Source of the DNA: Rhodosorus marinus CCMP1338
Taxonomy: Eukaryota; Plantae; Rhodophyta
Assembly: GCA_029953675.1 (NCBI GenBank)
Contig: JAMWBK010000002.1
Span: 3,038,001 to 3,102,000, forward strand
Direction: 5' to 3'
Length of the DNA: 64,000 bases
Position 1 is the first letter of the stretch; the number at the start of each line of letters is the position of its first letter. Positions 1 to 64,000 of the stretch are shown piece after piece. The notes below the pieces were generated by a model. The model was not told where the DNA came from and did not search any database. It saw nothing but the letters and a program-made list of their open reading frames with translations. The position numbers were made by a program, and so were the translations under genes.

Positions 1-745
<745 letters not shown>

Positions 746-1965
746 CTTGGTAAAACGCCTTACATTTTATGGCCTAGAAGCAAGTTCTGGGGCCGTCTTA
801 CTCGGGATTCGCTCTCGCGGCTAAGAAGTCGGGTCTAAGATTTGCAAACTAACCACTTAAAGACGAAGCACAATTCTTAACTGTTGATCCCCCAGTCCAG
901 CAAGAGGGTAATGTTATAGCATCGTCATAAGACCGTCCCTATCGCTGCACAGCTTCGTACAGCATCGGCAGCGAACATCTCAACAAAATCAAATTGGTAC
1001 GCTAGTCCACGATTACTGAGAGCTCAAACTCCGTCGACATCCAGCCGTCCACGAGAGAGGACAATCCCTTCCCAAAACTAGAATATAGCCAGGACTCATC
1101 TGGCCGCACACGCAACGTCACAATCGGGTCCCACGTTGCGCACTACGTCCAGCCTTTGAACGACCCCAAATAACAATCAAAATCTCCGTCCCATAACAAA
1201 CTGTCCCACAATTAACATAGTGGGACAGCACATGATAATAAAATACCAAAAAAAGGAAATTCTAAATAAACACAAAAAACGGAATGCTATAATTATTTCT
1301 AAACTTCAATATCCTTTACCCAACTGCCCGTACGTGTTGGAATGAAGGAAAAGTGAAAACTCTCTGATTTTAGTGGGATTTTTGAGGGTTTTGGTTAGGT
1401 GACAGTTAAAAGTGATATAAAAGAAATTATCGGAGTTGACAAAATGGACAGGGGGAGGGTTTGGAGGGAAGTGGGGGGGGGGGTTTAGGTAAATGTGGAA
1501 GATGGGGACGGTGATGTGGTGGTGAGAAGGTGGAGAGGCTTTTTGAGTAGGAAGGAGTGGATCTTGGTCTGTCTGAGTTTGGACTATGAGAATTGGAATT
1601 TAGAGATTAGTTGTTTTGTTGCCGGGGGGGGGGCGGGGGCTTGACGAGGCTGTGAGATGGTTGTTGATGAGTTGTTGGAGTGCTTTTGGGTTTGTTTGGA
1701 GGTCCGATGAGAGGTGGTATGAGGAGTTGGATGGCTGGGAAGTGGGGAATGGGTGTGCATGAGATGGGTAGAACTTGAGATTTTTAGGGGTTTAGGGAGG
1801 TTTTGTGGTGGGGTTACGGGGAAGAAATGGAGAGCGGAGGAGAGAGTGGGGCGGAACGGGTACAGATGAGTATGGAGAAGGGATCGGAGCCGAGTGTACC
1901 TTTTCTCTGGAGTTTCGGAGATGAATTTGTAGCGACGATTGCCCTGATTTCGTTGTTTAGAACGT

Positions 1966-2959
1966 ATGTTGATGCACGACCTTCTCATCTTGCTGTTGCT
2001 CGTTTGTTTTGGGTTCTTTGTAGAGTGGTTGTTCTCCCGACTAGTTGATACTTTTTGTGGATTTGGGTTGAGGAACTTTTCTCAATGGCGGTTTAGCTTA
2101 CTCATAAGTGGTTTTCCCTTTTATTTGCAGAATATTTTATGTAACGAGAAGCCGAACAGGAAGATCTGTCAAGAAGGAATCTGCGATGTTTCTGCTGAAG
2201 TATTGGGTTTCTTTCTACTTGTTGCGGTTGGTGTTCGAGCTCCTGGAAGATTTGGCCCCCGGCCTTGAGAAGATTTTTGTTTATCAGGTTTACAAGGTTG
2301 TCTTTTTCACTGTACTATCTATCATGTCCCTGGGTGTTACAGAGCGGTTCTTCGACAAAGTCGTATCCCCGCAGATAGAAGACAGGAAAGACGAGATCGC
2401 GGCGGTCCAAGTGGAGTTTACAAACGGGAAAATGCAGCTTCACAGCTATTTAATTGACCTCGTGGAATACTCCCTGGGTTGGCTTAAGAGGAGATTCATA
2501 ATGGAAGGTGGCGATGTGAGTCTAGAACCGAGACAGATTGTCCTGGATCCAGACGAAGCTCGAGCACTGAATGGAGAGCGAGAACCTGGTAAGCAGCTGA
2601 AATTCACCTATCTGTGGGATGCTCATGGTGTCAGGAATCGATCTTCGATTAAATCTCAAGTTTGGATTTCTTTTTGTTTCGTAGGATTGCTTCCGCGACT
2701 ACCGGCGAGCTTGGAACCCGGAATCACTACGTTCTCTGGTGGTGCTGACATTGGAGCTCGCAGAGGGAGGTCTATGAGCAGCCGAACTCCCGAGGAGAGG
2801 GAGATTAGAGCTCGACTTGGTCTCAGCCTTGTTCAAGGAAAAGGCGAAGTTTCCTCAGCTCGCAAGCGTAACCAAAAGGAGCCTCAGGACAAGTACGAGA
2901 AGTTGAAGTTGCTGAGGAAGCAAATGAAGGAAGGTGCTTTCAGTCAGACATCAGACTGA
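1966..2959 (+). CDS. Membrane protein, HVA22/REEP (TB2/DP1)-like; apparent 1-nt frameshift near 2105
   Basis: LLKYWVSFYLLRLVFELLED...VYQVYKVVFF...ERFFDKVVSPQIEDRKDEI resembles the TB2/DP1 hydrophobic core. The hydrophobic ORF starting at 1966 and the ORF starting at 2108 overlap in different frames. Confidence 0.55.
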
Positions 2960-3150
2960 GGGACCCACCGCATATGATGATCGTAGTTTTACTAGTAGGA
3001 AACTCTCAATTTGTACAGATTTGCATTGATCTTCTTCAGTCGTATCTAGGCTACAAGGGTACTACGCACCAAGGTGCATACTGGTTACATTAAGGTGCTT
3101 CCTAGATGAGATAGAGGACAGCATCCCTGTGACCTAGTCAGAGACTCGTA

Positions 3151-3907
3151 CTACTCGATGGACAAGATATGGTAACCTTTGATATAGTAGGTATAAGCCA
3201 GTGATACAGTCGCAAGTGCCGATGCAAGCGTAACCACGGTTCCCATACCGTATGAGCCCTTTTGCTGGATGCTGTCGTCGAGGATGTCCATAAACGAAAG
3301 CGCATGGCGTGAATCCGGAAAAGCCTCCAAAAGACGTTGAAGGTAGTGCTTTGAACCCTATCGGGGATGCGGCGAAAGGAGAAGGAAACTTGTGTTTGTC
3401 TTCATGAAAGGTTTTGAGAACCTTCTATCTGGAGGGTGAAGCTCGTACCTCGGGATTATTCTGTCGCATGTAGCCGACTGCAATATAGAACAAGCAGCTT
3501 TCCTCGTCATAGTCGTCCTCAAGAAGACCTACATAAAGGAGAACAACTTAAAACATAAATCAAGCTTGCATCCAGTGTAGAAGACTACGACCTACCATGC
3601 AGCATCAACGTCCCTCTTTTGATCTGCTGCAAGTTTGAAGACCTCACGAGCGCCCAAGCATAGTTGAACTTGGTCTTGGATGACTGAGTCGTCTTCGCCA
3701 TCTCCTTTAGGTGCAGATCCTCATATTCCTGTCGACATTCACGATCGAAGAGAGACTCACCAAATTTAACGAGGGAGGAGACATTCCTTCTTCCCCCTCA
3801 GCAAACGAACTCAAAGGCAAATCGAGCATTACCTGAAGCTCGTGTAAGAGTTCCGCCGAATCGACAGAACGCCCGAGTCGATCTTCCTGTAAACGAGAAC
3901 TCATCAT
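3151..3907 (-). CDS. FIS1: Mitochondrial/peroxisomal fission protein Fis1 (multi-exon)
   Basis: Spliced: KTKFNYAWALVRSSNLQQIKRGTLML...ESCLFYIAVGYMRQNNPE|GSKHYLQRLLEAFPDSRHAL...C-terminal hydrophobic anchor GMGTVVTLASALATVSLAYTYYIK. This is the Fis1 TPR plus tail-anchor layout. Confidence 0.88.
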
Positions 3908-4561
3908 TGTACGGACTCCTCAAGTAGAAACAAGACAACTTTAAGAAGGAACCCGTTCGCTGATTTCGTCTCACCTGAACAAGGGAAGATCAATTTCAGC
4001 TCACTCACAGAGTATTGTCAATCTCTCAACCTTTATCAACAGTCCCATTGCCCATACCACGGCAGGTCGCGCAAGGAGGGCCCAAACGACCACCCGCTGC
4101 TTATCGAATCAATGCTGACACCGATTCCGTGGGTATTGATTACTCTTCCTTCAATCAATATACGATCATTTCTGAGCCGAAAATGGATATTAATTTATGC
4201 ATCAGTCATTTAGCTCGGTTTCAAAAAAACCCACCGTTATCCGAAATTTGAAAATATTGAATAATGGAAATATTCTTTTCTTCCGCAAATGAATGGATGG
4301 GTTCAGAACAATGTTCGGCGGGCCAGGGTGGGAGCGGGGAGACATTAGCTGGGCCAGGACGGGATGGATGGATCGTACATGTAGGCCTTTGTAATATCGG
4401 AAGCCTCCGAGAATCCCCGTGCAAAGCTAGTATCTGATGGTCGCAGATTTTATTCTCGGTTGTTTTCGGACCAATACAACCACATTGTAACCAGCGCAAT
4501 AAATAGTTAGGAACACGTGCATTATAACGTAAGGATGGGATAAATAGCAGTCCGCTGTCGA

Positions 4562-6728
4562 CTAGATGCCTGCGAGCTCAAAAAACTGCTTGCTGTGCAA
4601 AACTCCTTCAAGAGAGATATCGGCTAGTGTCTTGCGGTACCCGTTCCGCTCCAAACCGAGACGAGAGAAGTCAGTCTCCATCGTTGCCGTGTTTGGAAAT
4701 GTAGTTTCGATACGAGCACAGAATTCGCGCAGCATTTGGAATCGAGAGGCAAGCGGAGCTCATGCAGTTTCGAAACACACGTCGTTCTCCTTCATCGTTA
4801 TCATGTCGTCAATGAGGCTCTTCAGTTGGGGCTTCCAGACGATAGGCTAGCTGCAAAGCACTGAATTCCTGGTCAATCTGCTCAATCTCTTCACGCGAGA
4901 AGCTGCGCTTGAGGCGATGATCGTGCATCTGAAGATTCATGATGTGGGAGCGCATATCGCTGCATACGAGCTGGTGCGGCAAAACGGGGGAGTTTCTTCA
5001 GCCGCGTCGTTGATGGAATCGCGTTCAGCAATGCCCTTGGAGATTTTTCCGTCAGCAAGATGAACGAAGAGATCAGCACAACTATGCGCGAGTTTTTCCC
5101 GAGAGTTTTTTTCCATAGCATCAAGCGCAAAGAGAAACCAACGACCGTAGCCATCAATGAAAGATCTGACAGCTCTATAAGACGCCAAGAAACTCCCTCC
5201 GATTACAGCTGAAGACGCGTCCACTTGCTCCAAGTTGTGCTCATTGAGGGGCCCTAGCATCGGGCACATTTTACAGTACACTTCAACCTGCTTTCGAAGA
5301 CGTAATATGTGTTCCTCTAGCACCATCGACAGACCTTGGAGCCCGGAGAAGACGACTTGCGCCTGCTCCAGGACGTCGGCCATCACATGTAGGAGCACCC
5401 ACCAAGAATCCTCGGGAGTCCACGCCACTCCAAGTTCGATCAAGTCGCTCTGTACCTTCAGTCGATGAGGTTTGAGCCATTTGAGAACCTTGAGCATAGA
5501 CCCCCAGCGAACATCACAATACTCTGGACACTCGCCCCCCGCGCGAGCACTAGAGTTCAGCTGCCGACGCAAATAGCCCACGAGCTTGGCCAGTTTGCTA
5601 ATAAACTCTTCGTCAAAGGTTGACTCAACAACATCCTGCATCACGAGATCGAGTTGATGCAGTCCACTCCAAGCGCGAAGAACGCCGTCCGCAAGAGTGT
5701 GTTCGAGTCGCGTCGTCACTCCACGAATTGAGCCTGCTATCTTGGCATCACCATCCGTTGAGAGTCCAATCATCGAAATCTTCCAGTCAGGAAACACAGC
5801 GTCGAAAAGCTTATAGATAAGCTCTGTATGCCGTTCAAAAATGGGCAGCTCCACCAGAGGGTAGTTTCGCAACTTCCCATCAAAGTACATTCTCACGCGA
5901 ATGTCCACATACGAGCGGCCGCGATAAGTTGAGCAACAGAGCCCGATCGAGAACGCCCACACTTTTTTCCAGTATCTCCGACAGCTTTTGCAGGGAGACA
6001 GGCATACGATCCGGGCGTAGGTCGATATCACCATAGCCTCTGAGGTATTGCCGTACTCTTCTGAGCCACTCTCCTCGCGAATGACCTCAAGCAGGCGAGC
6101 AACGCAGCGGAACGAGCTACCAAGAGCGCTGAGCTTCACTGCGAGTCGGAACTGCTGCTCCAATTTGATTACCGGCAGGTGCTGATCTTGCCCTATTTCA
6201 ATATCATTAATGGCTTCATCTTCTCCTTGATTTGTGAATACGCTGAGAGCTCGCTCCTGGGTCACACCAGCGAGTTCTTCAGGATGAAAGAACAGATCTC
6301 CAAAAACGGTCTCGATAATCGTCTTTTTGACAAAAAAATGCAGCATTGTAGGGCCCCCCCAAAACATCATAGGTGTGAAGGGTATTGACAAAGGGCACTT
6401 CGTTCAGCGTGAAGAAAGCCGCGCGAGCTTCGTTTGTCTCAAGCTCCTCACACTGTGAACATTTCGTCGTATGCTGCGTGCGTATGTGTTGCGTGTAGTT
6501 GTCGGTTCGAAAGCTTCCATTATCCCAGTACCTGACCTTTTCCGTCCGCAGGCGCTTGCTGCCAACCCTTGCATCACGACCGAATATAATGCAGAACCGC
6601 AAACTACTGACATCATCTCCAATGATTAAGCCAGCTCGAGATGTGGCCTTGACCCCAAACCCGTCACAATACCTCTCAATGAACCCGCCTCCGCCTCCTT
6701 TAGACCTCGGCCCCTTCTTAGCCGCCAT
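4562..6728 (-). mobile_element. Degenerate hAT-like DDE transposase (pseudogene)
   Basis: N-terminal FRTDNYTQHIRTQH; WAFSIG...SYVDIRVR; GLSTDGDAKIAG; WSGLHQLDL; C-terminal FPNTATMETDFSRL...SLEGVLHSKQF (hAT dimerisation-like). Several frameshifts and an in-frame stop. No TIRs were identified. Confidence 0.75.
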
Positions 6729-7398
6729 TGAACTTAATTAAGCAATGACCATTAAGCACCCCCCGTCGAAAAACTTAACCATTCCCCCTCATTCCGTAAC
6801 CACCCCCTCCCCCCATTCCCCCCCCACAAAAAAATTCGGCTTTTATCTTGATCTTCGGAAGGCTGTCCAAAGTAACACAAAATCCGACGATTTCCTGAGT
6901 TTTTTACTCGGGGGGTTGTTTACGGTTATTCCGTTTGAGAGGGAATGGAGGTTTTGTTCATGGGATTTTGGATTGTCAGAACCTGTCCGATAACCTCGTC
7001 CTGTCCGGTAAAACAAAAATGGAAAGAAAATTAGAGTAAGTGCGTCTGAATACAACACTCTGCCTGATAAAGAGGACGTGTATCGGGACACCTAGAGGAC
7101 CACTCCCCGTAACCAGAGATGTCCTCTGATGTCTTGGTGCGGTGGGTGGGTTGCACAGCGAAGCGTTTTGCACCGAAATGAGGTACTGTGGGTTTCTGGT
7201 TCCTTCATGACCTTATGGTCACCGATGAAACTCGTCCAGGTGTTGGCATGTCCTAATTGTTATATGGGGTTTCTCACTTTATTAGCTGGATTATAGACTA
7301 GATCAGTGATCCGATTAGTTGCTTGGATATCCCAGTTTCCTGGAAAGCCAAGCGTTAAAATATTAGTTTTTCTGGCTCGGCGCGAATGAGCTTGCTCG

Positions 7399-9894
7399 TC
7401 ATCTTTTGGACGGAGGTAAGAAAGAATGTGGGAGCTCATCGGGGATCGACTCTACCCCGTTCACTTTCGCGTCAGATATGACGTGCATTGCCAGCGCAAA
7501 CTCTTCGTCGTCCAGCGCCCCTCGCCCCGATATGTCAACCAGATCCCAGATTTTTCTAAGCGCCTGAGTGGGAAGACCTGAATCGACCATTATTGGCCGA
7601 ACCTATGAGACATGACGCGCGTCAGCAGCTTGTCTTCATCCCCCCCTCTCGTGGGGATTGTACATTTCTCCAACTTTACCTGCTGACCGGTGACTGTAGG
7701 AGGGTGACCGCTTGGTCCCAGCTGGTAGAAGGAATTTGTCCACTTGGTTTTGTCCGCAGCAGACACCACCCAATGGTCCTGATCAACTTCAAGGCCGGAA
7801 TCATTCTCAAAACTATCCGAAAAGGGATTTTCCGCGCTTTCTTGAATGTTCCAAGTTGCAACTTCCTCCTCAAGGTCACCATCATGTGGCATTTGTCTGT
7901 TTGCCGGTTTCATCGGTGAAACGTCACCGTCGAAGAAGTTCGTTGTTGGAGAGGCCATGTTCTCCAGTGGTCTTGGATTCGGGCTAGAATATTCATGTGG
8001 CGCCTTCGGCGTGGGCGGATTCGGTCTAGAACCCTGCCCTTGGCCGTCCTCCTTCGCCTCCAATCCTTGTATCCTCAGGATCAAGTTTGGTACGTCTCGA
8101 GTCAAGGCTACATCGCAAACGTCTACCAACCGCTGGCTTAGTGAAGGAAACTCTGATATTTCAAACCTCTCCAACTGGATTTTTTCAATCCGAAGAGAAG
8201 ACAAGTCACGAGAGAACGTTTTCAGCACTTTCAATACCACGTTCGCTGCCCACAGTTCGGATGTGTCAACTCACCCCTGCCCTGAACTTGTCCATTGAAG
8301 GGAAATCTCCAGGAGCAAGGTCGTGAAGCTTTGAGACCTTGCGATATTCCTGGTCGAGTCTGCCTACCAGTTTCTTCTGCTTCTTTTCGTGACCCCAAAG
8401 ATAGGGCATGCTGCCCCGTAAGTGAGATATTAGCAGAGCGTGCACTTTTGCGAGTCTCGCTCTCTTCACGAGTTCATTCACCTGTGCAGGACCAGGGCGT
8501 TTTGTTAGTCTTCAGTGGCTTCCTGGTATCCAGAAGCGGGAAGTAGCGACGTACTCGACGCAACGCAGCATTCCGGGGAAGACCTCGAAGATCAGAAATG
8601 AGGTCTTCTTTCTCGGCAGCAAACAGTGTTTCGTTCGTCTTCCCCGTCAGTGCTAGAGGCTGATCCCAAAAGGATCCGAGATACACACGTATTACCTCAG
8701 GGGACTTGACCACCTATGCAGAGCAATGTCAAAGAAATCAGGAGCATGGTGAGGAAAGCTAGACCCAATATTGCATCGCTTTGACTTTCAGCAAACGAAC
8801 CTTTCCCAGGGACCACATCAACGCTCCATACACCCGCATCAACTGCTGGGAATCGATCAAGTCCGCCTTGTTCAGAATAATTCTAATCTTGTCCTCATGT
8901 GACTGTTGCGAAAAATTAAGAGCATGACGGTTTAGACCGCTGTGAAGCACACAAAGTCCTCTACCGCATGAAGGCTATATGTATGCCACACCTTTAACAC
9001 TTGTAAGGTTCTCTTCAGTTCATCAGAAATATCGAGCTTATGCGCGTCAAAGAGGACGATGATTCGATCCGCTCGCTCAGCAAACCATTGCACCACCTCC
9101 TCAAAGTTGTATCCACGATCTAGTCTCTGTTTCTCGCCACTGAGGATGCCTGGAGTGTCCACAAAGTACAGCGCATCCAGTATGGGACACTTCAGCTCGG
9201 ACACCTCAAATCTGTTGAGAAACGCCGTCCCAAATCGACCAAGGGAAGAAAATGGTCGCCGAGGATCTACCGCAGCGGCGTTCCCAGGTACCGAGCGATC
9301 CGATTTCCCCTGCATGACGGCGACAAAGCGATCCGTTGTGGGCTCCGGTCCGATTCTCTGACCGGGAAAGTCTCTTTCCAGGAGATATCGTATAAACGAT
9401 GTTTTCCCCACTGAGTACTGCCCAACGAGGAGAACCATCGGCCGCGCGTCAAAGTCTCCCTCGGAAAGATCGGAGTTGTAGAACTCTGCAAACTTGAAAG
9501 CTTGCTCTAGTGGTCTGATTTTGGCGTTATATATCCGCTTTAAAGCCTCCATGATGTTCGCATTTTGTTCTCTTCTTTTCACTTCCCCTATGTCTGTAAA
9601 GTAATGACTATGCTTCTCCGGGTCTATGTTGTCGTTCCCAAGAGCCGCACGGACCCTCTGCAACCTCTTCGTTCGATCAGCCGCCTGTACGCACATATCG
9701 CAAACCCGTACAGGCTCAGCATATCCCCTCCACGGAACCGGACGCTTGGACGAGCTGCATTTCCCGCAGAATCCGCTTCCGCACATTCGGCACATGTGCC
9801 TCCCTCGAGTAAACGAAAACGCGGACGAACAGCCAGCACAGTAGTCCCCATCCGAGTCTTCCACCCACACGACCGGAACCGCAAAGTCACCCAT
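7399..9894 (-). CDS. EHD/RME-1-family dynamin-like ATPase with N-terminal FYVE finger and C-terminal EH domain (about 6 exons)
   Basis: FYVE: WVED...CAGC...RHMCRMCG..FC..C...VRVCDMC. EHD core: GQYSVGKT, IGPEPTTDRF, DTPGILSGEKQR, FDAHKLDISDE, NKAD, RVYLGSFW. EH: GLPTQALRKIWDLVDISGRGALDDEEFALAM. Confidence 0.93.
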
Positions 9895-10999
9895 TATTCC
9901 CAAAACTTCATAAGTCTAGACAAGCCCACACATCCAAATGGCTCCCAAAGAAAAAACAACTCTCACAGTCCTCCTCAAAAGCACACCAGTTTACATCCTC
10001 CCAAAACACATTTCAAACTCTGCCGATCCATACCCAAGCATTCTTCCCTCACGAATATGCTTCTGTCCTCAGCAAAACCAAACGCACAACCTCACTCTCA
10101 GGTTCTTTATGCTCAAGTCCTCTCACATAACCCTTAGGGTTCGAATCCACCTGAATGAATCCTTGGCAGCACCTCTGCGTCTTCTTCCGGAGAGCAAGCG
10201 AAACCCATTTGCTGACAGTATGTTCATCGCTCAATCTTCACACAAATAGATCGCTGGGGTTGTCGACTTTGGCGTTGGATCAGAGCATGAGAGGAGTTGG
10301 CTTATTGATTTTTGAACTAAACGGCTTTCAGTAAAATATCCATCTGTCTCTGAGGAAGACAATAAATGCTCTGCGATCAACCCTCACAACGGATTTCGTG
10401 AACACGAGGTAGATGGATACGTGATCCTTTCAGCGTGGGTTTCACAAGACGGAAAACAGCCTTACTGATAGATCCTCACAATGGCGTGTGAAACCAACAA
10501 AATGCAATATGATAGTGGTCGTTTACCGTCCAGGTCCTCTGGATGAACCCATGGGCTGCTACTCCATCCAATGCGACGTATCAAACTTCTGCGGTCTGCT
10601 TCCAAATCTTTGTGAAGTCGTACAGCCAAAATCCCCTTCAATCTATCTTCGCAAGGGATTGTTGGGTTGTCGGTCTGAGCCTTGGACTAAACGTAGTTTT
10701 GACTCACGTGTTTTCATTACTACACCCTTCTCTCTGTGAATAAGACATAAATGCTCCACACACTCACTAACGGAGATCGGGAACATAGGATGGACCCGAT
10801 GTATGCTTGACTGGGTGGTTTTCAGTACTTTCTTCCACAAGACGGAGGAGTTAATCGATCCTGACAATACACTGTACAGTTGATAGCATAGGTGTTGGAC
10901 CAGAATACTAGACGAGTCTGACCCCACATATCCGTTAACAGTTAACCATTTACGTCGGGTTGACGGCGACCAGAAACATTTAGATTGAGAAGGTTTTGA

Positions 11000-11720
11000 G
11001 TTTTTAGCTGCATCCGAATGGACTGAGCGGAACTTATCCACGAGATCGGACGAGTAAATCTGGACTTGCAGTTTCCTGAATTGAAACCCACAACAAATCC
11101 CCATCCCAAGTGAATCCCCCCGCTGACGACCATACCCATCAGACTGAGGAGGTGGGATTTATGCACCCGGATGGGGATGGAATTGACGAATCCCTCGAGA
11201 TCGGATCAGTATATCTGTAATCTCATGTGCCTAATGCGAAACTCGCCACAATCCCCATCCTATGTGAACCTAAACGAAAACCTAAATGAACAGTGGTCAG
11301 CTCGATGGTGACCCCCAGACCTATGCTGAGAGAGGGGAGGTTGAGAGAAATTTTTGCATCCAGGTGGTGGATCGAATGGACGAATCCCTCGAGATCGGAT
11401 CAGTATATCCGTATTTTCATGTGTCTGAATCGAAGCTCACCATAAATTCCCATCCTATGTGAACCTAAACGAAAACCTAAATGAACCAGCTCGTTGATGA
11501 CGACCTGACCGATGAGGAGAGCGGAGGCGGTTGAGGGAATTTTTTTCATCCAGGTGGAGGGATCGAATGGACGAATCCCTCGGAATCGGATCAGTATATC
11601 TGTAGTTGCAGGTGTCTGAATCGAAGCTCACCACAAATCCCCATCTTAGGTTAACCTAAACGAAAACCTAGATGAACCAGCTCGGGGTGATGACGGCCAG
11701 GCCGATGCGGCTGAAAGACT
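11000..11720 (-). repeat. Tandem array A, about 4 diverged units of ~155-194 bp
   Basis: GACGAATCCCTCG recurs at 11185, 11379 and 11570 (spacing 194, 191), with a shorter degenerate unit near 11041. CCTAAACGAAAACCTA occurs in three units. Confidence 0.9.
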
Positions 11721-11932
11721 GTAGGATTTTCTTGAGATTTTCTTCGGGGAGGAGAATCCGAATGGAGATTGTAATGGATAAATCTTTAGATCGGTCCTTG
11801 TTTGGTATCGATGGGATAAAGACAGGAAGGTGTAGTGAATAGAATTTGACTAGGACGATACTTGGACTCGATCTGTGGTTCTAAGAAGCTTTTGATTGGA
11901 GATATAAAGAGCATTAGTAGCTAGTTAGGTCA

Positions 11933-13924
11933 ATGGCGCTTGGATTTACTGGTTTGGGAGTCACGGTTCTTTGTCGAGTACGGGGAAGACGGACAGTGGT
12001 CTCGCTTGCTGGTGGTAAGAGTAAGGGAGGAGCTGTGAGGCAGAAGAAGAGCTCAATTTCTCAGGGATATTTGGACGCGTTGGAGAAGTATGAGCCGGTG
12101 GTGGGAATTGAAGTCCACGCTCAGCTTGCGACCAAGACGAAGGCGTTCTGCTCCTGTTCAACGAAGGAATCAAAGCTCCCGAACACTAATGTATGCCCGA
12201 TATGTATGGGGCACCCAGGAACGCTTCCTGTGCTTAACAAATCGGTGGTTGATCTTGCTATCAAGGCTGGACTCGCGCTGAACTGTGACATTGCAAAGTT
12301 CTCTAAATTCGATAGAAAGAACTACTTCTACCCGGATACACCTAAGAACTACCAAATCTCACAATACGATATTCCTATTGCTGAGCACGGCTCACTCGAT
12401 CTCCCAGTCAGTGGGAACACAGTGGGCATTACTCGACTTCATATGGAGGAAGACGCTGGAAAACTCACTCACATGGGTTCTGGCAGCGGCAGAATTGCAG
12501 ATTCAACTCATTCGCTGGTCGATTACAATCGATCCGGTACGGCGCTCATTGAAATCGTGTCTGAGCCGGACTTGAGATCTGGCGTTCAAGCTGCTGAGTA
12601 TGGCCAGGAACTGCAGAAGGTATATCCGATAGCAAGAGCAGCAGAGATCCTTGAAAGTTCCTCGTCCGAGAAAGATTCTTCACGGCTGACTATCACATCT
12701 TGTGAAACTTCTCAGGTTTTGCGATTCATTGGAGCAAGCGACTGTAACATGCAAGACGGAAGCCTCCGTCTGGATGTCAACGTTTCGATTAGGGAGAAAG
12801 GCGCATCTAAATTTGGAACCAAGATTGAGATCAAGAACTTGAATTCGTTTGGGTCTGTACAGAAGTCGATTGAGCACGAGATCGAACGACAGGCGGCAGC
12901 ACTCGACGCGGGAGAGAAGCTTCAGCAGGAAACGAGGTTTTGGGATGAGAAGGGTCTAAAGACTCTGCTGATGAGAGTGAAAGAAGGCGAAGCGGATTAT
13001 CGCTACTTTCCTGAACCTGACATTCCTCCGCTCAAGGTCAGCGATGAGATGCTGCAATCTGTGAAGGAGACTATCCCGGAGCTGCCAAACGAGAGGAGGA
13101 CAAGGTACCAAGAAACGTATGGACTCTCAGACTACGACGCGATGCTAATGTCTGATGATAAGGAGACGTCGGATTTCTTTGAGCAGAGCGTCGATCTGGG
13201 TGGTGCGTGATTACCGCCAGATGTGATTGAGAGGCATACAATTCGGTTCTTCTTGCTCAACCGCCACCCACCCCTTGTTCTTGAAACTCTTGCCTTCGCA
13301 GGAAACCCGAAGACGGTTGCCAATCTTCTGCTCGCAGAGGTTACTCTTGCACGTAAGGATTTGAAGATGAAAACACTTTCAAGCTCGAAGCTCACACCGC
13401 AGAGCCTCGCTGATCTTGTGAAGCTGCGCGAGGACGGCTTGATTGGTAGCAAGGTCATCAAAGCTCTAGTTCCGGAGCTTGTCAAAGACGGAGGCGATCC
13501 AATAGTAATTGTTGAAGAAAGGTAAGCATCTCGAATACACAACGCACAACACCTCGGAGCAGATTCTCATCGACCTGTATTTTCGCGCCTGTGCTGTCCA
13601 ATCACATTCGCATACACAGAGATCTGAAGTTCATAACAGACCCGAAGCAGATTGACGACATTCTCCAGGGAGTGCTCAACCAGGAGGCCGAGCTGGCAAC
13701 CAAGTACAAAGCCGTAGGTTTTAATTCCCCTGTCCACTGCGGAACTGTATTTGAATGCTATCGAGGAACTCGTTCTGAAAGCCTGCACGTCCATTTCCAA
13801 CTGGTAGGGAGAGAAAAAGCTTATGGGTCCTCTGAAAGGAAAAGTAATGGCAGCGTCACGCGGAAGAATCGAGCCGGAGCTGCTCCAGAAAAGACTTGAT
13901 GAACTCCTCAGTGCCGATTCCTGA
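11933..13924 (+). CDS. gatB: Glutamyl-tRNA(Gln) amidotransferase subunit B, organelle-targeted (multi-exon)
   Basis: YEPVVGIEVHAQL, FDRKNYFYPD, RLHMEEDAGK, EIVSEPD, EIKNLNSF, YRYFPEPD. N-terminal transit-like peptide MALGFTG. Last exon GEKKLMGPLKGKVMAASRG. Confidence 0.97.
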
Positions 13925-14390
13925 ATTGACGCTTTTTCCGTCTAGCTTACTAGTCCTCCACCATTAACACATAGAACCACTTCACCCCATGCAGTCCACA
14001 CATTTCCATAGCTCGCCTCTGGGACACGGCTAGACTCCACAACTCGGCAAGGACCGCCGCTGTCCATTTCGATCGATCTCCGTCTTCTGGGTTCTTTTCG
14101 TTTTTGTGGTTGATGGCTTGATTGACCCCTGGTGTTCCTAGTCTTCCTCCTTTCTGCCAAACTTGCCTATCAAGTTCTTCAACCAACTTTCGGTTCGTTG
14201 TGCTGCCGGTGTAATTTTCAGAGCAGTCACTGCGAATCGAGATGCGACTCGTTCGGTTGACAATATTGACAACATTGATACATGGATACACCGATTCGGT
14301 TTTAAACTCGGACCGTTGAAGATGCGAGCAACCATACCGTAGTAGTTGAACTGGGAGCAAACGAGGGCAACACTTCATCAACTTTTGGGA

Positions 14391-15521
14391 TTATCCTGTC
14401 ATCTCTATGGGAACACTCAGCCCGTCACTTGCTAACTCCATTTCAATTCCACTTTCTTTAGAGATCGATTTAAGTTCTTCGTTCACGTCTTGGTGAAGTC
14501 CTAGGCTGCAGGTCATTCCAACGAAGTAGGCTTTTCCCGGTCGAATCATTTTCACCTGAAACGAATTTTGACACACCAAAACAGTCAATGCATTCAGTTG
14601 TTTTAGGAAAGCCAGCTGTTTCATGAGGTGGTTGCGTGTTTTCTTTCCGGTTTCGCGAAGGAAACGAGAACAGGTGTCCTGCTGCGCGTCTACTTACAAA
14701 CTCGATGGCCTCTGGCAGACTAAGGTGGGCATTGTGACCTCCTCTGTTCAACGCATCAATCACTAGAGTCGATATAGGAGACAGCGACGAGATGGTTCTC
14801 AACGTTTCCTCCGGGAAACTCGAGACATCTGATATATACACAAGCGGTTTGTCCTTTCCGAACGAGAATCCGAGAGATATGTATGTACCACCATGATAAA
14901 CTGGGAACGCTTTCACTGGAATACCTGGAGAACCACGTTGCTTTTCGTTTGAGTTGACTTTCGAAGCTATGGGAAATCACGAGAGGTGGACTGTCGGAAC
15001 CCACCGTGGACTTGAAATACTTCATTGTCGGAGATTACTCTCCAGTCCAGATGTGCAATACGTCTTGGGACATCAGATGCTTTCCGTTGAGGGAACAGGT
15101 AAGGGTAGGCAGATTCGCAAACGAGTTTGGTTTTGCTATTCAAGTATATGGGAGTTGCAGCTGAGAATGGTCGTTGCACGTCGCGGAGGTCATCAATGCC
15201 GCCAACAGCATCGGCATGCCCGTGGGTGAGAATTACAGCATCGATCGCGTTTACCTCATGCTTCCGAAACCACCTCAGCGCAGTTTCCCTAAAGGTTTTT
15301 CCGCAATCGACCAGAACGTTGCGGCTTCCATATTGAAGCAACAAAGAAACGTTCCCACGCCGATTCGGGGAATATACATCCCTCAGCCCCTCTTCACATA
15401 CTTTACACACACCCTCGCGGTCCCTTACAATACAGTGCATCCCTGGCAACCCCGTTGAAACTCCAGTCCCCAGGAATACAGCCCGGATCCCATCTTCTTC
15501 ATCCACAAACTCAGATCCCAT
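14391..15521 (-). CDS. Metallo-beta-lactamase-fold hydrolase, PhnP/YycJ-like (multi-exon; start uncertain)
   Basis: FLGTGVSTGLP, RRGNVSLLL, VDCGKTF, LTHGHADAVGGIDDLR, VYHGG, YISDVS, HNAHLSLPEA, YFVGMTC. Confidence 0.9.
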
Positions 15522-16164
15522 CACCCCACACCCAAAAGGCCTCAGCCGCTCACACAATCCAAACCAGTACAGCCAAGGAAAAAACACAATGGTTAACCAC
15601 AACCAATTCAAACCATAAAAAAAAGGAAAAAGAAAACCAATGATCAGGGTCCTCTGAACGCCCTTCTGCATCGGTACTAGCGACTGCTTCTTCCTCAGCT
15701 TGTCTTTGTTCCAGCGGCGCACTAAGTAACTTCAGGAGAGCCAACGGTATAAGTGACACATAAATGATCTAACAATCTGAAACCAATCATAGTACTATTG
15801 CAATATTATGGCTTAATTTATATAAAACAGTATAGTTGGAACTACTGTATCGTTTAGTACACATTTTATGAACTTCTTTTATTGTCGAAAGCGAGACGAT
15901 CCACATGTCTCGTGATGTTTTTTGGGAAAAACAATCGATCAATATTTTTTTTAATGATTGAACTGAATGCAACAATCGGGTTGCTTGCAAAGCTTGAGGA
16001 TGAGCGACTGAAAGTCTTTCGTTTCGCTTTAAAGTACGTTAGGCGCGGTTTGTGAATACTTTTTATGGATGAGATCTATTTGAACCGGACAGAGATCTGT
16101 GGAATTTTGGATGAGAATAGGTAGAAAGTAAGGCCAAGTAACGGACGAGCATCAGTTCGAACTA

Positions 16165-17060
16165 TGCGCCTCTAGGTGTTTGTTCTAAATCTGATATCTG
16201 AAAAACTCGGTTTCAGCACTCTTCCCACGCGTTTTCTAGTAGCTTCTCGTGAAATGAAAGCACGTGCCCGTTAAGTTTTGCCCTGGTTGCGAAGATCTTT
16301 TCCACTTGCTGACATCTCTCCTTAGCTATGCCCTCGTGTACAGAGCTGACATGAACCCCGAGATGACTCTTGTGCATAAACTTGCCGTTACAATGTTTAC
16401 AAATGAAATTTCGCTCTCCAAGACGCGCAACTGGATAGTGCGTTTTCAAATCGAACCTCATCTTGTAACCAGCTCCACGGGTCGGGCAAGTACTCAAGTG
16501 AGTTCTCGATCTGCATTAGGGGGTTCTTTCACCCGCTGATAAAAAATCATATAGCCCAGATTTGCTGCTCAGATAGGTTCAGTCGCTTGTAATGGTAAAT
16601 TTAACCGTAATTGACAGCAAACGCAACCCTAGCGTTCGTGAAAATGGTCTCCATCAACCACAGAACAGTACCGCTTTCCGTACTGGGACTTTGAAGTTCG
16701 TTTCTCGAATCCATTCATAACCCGGTGAGCTCAAAGTTCCCGATGAATACTTGGAAGGTTTGGCGAACGTTGTTGACCAAAAAGACACGTTCAAATCCTA
16801 GCCTTCTTTTTGTCCCCGTCCACGCATGTAGCCTTTCATCTGATCCCGGAGAACACATCACTATCCTCACTTTTCTTTGCGAGTAGGAGCACGGGGGAGT
16901 TTCCTCTCCGTCCTACGAAGATGATAAAAAGTGTCTTGGAGCGGATAGCAAGAAGACAACGGAAGATTCCGTATTGGTGTGCACCTAATCCATCAGAAAG
17001 GTTCTCGGGCGCTCGGGCTCCTTCTATGTTTATCATGAGCTCTCCATGGTACTAAATTCA
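16165..17060 (-). pseudogene. Decayed fourth copy of the C2H2 zinc-finger family
   Basis: Broken fingers (CKHCNGKFMHKSHLGVHVSSVH intact; the others have lost ligands). Upstream frameshifted fragments FIGNFELTGL, SQYGKRYCSVVDG and NARVAFAVNY match FAGNFNISKV, SQFGKDYSFVVEG and AREAFAFLHY of the intact paralogs. Confidence 0.8.
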
Positions 17061-17506
17061 ATATTTCTCTAAGAAACAGCAGATTGGGTCACCACCGTCA
17101 GGGTACTTGTCTCCAAGCACGTCAAAGATCACAACAACTCCGCAACAAAAAGGCCGATGATTAGTACAATAATTACAGTACATTTTACTACACCAATTCT
17201 AACGTACTATCAAATACTTAAAATATTCACAAGGATTACATTGGCAGTATTCAATTGGTGAGAATAGTTCGTTCTTGAAGTATTCTTTTCAATTTAAGTA
17301 CACGCGCGGCACTGTGCAGGACGGTTTCTGTAAACTTTTCGGGTGTTCCACATTTGCGTGCTTGCGCACTAGGGCCAATCCATTCGTACGTGTACGGTAC
17401 AAACTATTGGTGCTGATCAGCGTACACCCCAAGCAACCTACACGCATATGATGCGCTAAAGCCCAGCTATAGGATTATTATGGCCAAAGCGGACGTAGGG
17501 ATCTTC

Positions 17507-18315
17507 TTACGCTCGACCTGCGGAACGAACCTTATCGATCGCTGGGTTAATGCTCAGTCGCGCGAAAAACGGGAATAGTAGGGCCAAGACGAGGGTCTTC
17601 TTATTCCAAAACTTGTTATCGCTTCTGTACAGTGCTCTAGCATCGGCGAAAACTCCATACCTGGTAGTTGTCAGGGTTGTCATCTCGCCGTTGTCAAGGA
17701 ACTGCGAAAACGCGTCCTACGGAACCAAGAGAAAAGTTCAATTGCTTCATAGCACAGCTCAGGAGATGCACGCTTGCTTTGGTTTCATACCTTGGTACCA
17801 TCCCACCGGATAGTGCCGCTCCTATGCACCCCATAGCCGATCACCGAACCCTCCTCTTGGAGGGCTTGCTGTGCTTTCGTAAACATAAGCTGGTCAACTG
17901 TGTAGCTGTCAGTCTTAATCCACATTTCGTCCAGCAGCACCTCTGTATAGGCATGCTCAACATATTGGGTTCCAGTGTTTAGGACCCCTCTTAAAATATC
18001 CGAAGAAATATCCACGAACACCATCCTCGCGGGTATGCCTGAACTTCTGAGCGCACTCGTGAACAGCGCGGCCTTGGTTATGCAGAAGCCTCTGCGGTTT
18101 TTCAATGTCTCAGAGGCCTTCTCATCATAGAAGCCACCCGTGAACCCGAACGTAACCTCGTCTCGAACAGCGTCGTGAATCAAAACAGCCTTTTCACGAT
18201 CCGATTTCGCGTTTACAGCTACCCTCTGCGCGAATTCTCTGATCAGCCTGCTGTCCACGTCGAGAAGCTCCGAACGTTGCAAGTAGACCTCATGCACATC
18301 TTCTACTGAATTCAT
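17507..18315 (-). CDS. Transglutaminase-like (bacterial-type) cysteine protease-fold protein; exons 18315-17791 and 17716-17507
   Basis: AVLIHDAVRDEV, GFCITKAALF (Cys), EHAYTEV (His), TDSY (Asp). A 74-nt GT-AG intron joins in frame to DAFSQF...GRA*. Confidence 0.88.
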
Positions 18316-19348
18316 CCCAGAGACTACAAAACTCCCAAAACCAAAGACCTAGCCTCTTTCTCACAGACGGAATATAATTCTGCCCTCGGAATCCATGCAA
18401 AAGGTTTTTCACTTCCACCCTAACCTCAACTAGACAGATGGGCCCGAAGTAAACCTCGCCATTATCATCGCGTCCTATCCCATTCATCTGAGAATGTCTT
18501 CCTCATCGATTTTCCGACAGCTGCGGATCAATTAAATTATTTTCTAAATTCAATATTATTGGGGAAACTTTTCATTGTAAGTGAAATTCCGTTACCGTTC
18601 CGTTTGCTGTTGGACATTGAAGCTGTGATGATGTGGTCGTGAAGTTCTAGGTGACTGGACACTGTTCATGTTCTCTCAGGTTAAGAATGGCTATGAAAGT
18701 TTGCTCAACACAAAAACCAATCGAGATGGAAAGACAGTCAGATTATCTACGGAACTTTCGACTAGCTTTTTGCACGGTGTTGAATTTTCAGTGCTTAGGC
18801 TTCAACTTCGATATGAGAATCAGGGCCCGTGGGTTGGGCGGGGAACTCCCAGTCAAAAGTTCTGGTCAAGAGCTGTCTTTCGGTGTGCGTCTTGGTTGTT
18901 TTATTCTCGAAACGTTGAAATGGCTCGTTGCTCGACCACGCAAAACCCGGGGGCTTGTGGGATGGGTTGGCATCCATGGGCGACTCAGACGGGGGTAGTG
19001 CTAATAATATAGTGTGATTTTAATCGTTTCGCGTTTTACAGCATCAATTTTCAGCTAGCTCTCGAAGTTCCGTCGTCTCCTTATTGTGCCCGCTGTTTGT
19101 CACGTAAAAAGTTCGGATCTAGCGGGCATTAAATCATCGAAAAACCCTTGCTGCCGGCATTCTACGTAGTTTTTCCAAGTACGCTGATAGCTAAAGTATC
19201 GCGTGTAAGGGGCACAGCCAGTTCAGCCTCTTACCAGCCGTACCAAACACAAACAGATCCCCTAATCTTGCACGAGGTTTCATCAAACACGCCAAAATTG
19301 CTGAGCACGCGTATTGAGGAAGTTCTCAAATTTGATACGTTTTGCGTT

Positions 19349-20746
19349 TCACGCCGTGCTGTGTATTGTACGATGCTTCTTCAAATCTGATCTCTGGAAG
19401 AACTTCTTACCACATTCTTCACAGCCATGTATTCTCTGCTTCTCATGAACTGCCAGTACGTGTCTGTTAAGCTTCGCCTTAGTTGCGAAGCCCTTTCCGC
19501 ACTGCTGACACTTTTCTTCGGCAATACCCTCATGCACAGAACTGATGTGAACTCGAAGGTGACTCTTGTGTATGAACTTGTTGCCGCAGTACTCGCAGGC
19601 AAATTTTCGTTCTCCAAGGTGCACAGTTCGATAATGTCTTTGCATCTCATATTTTCTCCTAAAAGCTGCTCCACAGATGGGGCATTGATCACTGCTAGAA
19701 CCTCGGAAATCACTACTAACCTCTTCTGTGTTCAATAGGTTCGGTTCCGTCTTACTCTCGTCATTGTCGCTAATTTGCTCTATAAAAAAGTCCTTTCCTG
19801 AATCGTCGTTGAGGAAAAACAGCTGATCCTCGTTCAACCCAATTTCGTAATCCGGAAGTGCTAGTTGTCTATAATTTGTCTTCGAATAGTACTCGAAAGC
19901 CAGCGCCTCCCTAGCCCTTTCCAGAGATTCTCCTTCAACAACGAAACTGTAGTCCTTTCCGAACTGAGACATTGAGGTTCGCCGCCCACTAGCCATGCCC
20001 GACTTAATCACTCGGGAAATGCTGAACCTTCCACTGAACACGTGGGAGGAAAATGCTGCCAATTCCTCCGTCCAAAAAGTGAGGTCATATGGATTATCTC
20101 CGCTCTCAATTGATTGGATTTTCACTTTTGCAAATTCCTCGGCGATGTCTAGAGACAATCTGCTCTTGAAGCTCGGTGGGCACTCACAAATCTGAAGGCC
20201 CCTTGCAAAACAGAAGTCGCACATTTTCTTCTCAAATATGTCCGCCGCTGAGATGGTTTCACTAGGACGTCTTAAATTGAACACTGCGTTGCTCGTGATT
20301 AAATCTCCCTCGCTTGTAACAGTTAACCTGGTCAAACTTGCGGCTTCAGAGACTGTCTCGACCCCACCAATGTAAACATTCATCTCTGAGCCCCTGCAGT
20401 CGATACAGAACCTAACATTCTCAGCACATCCGATCTCGTGCGGGTCAAAATTTCCCAAAACTGTCCCATAAACTACCCCGTCATAAGATTCCTGCGGACA
20501 GTAAAGATTCGCTCCTTTCCAATTTTTGGTAGCTGTATTCAACATATCTCCCATGGCCACTCCATCGATATCCTGGCTCTGCAGCATGACAGACTCGCTG
20601 AAGATCAGCGGGGCTGAAGAGTTCCACTCAAACAGTAGCCATTTTCTCATCCGCTCCTCGGGGACAATGCTCAGAGGCGTCCCCGCAACCGGAGTCGCCT
20701 GCGCCGGTATGTGCTCCGTCTCTAACTTTCGAGCGTAAGTCGCCAT
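19349..20746 (-). CDS. 4xC2H2 zinc-finger protein, paralog A, intronless, with uncharacterised N-terminal domain
   Basis: Four CxxC-x12-H-x3/4-H fingers at the C-terminus. The N-terminal domain aligns with paralogs B and C. Confidence 0.92.
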   Translation of the reverse strand: MATYARKLETEHIPAQATPVAGTPLSIVPEERMRKWLLFEWNSSAPLIFSESVMLQSQDIDGVAMGDMLNTATKNWKGANLYCPQESYDGVVYGTVLGNFDPHEIGCAENVRFCIDCRGSEMNVYIGGVETVSEAASLTRLTVTSEGDLITSNAVFNLRRPSETISAADIFEKKMCDFCFARGLQICECPPSFKSRLSLDIAEEFAKVKIQSIESGDNPYDLTFWTEELAAFSSHVFSGRFSISRVIKSGMASGRRTSMSQFGKDYSFVVEGESLERAREALAFEYYSKTNYRQLALPDYEIGLNEDQLFFLNDDSGKDFFIEQISDNDESKTEPNLLNTEEVSSDFRGSSSDQCPICGAAFRRKYEMQRHYRTVHLGERKFACEYCGNKFIHKSHLRVHISSVHEGIAEEKCQQCGKGFATKAKLNRHVLAVHEKQRIHGCEECGKKFFQRSDLKKHRTIHSTA

Positions 20747-22832
20747 AGCAGACTCCTCAAAAAACACTCAAAAGCCTCACTAATCCCCTCCCCCCATCCT
20801 CAAACCCAGGCGGGCACCCCAATGTCCACTTTTTTGAACTGTCCTACTCAAAAAAAAACCAGAAACCCAACCCGTCCCAACCTTAAAAAGCAAAAACAAT
20901 TAATTAATACCTTCCAGTCCTTGCTTCACGCTCCTATGAAACATTTCTACTTCTCTCTCTACTCTTCCCTCTCTCTCTCTCCCCCTCCCTTTCCAAACTT
21001 CACCTACCAACCAAACTCAATGGGCGCTCACCCTCCTTCCTCATCCACAACCTCCACAATCTACCCTTGACGAGAAACTCTCATTAAAAAAAATTTGTAC
21101 CTTCCAGCATCAAAACAAATCCCCATTTTTCTTCCCCAAAACAAATAAGAATTTTCGGACCTAGCCAAAAAAAAAAGGAAGGTTTCCCTCCAACCCCCTA
21201 ATTAATTCCCCTTAGACGAATCAGTACTGAAAAAGAAAGAAAATCAAAAATATCAGGACAGACTGTCTAACAAAAGTAATTTTTCAAAAAAAGGGGTTAA
21301 GGTTTCTATCATATTAATTGCACCGAAAGAACCTTCGCTCTTACAGTTTGTTTTCTGTGTGTTTTTGCCCCTTTTTTTTTCTTTTATTGTCTTTTACTCT
21401 TCTTTTTTTTTTTTTTGCTTTCCCGGTCTCCTTGTCTTGATCTAGATATATTTGTGTTTACCTTGGAAAGATATATTAGTATTACGAGAACTTTTACGCA
21501 ATATTGTACCTGATTTTCGATTTACGAGTCTAAATAAAGAAATTAAGACAAAGAATAGGGTTTTTTTTTGGTACTCAGCATTGTTTGTTGCTCGTAACGC
21601 CTTGGGGTTTTTACATGACAGCACTGTTTTCGCGAGTGTCAGAGGTGCGAACCGCTTTTAAAAGAGGCGTTTCATTTTAGGCTAAGATGATTGGTTGGAA
21701 TCCCGCGGACGGGATGATCGATTCTCGTGATAGAAATGCTGTGCAGAATCTTTCCGGGCATTGTATGCTGGTTTCAAAAGAATTTCGACGTTTGAGTGGG
21801 TGCGTGTGCGATGGCCTCCCGATGAGAGCACATGAAGCGTTTACGATTTTTTGTAATTTTGGACATCGAGCTAAAAAGCGCTCGAGCAGATGGCAGAGTA
21901 TTTTGGCATCCTGTGTCGTGTGGAATTCTGGTTTCGCTATCATTGGGTGAGAACTGGCCTTGTTCCGTCCGGCGGTGAATCTCATGTCCTTTGGGAGCAG
22001 TAATACATTGTTGGATGACCTAAAGTCTATCGACTAGCAGCGTGATTCATAAAGCTCGCGGGCTGGGAAGACAGCAACTAACGCACGCGGTCGGGTGGTT
22101 ACACGTATTCTTTGCGAGGAATAAAGAAGCGGGGGGGAGAACGGACATATGGGTGCGTTCACAAAACAGGCCAAAAATAATGAATTGCTTTGATTCCAAC
22201 TACTGACGCGATAACGGGCAATGATGTCGCTGAGGGTTTGTGACGTGACGTCGAATCACCCGGACTCCACACTGCCCGACGCGCGTTCGCTGCTACCTCT
22301 GGCCAATCAGCTCCACACCGTTATGACACTCATCCGTGATACTCCTCCTGCCCCTAGTCCATCGCGTTTGACGTGTCTTTTGAACTGGTCTTCTCTTCAG
22401 ACGAGTCCCGACGATGCTACTGTGTCGAGAGTTCATGAAGCTTCGGGCCTGCGATGATCTCCTTTTCCATAGACTTTTCAACTGCTTTCGACAAAAATCA
22501 GCTCCAAGAAGCGGGAGTCATCGAATGAACCAGCTGCACATCTCAGCCGGCGCCCCCCCCCCCCGCGCTTACAGACCTGATGAGCTGTGAGCTCCCATCA
22601 AGTCGGTTACTTCTGATCCGCAACCTGCTAAGAATAACTGCATCAAAGAACCCTGCCGGAAAATGTGAGCTCCTATGCGTAAACCTCTAGACAGAGCATA
22701 AATAGCGGAAGCGCTGTGTTGACCTCGTAGTTGACGAGTTCTTGTCAGCGATCTTCAAAACATGTAGACCTTGCACAGCACAGTTCCCCCTTGTCTCCAA
22801 AATGCTGCCGGAGAGCGGTTAGCCGACGCCTC

Positions 22833-24227
22833 CTATGTATTCACCAACTTCGAAGTGTGCGTCTTTAGGTGCTTCTTCACGTCCGATCTCTGGAAAAACT
22901 TTTTCCCGCAGACTTCACACCCATGGGACCGTTTCTTCTCGTGAACTGCGGAAACGTGCCGATTGAGCTTGGCCTTGGTTGCAAATCCCTTCCCGCATGA
23001 CGGACAAAATGCTTCAGATACCCCGATATGCACTGAGACGACGTGGGTGCGAAGATGCGTCTTGTGGATGAACTTTTTGTCGCAATACTCGCAAGAGAAT
23101 CCTCGTTCACCAAGATGTACTGTTCGGAAATGCCTTGTCATCTCATATTTTCTTTTGAAGGCTGACGTGCATGCCGGACAGAGGAAGTTGCGCACCTCCT
23201 TCCCAGGTTCATTGGCGGGTACGGGACCGGTCTCATCCTCTCCGCTAACAGCTTCGAACTCATGTTGTAATTCGTCAATTACGACGCCGTTGGAAATTTG
23301 TTCGTCAGAATCCAGAACCGACCACGACTCAGAATCTGGAAATGTCAGGTGCTTGTAATCCATGTTTGAGTAGTGCAAGAATGCAAACGCCTCTCGAGCT
23401 GTATCTACCACGTCTCCATAGCCATGAAAAGCGTACTCCTTCCTGTACTGCGTCATCATCGTACGAAATCCTTCGTTTCCCCAGCTACTCTTCAAGACCT
23501 TAGAAATGTTGAAGTTCCCAGCAAAAACCTTGTCCGTGTAAGTGCCGAGCTCTTGGGTCCAGAACACGCTTTCTGAAGAATCTTGCTCCATAGAAATTCT
23601 CACTGCCTCAAAGGAGCCCACTAAATCATCTTCTGTCAAACTCTTGAGCGCTGAGGAACATTCGCAAACTGGCGATCCCCGAGATTCGCAAAAATCGCAA
23701 ACTTTCTTGTCATACATATCGGTTGCTGTCAGAGCCATGGATGAGTTCTTTACCGAAAAGGTTGTATTGGACGTGATCAGGTCCCCATCTTCAGTAATAA
23801 CCAACTTTGAAAGGCTGCCCATTCCATTCGTGTCGTCAGTACCGCCAATGAAGATTACCAGCTCATTACCTCTGCAGTCGAAGCAGAACCTAGTTCTTGT
23901 TCCTTGATTCGCAAGCATCGCGTTCGAATCCATCTGGCCCAATACCGTCCCGTAGACAACGCCGTCATGCTTTTCTTGCGGAACGTACAAATTGGAACCG
24001 TACCAGTCTTGAATGATCGGGTTCAATCCTGGATTCTCTGGTGGCTCAGAATTTAGGTTCTGGAACAAAATCGACTGGCTGAACTGCAAAGAATTCGAGG
24101 ATTCTACCTCAAAAAGCAGCCACGCTTTCATGCTCTCATCAGGTACCAACCCGAGGACGGATTCACTCTCACTCGCCCTAAGCGAGTCCGACGAAGACCC
24201 AATACCCTCCTCATCTAGCACCTCCAT
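22833..24227 (-). CDS. 4xC2H2 zinc-finger protein, paralog B, intronless
   Basis: Uninterrupted 464-aa ORF with the same architecture as paralog A. Confidence 0.92.
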   Translation of the reverse strand: MEVLDEEGIGSSSDSLRASESESVLGLVPDESMKAWLLFEVESSNSLQFSQSILFQNLNSEPPENPGLNPIIQDWYGSNLYVPQEKHDGVVYGTVLGQMDSNAMLANQGTRTRFCFDCRGNELVIFIGGTDDTNGMGSLSKLVITEDGDLITSNTTFSVKNSSMALTATDMYDKKVCDFCESRGSPVCECSSALKSLTEDDLVGSFEAVRISMEQDSSESVFWTQELGTYTDKVFAGNFNISKVLKSSWGNEGFRTMMTQYRKEYAFHGYGDVVDTAREAFAFLHYSNMDYKHLTFPDSESWSVLDSDEQISNGVVIDELQHEFEAVSGEDETGPVPANEPGKEVRNFLCPACTSAFKRKYEMTRHFRTVHLGERGFSCEYCDKKFIHKTHLRTHVVSVHIGVSEAFCPSCGKGFATKAKLNRHVSAVHEKKRSHGCEVCGKKFFQRSDVKKHLKTHTSKLVNT

Positions 24228-24502
24228 TTACCCTTACTACACCCAAAACCCCAGACCAACCTTGAAACACCACCTCGGACACAGTCACACACACACAAAA
24301 AATACAACCTCCTTCTTAACCTGTCCAACGTATTTCGCCAAACATTTGGCGACTCCTACGAACCTCCTCGCATACTACAGGACACACAACTCATCCATTG
24401 TCTTATTATTCTTATCCTTCTTCCGCACACAATACCCTCCTCATCTAGCACCTCCATTTACCCTTACTACACCCAAAAACCCAGACCAACCTTGAAACAC
24501 CA
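24200..24502. repeat. 73-bp direct duplication (24200-24272 and 24430-24502) covering the start codon of paralog B
   Basis: 72 of 73 positions identical by eye; offset 230 bp. Confidence 0.95.
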
Positions 24503-25493
24503 ATACAATCCAACTTGTTCATCCACACCAGCCCCACCTTTACCCGTAGATACGTTTCCGCCCACCCCCTGTAAATATATTACAAATTTTCTCCGAATTC
24601 GATATTTCCGTGCACTTCCGCAAAATCCCCACAAGTATTCTCTCCCTTAGTACGTTTGATGCTCTAGGCTCTTGCACGGTACGCATTCTCGAAGGAGAAT
24701 GTCACACAGAACCTGGTTATAAGAAACAGCTGGTTATGACTATGAAGACATAAGAGACATATCGTAGCTTAAAGGTCCCATTGAGTTCTCAATCGAAGGT
24801 TGGAAAGACATGCACCCAGTGCTTCCCCATGAACTGACTGACAAATCCCACCCGAAAAGAGGCCAGTCCCTCTGGTGGTTTTTGTTTGGTGATTGTTTTT
24901 AGTACATTTTTGGGTCTCTTCCGAGTGGAGGGAGAAAAAAGCAGATACTGCCCGTTGGCCGACTCATGCAGATGGGTGTGCGCAAGCAGTGAGGAGGAGG
25001 AATTACCCTGCCATTATGCGGGATTTTTGACGCATTTGAGCTCAATTTGGGTACTTTATAGTGCGATATTCAGAATCTAGGCAATCGCGAGTGAGCTTGC
25101 ATCATCTTCGTGGGAATGGACGTGATACGGTTCTCCGTGCTTTGCATCTAGAAATACGGCCAGGTGGAAGTCAAGATCGGTCCAACAATCATGAAGGTAA
25201 GCTCTACTTTATAAATAGTCAGAGAGAATCCCTCGCTCGCCTCTCCACGCGCGGCCTCCAGTTGAGCTGCAGGACAACTTGGCGTTGCATTATTCACGTC
25301 AGGTCCCTCACTGTGTAAAACCTCCACAGGCACTCTGACCTCACTTCTCTCTACTGAAATGCGTGCTAATATTGAACCCTAATATGAATACGGAGAAGCG
25401 GTTACTCCGCAAGAAAAACGCAAAAACCCAACACTACACTCTGCGCGTGACTACTAAGCCATTCGACAATGACGATGCGGTCTATTTGATCTG

Positions 25494-26984
25494 TTACGTC
25501 ACTCTCGAGTGCGAACTACTCGAACCACCATGCGTGACAACATGCTTCTTCAGGTCAGACCGCTGGAAAAATTCCTTGCCGCACTCCTCGCACCGATGTA
25601 GTCTTCGCTTTTCATGAACGGCGAGCACGTGTCTATTCAGTTTCGCCCGAGTCGCAAATCCCTTTCCGCATTCCTTACACACGGCGTGAGAAACTCCATG
25701 GTGCACGGAGCTAGTGTGGTCCCGCAGGTGGGTCTTGTGAATGAACTTCTTGCTACAGAACTCGCACGTAAAGCCTCGCTCCCCCAAGTGCACAGTTCGA
25801 TAATGTCTCTTCATCTCGTACTTCCTCATAAATATACCGCCGCACAGAGGGCATTGATTGTCTCGAGTCGGTGTGTCGGCCGTCTTCGGTGAACTTACTC
25901 CGTCGGCCGTCTTCGGTGTACTTACTCCGTCGGCAGTCTTCGGTGTACTTACTCCGTCGCCCTCGCTGGGAGGATCAATTTCCTCCACTTGCTCAAACAC
26001 ACGCTTACGGGATTCCTGCACAGCCTTCTGGATTGTCTGAATCTCTTCGAACTGGTTGTGTGAGTCTGGCGCCAAAAGCATTCGGCAGCTAACCTTCGAA
26101 TGATGGCTACAAGCGAATGCCCTCTTGGCCGCCTCAATTTGCTCTCCACTTGCTAACATCGCATACCGCTTTGCGAACTGAGAAGTTGTACTACTTTGCA
26201 TGTTAGTCTTCAAATCTGAGTAAAAAGATTTCGACACGTAGTACACCCCTGATTTAGCACGGCAAGTGAAGTCTGCTAACTCCGGCGTGAAAAAAACAGT
26301 GGTCAGGCCGGTGGCACGCTGCTCTGCCATCTGTCTATCAAATGACTGTCTCACAATCTGATAATCTTCCTTAATGTTCATTTTAGACCGCATCTTGAAG
26401 CTTGACGGACACTGACAAATTCGCTCTCCACGTGCACAACAAAAGTCACACACCTTTTTGTCCACAACCGTCATCGTTGACAAAATATAAGATGGTTGCT
26501 TTACGTCAAAGGTCACTGTGGATGTCATGATGTCCCCGTCATCACTCAGATAACTCTTCGAAAGCCACCCACGACCAGAATTGTCGTCAACGCCACCAAA
26601 GTGCACCATCCAGGTAGGGCTTTTACAATCAAAAGCAAACCTCATTCTCGTCGCCTTTTCAACTACGCGGCTCTCTGCATCCATTCTTCCGAGGACGGTG
26701 CCATAAATAATCCCATCACGGAACTCTTGCGGGCAGTACAAAAGGCTTCCTAGCCATTCATCGGGAACAGTATCCGGTACATCACCTTCATTAGCTTGAG
26801 CGTCTAAAGACATCCACATAGCTGACTGCTCGATACACAAAGGTGTTGAAGAATCCACCTCGAAAAGAAGCCACGACTTCATCATTTCGTGCGGGATCAG
26901 ACTGTAAGGCGCGACCGCATTACCATCATCCGACCGCAGCGTATCCCACGAAGAAGAACTCGGTTCTGAACGAACGGCAAACAT
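25494..26984 (-). CDS. 4xC2H2 zinc-finger protein, paralog C, intronless
   Basis: Uninterrupted 496-aa ORF with the same architecture. Confidence 0.92.
   Translation of the reverse strand: MFAVRSEPSSSSWDTLRSDDGNAVAPYSLIPHEMMKSWLLFEVDSSTPLCIEQSAMWMSLDAQANEGDVPDTVPDEWLGSLLYCPQEFRDGIIYGTVLGRMDAESRVVEKATRMRFAFDCKSPTWMVHFGGVDDNSGRGWLSKSYLSDDGDIMTSTVTFDVKQPSYILSTMTVVDKKVCDFCCARGERICQCPSSFKMRSKMNIKEDYQIVRQSFDRQMAEQRATGLTTVFFTPELADFTCRAKSGVYYVSKSFYSDLKTNMQSSTTSQFAKRYAMLASGEQIEAAKRAFACSHHSKVSCRMLLAPDSHNQFEEIQTIQKAVQESRKRVFEQVEEIDPPSEGDGVSTPKTADGVSTPKTADGVSSPKTADTPTRDNQCPLCGGIFMRKYEMKRHYRTVHLGERGFTCEFCSKKFIHKTHLRDHTSSVHHGVSHAVCKECGKGFATRAKLNRHVLAVHEKRRLHRCEECGKEFFQRSDLKKHVVTHGGSSSSHSRVT
25875..25959 (-). 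repeat. 27-bp coding minisatellite x3 (GVSTPKTAD) in the linker of paralog C
   Basis: GTCGGCCGTCTTCGGTGTACTTACTCC-type unit starting at 25875, 25902 and 25929. Confidence 0.9.
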
Positions 26985-27439
26985 CGTCAGCAGCTCAAGT
27001 CTTTAAAAACTTCTGCTGCAACAATTCTGAAACACCTTTCCCAACCGCTCCAGCTTACACGGCACGCAAAACCGACCAACAACCAACCAATGAAAATGGA
27101 TCCCACTCTAACACCCTAGCCTCACCTTCTTCCTTTCCCCCTCCCTCCCCCTACCCCCAGCCCCCCTCCCCCGGGCTTCCCCTCTTCACAAACCAAAGTA
27201 CCCACAACAACAAAAACGAAACGAGTAAACGCCTCGTCGCAAAAAATGGCCCAAACCCCCCGCTAACCAAAACAGACTATTAGCCAAGACCTCCTCAACA
27301 TCTCCATACCTTAACAACCGCCACCTCCTCGATAACCACCCAAAGTCCAACCTTTCTCCCTCCCTCTTACCACAGTACCAAAGTACCAAAGTACCAAAAG
27401 TACGGGGGTCTCTTTAGCCCCGGAAAAAAAAAATGCGCA

Positions 27440-27572
27440 CCACTCCCCTTCTTTCCAACCTCGTAACCGCTCCACTCCCCTTCTTTCCAACCTCGTAACC
27501 GCTCCACTCCCCTTCTTTCCAACCTCGTAACCGCTCCACTCCCCTTCTTGCCAACCTAATAAGCGCTCCACT
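27440..27572. repeat. 32-bp minisatellite, about 4 copies, upstream of paralog C
   Basis: CCACTCCCCTTCTTTCCAACCTCGTAACCGCT at 27440, 27472 and 27504, with a degenerate copy at 27536. No spacers. Confidence 0.95.
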
Positions 27573-29305
27573 GCCTCAAAATCTCCTCCCCCCGCCCCTT
27601 CTTTCATCGCCTTTCCATATGATATGGATATGCGCGTATCCCGTTTCAGCAGTGAGGCCTCGTCTTTTCATTATTTTCTTAAATATATTGAGCTTACTTT
27701 TATCCCCATCTAGTTTCCGGGCTATATTGAAAATACGATTCTTTTTGGAACGGGCTGCTACGATTGCGCTGATTGGCGGAGGTAAGCTATTCATGGGGCA
27801 ATGGCCGTTCAGCGGAACCTAAAAACATTTATTTTAGAGTGTAGGCGATATTATTTTAAGTCTGCGCGGGGTGCTCTGTGCTTCACGGTAATTGCTGAAT
27901 TACCAATGTTTATTGGGGGAATATTTGGTGCGAGAACCCAAACTCGGCTTGTTCTTAGTGAGACGTCGATCTAAAACTAAGGTTAAATCATCCTTAAGTA
28001 GAAAAGACACCTAAAAATGGGGGCTAGAATAAGAACCCAACGAAATTGCGCCAACGAACGGGCGAGATATTGGGGACTTTGCTGTCGGTAATCAACGAGA
28101 AAAAAGTTGATATTTAGGTTTGGCGGAAGAATAGGAAACAAAAAAAAATATCAAAGGAACCCCCAAAGTAGTCCACGAAGAAACAAGAAAAAAAAAGAAG
28201 CCCTGTGTACAAATGGAAAGGGTAGGTTTTCACCTGACGTGCAAACACTACGGGTCGAACAATACATATAAATTATAAATATAATATCTGACCGTATTTA
28301 TGGTCAAAATTATGGATTTTTTACGTCCATGTCGAATTCTCAAAATTCGAGAGCAGCTGACCGGTGTCCGACCTGTCGTCCCGGATGGACATTCTTCCAC
28401 TGGTCGAGTCGGAAAGTCGGCCCAAATATTCAATTGTTTTTTTTCGTTAGAATCAATATGGAAAGAGTAATTTTTGGTCGTGACCGAAGAAAGGCAATTT
28501 TATGCAATATGTATAGAGGGGGGTTGGTCAGCTCATCAACTCATATCTAGACACAGCCCCTTGCCCCCCCACAAAAAAGTGATTTTTTCCTCCAAAAGCC
28601 TAAAACAAAGGCAATTGGATCCTCGTAGGGCAATCCACAAAATCTCAACTCTTTGCCAGTCAATTTCGTACTCGTTCGTATACATCGATACTATTGGCAG
28701 AAACCTACTCAATTCATAAGCCAGACCGGCGTGCGCTAGCTTTCAGTACGTAACAATGATCCCTTAAATTTTCAATTAATTCAAGCGTGAAGATATTGAA
28801 TACACAAATATAAGAGAGCTATCCTGTGTAAATCAAAATAGAATAGAATAAGACTATAAAATATACTGGACTAAGGGCCACGGTATTTTTAGTGGCTATA
28901 GGTACAGCTGTATTGTTTTTATTGGACTAATATGGAATATATTTCACTTGAATTATGAGGGGTTTGTTTAGGTTTCCAAAGCCAGTCTGCAGGCTCTTAC
29001 ACTTAGTTGTTCTTTCTTTTCGTTGGCTAAGTGACTTTTTTTTTTTTTTTTTTCCAGTGGTCTCATATTTCCCCCTCGCTGGCTGTGGGTCTTGCAAAGA
29101 TGAACAACCGCTGGAAGAGTACACACTGGACTTGGGAGGTAGCCAACAAATTCGGGAACCAAGCCTAAGAAACCAACAAAGGGATGAAATCAAGCAGCTT
29201 TTGTGCCTCGGAAGAACTAAACGTATGCAAGGTAATGGCTGGCAGTGGAAACCTTATGCCTCCCCTCAAGTTTAAGCTTGGCGGAGTCCTCCAATGACAC
29301 GTGGA

Positions 29306-29336
29306 GAGGCAACTCTTGCAACCCAAGAGTTGCCTC
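29306..29336. other. Perfect 13-bp inverted repeat with 5-nt loop
   Basis: GAGGCAACTCTTG-caacc-CAAGAGTTGCCTC. Confidence 0.9.
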
Positions 29337-29499
29337 GTAGCCATTGAGAGTGCCAGTAGCGTTTAGTGTTTACCGATTAGTTAGTAGTCACACGTTTGTG
29401 ACTCACCTTTCCCTCTCGTAGGCACCCACCCGGAGTTGTTGGTTTTCCAGCAAACCAAAGACACTGCTACACCAGGGGTTTACGGCGCTACCATACAGA

Positions 29500-30840
29500 T
29501 GATATGCCGATCAGAATGGATGCCAACAAAGACAAGCTGCTCTCTGACAGTCTGAGCGGAGTTCGCTCAGTTTATGAAGGGTACATGCCTTTGGTTTCGA
29601 TTCCCCAAGAGTTTTTGATAGGCATTTCCAAGAAATCTTGCAGCCCAAGAAGACTTCAGCATGGGAATCCGAGTAGTTGTATTCTAATTTGGAAGCGTTT
29701 ATCAAAGCATTTGTCACGCGCTTACTTTTTCCGCTCGGAAAATCATTCCTCTAGCCAGGGTTCTAGCTGTTTGCTACTACTTGGCAGTTTTGCAAGACAT
29801 TTGGTGAACATAAGAGGAGGTCGGTTTTTATGCTTGAATCATGGGGTCGGAGAAGGTCCCTATTTTCTTCATGTTTTTCTTTGGGAAATGAGGAACCTAA
29901 CGGATCTGCGTAAGTTGTTGGGGACGATCTAGATGTTGATTAGCACAGGGGCTCCTCACACAGCTCAAATGTGGTGGGTTCGAATAAAGGAATAAATGGG
30001 GGGAGTCTACGGCGCTTATGCACCTGGTTTCGTCAACTCTAGAAACGATGTGCGTCTGTGCGTCGTTTGTGCAACTGTTTTTCCTGGAATTATGGTTTTC
30101 TTCACACTCTGTGCTCTCCAATTGACTCGCTGTTGCAACTGAAGTTGTTTGCTTGGTCGAACGACGCTTCGTTGCTTTTCTTTGAAGGCCTCGGTTTGCG
30201 CGATAAATGCGCTGGATTTACTTCTTGATGTTGCCATCTTGATTTCGCGCTCTCCTCTGTTTGGTGCTTAACTGCGTAGGCTTGTGATTCTGTTTCTTCT
30301 GTCTCATCGCTTCTGAGAGCGACCAATCCGTTGCCTCTCCATAAGGTCCAGTTCAGGTCTGCCTTGGTGAAGACCCACAATCTGCATACATGGAGGAGGA
30401 AAGTTGGTACGGTCTGGCAGATTGTGGTCTCCAGCAAACCCTCTCGAATGTCTGTGATGGATCTGGTCCATTAAAAGCTTAACTTCCTCGATCGGCGAGA
30501 TGTCCTGCTGCAGTTGCTTCACTCCCCCGCCTTTCACTAGGTTTAGCTGTGGGAGGCGTCCGCATCTCTCCCCATTAAGCCCGTCAAGGCGCCATGTTAC
30601 AAGAGTTGGCCGCCCGGCTTACTCTCTCCATAGTTCATACGAAGCCACATCATCCGAGACTTTTGACTGTCAGGCTCAAGCGCGGAGATGGTTGTAGAGT
30701 TCTAACAGAGTGTGCATCGCTCGATGGCGTTGTACGATTTCCATCGCGACGTAGAGCTCTAAACCACAGCATGCTCTGGAGGTCCACGCGCCTCTGCACC
30801 GCAAATTGGGTACGCTGAGGCTTCTCTTGATTCAATTATC
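29500..30840 (-). mobile_element. Possible highly decayed LTR-retrotransposon gag/protease remnant
   Basis: Stop-riddled fragments LYNHLRA*A*QSKVSDDVASYE and WRLDGLNGE (gag-like), ECEENHNSRKNSC (weak knuckle-like) and CISAVDSPHLFL (weak protease-like). The similarity is weak and judged by eye. Confidence 0.3.
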
Positions 30841-31505
30841 TGCGTTTGCTATGCACCCCTTACTGTCTACTGATAATCTCGACTGGGAAATAGCGTCTCC
30901 AGTCGGTGGGGGGATGTGATCCACGATCCGTATGCCGTGCACAGGTCAGTATCCCCTGCTCAATGACAACTAGTCCCCATGAGCGTGTTCCTACTACTAC
31001 CTACTCCCAGGGGGGGGGGCAGGCGCTTAACCAAAACCCGCCATCTGTAGAATTTACGTGACGAGCCGCTCTCCAATCATGCCATTCAACTAGAAGTATT
31101 TGATGATGATTTAGTGAGAGGCAAACAAACCCGAAGAAGCTCGCTCTATGACAACACTCCACAGTACCTCACAGCACCAAAAAGAAGCACTGATCACTCC
31201 TGAATCCAGTTTTATCCAAACCAGAAAATAGATGATATTTTAATTAAATTCAAACTATATAGAATTCACTCTCAATTCGAAAATCGGGGTTTGTAAATTA
31301 TACTTATTTCTGAAAGGGGATTGGCTGGGATCGTCTTGTGCTTCAGGATGAGTGTCTCTTAATTGGAATTGTTCCGTTGGAGTGGTTGGGCAAAGGATAT
31401 TTGAAGGCCTCGGATATGGGGGTGCGGAGTGGGACTTCTGAAGGGATGCGAGGATAGCGAAGAAATTCTTTAGACGATCAAACATGACTAACATAGCTGA
31501 AGTAG

Positions 31506-32933
31506 ATGGTAGGTTTCTCTCTTGTGTTTTTTTTTGTATATGTTTGGTGTTTTGGCGCTCACCTAGGCTTCTTGTTTTGCTTATACTCTTCTTCAGGATT
31601 TTTGAAAGCGGCGGGACTCCCTTCGGAGGAACAGCTGGATTCCTTTCGGAGAAGCAAGCTCGAGATTTCGAGTAAGAAGCGCTCTAGACCAGCACTACCG
31701 ACGGTGAATGACAAATTTAGGAAGCATCCTGGGAAGCACGATGTTGTCATCTCGCCGACTAAGGAGGAGTTTCTACAGGCTATGGAGTACCTGAACTCGT
31801 CTGACGATAGAATTTTGTCCGGCGGTAGAATATTTTTCAACTGTCCCCATCCCAACCAGACGTATCGAATCTACCTTGACGATTTGGTCTTGATTAACAA
31901 CAAGGCCTGGCCCGACAAACGGAATTGGAACCAGAAGTTTTCAATAGTTGCCCCACACGCGAACGTGACCTTTCTTCCTACCGAGAGGTATGCCCCGAAG
32001 TGCAGGGGGCTGTTCCGAGCAAACCACGCTGCCGATGTATATATATATGGGTTAACGTTTATGAACGCATCCGTCAGTTCCGACGCCTGCGCACGTGAGG
32101 AATACGGATCCAAATGGCACACAATGTCAGTTGAAGATCGAAAGACGGCTGTTGCTCAGTACGGCGGGGCAGCATACCAGCAACGAAAGGGCCCGCGAAA
32201 TGGTCTTCCTATAACCTTTCATCGCACTGCTTTTCTGAACAATCATGTTACCTCGTCCGAAGCCCGTGGAGGCGGTGCCATCAACACGCTCGGCACACAC
32301 ATTGAGGTCTGGGATTCCATCTTCGTTGGCAACAGTGGTGCCGCTGGAGGAGCAATCGCTGGGAAGCAGATAAAGTTGTACTTATTTTCTTCCAACTTCA
32401 TTGGAAACTGGTCAACCGGGGGCCGAGATTCCCACCAGCTGGTTGCGAACGGCGGCGCTCTCCGCTGTGATGGCATCAAACTCGGGCATCTCTGTGGCTG
32501 CTATTTTCGGGAGAACTTCATCAAACCTGTTGAGAGGATGAAGGGGACTGCCGCTACTCTGTACGGTGCGCAACAGCCTGAGGGAGATATCCTTGTCGAA
32601 CACTGTCGATTCCATCTAAACGGGACCACCGGCAGCAGAGAAACAGAATGCATCCTTAACCTGGTTGGGAACATGAACATTATAGTTAGAGACACAGTCT
32701 TTGATGAGAACCGTGTTGGCAGCGACAAACCAAACAAGGCTGTGGTAGTTGCGTTCGTCGCGGGAGGGTTTAATATCAACTTCCACGGTGTCAATTTCGT
32801 GGGGAACCAATACCAGGCGGGCTATTCTGGAAAGAGTATCAGACTCAAAAGAAAAGACTCGGGAGGCCACTGCAGCGTGACCAACTGCTTTGAGGATCGA
32901 AAACCCATTGAAGGGCTCGGTTTCGCGAAGTGA
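31506..32933 (+). CDS. Secreted/membrane right-handed beta-helix protein with Pmp-like GGA(I/L) and FxxN repeats, intronless
   Basis: Hydrophobic N-terminus; GGAAY, GGGAIN, GGAIAG, GGALRC; FLNN, FVGN, FIGN, FREN, FDEN, FVGN. Confidence 0.8.
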   Translation: MVGFSLVFFFVYVWCFGAHLGFLFCLYSSSGFLKAAGLPSEEQLDSFRRSKLEISSKKRSRPALPTVNDKFRKHPGKHDVVISPTKEEFLQAMEYLNSSDDRILSGGRIFFNCPHPNQTYRIYLDDLVLINNKAWPDKRNWNQKFSIVAPHANVTFLPTERYAPKCRGLFRANHAADVYIYGLTFMNASVSSDACAREEYGSKWHTMSVEDRKTAVAQYGGAAYQQRKGPRNGLPITFHRTAFLNNHVTSSEARGGGAINTLGTHIEVWDSIFVGNSGAAGGAIAGKQIKLYLFSSNFIGNWSTGGRDSHQLVANGGALRCDGIKLGHLCGCYFRENFIKPVERMKGTAATLYGAQQPEGDILVEHCRFHLNGTTGSRETECILNLVGNMNIIVRDTVFDENRVGSDKPNKAVVVAFVAGGFNINFHGVNFVGNQYQAGYSGKSIRLKRKDSGGHCSVTNCFEDRKPIEGLGFAK

Positions 32934-33164
32934 AAGGCGTCAAGGAGACGTTGTCGCTGAGTTTTGAAGCTTCTGCAGGAGAGTCTCAGCGTAAGTTTCA
33001 AGATAGATCGAACCAGTTATCATCTCGGAGCCTCCCTATCGGTTTTGAAACGAGCGGGTTAGTGGCCTATTGAAGTAGCGCAAATTGAGCGTTGAGAATG
33101 TCTCGAAGAGCATCTTAAAAAAAAAAAAAGGATGCCTAAACGGGAGGGCGATTCTTGGTTCATC

Positions 33165-33491
33165 TCAGAGTGAGATGCCAAAACTGGGAAACCCTGTTGA
33201 GCTTGAGAGTTTTGAAATACTGCATGTATACCACCAAACGATGTTCCAGAAGGCCTCAGAACGGCAGAGCACTGTCACATGTTCTACTGGAATTAGGAAG
33301 TGGTTGTCGTTGAACCTGGATTCGCACAGTATCCCTTTGTCACTTGTTCTGTACGGCTGTCGTCGGCTGGCTCGACCGTTGAGGAAGGGTCCCACAGCAC
33401 AATTTGGAATTTTCAAGGAAGGTGCGTCCACAGAGGCAGTGGCGATTGTTGTAAAGACCACCCCCACACACACAATGAGCAGCACATTCAC
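33165..33491 (-). CDS. Possible small secreted Cys-containing protein
   Basis: Signal-peptide-like MNVLLIVCVGVVFTTIATA followed by about 90 aa with four Cys. No homology recognised. Confidence 0.35.
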   Translation of the reverse strand: MNVLLIVCVGVVFTTIATASVDAPSLKIPNCAVGPFLNGRASRRQPYRTSDKGILCESRFNDNHFLIPVEHVTVLCRSEAFWNIVWWYTCSISKLSSSTGFPSFGISL

Positions 33492-34255
33492 AATGGCTTG
33501 GTAGCACTGCTATGTTTAACTATCTTCGTGTCAGACCAACTTCAGCGAAACACCAACTGCTCCCTTCTGATGGCGTCGATACAGACTTTTGGAACCGACA
33601 AAACAGAAACTTTATTGAATAGTAGAAATAAATCAATCGACAATTTCCTTCCCAAGCACGAAGCTTCAGGGGCGAAGGGGGATCCACAATATATTGAATA
33701 ATCGATATAAATAAACCACATTAGCTCGATACATAGCCAATAACCCAGCTGACAGTCCTTCCATTGAATAATAGGAGTAAATTAATCACAGTTTGCACAA
33801 ATGTAGAAGATCATATAAACTCAACCGAACTCTAAATAATGGAAATAAATAAATTAAGGCCCTGGTGCGTTGGCAACGGCCAGACCTTGGAGAGTGGAAT
33901 ATTAAATAATGGAAACAAATTAATTACAGATTGGGAACCATGAAATGAGGAATGCACGGCTAATTAGACTGATTATTGGAATTTTTTTACTCCGACTAGA
34001 TGACTTAAGGAATTTTGATCGGGCGGGGGGAAGGAGATGTGTTTCTGGTTTGGCAATATTTTTGTTATTGCATGGATTGGATCCTTTTGGGAGGGGGTGG
34101 GGGGAGAAAGGTAGCAACCGGAGTGGGGAAGACATATGAATTGTGAATATTGAACAGGATCATTTGGGAAAGTAAAAGGTTTCGGGGGTGGAGAGAGGTT
34201 ATTTGGTTGACATGTGAGTGCCTGTTTATGGTTTTGTTCTGTTTTGGGTGATGTG

Positions 34256-35291
34256 ATGGCGTGGAAGGGAGAGTCGGATGGAAGAATGCGGTCTGAAGGG
34301 GTGATCGGATTTGTTTCTGGAGCTGGAAAGAGCTTTTTGGGGACAGCAAGCCGGGTTGTTAGGAGTAGATCGAGGGGTAGGGGATTGTCGTGTTCCTTGT
34401 CGGAGCCTTTTGTTCGGAGCGGGAGTGCTTTCGATTACCCGAGAATCGTTACTTTGAGCACCAGCGTGAATGACTGGGTTGTACAGCGCGGGCTCCCATC
34501 GGAGCGACCGGACATTTTGGGCTTATGCACTTGGTTCGTTGTCTTGTACTTTGGATTCTCGGATAAGATCCGCCTTGGTACGGCTCTGAGGAAAATGATG
34601 GCAGAGTCCCTAGAGCAAGCTAATGTCGGAAAAGACGTGGCTGAAGGGATAGCAACAGCTTTTCACACGTTTCCATTCATATTCGGTGCTCTTTTCATTG
34701 ATTCCGTGCTCAGAGGTGGTTTGGGGCCAGGCTTCGCTGCATCAGGTGAGCTCAACCTGAACTCGACCTCAGTTCAACCGAGAGACCACCTCCACTGAAC
34801 AAGCCTTGAAACACGATACCTTGCGTATCCTGCAGGAGGCATCTCCTTATCCCTCTGGGCTATGATATTTGAACTCGGGAGGCCGAGGGAGCGCAGCGAG
34901 GAAGAACTCGAGGAGGAGAGGCAGGCGTTTCAAGCTTTTTGTGAATTTGCCGAAAAAAGCCTTGATCGTCGTGGTAGGTGTCATTACGTCGAGGTCGCGA
35001 CAGAATTTAGACGTCAATACCCAAAGTAAGCCTTTTTCGAGCATCAGCCACCAATACCCATACCGCCTCTACTCATTCACTTGGTTTACTCCATTCGATC
35101 TAAGCAGCCGTACGCATTCTATCTACCATCATCCGCCTTTCATCTTCCATAGGTATAGGGATCCTAGAGTGCTGAATGATCAAGTCCTAAAACGATTCGT
35201 CGCCTCCTGGGCACCGGCTGCCAGGCGAACGAAGGCTGGATACTATAAGGACCTCTCCGTCAAGACTGATTCTATTCGAGACGTGTTCTGA
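34256..35291 (+). CDS. Conserved plastid-targeted membrane protein of unknown function (3 exons)
   Basis: Transit-like GFVSGAGKSFLG...; hydrophobic segments; exons ...FAAS|GISLSLWAMIFELGRP...RCHYVEVATEFRRQYPK|YRDPRVL...RTKAGYYKDLSV* joined by GT-AG introns. Confidence 0.7.
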
Positions 35292-35710
35292 TTGTCTGAT
35301 CGAGAAGATCATTCATGGGATCGGACAAAGAAAGAGTGAAATCGGTTTCTCGCATAGGTTGCTGTCGAATCATATGCTGCTTGCATGGCACGATGGAATT
35401 TTCCGTGTGGAAGCGGGGAGTTCGCAAGTTGGCGCGAGCTTTTCGTAGGAGTTTCGATGCAGCCTTGCAGAGTGGATGGATCCGGTTCGTTTTGCGTTTC
35501 AGCATGTTTGTTACGATTGTTCTGGCATTTGCGGAACAGTAGGTGGTTGGGTTTTCTTTGCAATTCCGCAAAATCGATGCGTGTTTGTTCGTCGGCGTCA
35601 TAGGCGTACTTCAGTTTGTCACTTTTAACCAGAAAAATAACTCTTCAGAACTCTATAATAACAACATTCGCCCCTGAAGATCAAGTTAGTTGGCAGTCGA
35701 ACCCTAGGGC

Positions 35711-37374
35711 TCAACGACGAACTGTCTCCCATTCCCGGTCCTTGTCGTGTTCCTGGTGGTCGCCGTTGGCGTTTGTCACCTCCGTCCGGGCTGCTTCTTC
35801 TTTTAGGGGCTCCGCTGCACCGTTTCTGCCCTCACCCAGGGACTCACGCGAACCCTGAGTGCTCATAGACGCGTTGGAGCGAGGGGGGGTGTCCTTATCG
35901 CCCCCTTGCTTAAGGATAACCGTATGCCTTGGGTTTCTTTCTCTTCTACGGTTCCCTTCATCTTTCCTACTTCCCGATCTGGCAAGGCTCTTCGGTACTG
36001 CCATCCCGCGGACTCCCCATTCTATGTCTTTCACCTGCGGGTCTTCTGCGTTCGCTTTCGACTCTACCTCTTGTCTGACCTCGGTTCTCCTGGGTTCAGT
36101 TGATCTCTTGGGTTTCGCCTCAATAGGTCCGCGTCTGCTCCAGTCGATATCTTTGCTCTGCTCCTCGTTTTCCTTGTTCTTTTCGACAGGTCTGGCCTCA
36201 ATCGGGCCTAATCTGACGAATTCAGTCTCCTCCTTCGACCCCAACTTCGCCTCAGGTCTGGCTTCCAACGGTCCTATCCTCACAAACTCGGCTTCTGCTC
36301 CCTTCTCGGGTTCTGGTGCAGGTCGTGGAGGTAATGGACCTTGCCTAACAAAATCTACCTCTTCACCACGAGGCGCACCAAACCCACCCCCAGGTTCTCT
36401 TCCCCTCAGACCCTCATTTTGAACAGGTGGTGCTTCCTTTCCTCGAGACCAGTCTGTCTCGCCGACCACAGGCCCAGTCTCAGCCACTGGTGCAGCGACT
36501 CCTCTTTGCACGTTATCCCAGTTCTTGGAGTCTTGTCCTACCTCAGCTGGGCCAGTTTGGGGATTTGGCTGAATAGGGCCCATACGACTGTTCCAGTCAA
36601 TTTCTTTCTCGGCCATCATTCCATCGCTTGCATTGACGGGTTCCGTCCTCAAACCCAACCTCCAATTACCCTCCTCTTCAGGCCCTCTGGAGCCACCACC
36701 AAACCCGCGACCGCCATCTGGGTCCCCGCTTACGGGGCCGTGTCGTTCCCCCCAGTTGATATCGCCTAGTTTCAAGAAAGTTTAAGCTCAGCCCAGTTTC
36801 GAGCGCCGCACTTTAGCTAATAAATGCCGCTATTCGAGCTTACCAGATCCGGACCCGAAACCCGCACCTCCGCCCCGGTTAAAGCCACCACCGGCGGCAG
36901 CAATAGGTCCTGTCCTCTCCCAGCTCGGTTCTGGTCCATCTCCTTCGAAATTTCGGTCTCTATCGAAATGCTCACGTTTCACATACGCGCCCCTCACGAA
37001 CGGAACTTCCTCCTCGTCTGAATCTCGCCTACGAAAACATCAACAATCAGACAGGAACTGATGGTCAGTATGGTGCTCAGGTACGGTAAGCGGAGGCCAA
37101 GACCGAGCTCTCCTTCAATTTTAAGGGACACCGTGAACTTTGTAGCAAGTCAAACTCTCGCCAACCGCGTTCGGAAAACAAAAGAATATTTCTATCCATA
37201 TTCGCACAAACTTCCCCAAACAAAACAGCATCAAACGCAAAAAAAAAGTCGTAAAACCTACTCCCTTGGTGCAGTAGGCAAATTCGCCAGCCTCGGATCC
37301 TCTGCAACCTCGGCACCACCCCAGAAGTCCTGCAGCGGCACGGCCTGGACCTTCTTGCGCTGTTTCTTCCCCAT
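35711..37374 (-). CDS. eIF4B-like translation factor (low complexity, repeated DWxRxGP motifs; multi-exon)
   Basis: N-terminus MGKKQRKKVQAVPLQDF...LANLPTAPRE. About 10 repeats such as SWERTGPI, DINWGERHGP, EIDWNSRMGP, DFVRQGPLP and DIDWSRRGPIE. Confidence 0.6.
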
Positions 37375-39902
37375 CTTTGATCAAGCCAAGGCTGAACTTC
37401 TTACGACCCCCTTTTCCACAGTCTCTCCTCCAAACTCTCAAAAATCAAAAAAATCGCGCACTGACCAAACACCGTAAACAAGAAAACAAACTACATTAAC
37501 AACATGTCCTACTCCTCTCCCATCCTCCTCCTCCTGCCACCCCCCACCCCATATTCTGCACCTATTATATAGAATCAACGTACCTTATGAGCCTCAATTG
37601 CTGCTTGATAGGGACTACACAAAGGGGTAATTTTCGGGTAGTAATGATCAAAAGCAGTGGTAAAGTTGCTTCAGAGCTCACTATTAGCCCGAAATATACA
37701 ATCTTAACTACGTCCACCTCCCTTCAAAACTCTCCATCCTTCACACCCCCTTCATCGATCCCCACAGCCCCCCCTACGCAAAAAAAAAAAAAAAAAAGAG
37801 CACCGTTTCCACCGTGCTTTCGAAAAACCTCATAAAAAGGAACAAAAATTTCATAAAACCAAAATTTCCTATACCACTGAGAAAAATGCTTCATTTTTCA
37901 TCGAGTCCTATAAAAACATACGCAAAACGAAAACAAAAAGGTCCAGTGTGGAGTCATCCGCACCGTCCAAGACATGTACTTCTATTTATTTCCTCCCCCC
38001 CCTTCTACAAATCGAGAACAAAAACATATTCAAGACTATCTAAATAAAAACACCGATTCCGAAAATATTCGGAAGGAAGTTTTCTACCCTATACAACTTC
38101 AACTAAATGTTTTCACTACCGATATTTGGACAGCTTGTCCCCGGTAATTAGTTAAGTGATTCAAGGATGGAGCAAAGATATTTTCATTATAGTGTTCAGG
38201 TCTCTATGGGACAGAACGAGTGGCCAAGGAAAAAATTGCAAAACCGAATGGGGGGGAAAATTCTCGTACAAATATTTCCTTTTTACTTGAAATCGTGTTC
38301 TTGAGAGGATATTTAACGTCTATTGTTAAAACGTACTCACAGGGTGAAATTATTGGTAAGAATAGTAGTGATGGCGGCTTTTCATATGGACAGACGTTGC
38401 TACGGCGGTGGACTCGAAAATTGCTGTTTAGGTGACATTATAAACTTATTAAATACACATTAATTATATATAGAGATTGTTAATCTTGACTAGGAGGAGG
38501 TATTATTAATTATTTACAAACTCTACTTTGATAACCAGGAAAAGTTGCTAAAGGGAGTCAACACGTGTCGATTCAACTTTGGATAGAAAGAAATCCGGTG
38601 AGGCTTTTCCTGGTTATTATTGGAGTTTATTTCAATCTATTTTATTTTTGAAAACCTTATTTTTCATCATTATTGTGTATGTTTTTGCACGGTATGGTTT
38701 TCCTTGGGGAGTTCGTGTTTTTGGACAATACCCTCCTCTTATTTGATTTATTTGTATATTATAACATAAATTTGAAACGGACCTTCAGCGTTGTCCTTAG
38801 CAGGGGGGGGTAAAAATCTGTTTCCCTTCTGATAGGTTAGGTTCTCGTTGCAAACTTGGCGAATATTTATTGGATTACGTATTTCCTGCTGGAATGAAAA
38901 ATACTATATATTGATCTTTTGAGGACGAAACTCATTCCACGCAACCATTGAGCGCTCGAGTATATGTATTTTTATTTCTAATTCAATATTTTGAAGGTTT
39001 TCGAAAATGTCCCAGTCGGTTCGTTTACGGAGGGCGCGAGGGACATTTCTGTATTGTGGATGGTGTTTTCTGGGGTTGATGGAGCAAAAGCGCGTCATAT
39101 TAAGTGCAGGGTTGCGGCACAGAGGGAGTGCAGAAAGGGCACCCATCGCTCAGACCGAAATCTGCGTTGAAGCGAACAAGGCGTCGCTCCTGTGACCGAC
39201 TGCTTCTATGTCGCTTGCGGTTGCTGTTGCGCCAATCTGCTACTGGCAAACTCCCGGGCGGAGGAGGCCGAGAATCAACTTCCCACGCTTCACGACCAGA
39301 TTGGAGCTTCGGTCATCAATCAAATTGTTTCAGCACGTGATATGTGAACCGTATTTTCGCGGGTCACTTGGGCCCAAGGTTTTGACCGGTGGGCCACAAG
39401 TCCCTTACCTTGAGCATACGATTATAACGTATCGTTTTTAAGTAGAACGAAATTTGCATCAGAAAACTCAATGGAGCAACATATGCGTGCCTGTCCCATC
39501 CACAATGAACCCGATATGCTCTTTTCTCGACAACAAGACCAGAACAAGAAAGGCGGCCTTGGTTGACGGAAATCCGAACCCACTACCAACATGCTTACAG
39601 GTACAACTGTAATTCTAAAACCTTGTCGCGTATTATCCACGCGTAAGCCCCTCTCTATGTGCACCGGCTCGTGTTCTACAGGATTGACCATCCCAGGCCC
39701 CCCCAGTCCAAAGGCTGCCACAAAAAAAAATTCTCGCGGGCTTGCGCAGTGTAGGATGGCTGTCGATACGAACCGCAGGATATTGGTCTGAACCGAGATC
39801 TCCTGCCTTGGGTTCCCCGCACTCGCCAAAACTGGCAAAAACGTCAGAATGAAAACAGACGGCAACTGGTCGTCGCCACCCTTATCGATCCTCGCTACTC
39901 GA

Positions 39903-40630
39903 TCATGAGCTGGCCTCGGCTGAGCTGGTCTCTGCTGAAATGCTCTCCGTGGTATTCGATCTACCAAGCGATCTGAATATTCCTCTTTCTGGTTGGAACC
40001 CGGGAAGTGGCGCGGGTTCCGTAATGTGGGCAAGCCCTCCTAAGCCTCTCTTGTAGCTCTTGATTCTTGCCTTATTCTCAGCCCTTTTGATTTGCTGACT
40101 AGTCGTGAGTATGGAGGCTGGAGAGTCGACGAATTCCACAACTGCCATTTTCGTCCCATCGCGTCTCCTAGTTTGACGGGCATGAGTAGATTGCGAGTCA
40201 GCTAGTGATCTAAAAAATTGTCTGATCGCCAATGTTCGTACCTCCGGCCGGTCGGGAAGACGCGCGTATATCCTCCGTAACGATTCTCATATCGTTTCCA
40301 GAGGTGCCAAAACAGCTTCTTCGCAGCCTTCTCCGTATGCAATGACTGGCTTATGCGTTGGCGCGCGCTCAGAGATCGGTCCTACCAACAATTTCAATAA
40401 AAAGATGCGTCTATTAGGTCCTTCCTCCCCCGAAAGACAAGAGGTTCTCCATCATTGGGCCTCACCTTCGCCAGCGTTACCAACCTGTCAACCAGTCTTG
40501 ATGCCATTTGTGCCCTCCTAAAATGTGTTTCTATGCACTCATGAAGAATGAGCTCTGTGCAAAGACTTTTGAACATTTTCGCTTTCCTCTTCACACCACC
40601 GAACTTCCATCTCCTCTGAGTCAACTTCAT
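39903..40630 (-). CDS. rplQ: Organellar (probably mitochondrial) ribosomal protein bL17 with C-terminal extension (3 exons)
   Basis: KSLCTELILHECIETHFRRAQMASRLVDRLVTLAK|...KKLFWHLWKRYENRYGGYTRV...RRDGTKMAVVEFVD. Confidence 0.88.
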
Positions 40631-42266
40631 CTCCTCCCAATCAAGCTAAAACCAATCACGCGAGTCAAGGTCACCACCCAAAGCAACGACAACCAAACTC
40701 GTTTCAGGCCAAGGCAGTCCGCGCGACTTCTTGTATAGATATATTCTCAATACTAGGTACCAATAGCACAAGCCGCGTTCAACCTGTCACCCCCAGGACC
40801 CAATTCAACACTGTACGTCTGCAAGCCGTATAGAAAAATGTTCACTCGTTCCGGACAAGGAGAAGAGCAAGGCACGTTCTCAAACCATTCGTCCTTCCAC
40901 ACAGAAGCTCCTAGTCATCATCCAAAGACAAATCAACCAAGAACAAAAAAGAAAGTCCCACGACGTCTGAGAAATAGATCTTGTGGATGATGACAATGGA
41001 AAACCTGATCTCTACTCCGCTCACAGAGCTAAAACCGCTCAAGAACAACAAACCCTTCGCAATCGTCCAAAGACAATGTCGAGAAGAGCTAACTCTTTAA
41101 CAGCACAAACCAACCTCTTGCCCACCGATCTCTCAGCAAAAGGCTGCCTCCCCGAACCAATCCAACCTTAAGATGTATTCAGTAGGTACTTCAAGCCCTA
41201 ACATGAACTGCTCGTACTCTCCCAGATGAAGAAGACGAAAATCAGATCTGGAAGTGTGTCCGAACTTCATTGTCGCTGTCAAGAATCTTCGCAAAAATGC
41301 TCCATGAGAAAGGTTCACGTATGTATGAGGTGAAGGATCGAGGATCAAGAAGAGGATAGCCATGGATCTCACCAACAGGGCTGATGATCGGATTGGTTCC
41401 TGACTTTTTGTTGTCCGTACCCGTAGTAGATTTAGAGCTCAAGTTACGGCCTGTGGTGCGACAGCAGGTGCCTTTGCATAAGCGTCGTCCGGATTTGTAT
41501 TAGTAGAATCGGACAAAGCCTCGCGTCGAGTCCTGGTTTTGGTGGGGGACGTCGCACTAGATTTTGTGATGTGTCATCAAGAGAGGCGATTGGGCTATTG
41601 GACCGATTCGCTCATCGAGCAGAGGTGATTTCGGCGACTACGTGTTAAGAACAATGCAGATTCCTTCCCTTGTCGTTATGGATCAGTTTCGAGAGTTGAG
41701 TAAGAGTTCGACCAAGCTGACGAGGTACAGGAAGCTGTTGCTGGAATGTCGCAGCAGATGAGCTCATAACGCGCCTACAAGGACGCAAGCTGTGTGCAAA
41801 AAGGAGTTCATGTCGCGTGGTTCGCAATTTAGGAAGCTTTTCGGTTTCTTAAAACGATCTGAATCATCTTGCTCCACCTCAAACCAATCCACGAATGAGA
41901 ACGTCTCATTTCGTTCTCGTCGCGCAGCGGGTTGTCCTGCCTGATCAGATTAAGGAGTTCATTCCTACATTTACACTCCTCGCCAACTGCTTCATTGGAA
42001 CAGTACCATCTAGCTACTTGGGGAGGCAGTCCGCGGTGCAGCGTTCAAAAACTTTTCAATTGGCGGGGGTGCTAGGCTGGAACCCCATTGTCTCGGAACA
42101 GTAGACAGTCCACAGGTTCTTCTTCAGGAGAACGAGGCAGTTCTCTTGCTGCTTAAGCTGCGATTTGAGCCGCCAAGCAGTAGCCCTTGACATAAGCGGA
42201 TGAGCGCTAGTGCGGTTCCTTCCTCCGATTCCCTTGCAGCACGTTTCTTCCTTCACAGCTTCTGGT

Positions 42267-43477
42267 TCAAGTTGCCTTCTTCTTAGCTTGGTCCTTCTTA
42301 AACTTCTTTCTAGCTTCTTCCTCCCAAGCTTCCGCTTGCTCCCAGACCTCCTTCAACGACAGGTTCGCGACAATGAGATTCCGGTTGGCGTTGGAGATGT
42401 CCTCCGTAACGGTTTTGCCGTCCGCGTCAAGGGCAGGATATCGATTGGACTCCTTCCCAATCTTGAAGACAACGTAACTGGGAAGTTGTGAGGATGTACC
42501 ACCAACATTGATTTTATGCTTCTCAGCAAGATCCGGCCAAAGACCCGCATCAACCTTCCCAAACTTGATACGCACATGATCATACTCTTGCGCAATGGAA
42601 GCGAACAAGGGCGCAAGCTGCGTGCAAAGAGGAGACCAGGTCGCGTGGAACTGAACCACCCAGAAGCCCTTGTAATCGTTGTTGGCAATTTTTTCTGCGA
42701 CAGCGAAAGAGAAGAGCAGAGTATCAGAGAGATTGCCGGTCCACTTTCGCACCTTCATTAAAGAAACACGTTAATAGCTTACGATCGAAATTGCCGCGGT
42801 TGAGTACTTGAACTATCTTTGGATCTTTTGCGCGGGGTTGTGGGAACAAAGTGAAGATTGCTACTCTCAACGTCAGGAACAAACGCAAGGCTTTTCAGTG
42901 GACGATCGTCACATTTGAATTGTTGTGACAGCAGAGGTTAGCTCATACCTATCCAAATGCCCGCAAAGACGATGGGCAGTGACTTGCTCATATAATAGGC
43001 TATCACAAGCATCGCAACCTTGGTGAACTTGAAGGTATGTGAAATGATTGCGTCCTAGGAATACCGAGAATGTAAAATGAGCGCATGCTGGTTCAGAAAA
43101 CGGCGAAAGCAGGTGTCAAAGAAACAAGACTGGCTCCCCATACCGGCGTCGGAGATGAGAAAAGCCTGACCACGATGACCATTCCTAAAGATAACCATAT
43201 TGTGAACTCCTATTCGAAGAGCAAATCCCAAAACGCCATTTTAGCGCACGCCGTGTAGATGCATGGGGGAGCATAGATCCAATCGCTGCGAGAGAAAACA
43301 CGCGTCAGGAACTCCTTGGAGTTATATGCATACCCTTGTATACCCTAAAACGTCGAGGACCAACAAATCTGTCGGTGGGTATTTCAACCTCAGCCCAAAG
43401 AACGCCATGAACGTCAGCACCTGCAGCAAATAGTGTGCAGCCAGAAACCTCGAATTCACAACATTTGATACTTTCAT
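42267..43477 (-). CDS. TMX2: Thioredoxin-related transmembrane protein 2 homolog (multi-exon)
   Basis: WVVQFHATWSPLCTQLAPLFA (SxxC), KFGKVDAG, SQLPSYVVF, basic C-terminus KKFKKDQAKKKAT, hydrophobic N-terminal exons. Confidence 0.85.
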
Positions 43478-44313
43478 CCTGTTCTTCAAATTCACAAAAT
43501 CAAAATCCGGAACCAAAAATTCATTAATCACAGCCAAAAAAAAAAAAGAAACCTAAAAACCACAGTCGAATCTATGTGAAAAAAACGACATTCTGAGCAA
43601 GCTCCTCTTTCAGTCTTCTTCATCACCAACGCGTCCATTCATTCCAAACCTATTACAACGCCCAAACCAAATCCATTATAATTAATCATAAAAATCAATA
43701 AACAATTAGCCATTCATATTACGATAATAAATCCTCTAAAGGTACATTTATTACGTACTTTCATATCAACAAATTAATTTTAAATCTTATATGAAACCGT
43801 CTATTATGATATTTCAATAATAATTGACAGTATAGTCTTAAATTATCTATTTATACAATTTTGTGGATAGATTTGTAGAATTTTACAAGTACTCTAAAAG
43901 TAAATTCTTTATTTTGAACCATTATATCTTGTTTAGTAGATATTTTATGTTCGGAATTGCATTGAGATAGGAATACTTCTTAATTATTACTTAATAGTTG
44001 AGTCTTTAGAATTGAATTTTATAATTTCTTTTGATGTATATGATGAAAGTGTCCTTTTTGGAAGGTTTTTGTAGGGTGGGGAGGAAGAGAAAGGTCAGAT
44101 GGGGACTCGAGGAAGGTGAGCATTGTAATGGAGATGAAGCTAGTTGTTGATATATCAAACGATTTACAAGCTTTTGTATTGAAACGTTTATGCTTTTCGT
44201 ATAATTTGTTGAGGAGTTGGAGTGAGTTCGATTTGTTACTTTGTTTTTTTTTGTGGCAGGTCGGCCCGGCTGTGGGGTTGAGCTTCCGAGGAACAAGCGT
44301 TTTTGAGGGGAGT

Positions 44314-44757
44314 ATGGAAGGGTTTATTGGAGTAGTAGGAGGGAGTAGAGGTCCAAGTTTGGGAAGGACGAGAGTTAGTTGTAATGCTCTTGAGGTTAAG
44401 AAGGCCCTACTGCTGGTTGATCACGGTAGTAGGCGCGCAGCTGCGAATGATATGCTTAATGATGTGAAGGAGATGATCGTCGGCATGAATCCCGAGGTGG
44501 ACATTGTGGAAGCTGCCCATATGGAGCTCGCAGATCCTAACATTTCGATGGGTATAGAAACCTGCGTTGAGAAAGGAGCAGAGGAGATTATCGTTGTACC
44601 TTACTTTCTCTCTCCAGGACGTCATTCTGCAAAAGATATCCCGGAGATGGTAGATGAGGCCTCATCTGGCCATCCCAATGTGAAAATATCTGTCGCTGAA
44701 CCTCTTGGAGTCCATTCCAAGATCGGAGAAGTTATCCTAGAACGTGCTGGATTGTAA
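44314..44757 (+). CDS. sirB: Sirohydrochlorin ferrochelatase (CbiX/SirB), plastid-targeted
   Basis: LLVDHGSRR, AHMELADP, VVPYFLSPGRH, AEPLGVH; short transit-like MEGFIGVVGG. Confidence 0.92.
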   Translation: MEGFIGVVGGSRGPSLGRTRVSCNALEVKKALLLVDHGSRRAAANDMLNDVKEMIVGMNPEVDIVEAAHMELADPNISMGIETCVEKGAEEIIVVPYFLSPGRHSAKDIPEMVDEASSGHPNVKISVAEPLGVHSKIGEVILERAGL

Positions 44758-45190
44758 CTCCTCCGCCCGCGTAAAATCCTCATTCGCAATTAAGCCCTGG
44801 ACGGATCCCTCGCTTTTCCCAATGAAAAAAGTTATACACTTACTCGCGTCTACACAAAATCGCGTCCAAATGGAACTTGTAGTTTATCAATTAGAAAATT
44901 TCGCAACCATTATTAAACTAAAACGATCATAGAATGATCCAGAATGGGGACTTGGACAAACACCAGTCCATGTGACATCTAATTTGACACATCTCGAAGC
45001 GGTCCTGCTCCACTGCTCCCCCTCGGACGAAAGAAAATGACTTACTAGGTTCACCATCTATAGCGTTAAACAACCCTTCTCCTCACCCGGTTGGGATGCT
45101 TGACGATCTCAAGCTCCTCCCTTCAAAGACAATCTCTAGCACACGCGAACGTGCTCACAAATGTCAGGGCTCTTGATGCTTGTCGACGTC

Positions 45191-47587
45191 TCACCATTCC
45201 ACGAGGGACAGCACGCAGATGACCTTGATCAGTTTCCGGACCAGTGCGGTCAACAGGAAGAACGAGTGGACGCGATGGAGCGCGTCGTCATCCCAGACTT
45301 TTGCACAAGCATCTTGCAATTGACAACCCGCTCCGATCATTGGCGCCTGTCCATCCGATCCGAGTTTGCTCGATCATTGATATAGGCATATCCCATATCC
45401 CTCACGTTCCAATCTCCAACCAACAGTTGAACGAGTTGCTCTGCAGTGCAGTACCACACTTTCATGGCCTGTGTCCTCGGGCTCTGTTGAAGCTGGACCT
45501 CGCTTGGGGGGTCGTTTAGTCTGGGGTCACAGTCAACGTACTCGGTTGATTCGAACTCCTTCTGTTGGTTGCGGACTGTTTTCCTTCTCAAGTCTCTCTC
45601 CATGAGCTCTGAAACGCATCAGCAGTAACCTCATTGCCTCATCGCTTTCGAATTCGTCAGCCAAGGAGTTGTCCGCCGGCTGATACGAGAGCCTCTCGGT
45701 GGTGAGGGGTTCAGGAGCTTCTCGCGGTGTTCGACGAATACTCTCCTCAGGATCGGCTCTCGACTGCACGCTGCAACCACGTCTATTGGTAAAAGTGTCC
45801 TCCCTCCCCACGCCATCGCAACCCTCCTCGATCAAACTTGTCGGCACTCGCTTGTCTGCAATTGGGGTACCGAGCAGGTAAGGCTCGGCAATTTCCTGCT
45901 CAGAAACATAGCGGAAACAAAGCGGAAACATTGCGAAGAACATGCACAATCGTCAGTATCTGGCAGCCCCAGGATGAAATGGAGACGAAGAGGGCTTTTG
46001 AAAAGTCTTACCTCCTCCGCAGCTGGCTCATATTTGCTGCATCGGCCCACCGCAGCAATAGCAGCAGCTACGGAGCCGGTTCCTTCACCACCCAAAGCGC
46101 CCTTATGAGGCTCACCAACAGTCATTTGAGCGTCCTCGTGCGGTTCTTTTCCACCTCTAAGCGCACTTCCGTTCACGAGCACGGCTTGCGCCTGTGAAGC
46201 GTCCAAATCGAGGTCCGGTGTAGGTGCCGAGAGTACAACTCCATTGGGACTTGATTGGATTCTCCCAAGCACTGACTGGATGTTCCCGTTAGAGGCTTCC
46301 AGGGCCAGCGCAAGCTGTGCAATAGGAGCCAATGGAGCAGCTTCCTGCAGCGCAAATATTTCTTTCCGGTACTTGGAGATGAGATGCGTTGGTGCCATGA
46401 ACCTCTTCGGCGAGTCGAGCACGACAATTCGGGATTTGAGGGTGTGCCGTTCTCTGCCTTTGCGATATACGGTGTCCTTGAGTACCCTCACGACACAAGG
46501 ATCCTCGAATAGTGCTTTTGAAGGTGGTGGAAGGACCAATGGTTCGCACGGTGCTCTCGCGTGCCTTCTTAGGTGCAATAGCAGATGGATGCTAACGTCA
46601 TCTGCTTCCGATTGATAGGGGAACTCTCCTCCTCTCTGTCAGGTCAAAGGAAGCAAAACACAGGCTTAGCGCGAACTCGCTGTGATACCTCAAAAGAGCG
46701 GGTATTTTCATATTCTTGAAGGATTCACCTTAATGTGAGCGATTCTAGCCCCTTGAAACCGTCTAGTGACAGCTGCCTTGTTGCTGAGCAATGACCTTCG
46801 ATCCACGTTCAAGGGATCGATGAGCGTGATGTAGTCGTCTGGCACACGTATTCTAGTATTCAGCTTCTCCGGCGACGTGCAAAGTAGAAGCCTCCTTATG
46901 ATACACATTCTGCCGCGAGAAAACGTTCTGTTCAACGCAAACTCCGTGGCCAGGGCCTCTCTAACATTTCTTAAGCCACATGGACAATATTCGAGAAGCG
47001 CTTCGCGAACCATCTCAGGAGTTGAAACCCAGAGAAACGGTCTGTAGATAAGAAGTCTAGAGATTTGGGATAAATGTGGGTCGTTGGGTTAGTCCATCAG
47101 CAGATCCAGAGTTGACGAGAATCTTTCTTGACAAATACGGAGCTCAGGATACCTACCTCTTCTTGTATTCAGCCAAACTCAGGGTTGCGTGAGTCATAGC
47201 TATTGAGCTCACTCGCTCCGGAAACTTTGCTGCAAACACCAAACAAAACAGTGCGCCCAGCCCCGCGCCGTAGAGATGAACTCGTTTAGTTTTCAGGAAC
47301 CTCAGCAAGGCTTCAAAGGAGTAGACTAAATCTTCAAACGTCTCAACCTCTGGGAGGCTCACGGAAATCACTCTGTATCCCCGGGGAACCAGATACAGCA
47401 TTTGCCTGAAGAACACGTCTCCATCCCCAATCAAATCATGGACACATACAAGTGGCTCTAGATTCTCCCTCCTGCCCCAATCGTAATAGACCCATTTCTC
47501 AGGTGTCTTCCTACCAACCTTAACCTTCCTTCGCGGAACCCAAGCCCTGAAGTTCGAGTACTCCAATCCCTCTGCAAGGTCACCCAT
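45191..47587 (-). CDS. SPG21: Maspardin (SPG21/ACP33)-like alpha/beta-hydrolase with long C-terminal extension (multi-exon; 3' structure uncertain)
   Basis: EYSNFRAWVPRRKV, WVYYDWG, GDVFFRQML...GYRVISV, RVHLYGAGLG, GARIAHIK|..EFPY...DVSIHLLLHL parallel maspardin. Further in-strand exons continue to about 45191. Confidence 0.82.
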
Positions 47588-48224
47588 TCTTCCAACCTTC
47601 TGCGAAACTTCGGGAACCAAACCCGACACCGCGACCCACAAAAATTCTGAAGACTAAACCATCTTAGTTCATACTCTTTTTCCGACCACTACCCTCCTCC
47701 CCAAGTGCACTAACGAACGCCTTCTACATCCGTCCAAGCACTACAAGCACAGCTCCCCGCATCTTGTCTACGCAGCATCCAAATATCTTTCGGATGAAAA
47801 AACAAACCACTTCCAACAAACACACATTCCAAACGCTCAGAAAAATCTTCCTCGGCACGATGTTGGCGCCTCTGTCTCCCTCTTGTAGATCCCTAGTAAC
47901 TCACGCCCTGCGTCAGCTGCAAAACGGAGTCAATTCGTCTTTCTTCGAGACTTCCAACGAAGAAAACCTCCTCAGATGCAATTCACAACTTACCTTCCAA
48001 ACCGAATTTCAAACGACAACTAGACGGGGTTCAATCCTCCTCAGCAAGAAGTCTGAGACTGCATCTGTCTCCCTCCCTCCCTCCCTCCCTCACCAAGGTC
48101 CCCAGTAATGTATTGCAATCACTTCAAATCGGATCGTCTTCTTCCCGAACCATTTCAAAACATTAGGAACAGCTGTCCCATATCAAAAATCCATACCAAT
48201 CCGGCGCTCAAAAGGTCTTTCCCT

Positions 48225-49194
48225 TCAGCTAAGTCTGGTTCAGTCAATTCAACTCGACTATCGTCCCTTTCGAACCCTTTTCTTAATATTCATCTCCACA
48301 CTGTCTCCCTCATCAGCAGTGGGAGAAGAACTCTTTGTCACCTTATCAATTCATATCTCATCGGCCGTACAAAAAAAATAGTATCTGTGCTGAACACAAC
48401 GTCCTCAAAAAGATACTTTTGATGTCTTTAAGATGAGGACTGACCTGGTCAGGATGAGTTCGTCGATTCGGGCTTTGAGAGGATGCCGATATCTCCCTCA
48501 TTAGCTACGGGAAGAAATTTGTCACCGTTCAAAAGATTCATACATCTGCAGTCTATTGAACAAGTCGGCTGAGTACATATAACGTCCTAGTCGGGTAAGA
48601 ATAGATTTTCTTGACGATGAGCGGTTCAGAGTGAGTTCGTCGATTCGTACTTTGACAAGATGCCGTTATCTCCCTCATTACCTACGGTAAGAGATTTGTC
48701 ACCTTTAAATGGAGTCATATATCTGCAGTCTACTGAACAAGTCGGCTGAATACACACAACATCCTGGTCGTAGAATAGATTTCTTGACGATGAGGACCGA
48801 GCCGTTCAGGGTGAGTTCGTCGATTCGGACTTTGAGAGGGTGCCGATATCTCCCTCATTAACTACGGTAAGAAATTCGTCACCGTTCAAAAGATTCATAC
48901 ATCTGCAGTCCATGAACAAGTCGGCTGAGTACACACAACGTCCTGATCGGGTAGGATAGATTTCTTGACGACGATGAGGACTGAGCCGTTCAGGATGAGT
49001 TCGTCGATTCGGACTTTGAGAAGGTGCCGATATCTCCCTCCGTGGCTACGGTAAAAGATTCGTCACCCCTCAACGGATTCATATATCTGCAGTCTATTGA
49101 ACATGTCTGTTGAGTACACACCACGTCCTGGTCAGATAGAATGTACTTTCCTGACGATGAGGACTGATCTATTCAGGGTGAGTTCGTCGATTAA
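48225..49194 (+). repeat. Tandem array B: 4 full units of 177-184 bp plus degenerate flanking units
   Basis: GAGTTCGTCGATT at 48456, 48633, 48813, 48997 and 49180; a degenerate unit upstream at about 48225-48430. Confidence 0.95.
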
Positions 49195-49855
49195 AAACTG
49201 CGAGAATAGTGCTGCTAATACACTCAATGACAAAATCTACCACATCTTCGCTCTCATCAACAGCTCCCGCTCCTCAATGTAGCCCCAATATATCCAACTC
49301 CACCCTTGGCCACCAACATCACTCACGAAAACTAATTTTAAAGCAAAAGCATCATCCCCCTCTCCAAATTGACTATAATACAATCATTATTAGTGATAAT
49401 GATTGTCCAACTAAGTTTGCGGTTTTTTAAATGTATTCTTCGGGCCGGGCCCCGCAGGGCCCACGGCAACTGTTACTCTGGACGTGGGGAAGCGCGGATT
49501 GGATCGACTTCTTATACCTCGAAGACGAGAAGAGGAAGCTAAGCTAGCGGCTCATTGATGATAGAGAAACTTCTTGAGGAAGGAGGGGTATGGTTGGGAG
49601 GAGGAGGAGCGGTGGAGTAGGAGTGATCTAGTACTTAGTTTGGATGGATGGTGTGGATATGAGAAGGTGATTTGGGGAGGAGTTGGAAGAAGGGTTTTTG
49701 TGTTTTGGTGATTGTTCGTGGAAGGTTTTTCTTGTTTGATGAGAGTTTGGTTGGGGATGGGGGGTTATGCGAGTTCTGAGTGATTTTGGGTGAAGAGGAG
49801 CTGTTTTTTTGGGGGGGGGGTAGGGCGGGTGGTTGATTTTGGTTTATTATTCGAG

Positions 49856-50753
49856 ATGTCTTGGAGAGGTGGAGGAGGCGGAGGTAGAGGCGGATTCCGA
49901 GGCGGTCGAGGTGGGGGTGGAGGTGGATTCCGTGGAGGTCGTGGTGGAGGTGGAGGTGGATTTCGAGGAGGTCGTGGTGGAGGTGGGTTTGGGGGTGGAT
50001 ATAGAGATGAAGGGCCGCCTGAGTATGTGGTTGAGATGGGGCAGTTTATGCACCCGTGCGAAGGGGAGATGATTTATCAGTCCACGAGCGAGAAGGTGCC
50101 GTATTTTAATGCGCCGATTTACCTGGAAAATAAGAGTCAGATTGGGAAGGTAGGCACACGAACGTTTCTGTTATTTGTCTTGATGGCTCTTTTCTCATAT
50201 CATTCACTTGAGAAGGCTACTGATGAGGTTACATGCACCCCCGCTCTTTTTTCTTCTTTTCTCTCATCGATCAAAGGTTGAAGAGATCCTCGGCCCAATC
50301 AACGGAGTTATGTTCTCCGTGAAACCATCAGAAGGAATCATAGCAACCAGCTTCAAGAATGGGGATAAGGTGTTCATCAATCCGGAAAAATTGCTTCCTC
50401 TCCAACGCTTCCTACCTCGACCCCCAGCCCCGAAGGGCAAAAAGGGTGCTGGTGGAGGCGGCAGAGGAGGACGAGGTGGTTTCCGAGGAGGTCGTGGCGG
50501 CGGACGGGGAGGTTTCGGCGGACGAGGAGGAGGGTTTGGTGGGGGACGAGGCGGGTTCAGAGGTCGAGGCGGATCTGGTGGATCTTTCCGTGGAGGCGGT
50601 CGAGGCGGTGGGGGAGGATTTCGAGGGTAAGTATTGGACAAGGGAGTCAGATTCCTTCCCCTGGAGGTCGACCCGAGAAATCTTCTGCGAAGTCTAATAG
50701 GCATTGACCGTTCACCGTTCGCTTTTCGCAGGGGAGGCTTCAAGGGCAGATAA
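49856..50753 (+). CDS. GAR1: H/ACA snoRNP subunit Gar1 (3 exons)
   Basis: RGG tracts flanking [20 protein letters not shown]...[19 protein letters not shown]|VEEILGPIN...[10 protein letters not shown]. Confidence 0.97.
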
Positions 50754-51035
50754 AGGAACCAGAACCACGGGATTCATCGATTTATTGCACACCTGCTTAA
50801 AAAATTAATCTTCCCCCGGGAGTAGTTATTTTAATTACCATCAACGTGCCCATGGTGTGAATCTAGAGGATGAGGAATCCATAGGCCTCGAATACTGACA
50901 GAAGAAGTGAAGCGGATAACAAAATGAATAGCTGAGGCTGAGCGGTTTTTCTTGCAGTTTTCCGTTGTCTGGAATTGATGAGAATCAACCCAGAAGATCC
51001 AAATTGTGCCAAAAACTAAAGTCGGCACTGCTCAC

Positions 51036-51462
51036 CTTGGTCTGCACCCACTGAGAATACTCCCTGCTCCTGTTAATCATCTCATCTATCCGATCTATCC
51101 GGACCAAGTCAAGGAAAACCAAAGCCCAAACTTGAGCACTTGCGAACACGGCGATGCCTAAAATACACCTCCAAACCGCTTACCAGTTTCAACTTCATCA
51201 ACGTGACTGTTAAATTGCTTCACAACGCACATTACCAGCGGACCGGCAACGACACCCGAGCAAAGAACAGAAACGAACAATTGAAAGCCAGAGTGTTTCA
51301 GAATCGAGTCCACAGAACCCTCTTAGACAACACGTTTCAACAAAGTAAAAAGCTAACCTGGCGCGTGTACTGAAAGTAGTAGCCCCTAGTCTCCTTCGGA
51401 AGCTTTCCTATATCCCTCAGCAGCTCCCTGTAGAGCTTTAGGATCCTAGTTTTGGTCTCCAT
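51036..51462 (-). CDS. LYR-motif (Complex1_LYR) protein, LYRM9-like; last exon uncertain
   Basis: Spliced METKTRILKLYRELLRDIGKLPKETRGYYFQYTRQ|QFNSHVDEVET|DRIDEMINRSREYSQWVQTK via GT-AG introns. Confidence 0.8.
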
Positions 51463-52293
51463 CACCTCGAAAGCCCCAGACCAGGCCCGTCTTCAACTCA
51501 CAACAGATTCTACACACCTTTCTCTTGTCAGCAACCTCCGTCAGCACGTCAGCAGGGCCTTCTCGTCAGACTTTTTCTCCAATACTGTGGAGTCAGTTAG
51601 AACGGTATCAGCGCCCTCTGATCATGAAAAAGATCCCAGCTTGACCTTTTGTTCCTCCAGATCTTCTACAAGAGCCTACAAATTAGCATTGACACATCTG
51701 AGATCCTGGCCAAGCTCAAAAGAAGAACGACTTGGTCGTAGTAAGAAACTAGCTCTTCCCTCTGCCTCTCAGCTGAAGAACCATACGGATCTCAAGACGA
51801 TATATTCAATGCGTGGTGGGAAAATGTACCCAAGGACCCTGAAGCTGTGAATGGATGATCCTGCTTGGAAGAGGGCTAGAAGTTTCACAAGACGACCTCT
51901 TATAAGCCTCACACATGCAGCAACTGAAGCTGTATTTACTCAGCGCTAGCCATTTCAGATAGACGCGCTAAGTCTCCGCTTAGCCTGCATGCTTTGATAA
52001 TCTTGGATCAGCAAGCCAGGGGAATCGACATGTCTGGAAGCGAACGCTCATCACACCGGGAGCTATCGGCAGTGAAACCGCGAGATATGCAAGAATCCAT
52101 TCCAGTACTGAAGCCAGACACCTTTGAGAGGCGACTGGATCGTCTGATCTGATATGTGCTTTATGGTTTGAAGAAGTTATCTAGCCGAACCTCATTCATG
52201 TTGAAACAAGCATGTTGGGGTCTGCGGAAACCACTTCTGAACACTTCTCGACTTGGTTCTCTAAACTGAAAGGGATATGACCTGCCTTCTCAC

Positions 52294-55137
52294 TCAGAAC
52301 GAGGTGTTCATGGTTATCTGACTCGCACTGCTCACTTTCCTTACTTGGGCACCCCTCTTCACCTCCTCAAGTGACCTTCTCTTGGTTTCAAACTTATGGA
52401 CGACGCTGAGATACGTCGTATGGCTCCAAGCCAGTGGGGAGACACTAAGCGGCTCGCCTGTGGTTGGGTGGACTTGCTCAGCAAGGATTCCACTCTCAAG
52501 CGCTGCGTGATCGACTACCCAGTTGAAAGCTTCACGAGCTTCGAGGAGGTCGGATTGTTTCTTAGCCATCCAGATATCGTACTCCGCAAGCCACAGGGTG
52601 CAAATAATCCACGGATTTCCAGTTATCCCGGGTTCATACTCGACATCAGATTGAAGCTGGAACTGATCGTCTTGATACCTGGCAACCCCTCCAACTCCTT
52701 TCTCGATCCACAACAGACGTCGAACAGCTTCCATCGTGCTCTCCACGTGCTTGAGGGGGAAGAGCGACTGGCGCCTAATGCAAATCGTCGAACGAGAAGG
52801 AAAACCTTAGACCCTGCCTGGCCGCCGGGGTGCCGCATTCTCCGATGTCATGAAAGCATTCTCTTACCCTTCAGGAAAGCCCATTTGAAACATAGCCGCT
52901 GACGCAGCATCGAGCACCCTATCGTCATCAACGAAGGGAGCGATCTCGTCGCCTTCTACGTGCCTCATTCGTGGCACCCAGCCACATTCCATCAATGGAA
53001 AGTACTCAGCAACGGCGTGCCGGATCTCATCCAGAGCTGATTCATATCGAAAGACTCTTGCAGGATCTTCAAATTGGTTGGCAAGCTTTGACGCCTCTGA
53101 AAGCGCAGCCCAGACACAAACGACAGTATGAAGATGGACGCCAAATCTCTCTTCCCTGTTTGGAAGCAATCCGTCAGAGAATACGGGGATATCCAATTCA
53201 GCGCTTCTCCTGCCCGAGGATGTGAGCTTTCTTTTGAGCGCCGTACCAGAGGTCTGTACTAGGTCGAGGAAGACCACAAGGAAGCCGCCATTCGCACATC
53301 CAGTCTGCAGCTGGGAAAACCAGATGTCTGACGATGTTCACCCGAGTTGAATCGAATTGCGGATGTAGATCGTGGTGTCGACCAACTGCCCAGAGCAAAA
53401 TTGCTGTTTCATCCTGCTGAATGGGTAGCGTTGGTCTCCCCGTCAACTGATCGATGCGTCCCATCCAACCCGATCCGACGCTGAAGAAACCAAACGTGGT
53501 GAGACTTCAGCGAACCCTATCATTGTCTACGGCTGCCGTTCTTGTGGTATGTAGAGAGCTTACGTTCCATCGCTGCAGTATTTCTGATAGAAGAAGGGCT
53601 TCTTCGCGTTCTCAACGATTCTTAGCCCGAATCGGAACAACCTCTCCGCAATCTCCGGGCACTTGTTCCGAGAAAGCGACTCGGCGCAAAGACCAGCATC
53701 GCGCATCCAGCAATAGCTGTAGGACTCTTTCTGTGTTCATCGAACGAATGGACAGAGCGGGTCAAGACCGGTCAGGGGCTTATTATACTTCGAGGCCTTT
53801 GGATGGCATCAGGAGCGAACGAGGTTGCCTACCTGATCCGCATGAACGCTCCAATCCACTGCAGCCAGAATCGCACCGCCGTTGTCGCAGTGTGTTCGAA
53901 CAACTAGCAAACTTCGGTTGTACAACCTCGAAGCTTCGGGTCTCAGATCTGCGGCGAAGCCAGCCTATTTACATGGCACAGGAGCACAGGACCAATGAGC
54001 GAATCTGGATCTTCGCGAGATGACAAAGTCTGTTTTAGCTACGTTTTCCAAACCTTGAGCCTTGAGGACATCCATCTCCTCCAGTGCTGTCTCGTTCGAT
54101 TTCTCAGGTTTGTTATTCCTCCAGTGGTGAGGGCGTCGTCGAGAGTTGCATTCAGCTCGTTCTCCGACCTTCCGAAGACGAGAACAAGAGATGCAGCTCT
54201 AGTTTTCGGATCAACGTTTATCTGAACAGCGGTTTCAACAGTTCCGTGTCTGACTGCGTCCTTGTCGAGGCGCCCGGTCTCGCACAGCCTCCGGACTAGG
54301 TCCTCTTCGGCCTGGTAAGGGTTTTTAAGCTGCCATAAGCATCGCTGGGGTTAGGTTCTGCTTTGCTCATGGACAGTTTCTTCTGGCAAGTTTGGACACT
54401 GGTGATCCGTACCCTCCATTTTACAGTATAGTCGTCGACGGCAAACTTTTCCAAAGATCCAGAAGAACCAGTGATAAGCATGTACCTGTCTCGATTGAAG
54501 CAGAGTACACCATTGATGTCTGGATCGTACGTCGCCGTGTTTCCTCCTTCACGGGCTCCCATACAAGGCGTTGCGAAGAAGAAGAGCTTTGCGACGAGCG
54601 GTCCAGTGCTGCGTAGCGCATCGTTGTCGTAGATTTTACACGTTCGTACAAATACAGGAAGCGTCGAGTCCACAAAATCCTCACATTCGACTGTGACCTT
54701 GATCGACGGAATCTCACAGCTCACTTTTCTATATGACGAGAGACCCAGAATTTAGTCACTAACATCGAGTGTCAAAGGCGCGATGCCGCCAATACATTTA
54801 GGGGGACGATCTTGTCTTACGTTACAAGCTCATTCTCTGCATAATCAAGAGTTCGCTTCACGTCGGGACCATCCAGCCACGCGAAACCCCGGGTCTCAAC
54901 GAAGACTCCTAAACGCCATCTTGCTCCTCCAGTATGATTGTCTGTGCCAACTCGCGGGTAGTAAACCTCTCCAAAACTTCAACGACAATCACAGATATCT
55001 TTAGATCCCCTTTAGTCTCGGAGAAGAAGTCAGGATCGTTTGCCATACCTGTAGTCCGTCCTGAAATTCACCAGGAGACAGGGACTGTCCGGATCGTCGT
55101 CTGAGGTCTGGTTTCCTACTGGTATATCTCTTGGCAT
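52294..55137 (-). CDS. Glycoside hydrolase family 15 (prokaryote-type glucoamylase), about 8 introns
   Basis: MPRDIPVGN...LLVNF; EVYYPRVGTDNH; NTATYDP; SYSYCWMRD; QQDETA; DLW|EERFGVH; GVARYQDD; GNPWIICTLWLAEY; LAEQVHP..GEPLSVSPLAWSH. Confidence 0.92.
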
Positions 55138-56090
55138 ATTTCAATCTGACCAAAAAGATCTAACTAGGCGTCTTCACCACACAAAAAAATGTGCATGTAG
55201 ATCTGATCTGAACGACGTGCAGTTCATCCACCGTTTCGATCAAAACCTCAAGCACTCAATCGCCGATATCGACAACCAATCGGGATGGATGGCAGGAACC
55301 CACATACCTGGGGCTAACTACCTCGGCCCCTCTCGGCGGTTGAGAACATAGTTTATTGAAGCCTGTACTCATAGCTTGAGTCTGGGCATTGTGAGGACCA
55401 ATTTGAACGGCGATGCTCTCGTGCTGGTTATCTCACTCAACCAATTTGACCAACCCACAGTCGGAACTGTCGATATTCGTCTCGGGGATTGAGTGCAGCT
55501 GTTCGGAAGGATTCTATCTCAGGCTCAACCGACTAGGACACTTCCAGACTATATATTGTGAGAAAGAGTGAGTTCATGTGAACTATGATGCTCAGATGAT
55601 TACTGCCGAGCTCAACTACTCCCTTCCGATCTGTCATGAACCCGGATTGCGCGCGATTGAGTGCGGGCATTCCGAAGGAGTCTGTTTCTGACAGAAGTGA
55701 CTAACACATACAAGATTTCAATCTTTTCCGTACCAAATGATAGTTATTATCCAGCTTGGAACGTTGTGAGAGGTCTCGATGAATCCTAACAACCCCCACG
55801 ACCGTCGACCCTTGTCCCACAGCGGCTTTCCATCATGTCCCAAAAAAGCTTGGACGAGATGGGGACAGCTGTCCGCACGGACCACAATGAAGAAGGCGAC
55901 TGACTTGAGGACTTCATCGATTTAGCTCTGTACGCAGACTGCCTGTCTGCGTAGACTGCCTGTCTGCGTACTAGATGAAGAGAAATGGGACTATCAACAG
56001 GTACTATAACGGTTCTGCTTGGACTCTCACTTGTTGTGATCACGGTGAGCTGGAAAGGTCTTAACGTTTGATGGCCCTTGTTTTTCATCT

Positions 56091-57258
56091 TTGCGGGTGA
56101 ATGCAGCACCCTGTTTCTTCCTTCTTAATGAGGCTGGTATTTTGCTGGTCTCCGCGGCTCAGGTCTTGTTGTTCAAATATTTTCTGCCATGGGTTAAGAG
56201 AAGACGAGCAAAGCTGTCTGCGATGCGTGCGAACGGGAGGAACATGCTTTTCTTCGAAAGCCTTGTCATGTTCGCTCCGCAGCTGATAGGAGGGAGCCTT
56301 CTCTCGTTCACTGTGCTGTCGATATCAGCTGTCACTGTTGGATACCTTGTTTATATTGAGCCAATGATTCTGCGCAGGAGGGTGGCTTCTCGCCTCTCCT
56401 TCGAATATTTGATGAGGGCGATCGCGGACGTATATTTGGTGTCAAATCTTTTCACGAATCTCGTGATGAGTGTTGTCACCTCCCCCGGGTTTGTGCCTGA
56501 CGATGGATACACCAACCCGGACCCCGAGGCAGATCTTCGAGACCAGGACTCATCCACAGCAGCCGCAGGAGTCGCAAGAACAGCGGAATGCAAGATATGT
56601 CGAGTTAATCGCCCTCCTCGATCCTTTCACTGTCCTTTCTGTGAACGATGCGTTATGCGAATGGATCACCACTGCATCTGGCTCAACCAGTGCGTTGGCA
56701 ATGGAAACTATCGATACTTTTTCTCCCTCTTGCTCTTCTTTGCTTTGGGTGCTCTTTACCTCTGCATGAACATGTTCGCGCTCTTCTCAGAGGTAATGAG
56801 AGACAGCCAAACTCCATAGGTTTGAAACGGACGCCCTTTTTGTTGAACTATGTGCGCACTACCTATCGTACCAGGTTGGCAACGCACTCCCAGCTTCAGA
56901 AGTTAGAAATTGTGAAGTACGTTCAGATGCTCAGCTCGTCGATCGGAAAACCTGTCTTGAAGTCGATGCCTCATGGTATGAGCAGAAACTGGTTGTCGTA
57001 ACCTTCCTGCTTGCATCAGTGAGTGGACCCTTTGTGTTTCTTCTGTTCTGTTTCCATCTGTACATATCAACTATGAATCTCTCAACGGTGGAGTTCGCAC
57101 GTGCCATGAGGACGAACAAGAGTCCCATTTGGAGCATTGGAGAGAGCAACACCAAAGCAGAAAACGTAGCTGAGCGGCTGGGGCTACCAGTAGGCCAACT
57201 TTGGTCAGTAGTATTATGGCAGAGGAGAACCCGCGCCATGTCTACGGAGGACGTCTAG
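56091..57258 (+). CDS. DHHC palmitoyltransferase (5' end uncertain)
   Basis: [44 protein letters not shown]; flanking TM segments; C-terminal MNLSTVE (TTxE-like). Confidence 0.92.
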
Positions 57259-57336
57259 AGTGTGGCGTCTTAGGAGGGTTTTGAAAGGGAGCTAGAGTTG
57301 CCGATCAATCCTGCCGGAGGTCGAACTTTTGCTCAT

Positions 57337-58206
57337 ATGGATTTGAGAAAGGCTCTGATAACCTGTCAGTCGTTGCCGCGAGGTGGCTGGCGGAGGTCAA
57401 TGAGTAGGCTTACTCATATTGGCAAGGATGGAAAGCCTCGAATGGTGGATGTGGGATCAAAGGCTGCATCGACTAGGACAGCTGTCGCGAGTGCAAAGGT
57501 GCTATTGGGTCCAGACGTATATAGGTTGGTAGAGGAGTCTGAATTTGGGTTTGGTCGTAAGTGAACAGCAGCCCGATCGAAGCCTGGTTTCTTTTATATA
57601 AGATTAGAGTGGGAGGCTGGATGCTATGTACAGTTTTTGGTCGCTCACACAAATTCGCAAACTCGCAAAATTCCGGCTTTTTAGAAATGAAGAAGGGATC
57701 GGTCCTTTCGACGGCGCAGCTGGCCGGAATCATCGGTGCTAAGAAGACGGCGGACTTGATTCCTCTTTGCCATCCAGTTCCTTTGACTCATGTTGGACTG
57801 GAGTTCGAGCTCTTGAAAGAAGACCATAGCTTGTCGATCGTGTCAAGCGCATCAACAGCGAATGTAAGGTCTACTCTCTCCAGCGCTGCATGCATCAGCA
57901 GCCACTCGCGTCAATGCCGGGAGGGTACTGCTAAAGAGCTCTTGTCATTCGCCGGCAGGCACAAACTGGTGTAGAAATGGAGGCCCTCTCTAGCGTCTCA
58001 ATTGCTGCTCTAACAGTATACGACATGTGTAAAGCAGCTAGCAAAGGCATCATCATATCTGATATCAAGTAAGGTGGTGTCTACGAGCTTCAAAATTTGC
58101 GGGGATCCATTGCCTATCTAATCGATTGCGTCGATCTTCTGGCATTGTCAGATTGCTTCGCAAAACTGGTGGCAAATCTGGTGACTACACAAGGACTAAC
58201 GATTGA
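57337..58206 (+). CDS. moaC: Cyclic pyranopterin monophosphate synthase (MoaC/CNX3), 4 exons
   Basis: [60 protein letters not shown]. Confidence 0.96.
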
Positions 58207-58449
58207 GCTAACATACCTAGTTCTCAGAGATTGGGGCCATTCACTGTTTCATTATACTCACTCTATCTTACAATTTATGGACAAGGGACTTCTAGGCGAG
58301 TAAAAACTTAGGAACTTACGAAAATTGAACTTAAAAACAAAAAAAGGAATCATGAAACAGGGCACATTTCTCTCGCGGAATTATATTACCGGAGCTCTCA
58401 CTCCAGCGTCTTAACGAAAGCTTCACAGATTAGGAGTATAGGGGCGTGA

Positions 58450-58914
58450 TCACTTGCCCCTCTTCATCTTAGGATCATCGCTCTTCAGGCTCAAGAACCG
58501 TCCACCCGCACCACGCTGACGATTCATTGCATGACGATGGCGTGACTCATGGATGTACTGCTTCCTGCGATTACGTGATGCATGCACATCCTCATCTCCG
58601 TATTTTCTCTTCCGAGCTTCCCTCCTCTTCAAAATACGGTGGTACTGCTTGGCATTGACATATACCGGCTGGTCATCTGCCGCTGGGGGTGTATAATACT
58701 GGGGCATCATGGTAACATGACTCGGGTGCATCACACCCACACCCCCAATTCCAGCTGTGTTAACGTATCCTCCCTGCATACCGGCTCCAACGTGAACTCC
58801 GTCCGCACCTCTTGCCTCCGCTCCCCCTGCAGCACCTCCAAGAACCCCCGACGGAATTTGACCAACGTTAACGAAAGTGCCTGCTTGCACTGAGTTCATT
58901 CTGTTCCAGAGCAC
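58450..58914 (-). CDS. NFYA: CCAAT-binding factor subunit NF-YA/HAP2 (5' exon may lie upstream)
   Basis: PVYVNAKQYHRILKRREAR...KQYIHESRHRHAMNRQRGAGGRFL. Confidence 0.95.
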   Translation of the reverse strand: MLWNRMNSVQAGTFVNVGQIPSGVLGGAAGGAEARGADGVHVGAGMQGGYVNTAGIGGVGVMHPSHVTMMPQYYTPPAADDQPVYVNAKQYHRILKRREARKRKYGDEDVHASRNRRKQYIHESRHRHAMNRQRGAGGRFLSLKSDDPKMKRGK

Positions 58915-61076
58915 GGTGTAATGTCAGAGCCCATTCTCCAGCGATGGTCGGGTTTAGCTATCCACCAGATCCCTAAGTGTGAGCACAGGTCAAGTGCAAT
59001 TCCTACCTTTGTCGAGAACACTCTCGCGTTCTCCTCTCCCGACGTCACCACAAAAGGCAAAGGAGAGAAACTCCCCCCCCCCCCTCCCCCAAAAAAATTT
59101 CACACAGAAGGTCAACCCCCACAACCCAGAAAAGCCTTCCCCTCAAACAGGAAAACCAATTAGCAGACCACCTACGACCAACAACAAACCAACCAAATCA
59201 ACCCAACAAATTCACACATAACCCCAATCCTCAACCCCAACAACACACCCACCTCTTTCCCCAAATTCCCTCTTTCCTGAACGACCTACCCTGAAATATT
59301 AAAAATTGGTAGAAAGATATAATATCACCCATACACCTTGCGACTCTTCTACCTTCTCGTGCCTCTCCGCCACCTCCATACCCAATCGTGATGCTGGCAT
59401 TCGACTAACCCCAATTATATTAGATTCCTACTCAGAGCCTTGCGTCAAATCGCAGTTGAGACCTGACCAAAAACTAACTTTTTACATATATCTTCAATAG
59501 GGTCCTTTCCTCCCCCATTCGTCGACCTTTTCGAATTTGTGGAAGCTTTTTCAAAGTTCTTTGACTTTTTCCCTTTTTTCATAGTTCGCCCGAGCTTTTG
59601 TGTATTTTCTTTCCCCCCCTTACCAGTCTTTTCAATAGGGTCCAAGAATCTGCTTTTTATTCATTTATTCATATTAGTACGAGTACTTGATCTTTTGCTG
59701 AGTACCCCTTATTGCCGATCTTTAGCGGCATTGCAATAGGACGAAAAGAGATTTACAAACGGAGAAAAATTGCAACCCCTTGAGATAAGTTTTAATTTTA
59801 TGGATAGCCTTAATTTGTTATGGTTAGACATTAGAATAGGATTTAATTATGCCTAAGAGGAGGGGTCAGTGATCGCGCTTGAGTTACACAGAGTTTCCAT
59901 ACTCTAGTAAAAACTACGTAGGGGAAGATAAAATTGGAACGGGCGGGACTAACTCTGTAAAAAGAAACTATAAAAAAGCATTTTGCTTGTTTATTTCGGC
60001 CTATAGGGGTGGCACCAACGTACCATCAGCCTTTTTTCACATTCGCGTCCATCTTAAAAATTCGCAGAACTTGAAAGGGAGCTTGCAACAATTAAAAAAA
60101 AACAACTCTTGGATTCAAATACGTCTGACCACGTTAGGGGGGGGGGAGGAAGAGAAAGCGAAACCCGTGCGTCAATTTGTCTTACAAAATTACTATGATT
60201 CCCCATAAAGCAATTTTCGTAAAGCAATTTTCTAGGGGGTTAGAACGTACTTGAAACATATCTTATTGCTCACCTACTTCGAAGTTTGAAGTGTTTTTAT
60301 TGGTCAAATGCGGTCCATCCGCAGACGCCTATTGCACAAAAATATAAATCGTCTTTCCATAAAAATTGGTAGAGATCTGCTCCCAATTGTCCGCTACCCG
60401 TTCCCCCCCCCTCACCCACGACAAAAATTCATGGCCTCCTTCCCGGATTGTCGTTTTTTTTGTTTTTCTTGAGTCGTCGCTTTCCAAAAAAGCCTTTTGA
60501 AAACTAGCACCAACCGCCATAATACCAGATCTCAAATTATTTTTACGTATTAATTGTTCTGCGAGTATCTTGTCTCCCTCATGCCTCTTCTTGTTTTTAT
60601 AAATAAAAAAGACTTCCTTGGAGTATTTACGGGTTCAATGCACAACCCTTATACGATCGATCCCACCAATCATTATCGAGATTGGCTCATTGTCGCCGCC
60701 AATTTGGAGAAAAATCTCCTGGTCAGAATAAATGATTGATAGGCGTATAATGACTGAATAGAAGTCGGAATGGGACAGAGCATGTCCCATGAGGTTTTGG
60801 GACATACGCGACGGAAATTTTTTTCTCCGCTTTTGAAATTTGAAAATAGTGAATTGCGGAATAGTTTGGGAAGCTCGCCGTTTTTTTGGACTCCGGAGCG
60901 GAATCGAACATGGTCCTGCTGGGTAGTGTAGGACTGCACCCACTGGGTTTCGGTTTCAGATGAGGGACGCTTGTTCTTTTTGGTATTTGGATTGAGAGGG
61001 ATAAGGTGGTTGGCTGTGATGGTGGGATGAAAGTAGGTAGATTGATGCTGTTTGCAACAATCTCTTGACTTGAAGA

Positions 61077-61651
61077 ATGAGCTCTTCGCTGTCATCTGGC
61101 GTGGATGACTCTCTGCGGAATCTTCAGATGGAGATGCTCCGCTCACAGGCAAACTTGGACTTCGTTGGAGAGAAGCTTTCTAGTACGTTCACGAAGACCT
61201 ATGAAGGTGCGGATCCAGTTCGAATTGTAGCCCGGCTACGAGAAGCCTATGCGGAGGCAAAGAGACTCCGAGATGAGTTCGACGATATAAATGATTCGAA
61301 GAACCGCATGGTCCACAAACTCTTGTCTCTCCTCCGTGAAAATGACAAACTCGCGGATGAGCTGCAGGCAATGCTTGGAGCAAATGGAAACAAGGATGTA
61401 TTTGAGGCTAGACAAAGGGTAGAGGTATGTATTAGTAGTTGCGAGTACCATTTTACAAGTCATCATTGGATCACAAATGAATCCACTGACAGACTTCTTG
61501 TCTCTCTCTCTTATCAATGTTTCAGATGTGCGCTGTAAAGTGGACCGATGCGTACCAGAACCTGACTTGCTCTCCGATGAAACTTCAAGCAGAGGGAGAT
61601 AAGCTTGATTCGCTCACAGAAACTTGGAAAGAAAACGTGCCGGACAACTAG
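61077..61651 (+). CDS. SKA2-like kinetochore protein (2 exons)
   Basis: VDDSLRNLQMEMLRSQANLDFVGEKL...DPVRIVARLRE resembles the SKA2 N-terminal coiled coil. GT-AG intron after QRVE. Confidence 0.6.
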
Positions 61652-61823
61652 AATTTCATTTCCACCATTGACCAGGTCGTAGTTTGCTGTATATTTCACT
61701 TCCTCGAACTCAGGCTCAAAGTAGCAAAAGGGAAAAACATAACCCCAGTAATTGCCACAAACTCACAAGGATTTGATAGTCTGCCGCAACCCTTAACACG
61801 CACATCACCACCGCGATAACCAG

Positions 61824-63359
61824 TTAGGAAGATGATTCTTCTGCTCTTCTCGTCAATAGCTTCTCCTTGACCCTTTCAACGGGTAGAGCATCGAGCTGCT
61901 TCAAATTTTCTAAGGTCAGGAGAACTCTTGTCTCGTAGTTGGGATCCTCAGCGAGGGGATTTCGTTCCAAGTAGACCGTGTGCAGCTCAGGAGCATTCAG
62001 GAGTACGTTCAGTGCCTCGAAGTCACTCAACTTGTTATCATTTGCCTAAAATTCCGAACACATGCAAGCAAACGATAACAGGTCAACTGGTCAATTCAGA
62101 ATCACAAACCCCGGCATTTTCCACGAACAGCTCGTTCAGAACTTTTGTCATTTCCTCACCCAGAAATCAACAAGCTTCGTCAACCTTTCCAAGCCCTGCA
62201 GTTTCTCTATTCTGTTGCTTGAAATATCTAACGTCTTGAGCTCGACCTACAGTTCAAGAATATAGTCAAGCCCATCTCAGCTTTTCATGGAGATCAGAAT
62301 TCCGGGCTATTCACGTGCATCCACTCACCAGCTCCTCAATACCCTCCATGCTCGTCAAGCCATTATGGCTCAAATACAACTCTTCCAGATTTCGTAAATG
62401 GGACAGGTTTTCAATCTTCGTCAACCGATTGCTCGGCATGCTGAGCACTTTGAGCTTCAACAACTTGTCGAGACCCTGCGAGCGAGAGGCAAGGGTTGAC
62501 TCAGATCGTCGATAGGCGAAGGAGGGAGATCGATGTTCAAGGGCATACCTGTAGCTGTGTAATCTTGTTCCTTCCAAGCCATAGACTCGTGAGGTTCGTG
62601 AAGGTATCAAGGTTTTCTATGACCTGGTCGACGCGAGCAGAGTGAAATCATGACGATTCAACATTATTCCAGAAGCTGAAGCTCAGAAATGGAAGTCTGG
62701 GAAGTTCTCACCTTGAGATGGTTGTCTCCTAGCTCGAGAAACTCGATTGTTGTGAGATGTTCGAGGCCTGTGATCTTGCCTATCTTGTTGTGTATCAGGT
62801 AGATCTCCTTCAACGCCGGAAGTTTTGCCAACCGGAACTCATTCAAATCCTTAACCTTGTTGAAGGACAGGTCGAGCTTCTCCAGGTTGTCCTTGTTTTT
62901 GAAAGATGTTTCTCTGATGTGCTTGATCTCGTTCATGAACAAGTCCAAGTCAACCAGCTCACCGAGATTCTCCAGGTTTTTCAACTCTTTTATAGCATTC
63001 TGACGAAGAATTAGCGTCTAAAGCGAGCCAAGAAACTGTTGAGATCCCTTAGTTGCAACAGGCCAGGCCAAAAATATCCCAAACAGCGTTCAAAGGCAAA
63101 GGCTTACTTTGAGCTTGGCACAGTGCGCCAGGTTTTCAATTTCCTTTACTTGGTTATTCGTCAAGTTCAGCTCCTAAGCGGTTAGTCAGAAAAGATCGCT
63201 CGGATTAGCCTGATGTTTGATTCATTGTCACTCGACCAATCCCTTTGCGCTCACCTCAGTATCATCGGGAATAGAGTACCCCTTCCCAATAGCTGAATTG
63301 GGCTCATATGACATATCTAGAACCTTGACAATGTTGGTCTCCGCGTTTTCCTCCTCCAT
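61824..63359 (-). CDS. SDS22: Protein phosphatase 1 regulatory subunit SDS22/PPP1R7 (LRR, multi-exon; start uncertain)
   Basis: About ten 22-aa LRRs (LDLFMNEI, LDLSFNKV, LELGDNHL, LSMPSNRLTKIENL, LYLSHNGL) and the cap VYLERNPL...YETRVLLTLENLKQLDA. Confidence 0.9.
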
Positions 63360-64000
63360 ACCAGCTAGACACCTCTGAATGCAGAGAGCCGGAAGTTCCT
63401 TCAGCGAAAGCCCAAAGACAAAGTCAATACAACCTAGGAACCCCTGCTTCGAACCGGACAGTCTTTCACAAATTTACTCTGCGCCAGGCTTCGCATAAGA
63501 TTTGCGCTCAATCTACCTCTGTGAATCCTCCCAAAAGCCTAATAACGGAGAACGTCGCGGACAGCAGTTCCATCCGGGCGACATGCCGACACACTACCCC
63601 AAATAAAAAACCCCCCGCTGACCCATATCAGGACAAAACAAAGCGCATGCCTCAGTCAGAGTTTCCGCAAACCCAAAACAATCATCCAAATTCACCAGAA
63701 GTTCTTCCAAAGCGGAGCCATCTCGATCTTCACTCGTCATTCCATCGAGTCTTCAACGGACCTCCATCCTTCTCACCACAGGACCTGAATTTACTAAGAT
63801 GGATACTAAAAAGTACTACTATGGCAGTAACCTCGATTTTCGGGGTTAAAGAACATTTTTGGACATGTACTAACGATTACACTAAAACGTGTACTACTAT
63901 TCTACTAAGTAGAAATTTGTACTATTTGCTTTTGCTGATGAGTGCGAACGAATGTCTTTGGACAAGGCGTTCCTTTACATCTGGAGCTCATGAGTTTTGT

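What the first reader, a model, noticed from the sequence alone, without database searches (positions are those of the whole stretch)
16165..26984. Tandem cluster of intronless 4xC2H2 zinc-finger genes (3 intact + 1 pseudogene): a birth-and-death TF family
Four same-strand paralogs spaced about 3 kb apart share one architecture: novel N-terminal domain, acidic linker, four fingers. All are intronless, whereas most neighbours have introns, which suggests a retroposed or otherwise intron-free founder expanded by tandem duplication. Effector domain plus finger array in a cluster with dead copies recalls KRAB/ZAD/BTB-ZNF clusters, but none of those domains is present. It may be a lineage-specific equivalent.
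Basis: partly seen in the sequence, partly recalled or inferred. Interest (0 to 1): 0.75.

Follow-up and report, generated by a model that had tools for sequence, protein, structure and literature searches.

The report
Red-alga-specific zinc-finger gene cluster
Three working genes and one dead copy of a small family found almost only in the red alga Rhodosorus sit in a row; each joins four nearly identical DNA-reading zinc fingers to a large, fast-changing, undescribed front domain, so they are probably regulators that share a DNA target but differ in how they are controlled.

Summary
On the minus strand lie three intact single-exon genes: B 19349-20746, C 22833-24227 and D 25494-26984. A decayed fourth copy lies at about 16165-16730. 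The spacing is 2.7-3.5 kb.

Each gene encodes an N-terminal domain of about 290 aa, an acidic linker and four C2H2 fingers. The window is Rhodosorus marinus CCMP1338, GCA_029953675.1.

The N-domain has no Pfam, PDB-sequence or significant Foldseek match. An exhaustive profile search of 1.84 billion proteins found 10 relatives: eight from Rhodosorus and two from unidentified Logan assemblies.

Two more sets of intronless paralogs lie on contigs 4 and 8, giving at least 8 genes.

Transcripts from other strains are colinear with the genome, so the genes are expressed and intronless.

The KRAB/ZAD analogy holds only for architecture and clustering. The base-contacting finger residues are almost identical among paralogs, and finger dN/dS is about 0.1. 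The N-domain diverges instead: 38-43% identity, with dN/dS from 0.1 to 0.77. Every gene has a 1:1 ortholog in other strains.

This is a slow, old tandem expansion of transcription factors that probably share a DNA motif, not an arms-race family. It is a new domain architecture of moderate interest.

The parts
16165..16730 (-). Pseudogene (copy A). It holds a decayed four-finger region and one vestige of the N-domain. There is an in-frame TGA at 16215-16213, and only finger 2 keeps all four zinc ligands.
   Evidence: tblastn 16180..16503 matches B at 54% and E 2e-30. Profile hits fall at 16515..16216 (positions 356-448) and at 16730..16632 (positions 257-278, E 7e-4), in different frames. The sequence was read. 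No gene is called here in the source annotation.
19349..20746 (-). Gene B: a single-exon CDS of 465 aa. Layout: N-domain, acidic linker (residues 300-354), four C2H2 fingers (19361-19684).
   Evidence: ORF; single-exon gene model of 1398 nt for 465 aa; Pfam zf-C2H2 x4, E 8.5e-18. The ortholog mRNA L009 aligns in one block to 20899..18675.
22833..24227 (-). Gene C: a single-exon CDS of 464 aa. Layout: N-domain about 23337-24158, invariant CX2CX7CXC motif at 23658-23699, fingers at 22857-23180.
   Evidence: ORF; identical to database protein P0001 on contig JAMWBK010000002.1; Pfam x4 fingers. The AF2 model of residues 1-297 has pLDDT 73.7 and pTM 0.77. The ortholog mRNA L008 aligns to 24391..22587.
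25494..26984 (-). Gene D: a single-exon CDS of 496 aa. Fingers lie at 25530-25853. The linker carries a 27-nt x3 in-frame repeat (25875-25959). The transcript spans about 25189-27081.
   Evidence: ORF; single-exon model; Pfam x4 fingers. The polyadenylated ortholog mRNA L007 aligns in one HSP of 1923 columns at 85% identity to 27081..25189. Tandem repeat found.

Best explanation
The region is one of three clusters of a small family (at least 8 genes) in the unicellular red alga Rhodosorus marinus.

Shown:
- Each protein is a compact globular N-terminal domain of about 270-290 aa, an acidic linker, and a canonical tandem array of four C2H2 fingers with 7-residue linkers.
- The N-domain model has a seven-strand beta meander, an invariant CX2C-X6/7-CXC four-cysteine motif, and then an alpha/beta part.
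- The genes are intronless and transcribed.
- The family grew by old local tandem duplications. One copy here has died.
- The fingers are strongly constrained and their base-contacting residues are nearly the same in all three paralogs.
- The N-domain has diverged to about 40% identity. Its constraint ranges from strong (D) to nearly neutral (C).

Inferred:
- The proteins are sequence-specific DNA-binding transcription factors that recognise the same or very similar site of about 12 bp.
- The acidic linker acts as an activation region.
- The paralogs differ in what the N-domain does: receiving a signal, binding a small ligand, or binding a partner, possibly with a structural zinc on the four cysteines.
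- On this reading the cluster gives several differently controlled inputs onto one shared set of target sites, rather than many different DNA specificities.
For: Architecture and fingers. Contact residues at -1, 2, 3 and 6 are F1 RYER, F2 H(S/T)H(V/T/D), F3 TAKR and F4 QSDK in B, C and D. The distant Logan relative P0012 has RYER/RAHE/TSKR/QSDR.

Domain-wise identity: paralogs are 38-43% identical in the N-domain and 72-73% in the fingers.

Selection between strains (NG86): fingers dN/dS 0.10-0.11 in all three genes; N-domain 0.095 (D), 0.36 (B), 0.77 (C); paralog dS is saturated.

Expression and lack of introns.

Tandem origin and 1:1 orthologs.

Further clusters.

Restricted distribution and new domain: 10 hits in 1.84e9 proteins, eight of them Rhodosorus and two from unidentified Logan assemblies. 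No Pfam hit, no PDB sequence hit, no Foldseek hit at E<=1e-3.

Invariant residues W36, L37, G93, R113, G148, C177, C180, C188, C190 across 9 diverse members.

One compact fold: pTM 0.77.

Acidic linkers.
Against: There is no direct evidence of DNA binding, nuclear location or any target.

The role of the N-domain rests only on its pattern of evolution. The structural hint is statistically weak: the best matches are up-and-down beta barrels (bradavidin, E 0.04, TMt 0.53; THAP4 nitrobindin, TMt 0.40).

Finger 2 position 6 differs among the paralogs (V/T/D), so their sites may not be identical.

The near-neutral rate of C's N-domain, together with a Cys-to-Gly change in finger 2 of its ortholog P0004, could mean that C is decaying rather than specialising.

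Expression is shown for orthologs in other strains, not for CCMP1338 itself.
Confidence: 0.6

Rival explanations
1. This is the first reader's view: a lineage-specific counterpart of KRAB/ZAD-type zinc-finger clusters. A conserved effector domain would recruit one cofactor, while the finger arrays diversify rapidly to follow changing targets such as mobile elements, with fast gene birth and death.
For: An N-terminal associated domain plus a C2H2 array; tandem same-strand clusters at three loci; one pseudogene and several members with dead fingers. The N-domain carries four invariant cysteines, as ZAD does.
Against: The base-contacting residues are almost invariant among paralogs and finger dN/dS is about 0.1. 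The N-domain, not the fingers, is the divergent part. The finger number is fixed at four. There are only about 8 genes. Every gene has a 1:1 ortholog in other strains and paralog dS is saturated. There is no hit to KRAB, zf-AD, BTB or SCAN even at E<=10.
Confidence: 0.07
2. These are one-component sensor transcription factors. The beta-meander part of the N-domain would be a calycin-like (avidin/lipocalin/nitrobindin-type) barrel that binds a small molecule or haem. Paralogs would sense different ligands and act on the same DNA sites. This is a sharper version of the best explanation.
For: Seven consecutive antiparallel strands (residues 77-175) are modelled with pLDDT 75-90. The only Foldseek matches with probability above 0.8 are bradavidin barrels, and the nitrobindin domain of the DNA-binding protein THAP4 also appears. 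DNA specificity is conserved while the N-domain diverges.
Against: All Foldseek E-values are at least 0.015 and TM-scores normalised to the query are at most 0.26. The model coordinates could not be inspected for a cavity. No ligand-binding residues are known.
Confidence: 0.15
3. The N-domain is a zinc-stabilised dimerisation or partner-binding module. The paralogs would form homo- or heterodimers on paired sites.
For: The four-cysteine motif is invariant in 9 of 10 members examined. Zinc-dependent dimerisation by ZAD in insects is a precedent, cited from established knowledge.
Against: The domain is three to four times larger than ZAD and shares no detectable sequence or fold with it. No coiled coil or other interface was predicted. 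Nothing was tested.
Confidence: 0.12
4. The genes derive from a mobile element or virus, or from a retroposed mRNA, and the N-domain is a domesticated foreign protein.
For: All copies are intronless in a genome with about 3 introns per gene (PMC10250338). Distribution is very narrow.
Against: No transposase, integrase or viral Pfam hit. No significant match among predicted viral structures. No terminal repeats, poly(A) remnant or target-site duplication around the genes. GC content matches the flanks. No intron-bearing parent gene exists in the family.
Confidence: 0.05

Closest known systems
ZAD-C2H2 zinc-finger genes of insects (zf-AD, PF07776)
   Same: A lineage-restricted N-terminal domain with four conserved cysteines, followed by a linker and a C-terminal C2H2 array. 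Genes lie in same-strand tandem clusters.
   Different: There is no sequence match to zf-AD. The domain here is about 290 aa rather than about 80. Its cysteines are packed as CX2C-X6/7-CXC rather than as two separated pairs. The family has about 8 genes, not about 90. Finger contact residues are conserved rather than diversified.
KRAB-C2H2 zinc-finger clusters of tetrapods
   Same: The effector-plus-finger-array architecture, tandem clusters and the occurrence of pseudogenes.
   Different: There is no KRAB domain. The number of fingers is fixed at four. The fingers are under strong purifying selection and the N-domain is the variable part. Orthology between strains is 1:1. There is no sign of an arms race.
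THAP4 (THAP zinc finger plus nitrobindin beta-barrel)
   Same: A zinc-dependent DNA-binding module fused to an up-and-down beta structure. The nitrobindin domain appears among the weak Foldseek matches.
   Different: The domain order is reversed and the zinc-finger type is different. The structural match is not significant (E 0.25, TMq 0.26). No homology is shown.
Generic red-algal C2H2 transcription factors
   Same: C2H2 is the most abundant transcription-factor class in non-cyanidiophyte red algae, at 20-40% of transcription factors (PMC12567131). These genes are annotated only as 'C2H2-type domain-containing protein' or 'hypothetical protein'.
   Different: They carry a large conserved N-terminal domain found only in Rhodosorus and two unidentified assemblies. 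They form three tandem clusters.

Membership tests
C2H2 zinc-finger proteins (PF00096) | CX2CX12HX3-5H units scoring above the Pfam gathering score | tested here: met
   Four units per protein, scoring 48-64 bits against a cut-off of 25.2. The ligand patterns are listed.
C2H2 zinc-finger proteins (PF00096) | Tandem array with canonical 7-residue H-to-C linkers, as in DNA-binding polydactyl proteins | tested here: met
   The linkers LGERxFx, xGxxxxx and EKxRxHx are each 7 residues.
C2H2 zinc-finger proteins (PF00096) | Sequence-specific DNA binding | not testable with these tools
   This needs DAP-seq, PBM or EMSA. A recognition-code guess (GCAGKNNGNGCG) gave 3 window hits against 0.59 expected, none of them in the family's promoters.
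KRAB-ZNF | N-terminal KRAB domain (PF01352) | tested here: not met
   No hit at E<=1 on the full proteins or at E<=10 on nine N-domains.
KRAB-ZNF | Diversification of base-contacting residues among clustered paralogs | tested here: not met
   Contact residues are identical at 14 of 16 positions in B, C and D. Finger dN/dS is 0.10-0.11.
ZAD-ZNF | zf-AD domain (PF07776) | tested here: not met
   No Pfam hit. The four-cysteine motif has different spacing and context.
BTB-ZNF / SCAN-ZNF | BTB (PF00651) or SCAN (PF02023) domain | tested here: not met
   No Pfam hit.
Calycin-like beta barrels (avidin, lipocalin, nitrobindin) | Closed 8-10-stranded up-and-down barrel with a significant structural match | tested here: inconclusive
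   The model has a seven-strand meander. The best Foldseek matches are bradavidin (E 0.04, prob 0.9, TMt 0.53) and nitrobindin (E 0.25); none reaches E<=1e-3.
Processed retrogene | Intron-bearing parent gene, poly(A) remnant and flanking target-site duplication | tested here: not met
   All 8 family members are intronless. No flanking direct repeats were found and no alignable flanks. The age of the duplicates would have erased such marks, so absence is weak evidence.
Birth-and-death multigene family | Tandem duplicates forming clades by location, plus pseudogenes or degenerate members | tested here: met
   Clusters are monophyletic, with bootstrap 94 and 100. There is one pseudogene, a dead finger 1 in c4_420 and its orthologs, and only two fingers left in c8_432. 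Turnover is slow: orthologs are 1:1 and paralog dS is saturated.

The most novel reading that the evidence does not exclude
The N-terminal domain is a new ligand-binding fold: a beta barrel with a zinc knuckle. The family would then be a red-algal analogue of nuclear receptors, that is, one-component sensor transcription factors in which tandem paralogs bind the same DNA element but each responds to a different small molecule or redox/metal signal.
Probability: 0.12. Interest if true: 0.65.

Novelty: new variant of a known kind. Interest (0 to 1): 0.4.

Why it matters
Red algae lost much of the ancestral gene inventory and rely heavily on C2H2 factors, yet almost none of these has been characterised.

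This family gives a clearly bounded, undescribed domain that could be added to domain databases. It has only about 8 members, each with 1:1 orthologs across strains.

It also shows an unusual evolutionary pattern for clustered zinc-finger genes: the DNA-reading part is fixed and the accessory domain is variable. That makes it a workable system for asking how a small-genome unicellular alga diversifies regulatory inputs without diversifying DNA motifs.

It is not a general breakthrough. The proteins are already in public databases as hypothetical proteins, and the function of the new domain remains inferred.

Tried and rejected
1. AlphaFold2 of the N-domain with only six close sequences gave pLDDT 39 and was discarded. 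Adding distant members raised it to 73.7.
2. The word-indexed homology search with the broader N-domain profile added nothing new and missed known members. With the finger-only profile it returned only generic C2H2 proteins at 30-42% identity.
3. The profile search against PDB sequences gave only chance hits: SecA at E 0.37.
4. Foldseek against viral predicted structures found nothing at E<=1e-3.
5. The JGI metagenome scan failed with the diverse alignment because it had no conserved stretch. With the close alignment it found no relative.
6. Aligning the 400 nt upstream of B, C and D showed purine-rich sequence but no shared promoter block.
7. A recognition-code motif guess was not informative.
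8. ORFs downstream of the C ortholog in transcript L008 are not conserved in the window; there is an in-frame stop and 38% identity. A hidden gene between C and B was therefore rejected.
9. The organism behind Logan runs SRR22824290 and SRR22824282 could not be identified. The run numbers appear in no searchable paper.
10. The Rfam and tRNA scans of the window were empty.
11. Remains of the first 250 residues of the pseudogene could not be detected. The 770 nt between its last vestige and the next gene is just the right length for them.
Full report
**What is in the sequence**

The minus strand of the region carries three long ORFs at 19349..20767, 22833..24227 and 25494..26984. I call them B, C and D. 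They are 42-47% identical over their whole length. Each has four Pfam zf-C2H2 units (48-64 bits, cut-off 25.2) at the C-terminus and no other family above its cut-off.

A 300-nt direct-repeat family covering the finger region has four copies, with start-to-start spacing of 3196, 3496 and 2673 nt.

The linkers between the N-terminal part and the fingers are acidic: D+E 13-15 against K+R 2-8.

**The fourth copy is a pseudogene**

tblastn finds only the finger region, at 16180..16503 (54% to B, E 2e-30). Reading the sequence shows the following:
- an in-frame TGA at 16215-16213, replacing the glycine codon of 'CGK' in finger 4;
- loss of the second Cys and second His of finger 1;
- loss of the second Cys of finger 3;
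- loss of the first Cys and both His of finger 4.

Only finger 2 is intact.

A profile of the family also hits a 22-residue vestige of the N-domain (positions 257-278) at 16730..16632. It lies in another frame and is colinear with the fingers (E 7e-4 in a local search). Nothing further upstream is recognisable. The 770 nt up to the next gene would just fit the missing 256 residues.

The source annotation calls no gene here. An unrelated Transglut_core gene with one intron lies at 17507..18315, between this pseudogene and B.

**Where the window comes from**

Protein C is identical to a database protein on contig JAMWBK010000002.1 of assembly GCA_029953675.1. This is the chromosome-level nuclear genome of Rhodosorus marinus CCMP1338. 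It is 31.2 Mb, with 8392 genes and 24,821 introns (PMC10250338).

**Intronless and expressed**

The source annotation models B (465 aa, starting at the ATG at 20746), C (464 aa) and D (496 aa) as single exons.

mRNA contigs from other Rhodosorus strains in MMETSP align to the window in single colinear blocks that include the UTRs:
- the D-like, polyadenylated contig L007 aligns to 27081..25189 at 85% identity in one HSP;
- the B-like contig L009 aligns to 20899..18675;
- the C-like contig L008 aligns to 24391..22587.

Orthologs of all three genes are therefore transcribed, and there are no introns even in the UTRs.

Across the three loci examined, 0 of 8 family genes have introns, against 9 of 11 complete neighbouring genes (Fisher p = 7e-4).

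**The family is larger than the window shows**

An exhaustive HMMER search with an N-domain profile against 1.84 billion representative proteins found only 10 hits at E<=1e-3. Eight are Rhodosorus proteins, from the genome or from MMETSP strains. Two (P0011, P0012) come from Logan assemblies of runs SRR22824290 and SRR22824282, whose organism I could not identify.

Looking up the genomic hits revealed two further sets of paralogs in the same genome:
- On contig 4 there are three same-strand intronless genes of 418, 420 and 417 aa, with an unrelated lysine-rich gene among them.
- On contig 8 there are two more, of 418 and 432 aa, about 5.3 kb apart with an unrelated ubiquitin-conjugating-enzyme (UQ_con) gene between them. 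One is very divergent and one retains only two fingers.

A neighbour-joining tree shows that each physical cluster is one clade: bootstrap 94 for the window cluster and 100 for contig 4. Every gene pairs 1:1 with an ortholog from another strain at bootstrap 100.

Growth was therefore by local tandem duplication, and it predates the split of the strains. Paralog synonymous sites are saturated (pS about 0.8). The upstream regions no longer align.

**The N-terminal domain**

It has none of the following:
- a Pfam match, even at E<=10 for nine diverse members;
- a relative among PDB sequences;
- a relative in JGI metagenome contigs.

Across nine diverse members the invariant residues are W36, L37, G93, R113, G148 and four cysteines, C177, C180, C188 and C190 (C numbering). 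The cysteines form a CX2C-X6/7-CXC motif.

With those nine sequences AlphaFold2 gives a usable model: mean pLDDT 73.7 and pTM 0.77. It has a short N-terminal helix, seven consecutive antiparallel strands (residues 77-175), the cysteine motif, three helices, a long hairpin and a final helix.

Foldseek finds nothing at E<=1e-3 in the PDB or in predicted viral structures. The best weak matches are up-and-down barrels: bradavidin (E 0.04, prob 0.9, TMt 0.53), the nitrobindin domain of THAP4, and nitrophorin. This is a hint of a calycin-like barrel, not evidence.

**Which part evolves**

This point changes the interpretation. The base-contacting positions (-1, 2, 3, 6) are as follows in B, C and D:

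| Finger | Contact residues |
|---|---|
| 1 | RYER |
| 2 | H(S/T)H(V/T/D) |
| 3 | TAKR |
| 4 | QSDK |

Even the distant Logan protein P0012 has RYER / RAHE / TSKR / QSDR.

Paralogs are 72-73% identical in the fingers but only 38-43% in the N-domain.

Between strains, using the mRNA contigs as orthologs, finger dN/dS is 0.10-0.11 for all three genes. N-domain dN/dS is 0.095 for D, 0.36 for B and 0.77 for C.

The DNA-reading part is therefore held fixed, and the accessory domain is what differs. This is the opposite of KRAB- or ZAD-type clusters.

**Best explanation**

These are sequence-specific transcription factors that share, or nearly share, a DNA site of about 12 bp. That is inferred from the canonical tandem C2H2 array and the conserved contacts. 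The acidic linker probably acts as an activation region.

The paralogs differ in a large N-terminal regulatory domain that receives a signal, a ligand or a partner, possibly stabilised by zinc on the four cysteines.

The descriptive part is well supported. The functional part is inference, and I put the whole at 0.6.

The rivals are set out in their own section: a KRAB-like arms race, a ligand-sensing barrel, a dimerisation module, and a mobile-element or retrogene origin. The arms-race reading is the one the data most clearly contradict.

**Birth and death**

This is supported, but in slow motion. The window has one pseudogene. c4_420 and its orthologs in two other strains share a dead finger 1. 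c8_432 has lost fingers 1-2, and P0011 has no intact fingers.

The C lineage shows a near-neutral N-domain rate. The C ortholog P0004 carries a Cys-to-Gly change in finger 2.

**Novelty**

The proteins are already public, as 'hypothetical protein' or 'C2H2-type domain-containing protein'. I found no paper describing the family.

It is a new domain architecture within the well-known class of C2H2 factors with accessory domains. Its evolutionary pattern is unusual. Interest is moderate, at 0.4.

Noticed in passing
window 24197-24272 and 24427-24502: A 76-nt segment that includes the start codon and first nine codons of gene C is duplicated 230 nt upstream at 97% identity. The upstream copy opens an out-of-frame 33-codon uORF at 24457 (MEVLDEEGIVCGRR...). 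The ortholog transcript reaches at least the equivalent of 24528, so the uORF may be transcribed.
   Followed up: partly
window 25875-25959: An in-frame 27-nt tandem repeat (3.1 copies, 96% match) encodes DGVSTPKTA x3 in the linker of gene D. The orthologs P0002 and P0003 from other strains have a single unit, so this is a strain-specific expansion.
   Followed up: partly
window 27436-27572: A 32-nt tandem repeat (4.3 copies, 95% match) lies about 350-490 nt upstream of the mapped 5' end of the D transcript. An 8-nt microrepeat sits at 27368-27403. Function unknown.
   Followed up: no
window 21943-22587: The C-ortholog transcript contig L008 continues about 640-900 nt past the stop codon of C, matching down to 21943 at 75% identity. 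Its ORFs are not conserved in the window. It is a long 3' UTR, a read-through or a non-coding transcript.
   Followed up: partly
L005 5446-13736 (contig JAMWBK010000004.1) and L006 1403-9299 (contig JAMWBK010000008.1): Two further sets of paralogs of the same family are present in the same genome (three genes and two genes), all intronless and on the same strand within each locus. c4_420 has a degenerate finger 1 that is shared by its orthologs in two other strains. c8_432 keeps only two fingers. c8_418 has lost the four-cysteine motif.
   Followed up: yes
L002 413-1747; L003 124-1251; L004 83-1210: The only family members not assigned to Rhodosorus (P0012, with four fingers; P0011, with no intact fingers) come from Logan assemblies of SRR22824290 and SRR22824282. 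The organism is unknown. Contig GC is 0.49-0.50.
   Followed up: partly
window 26985-31483: About 4.5 kb upstream of gene D has no gene in the source annotation and no long ORF. From 20 to 28 kb the plus strand has a strongly negative GC skew (-0.10 to -0.27). This reflects G-rich, purine-rich sequence on the strand that carries the genes.
   Followed up: no
L008 (protein P0004): The ortholog of gene C in another strain has Gly instead of the first Cys of finger 2. Its N-domain is only 66% identical to C, against 93% in the fingers. This is either real decay of that lineage or a transcriptome error.
   Followed up: partly
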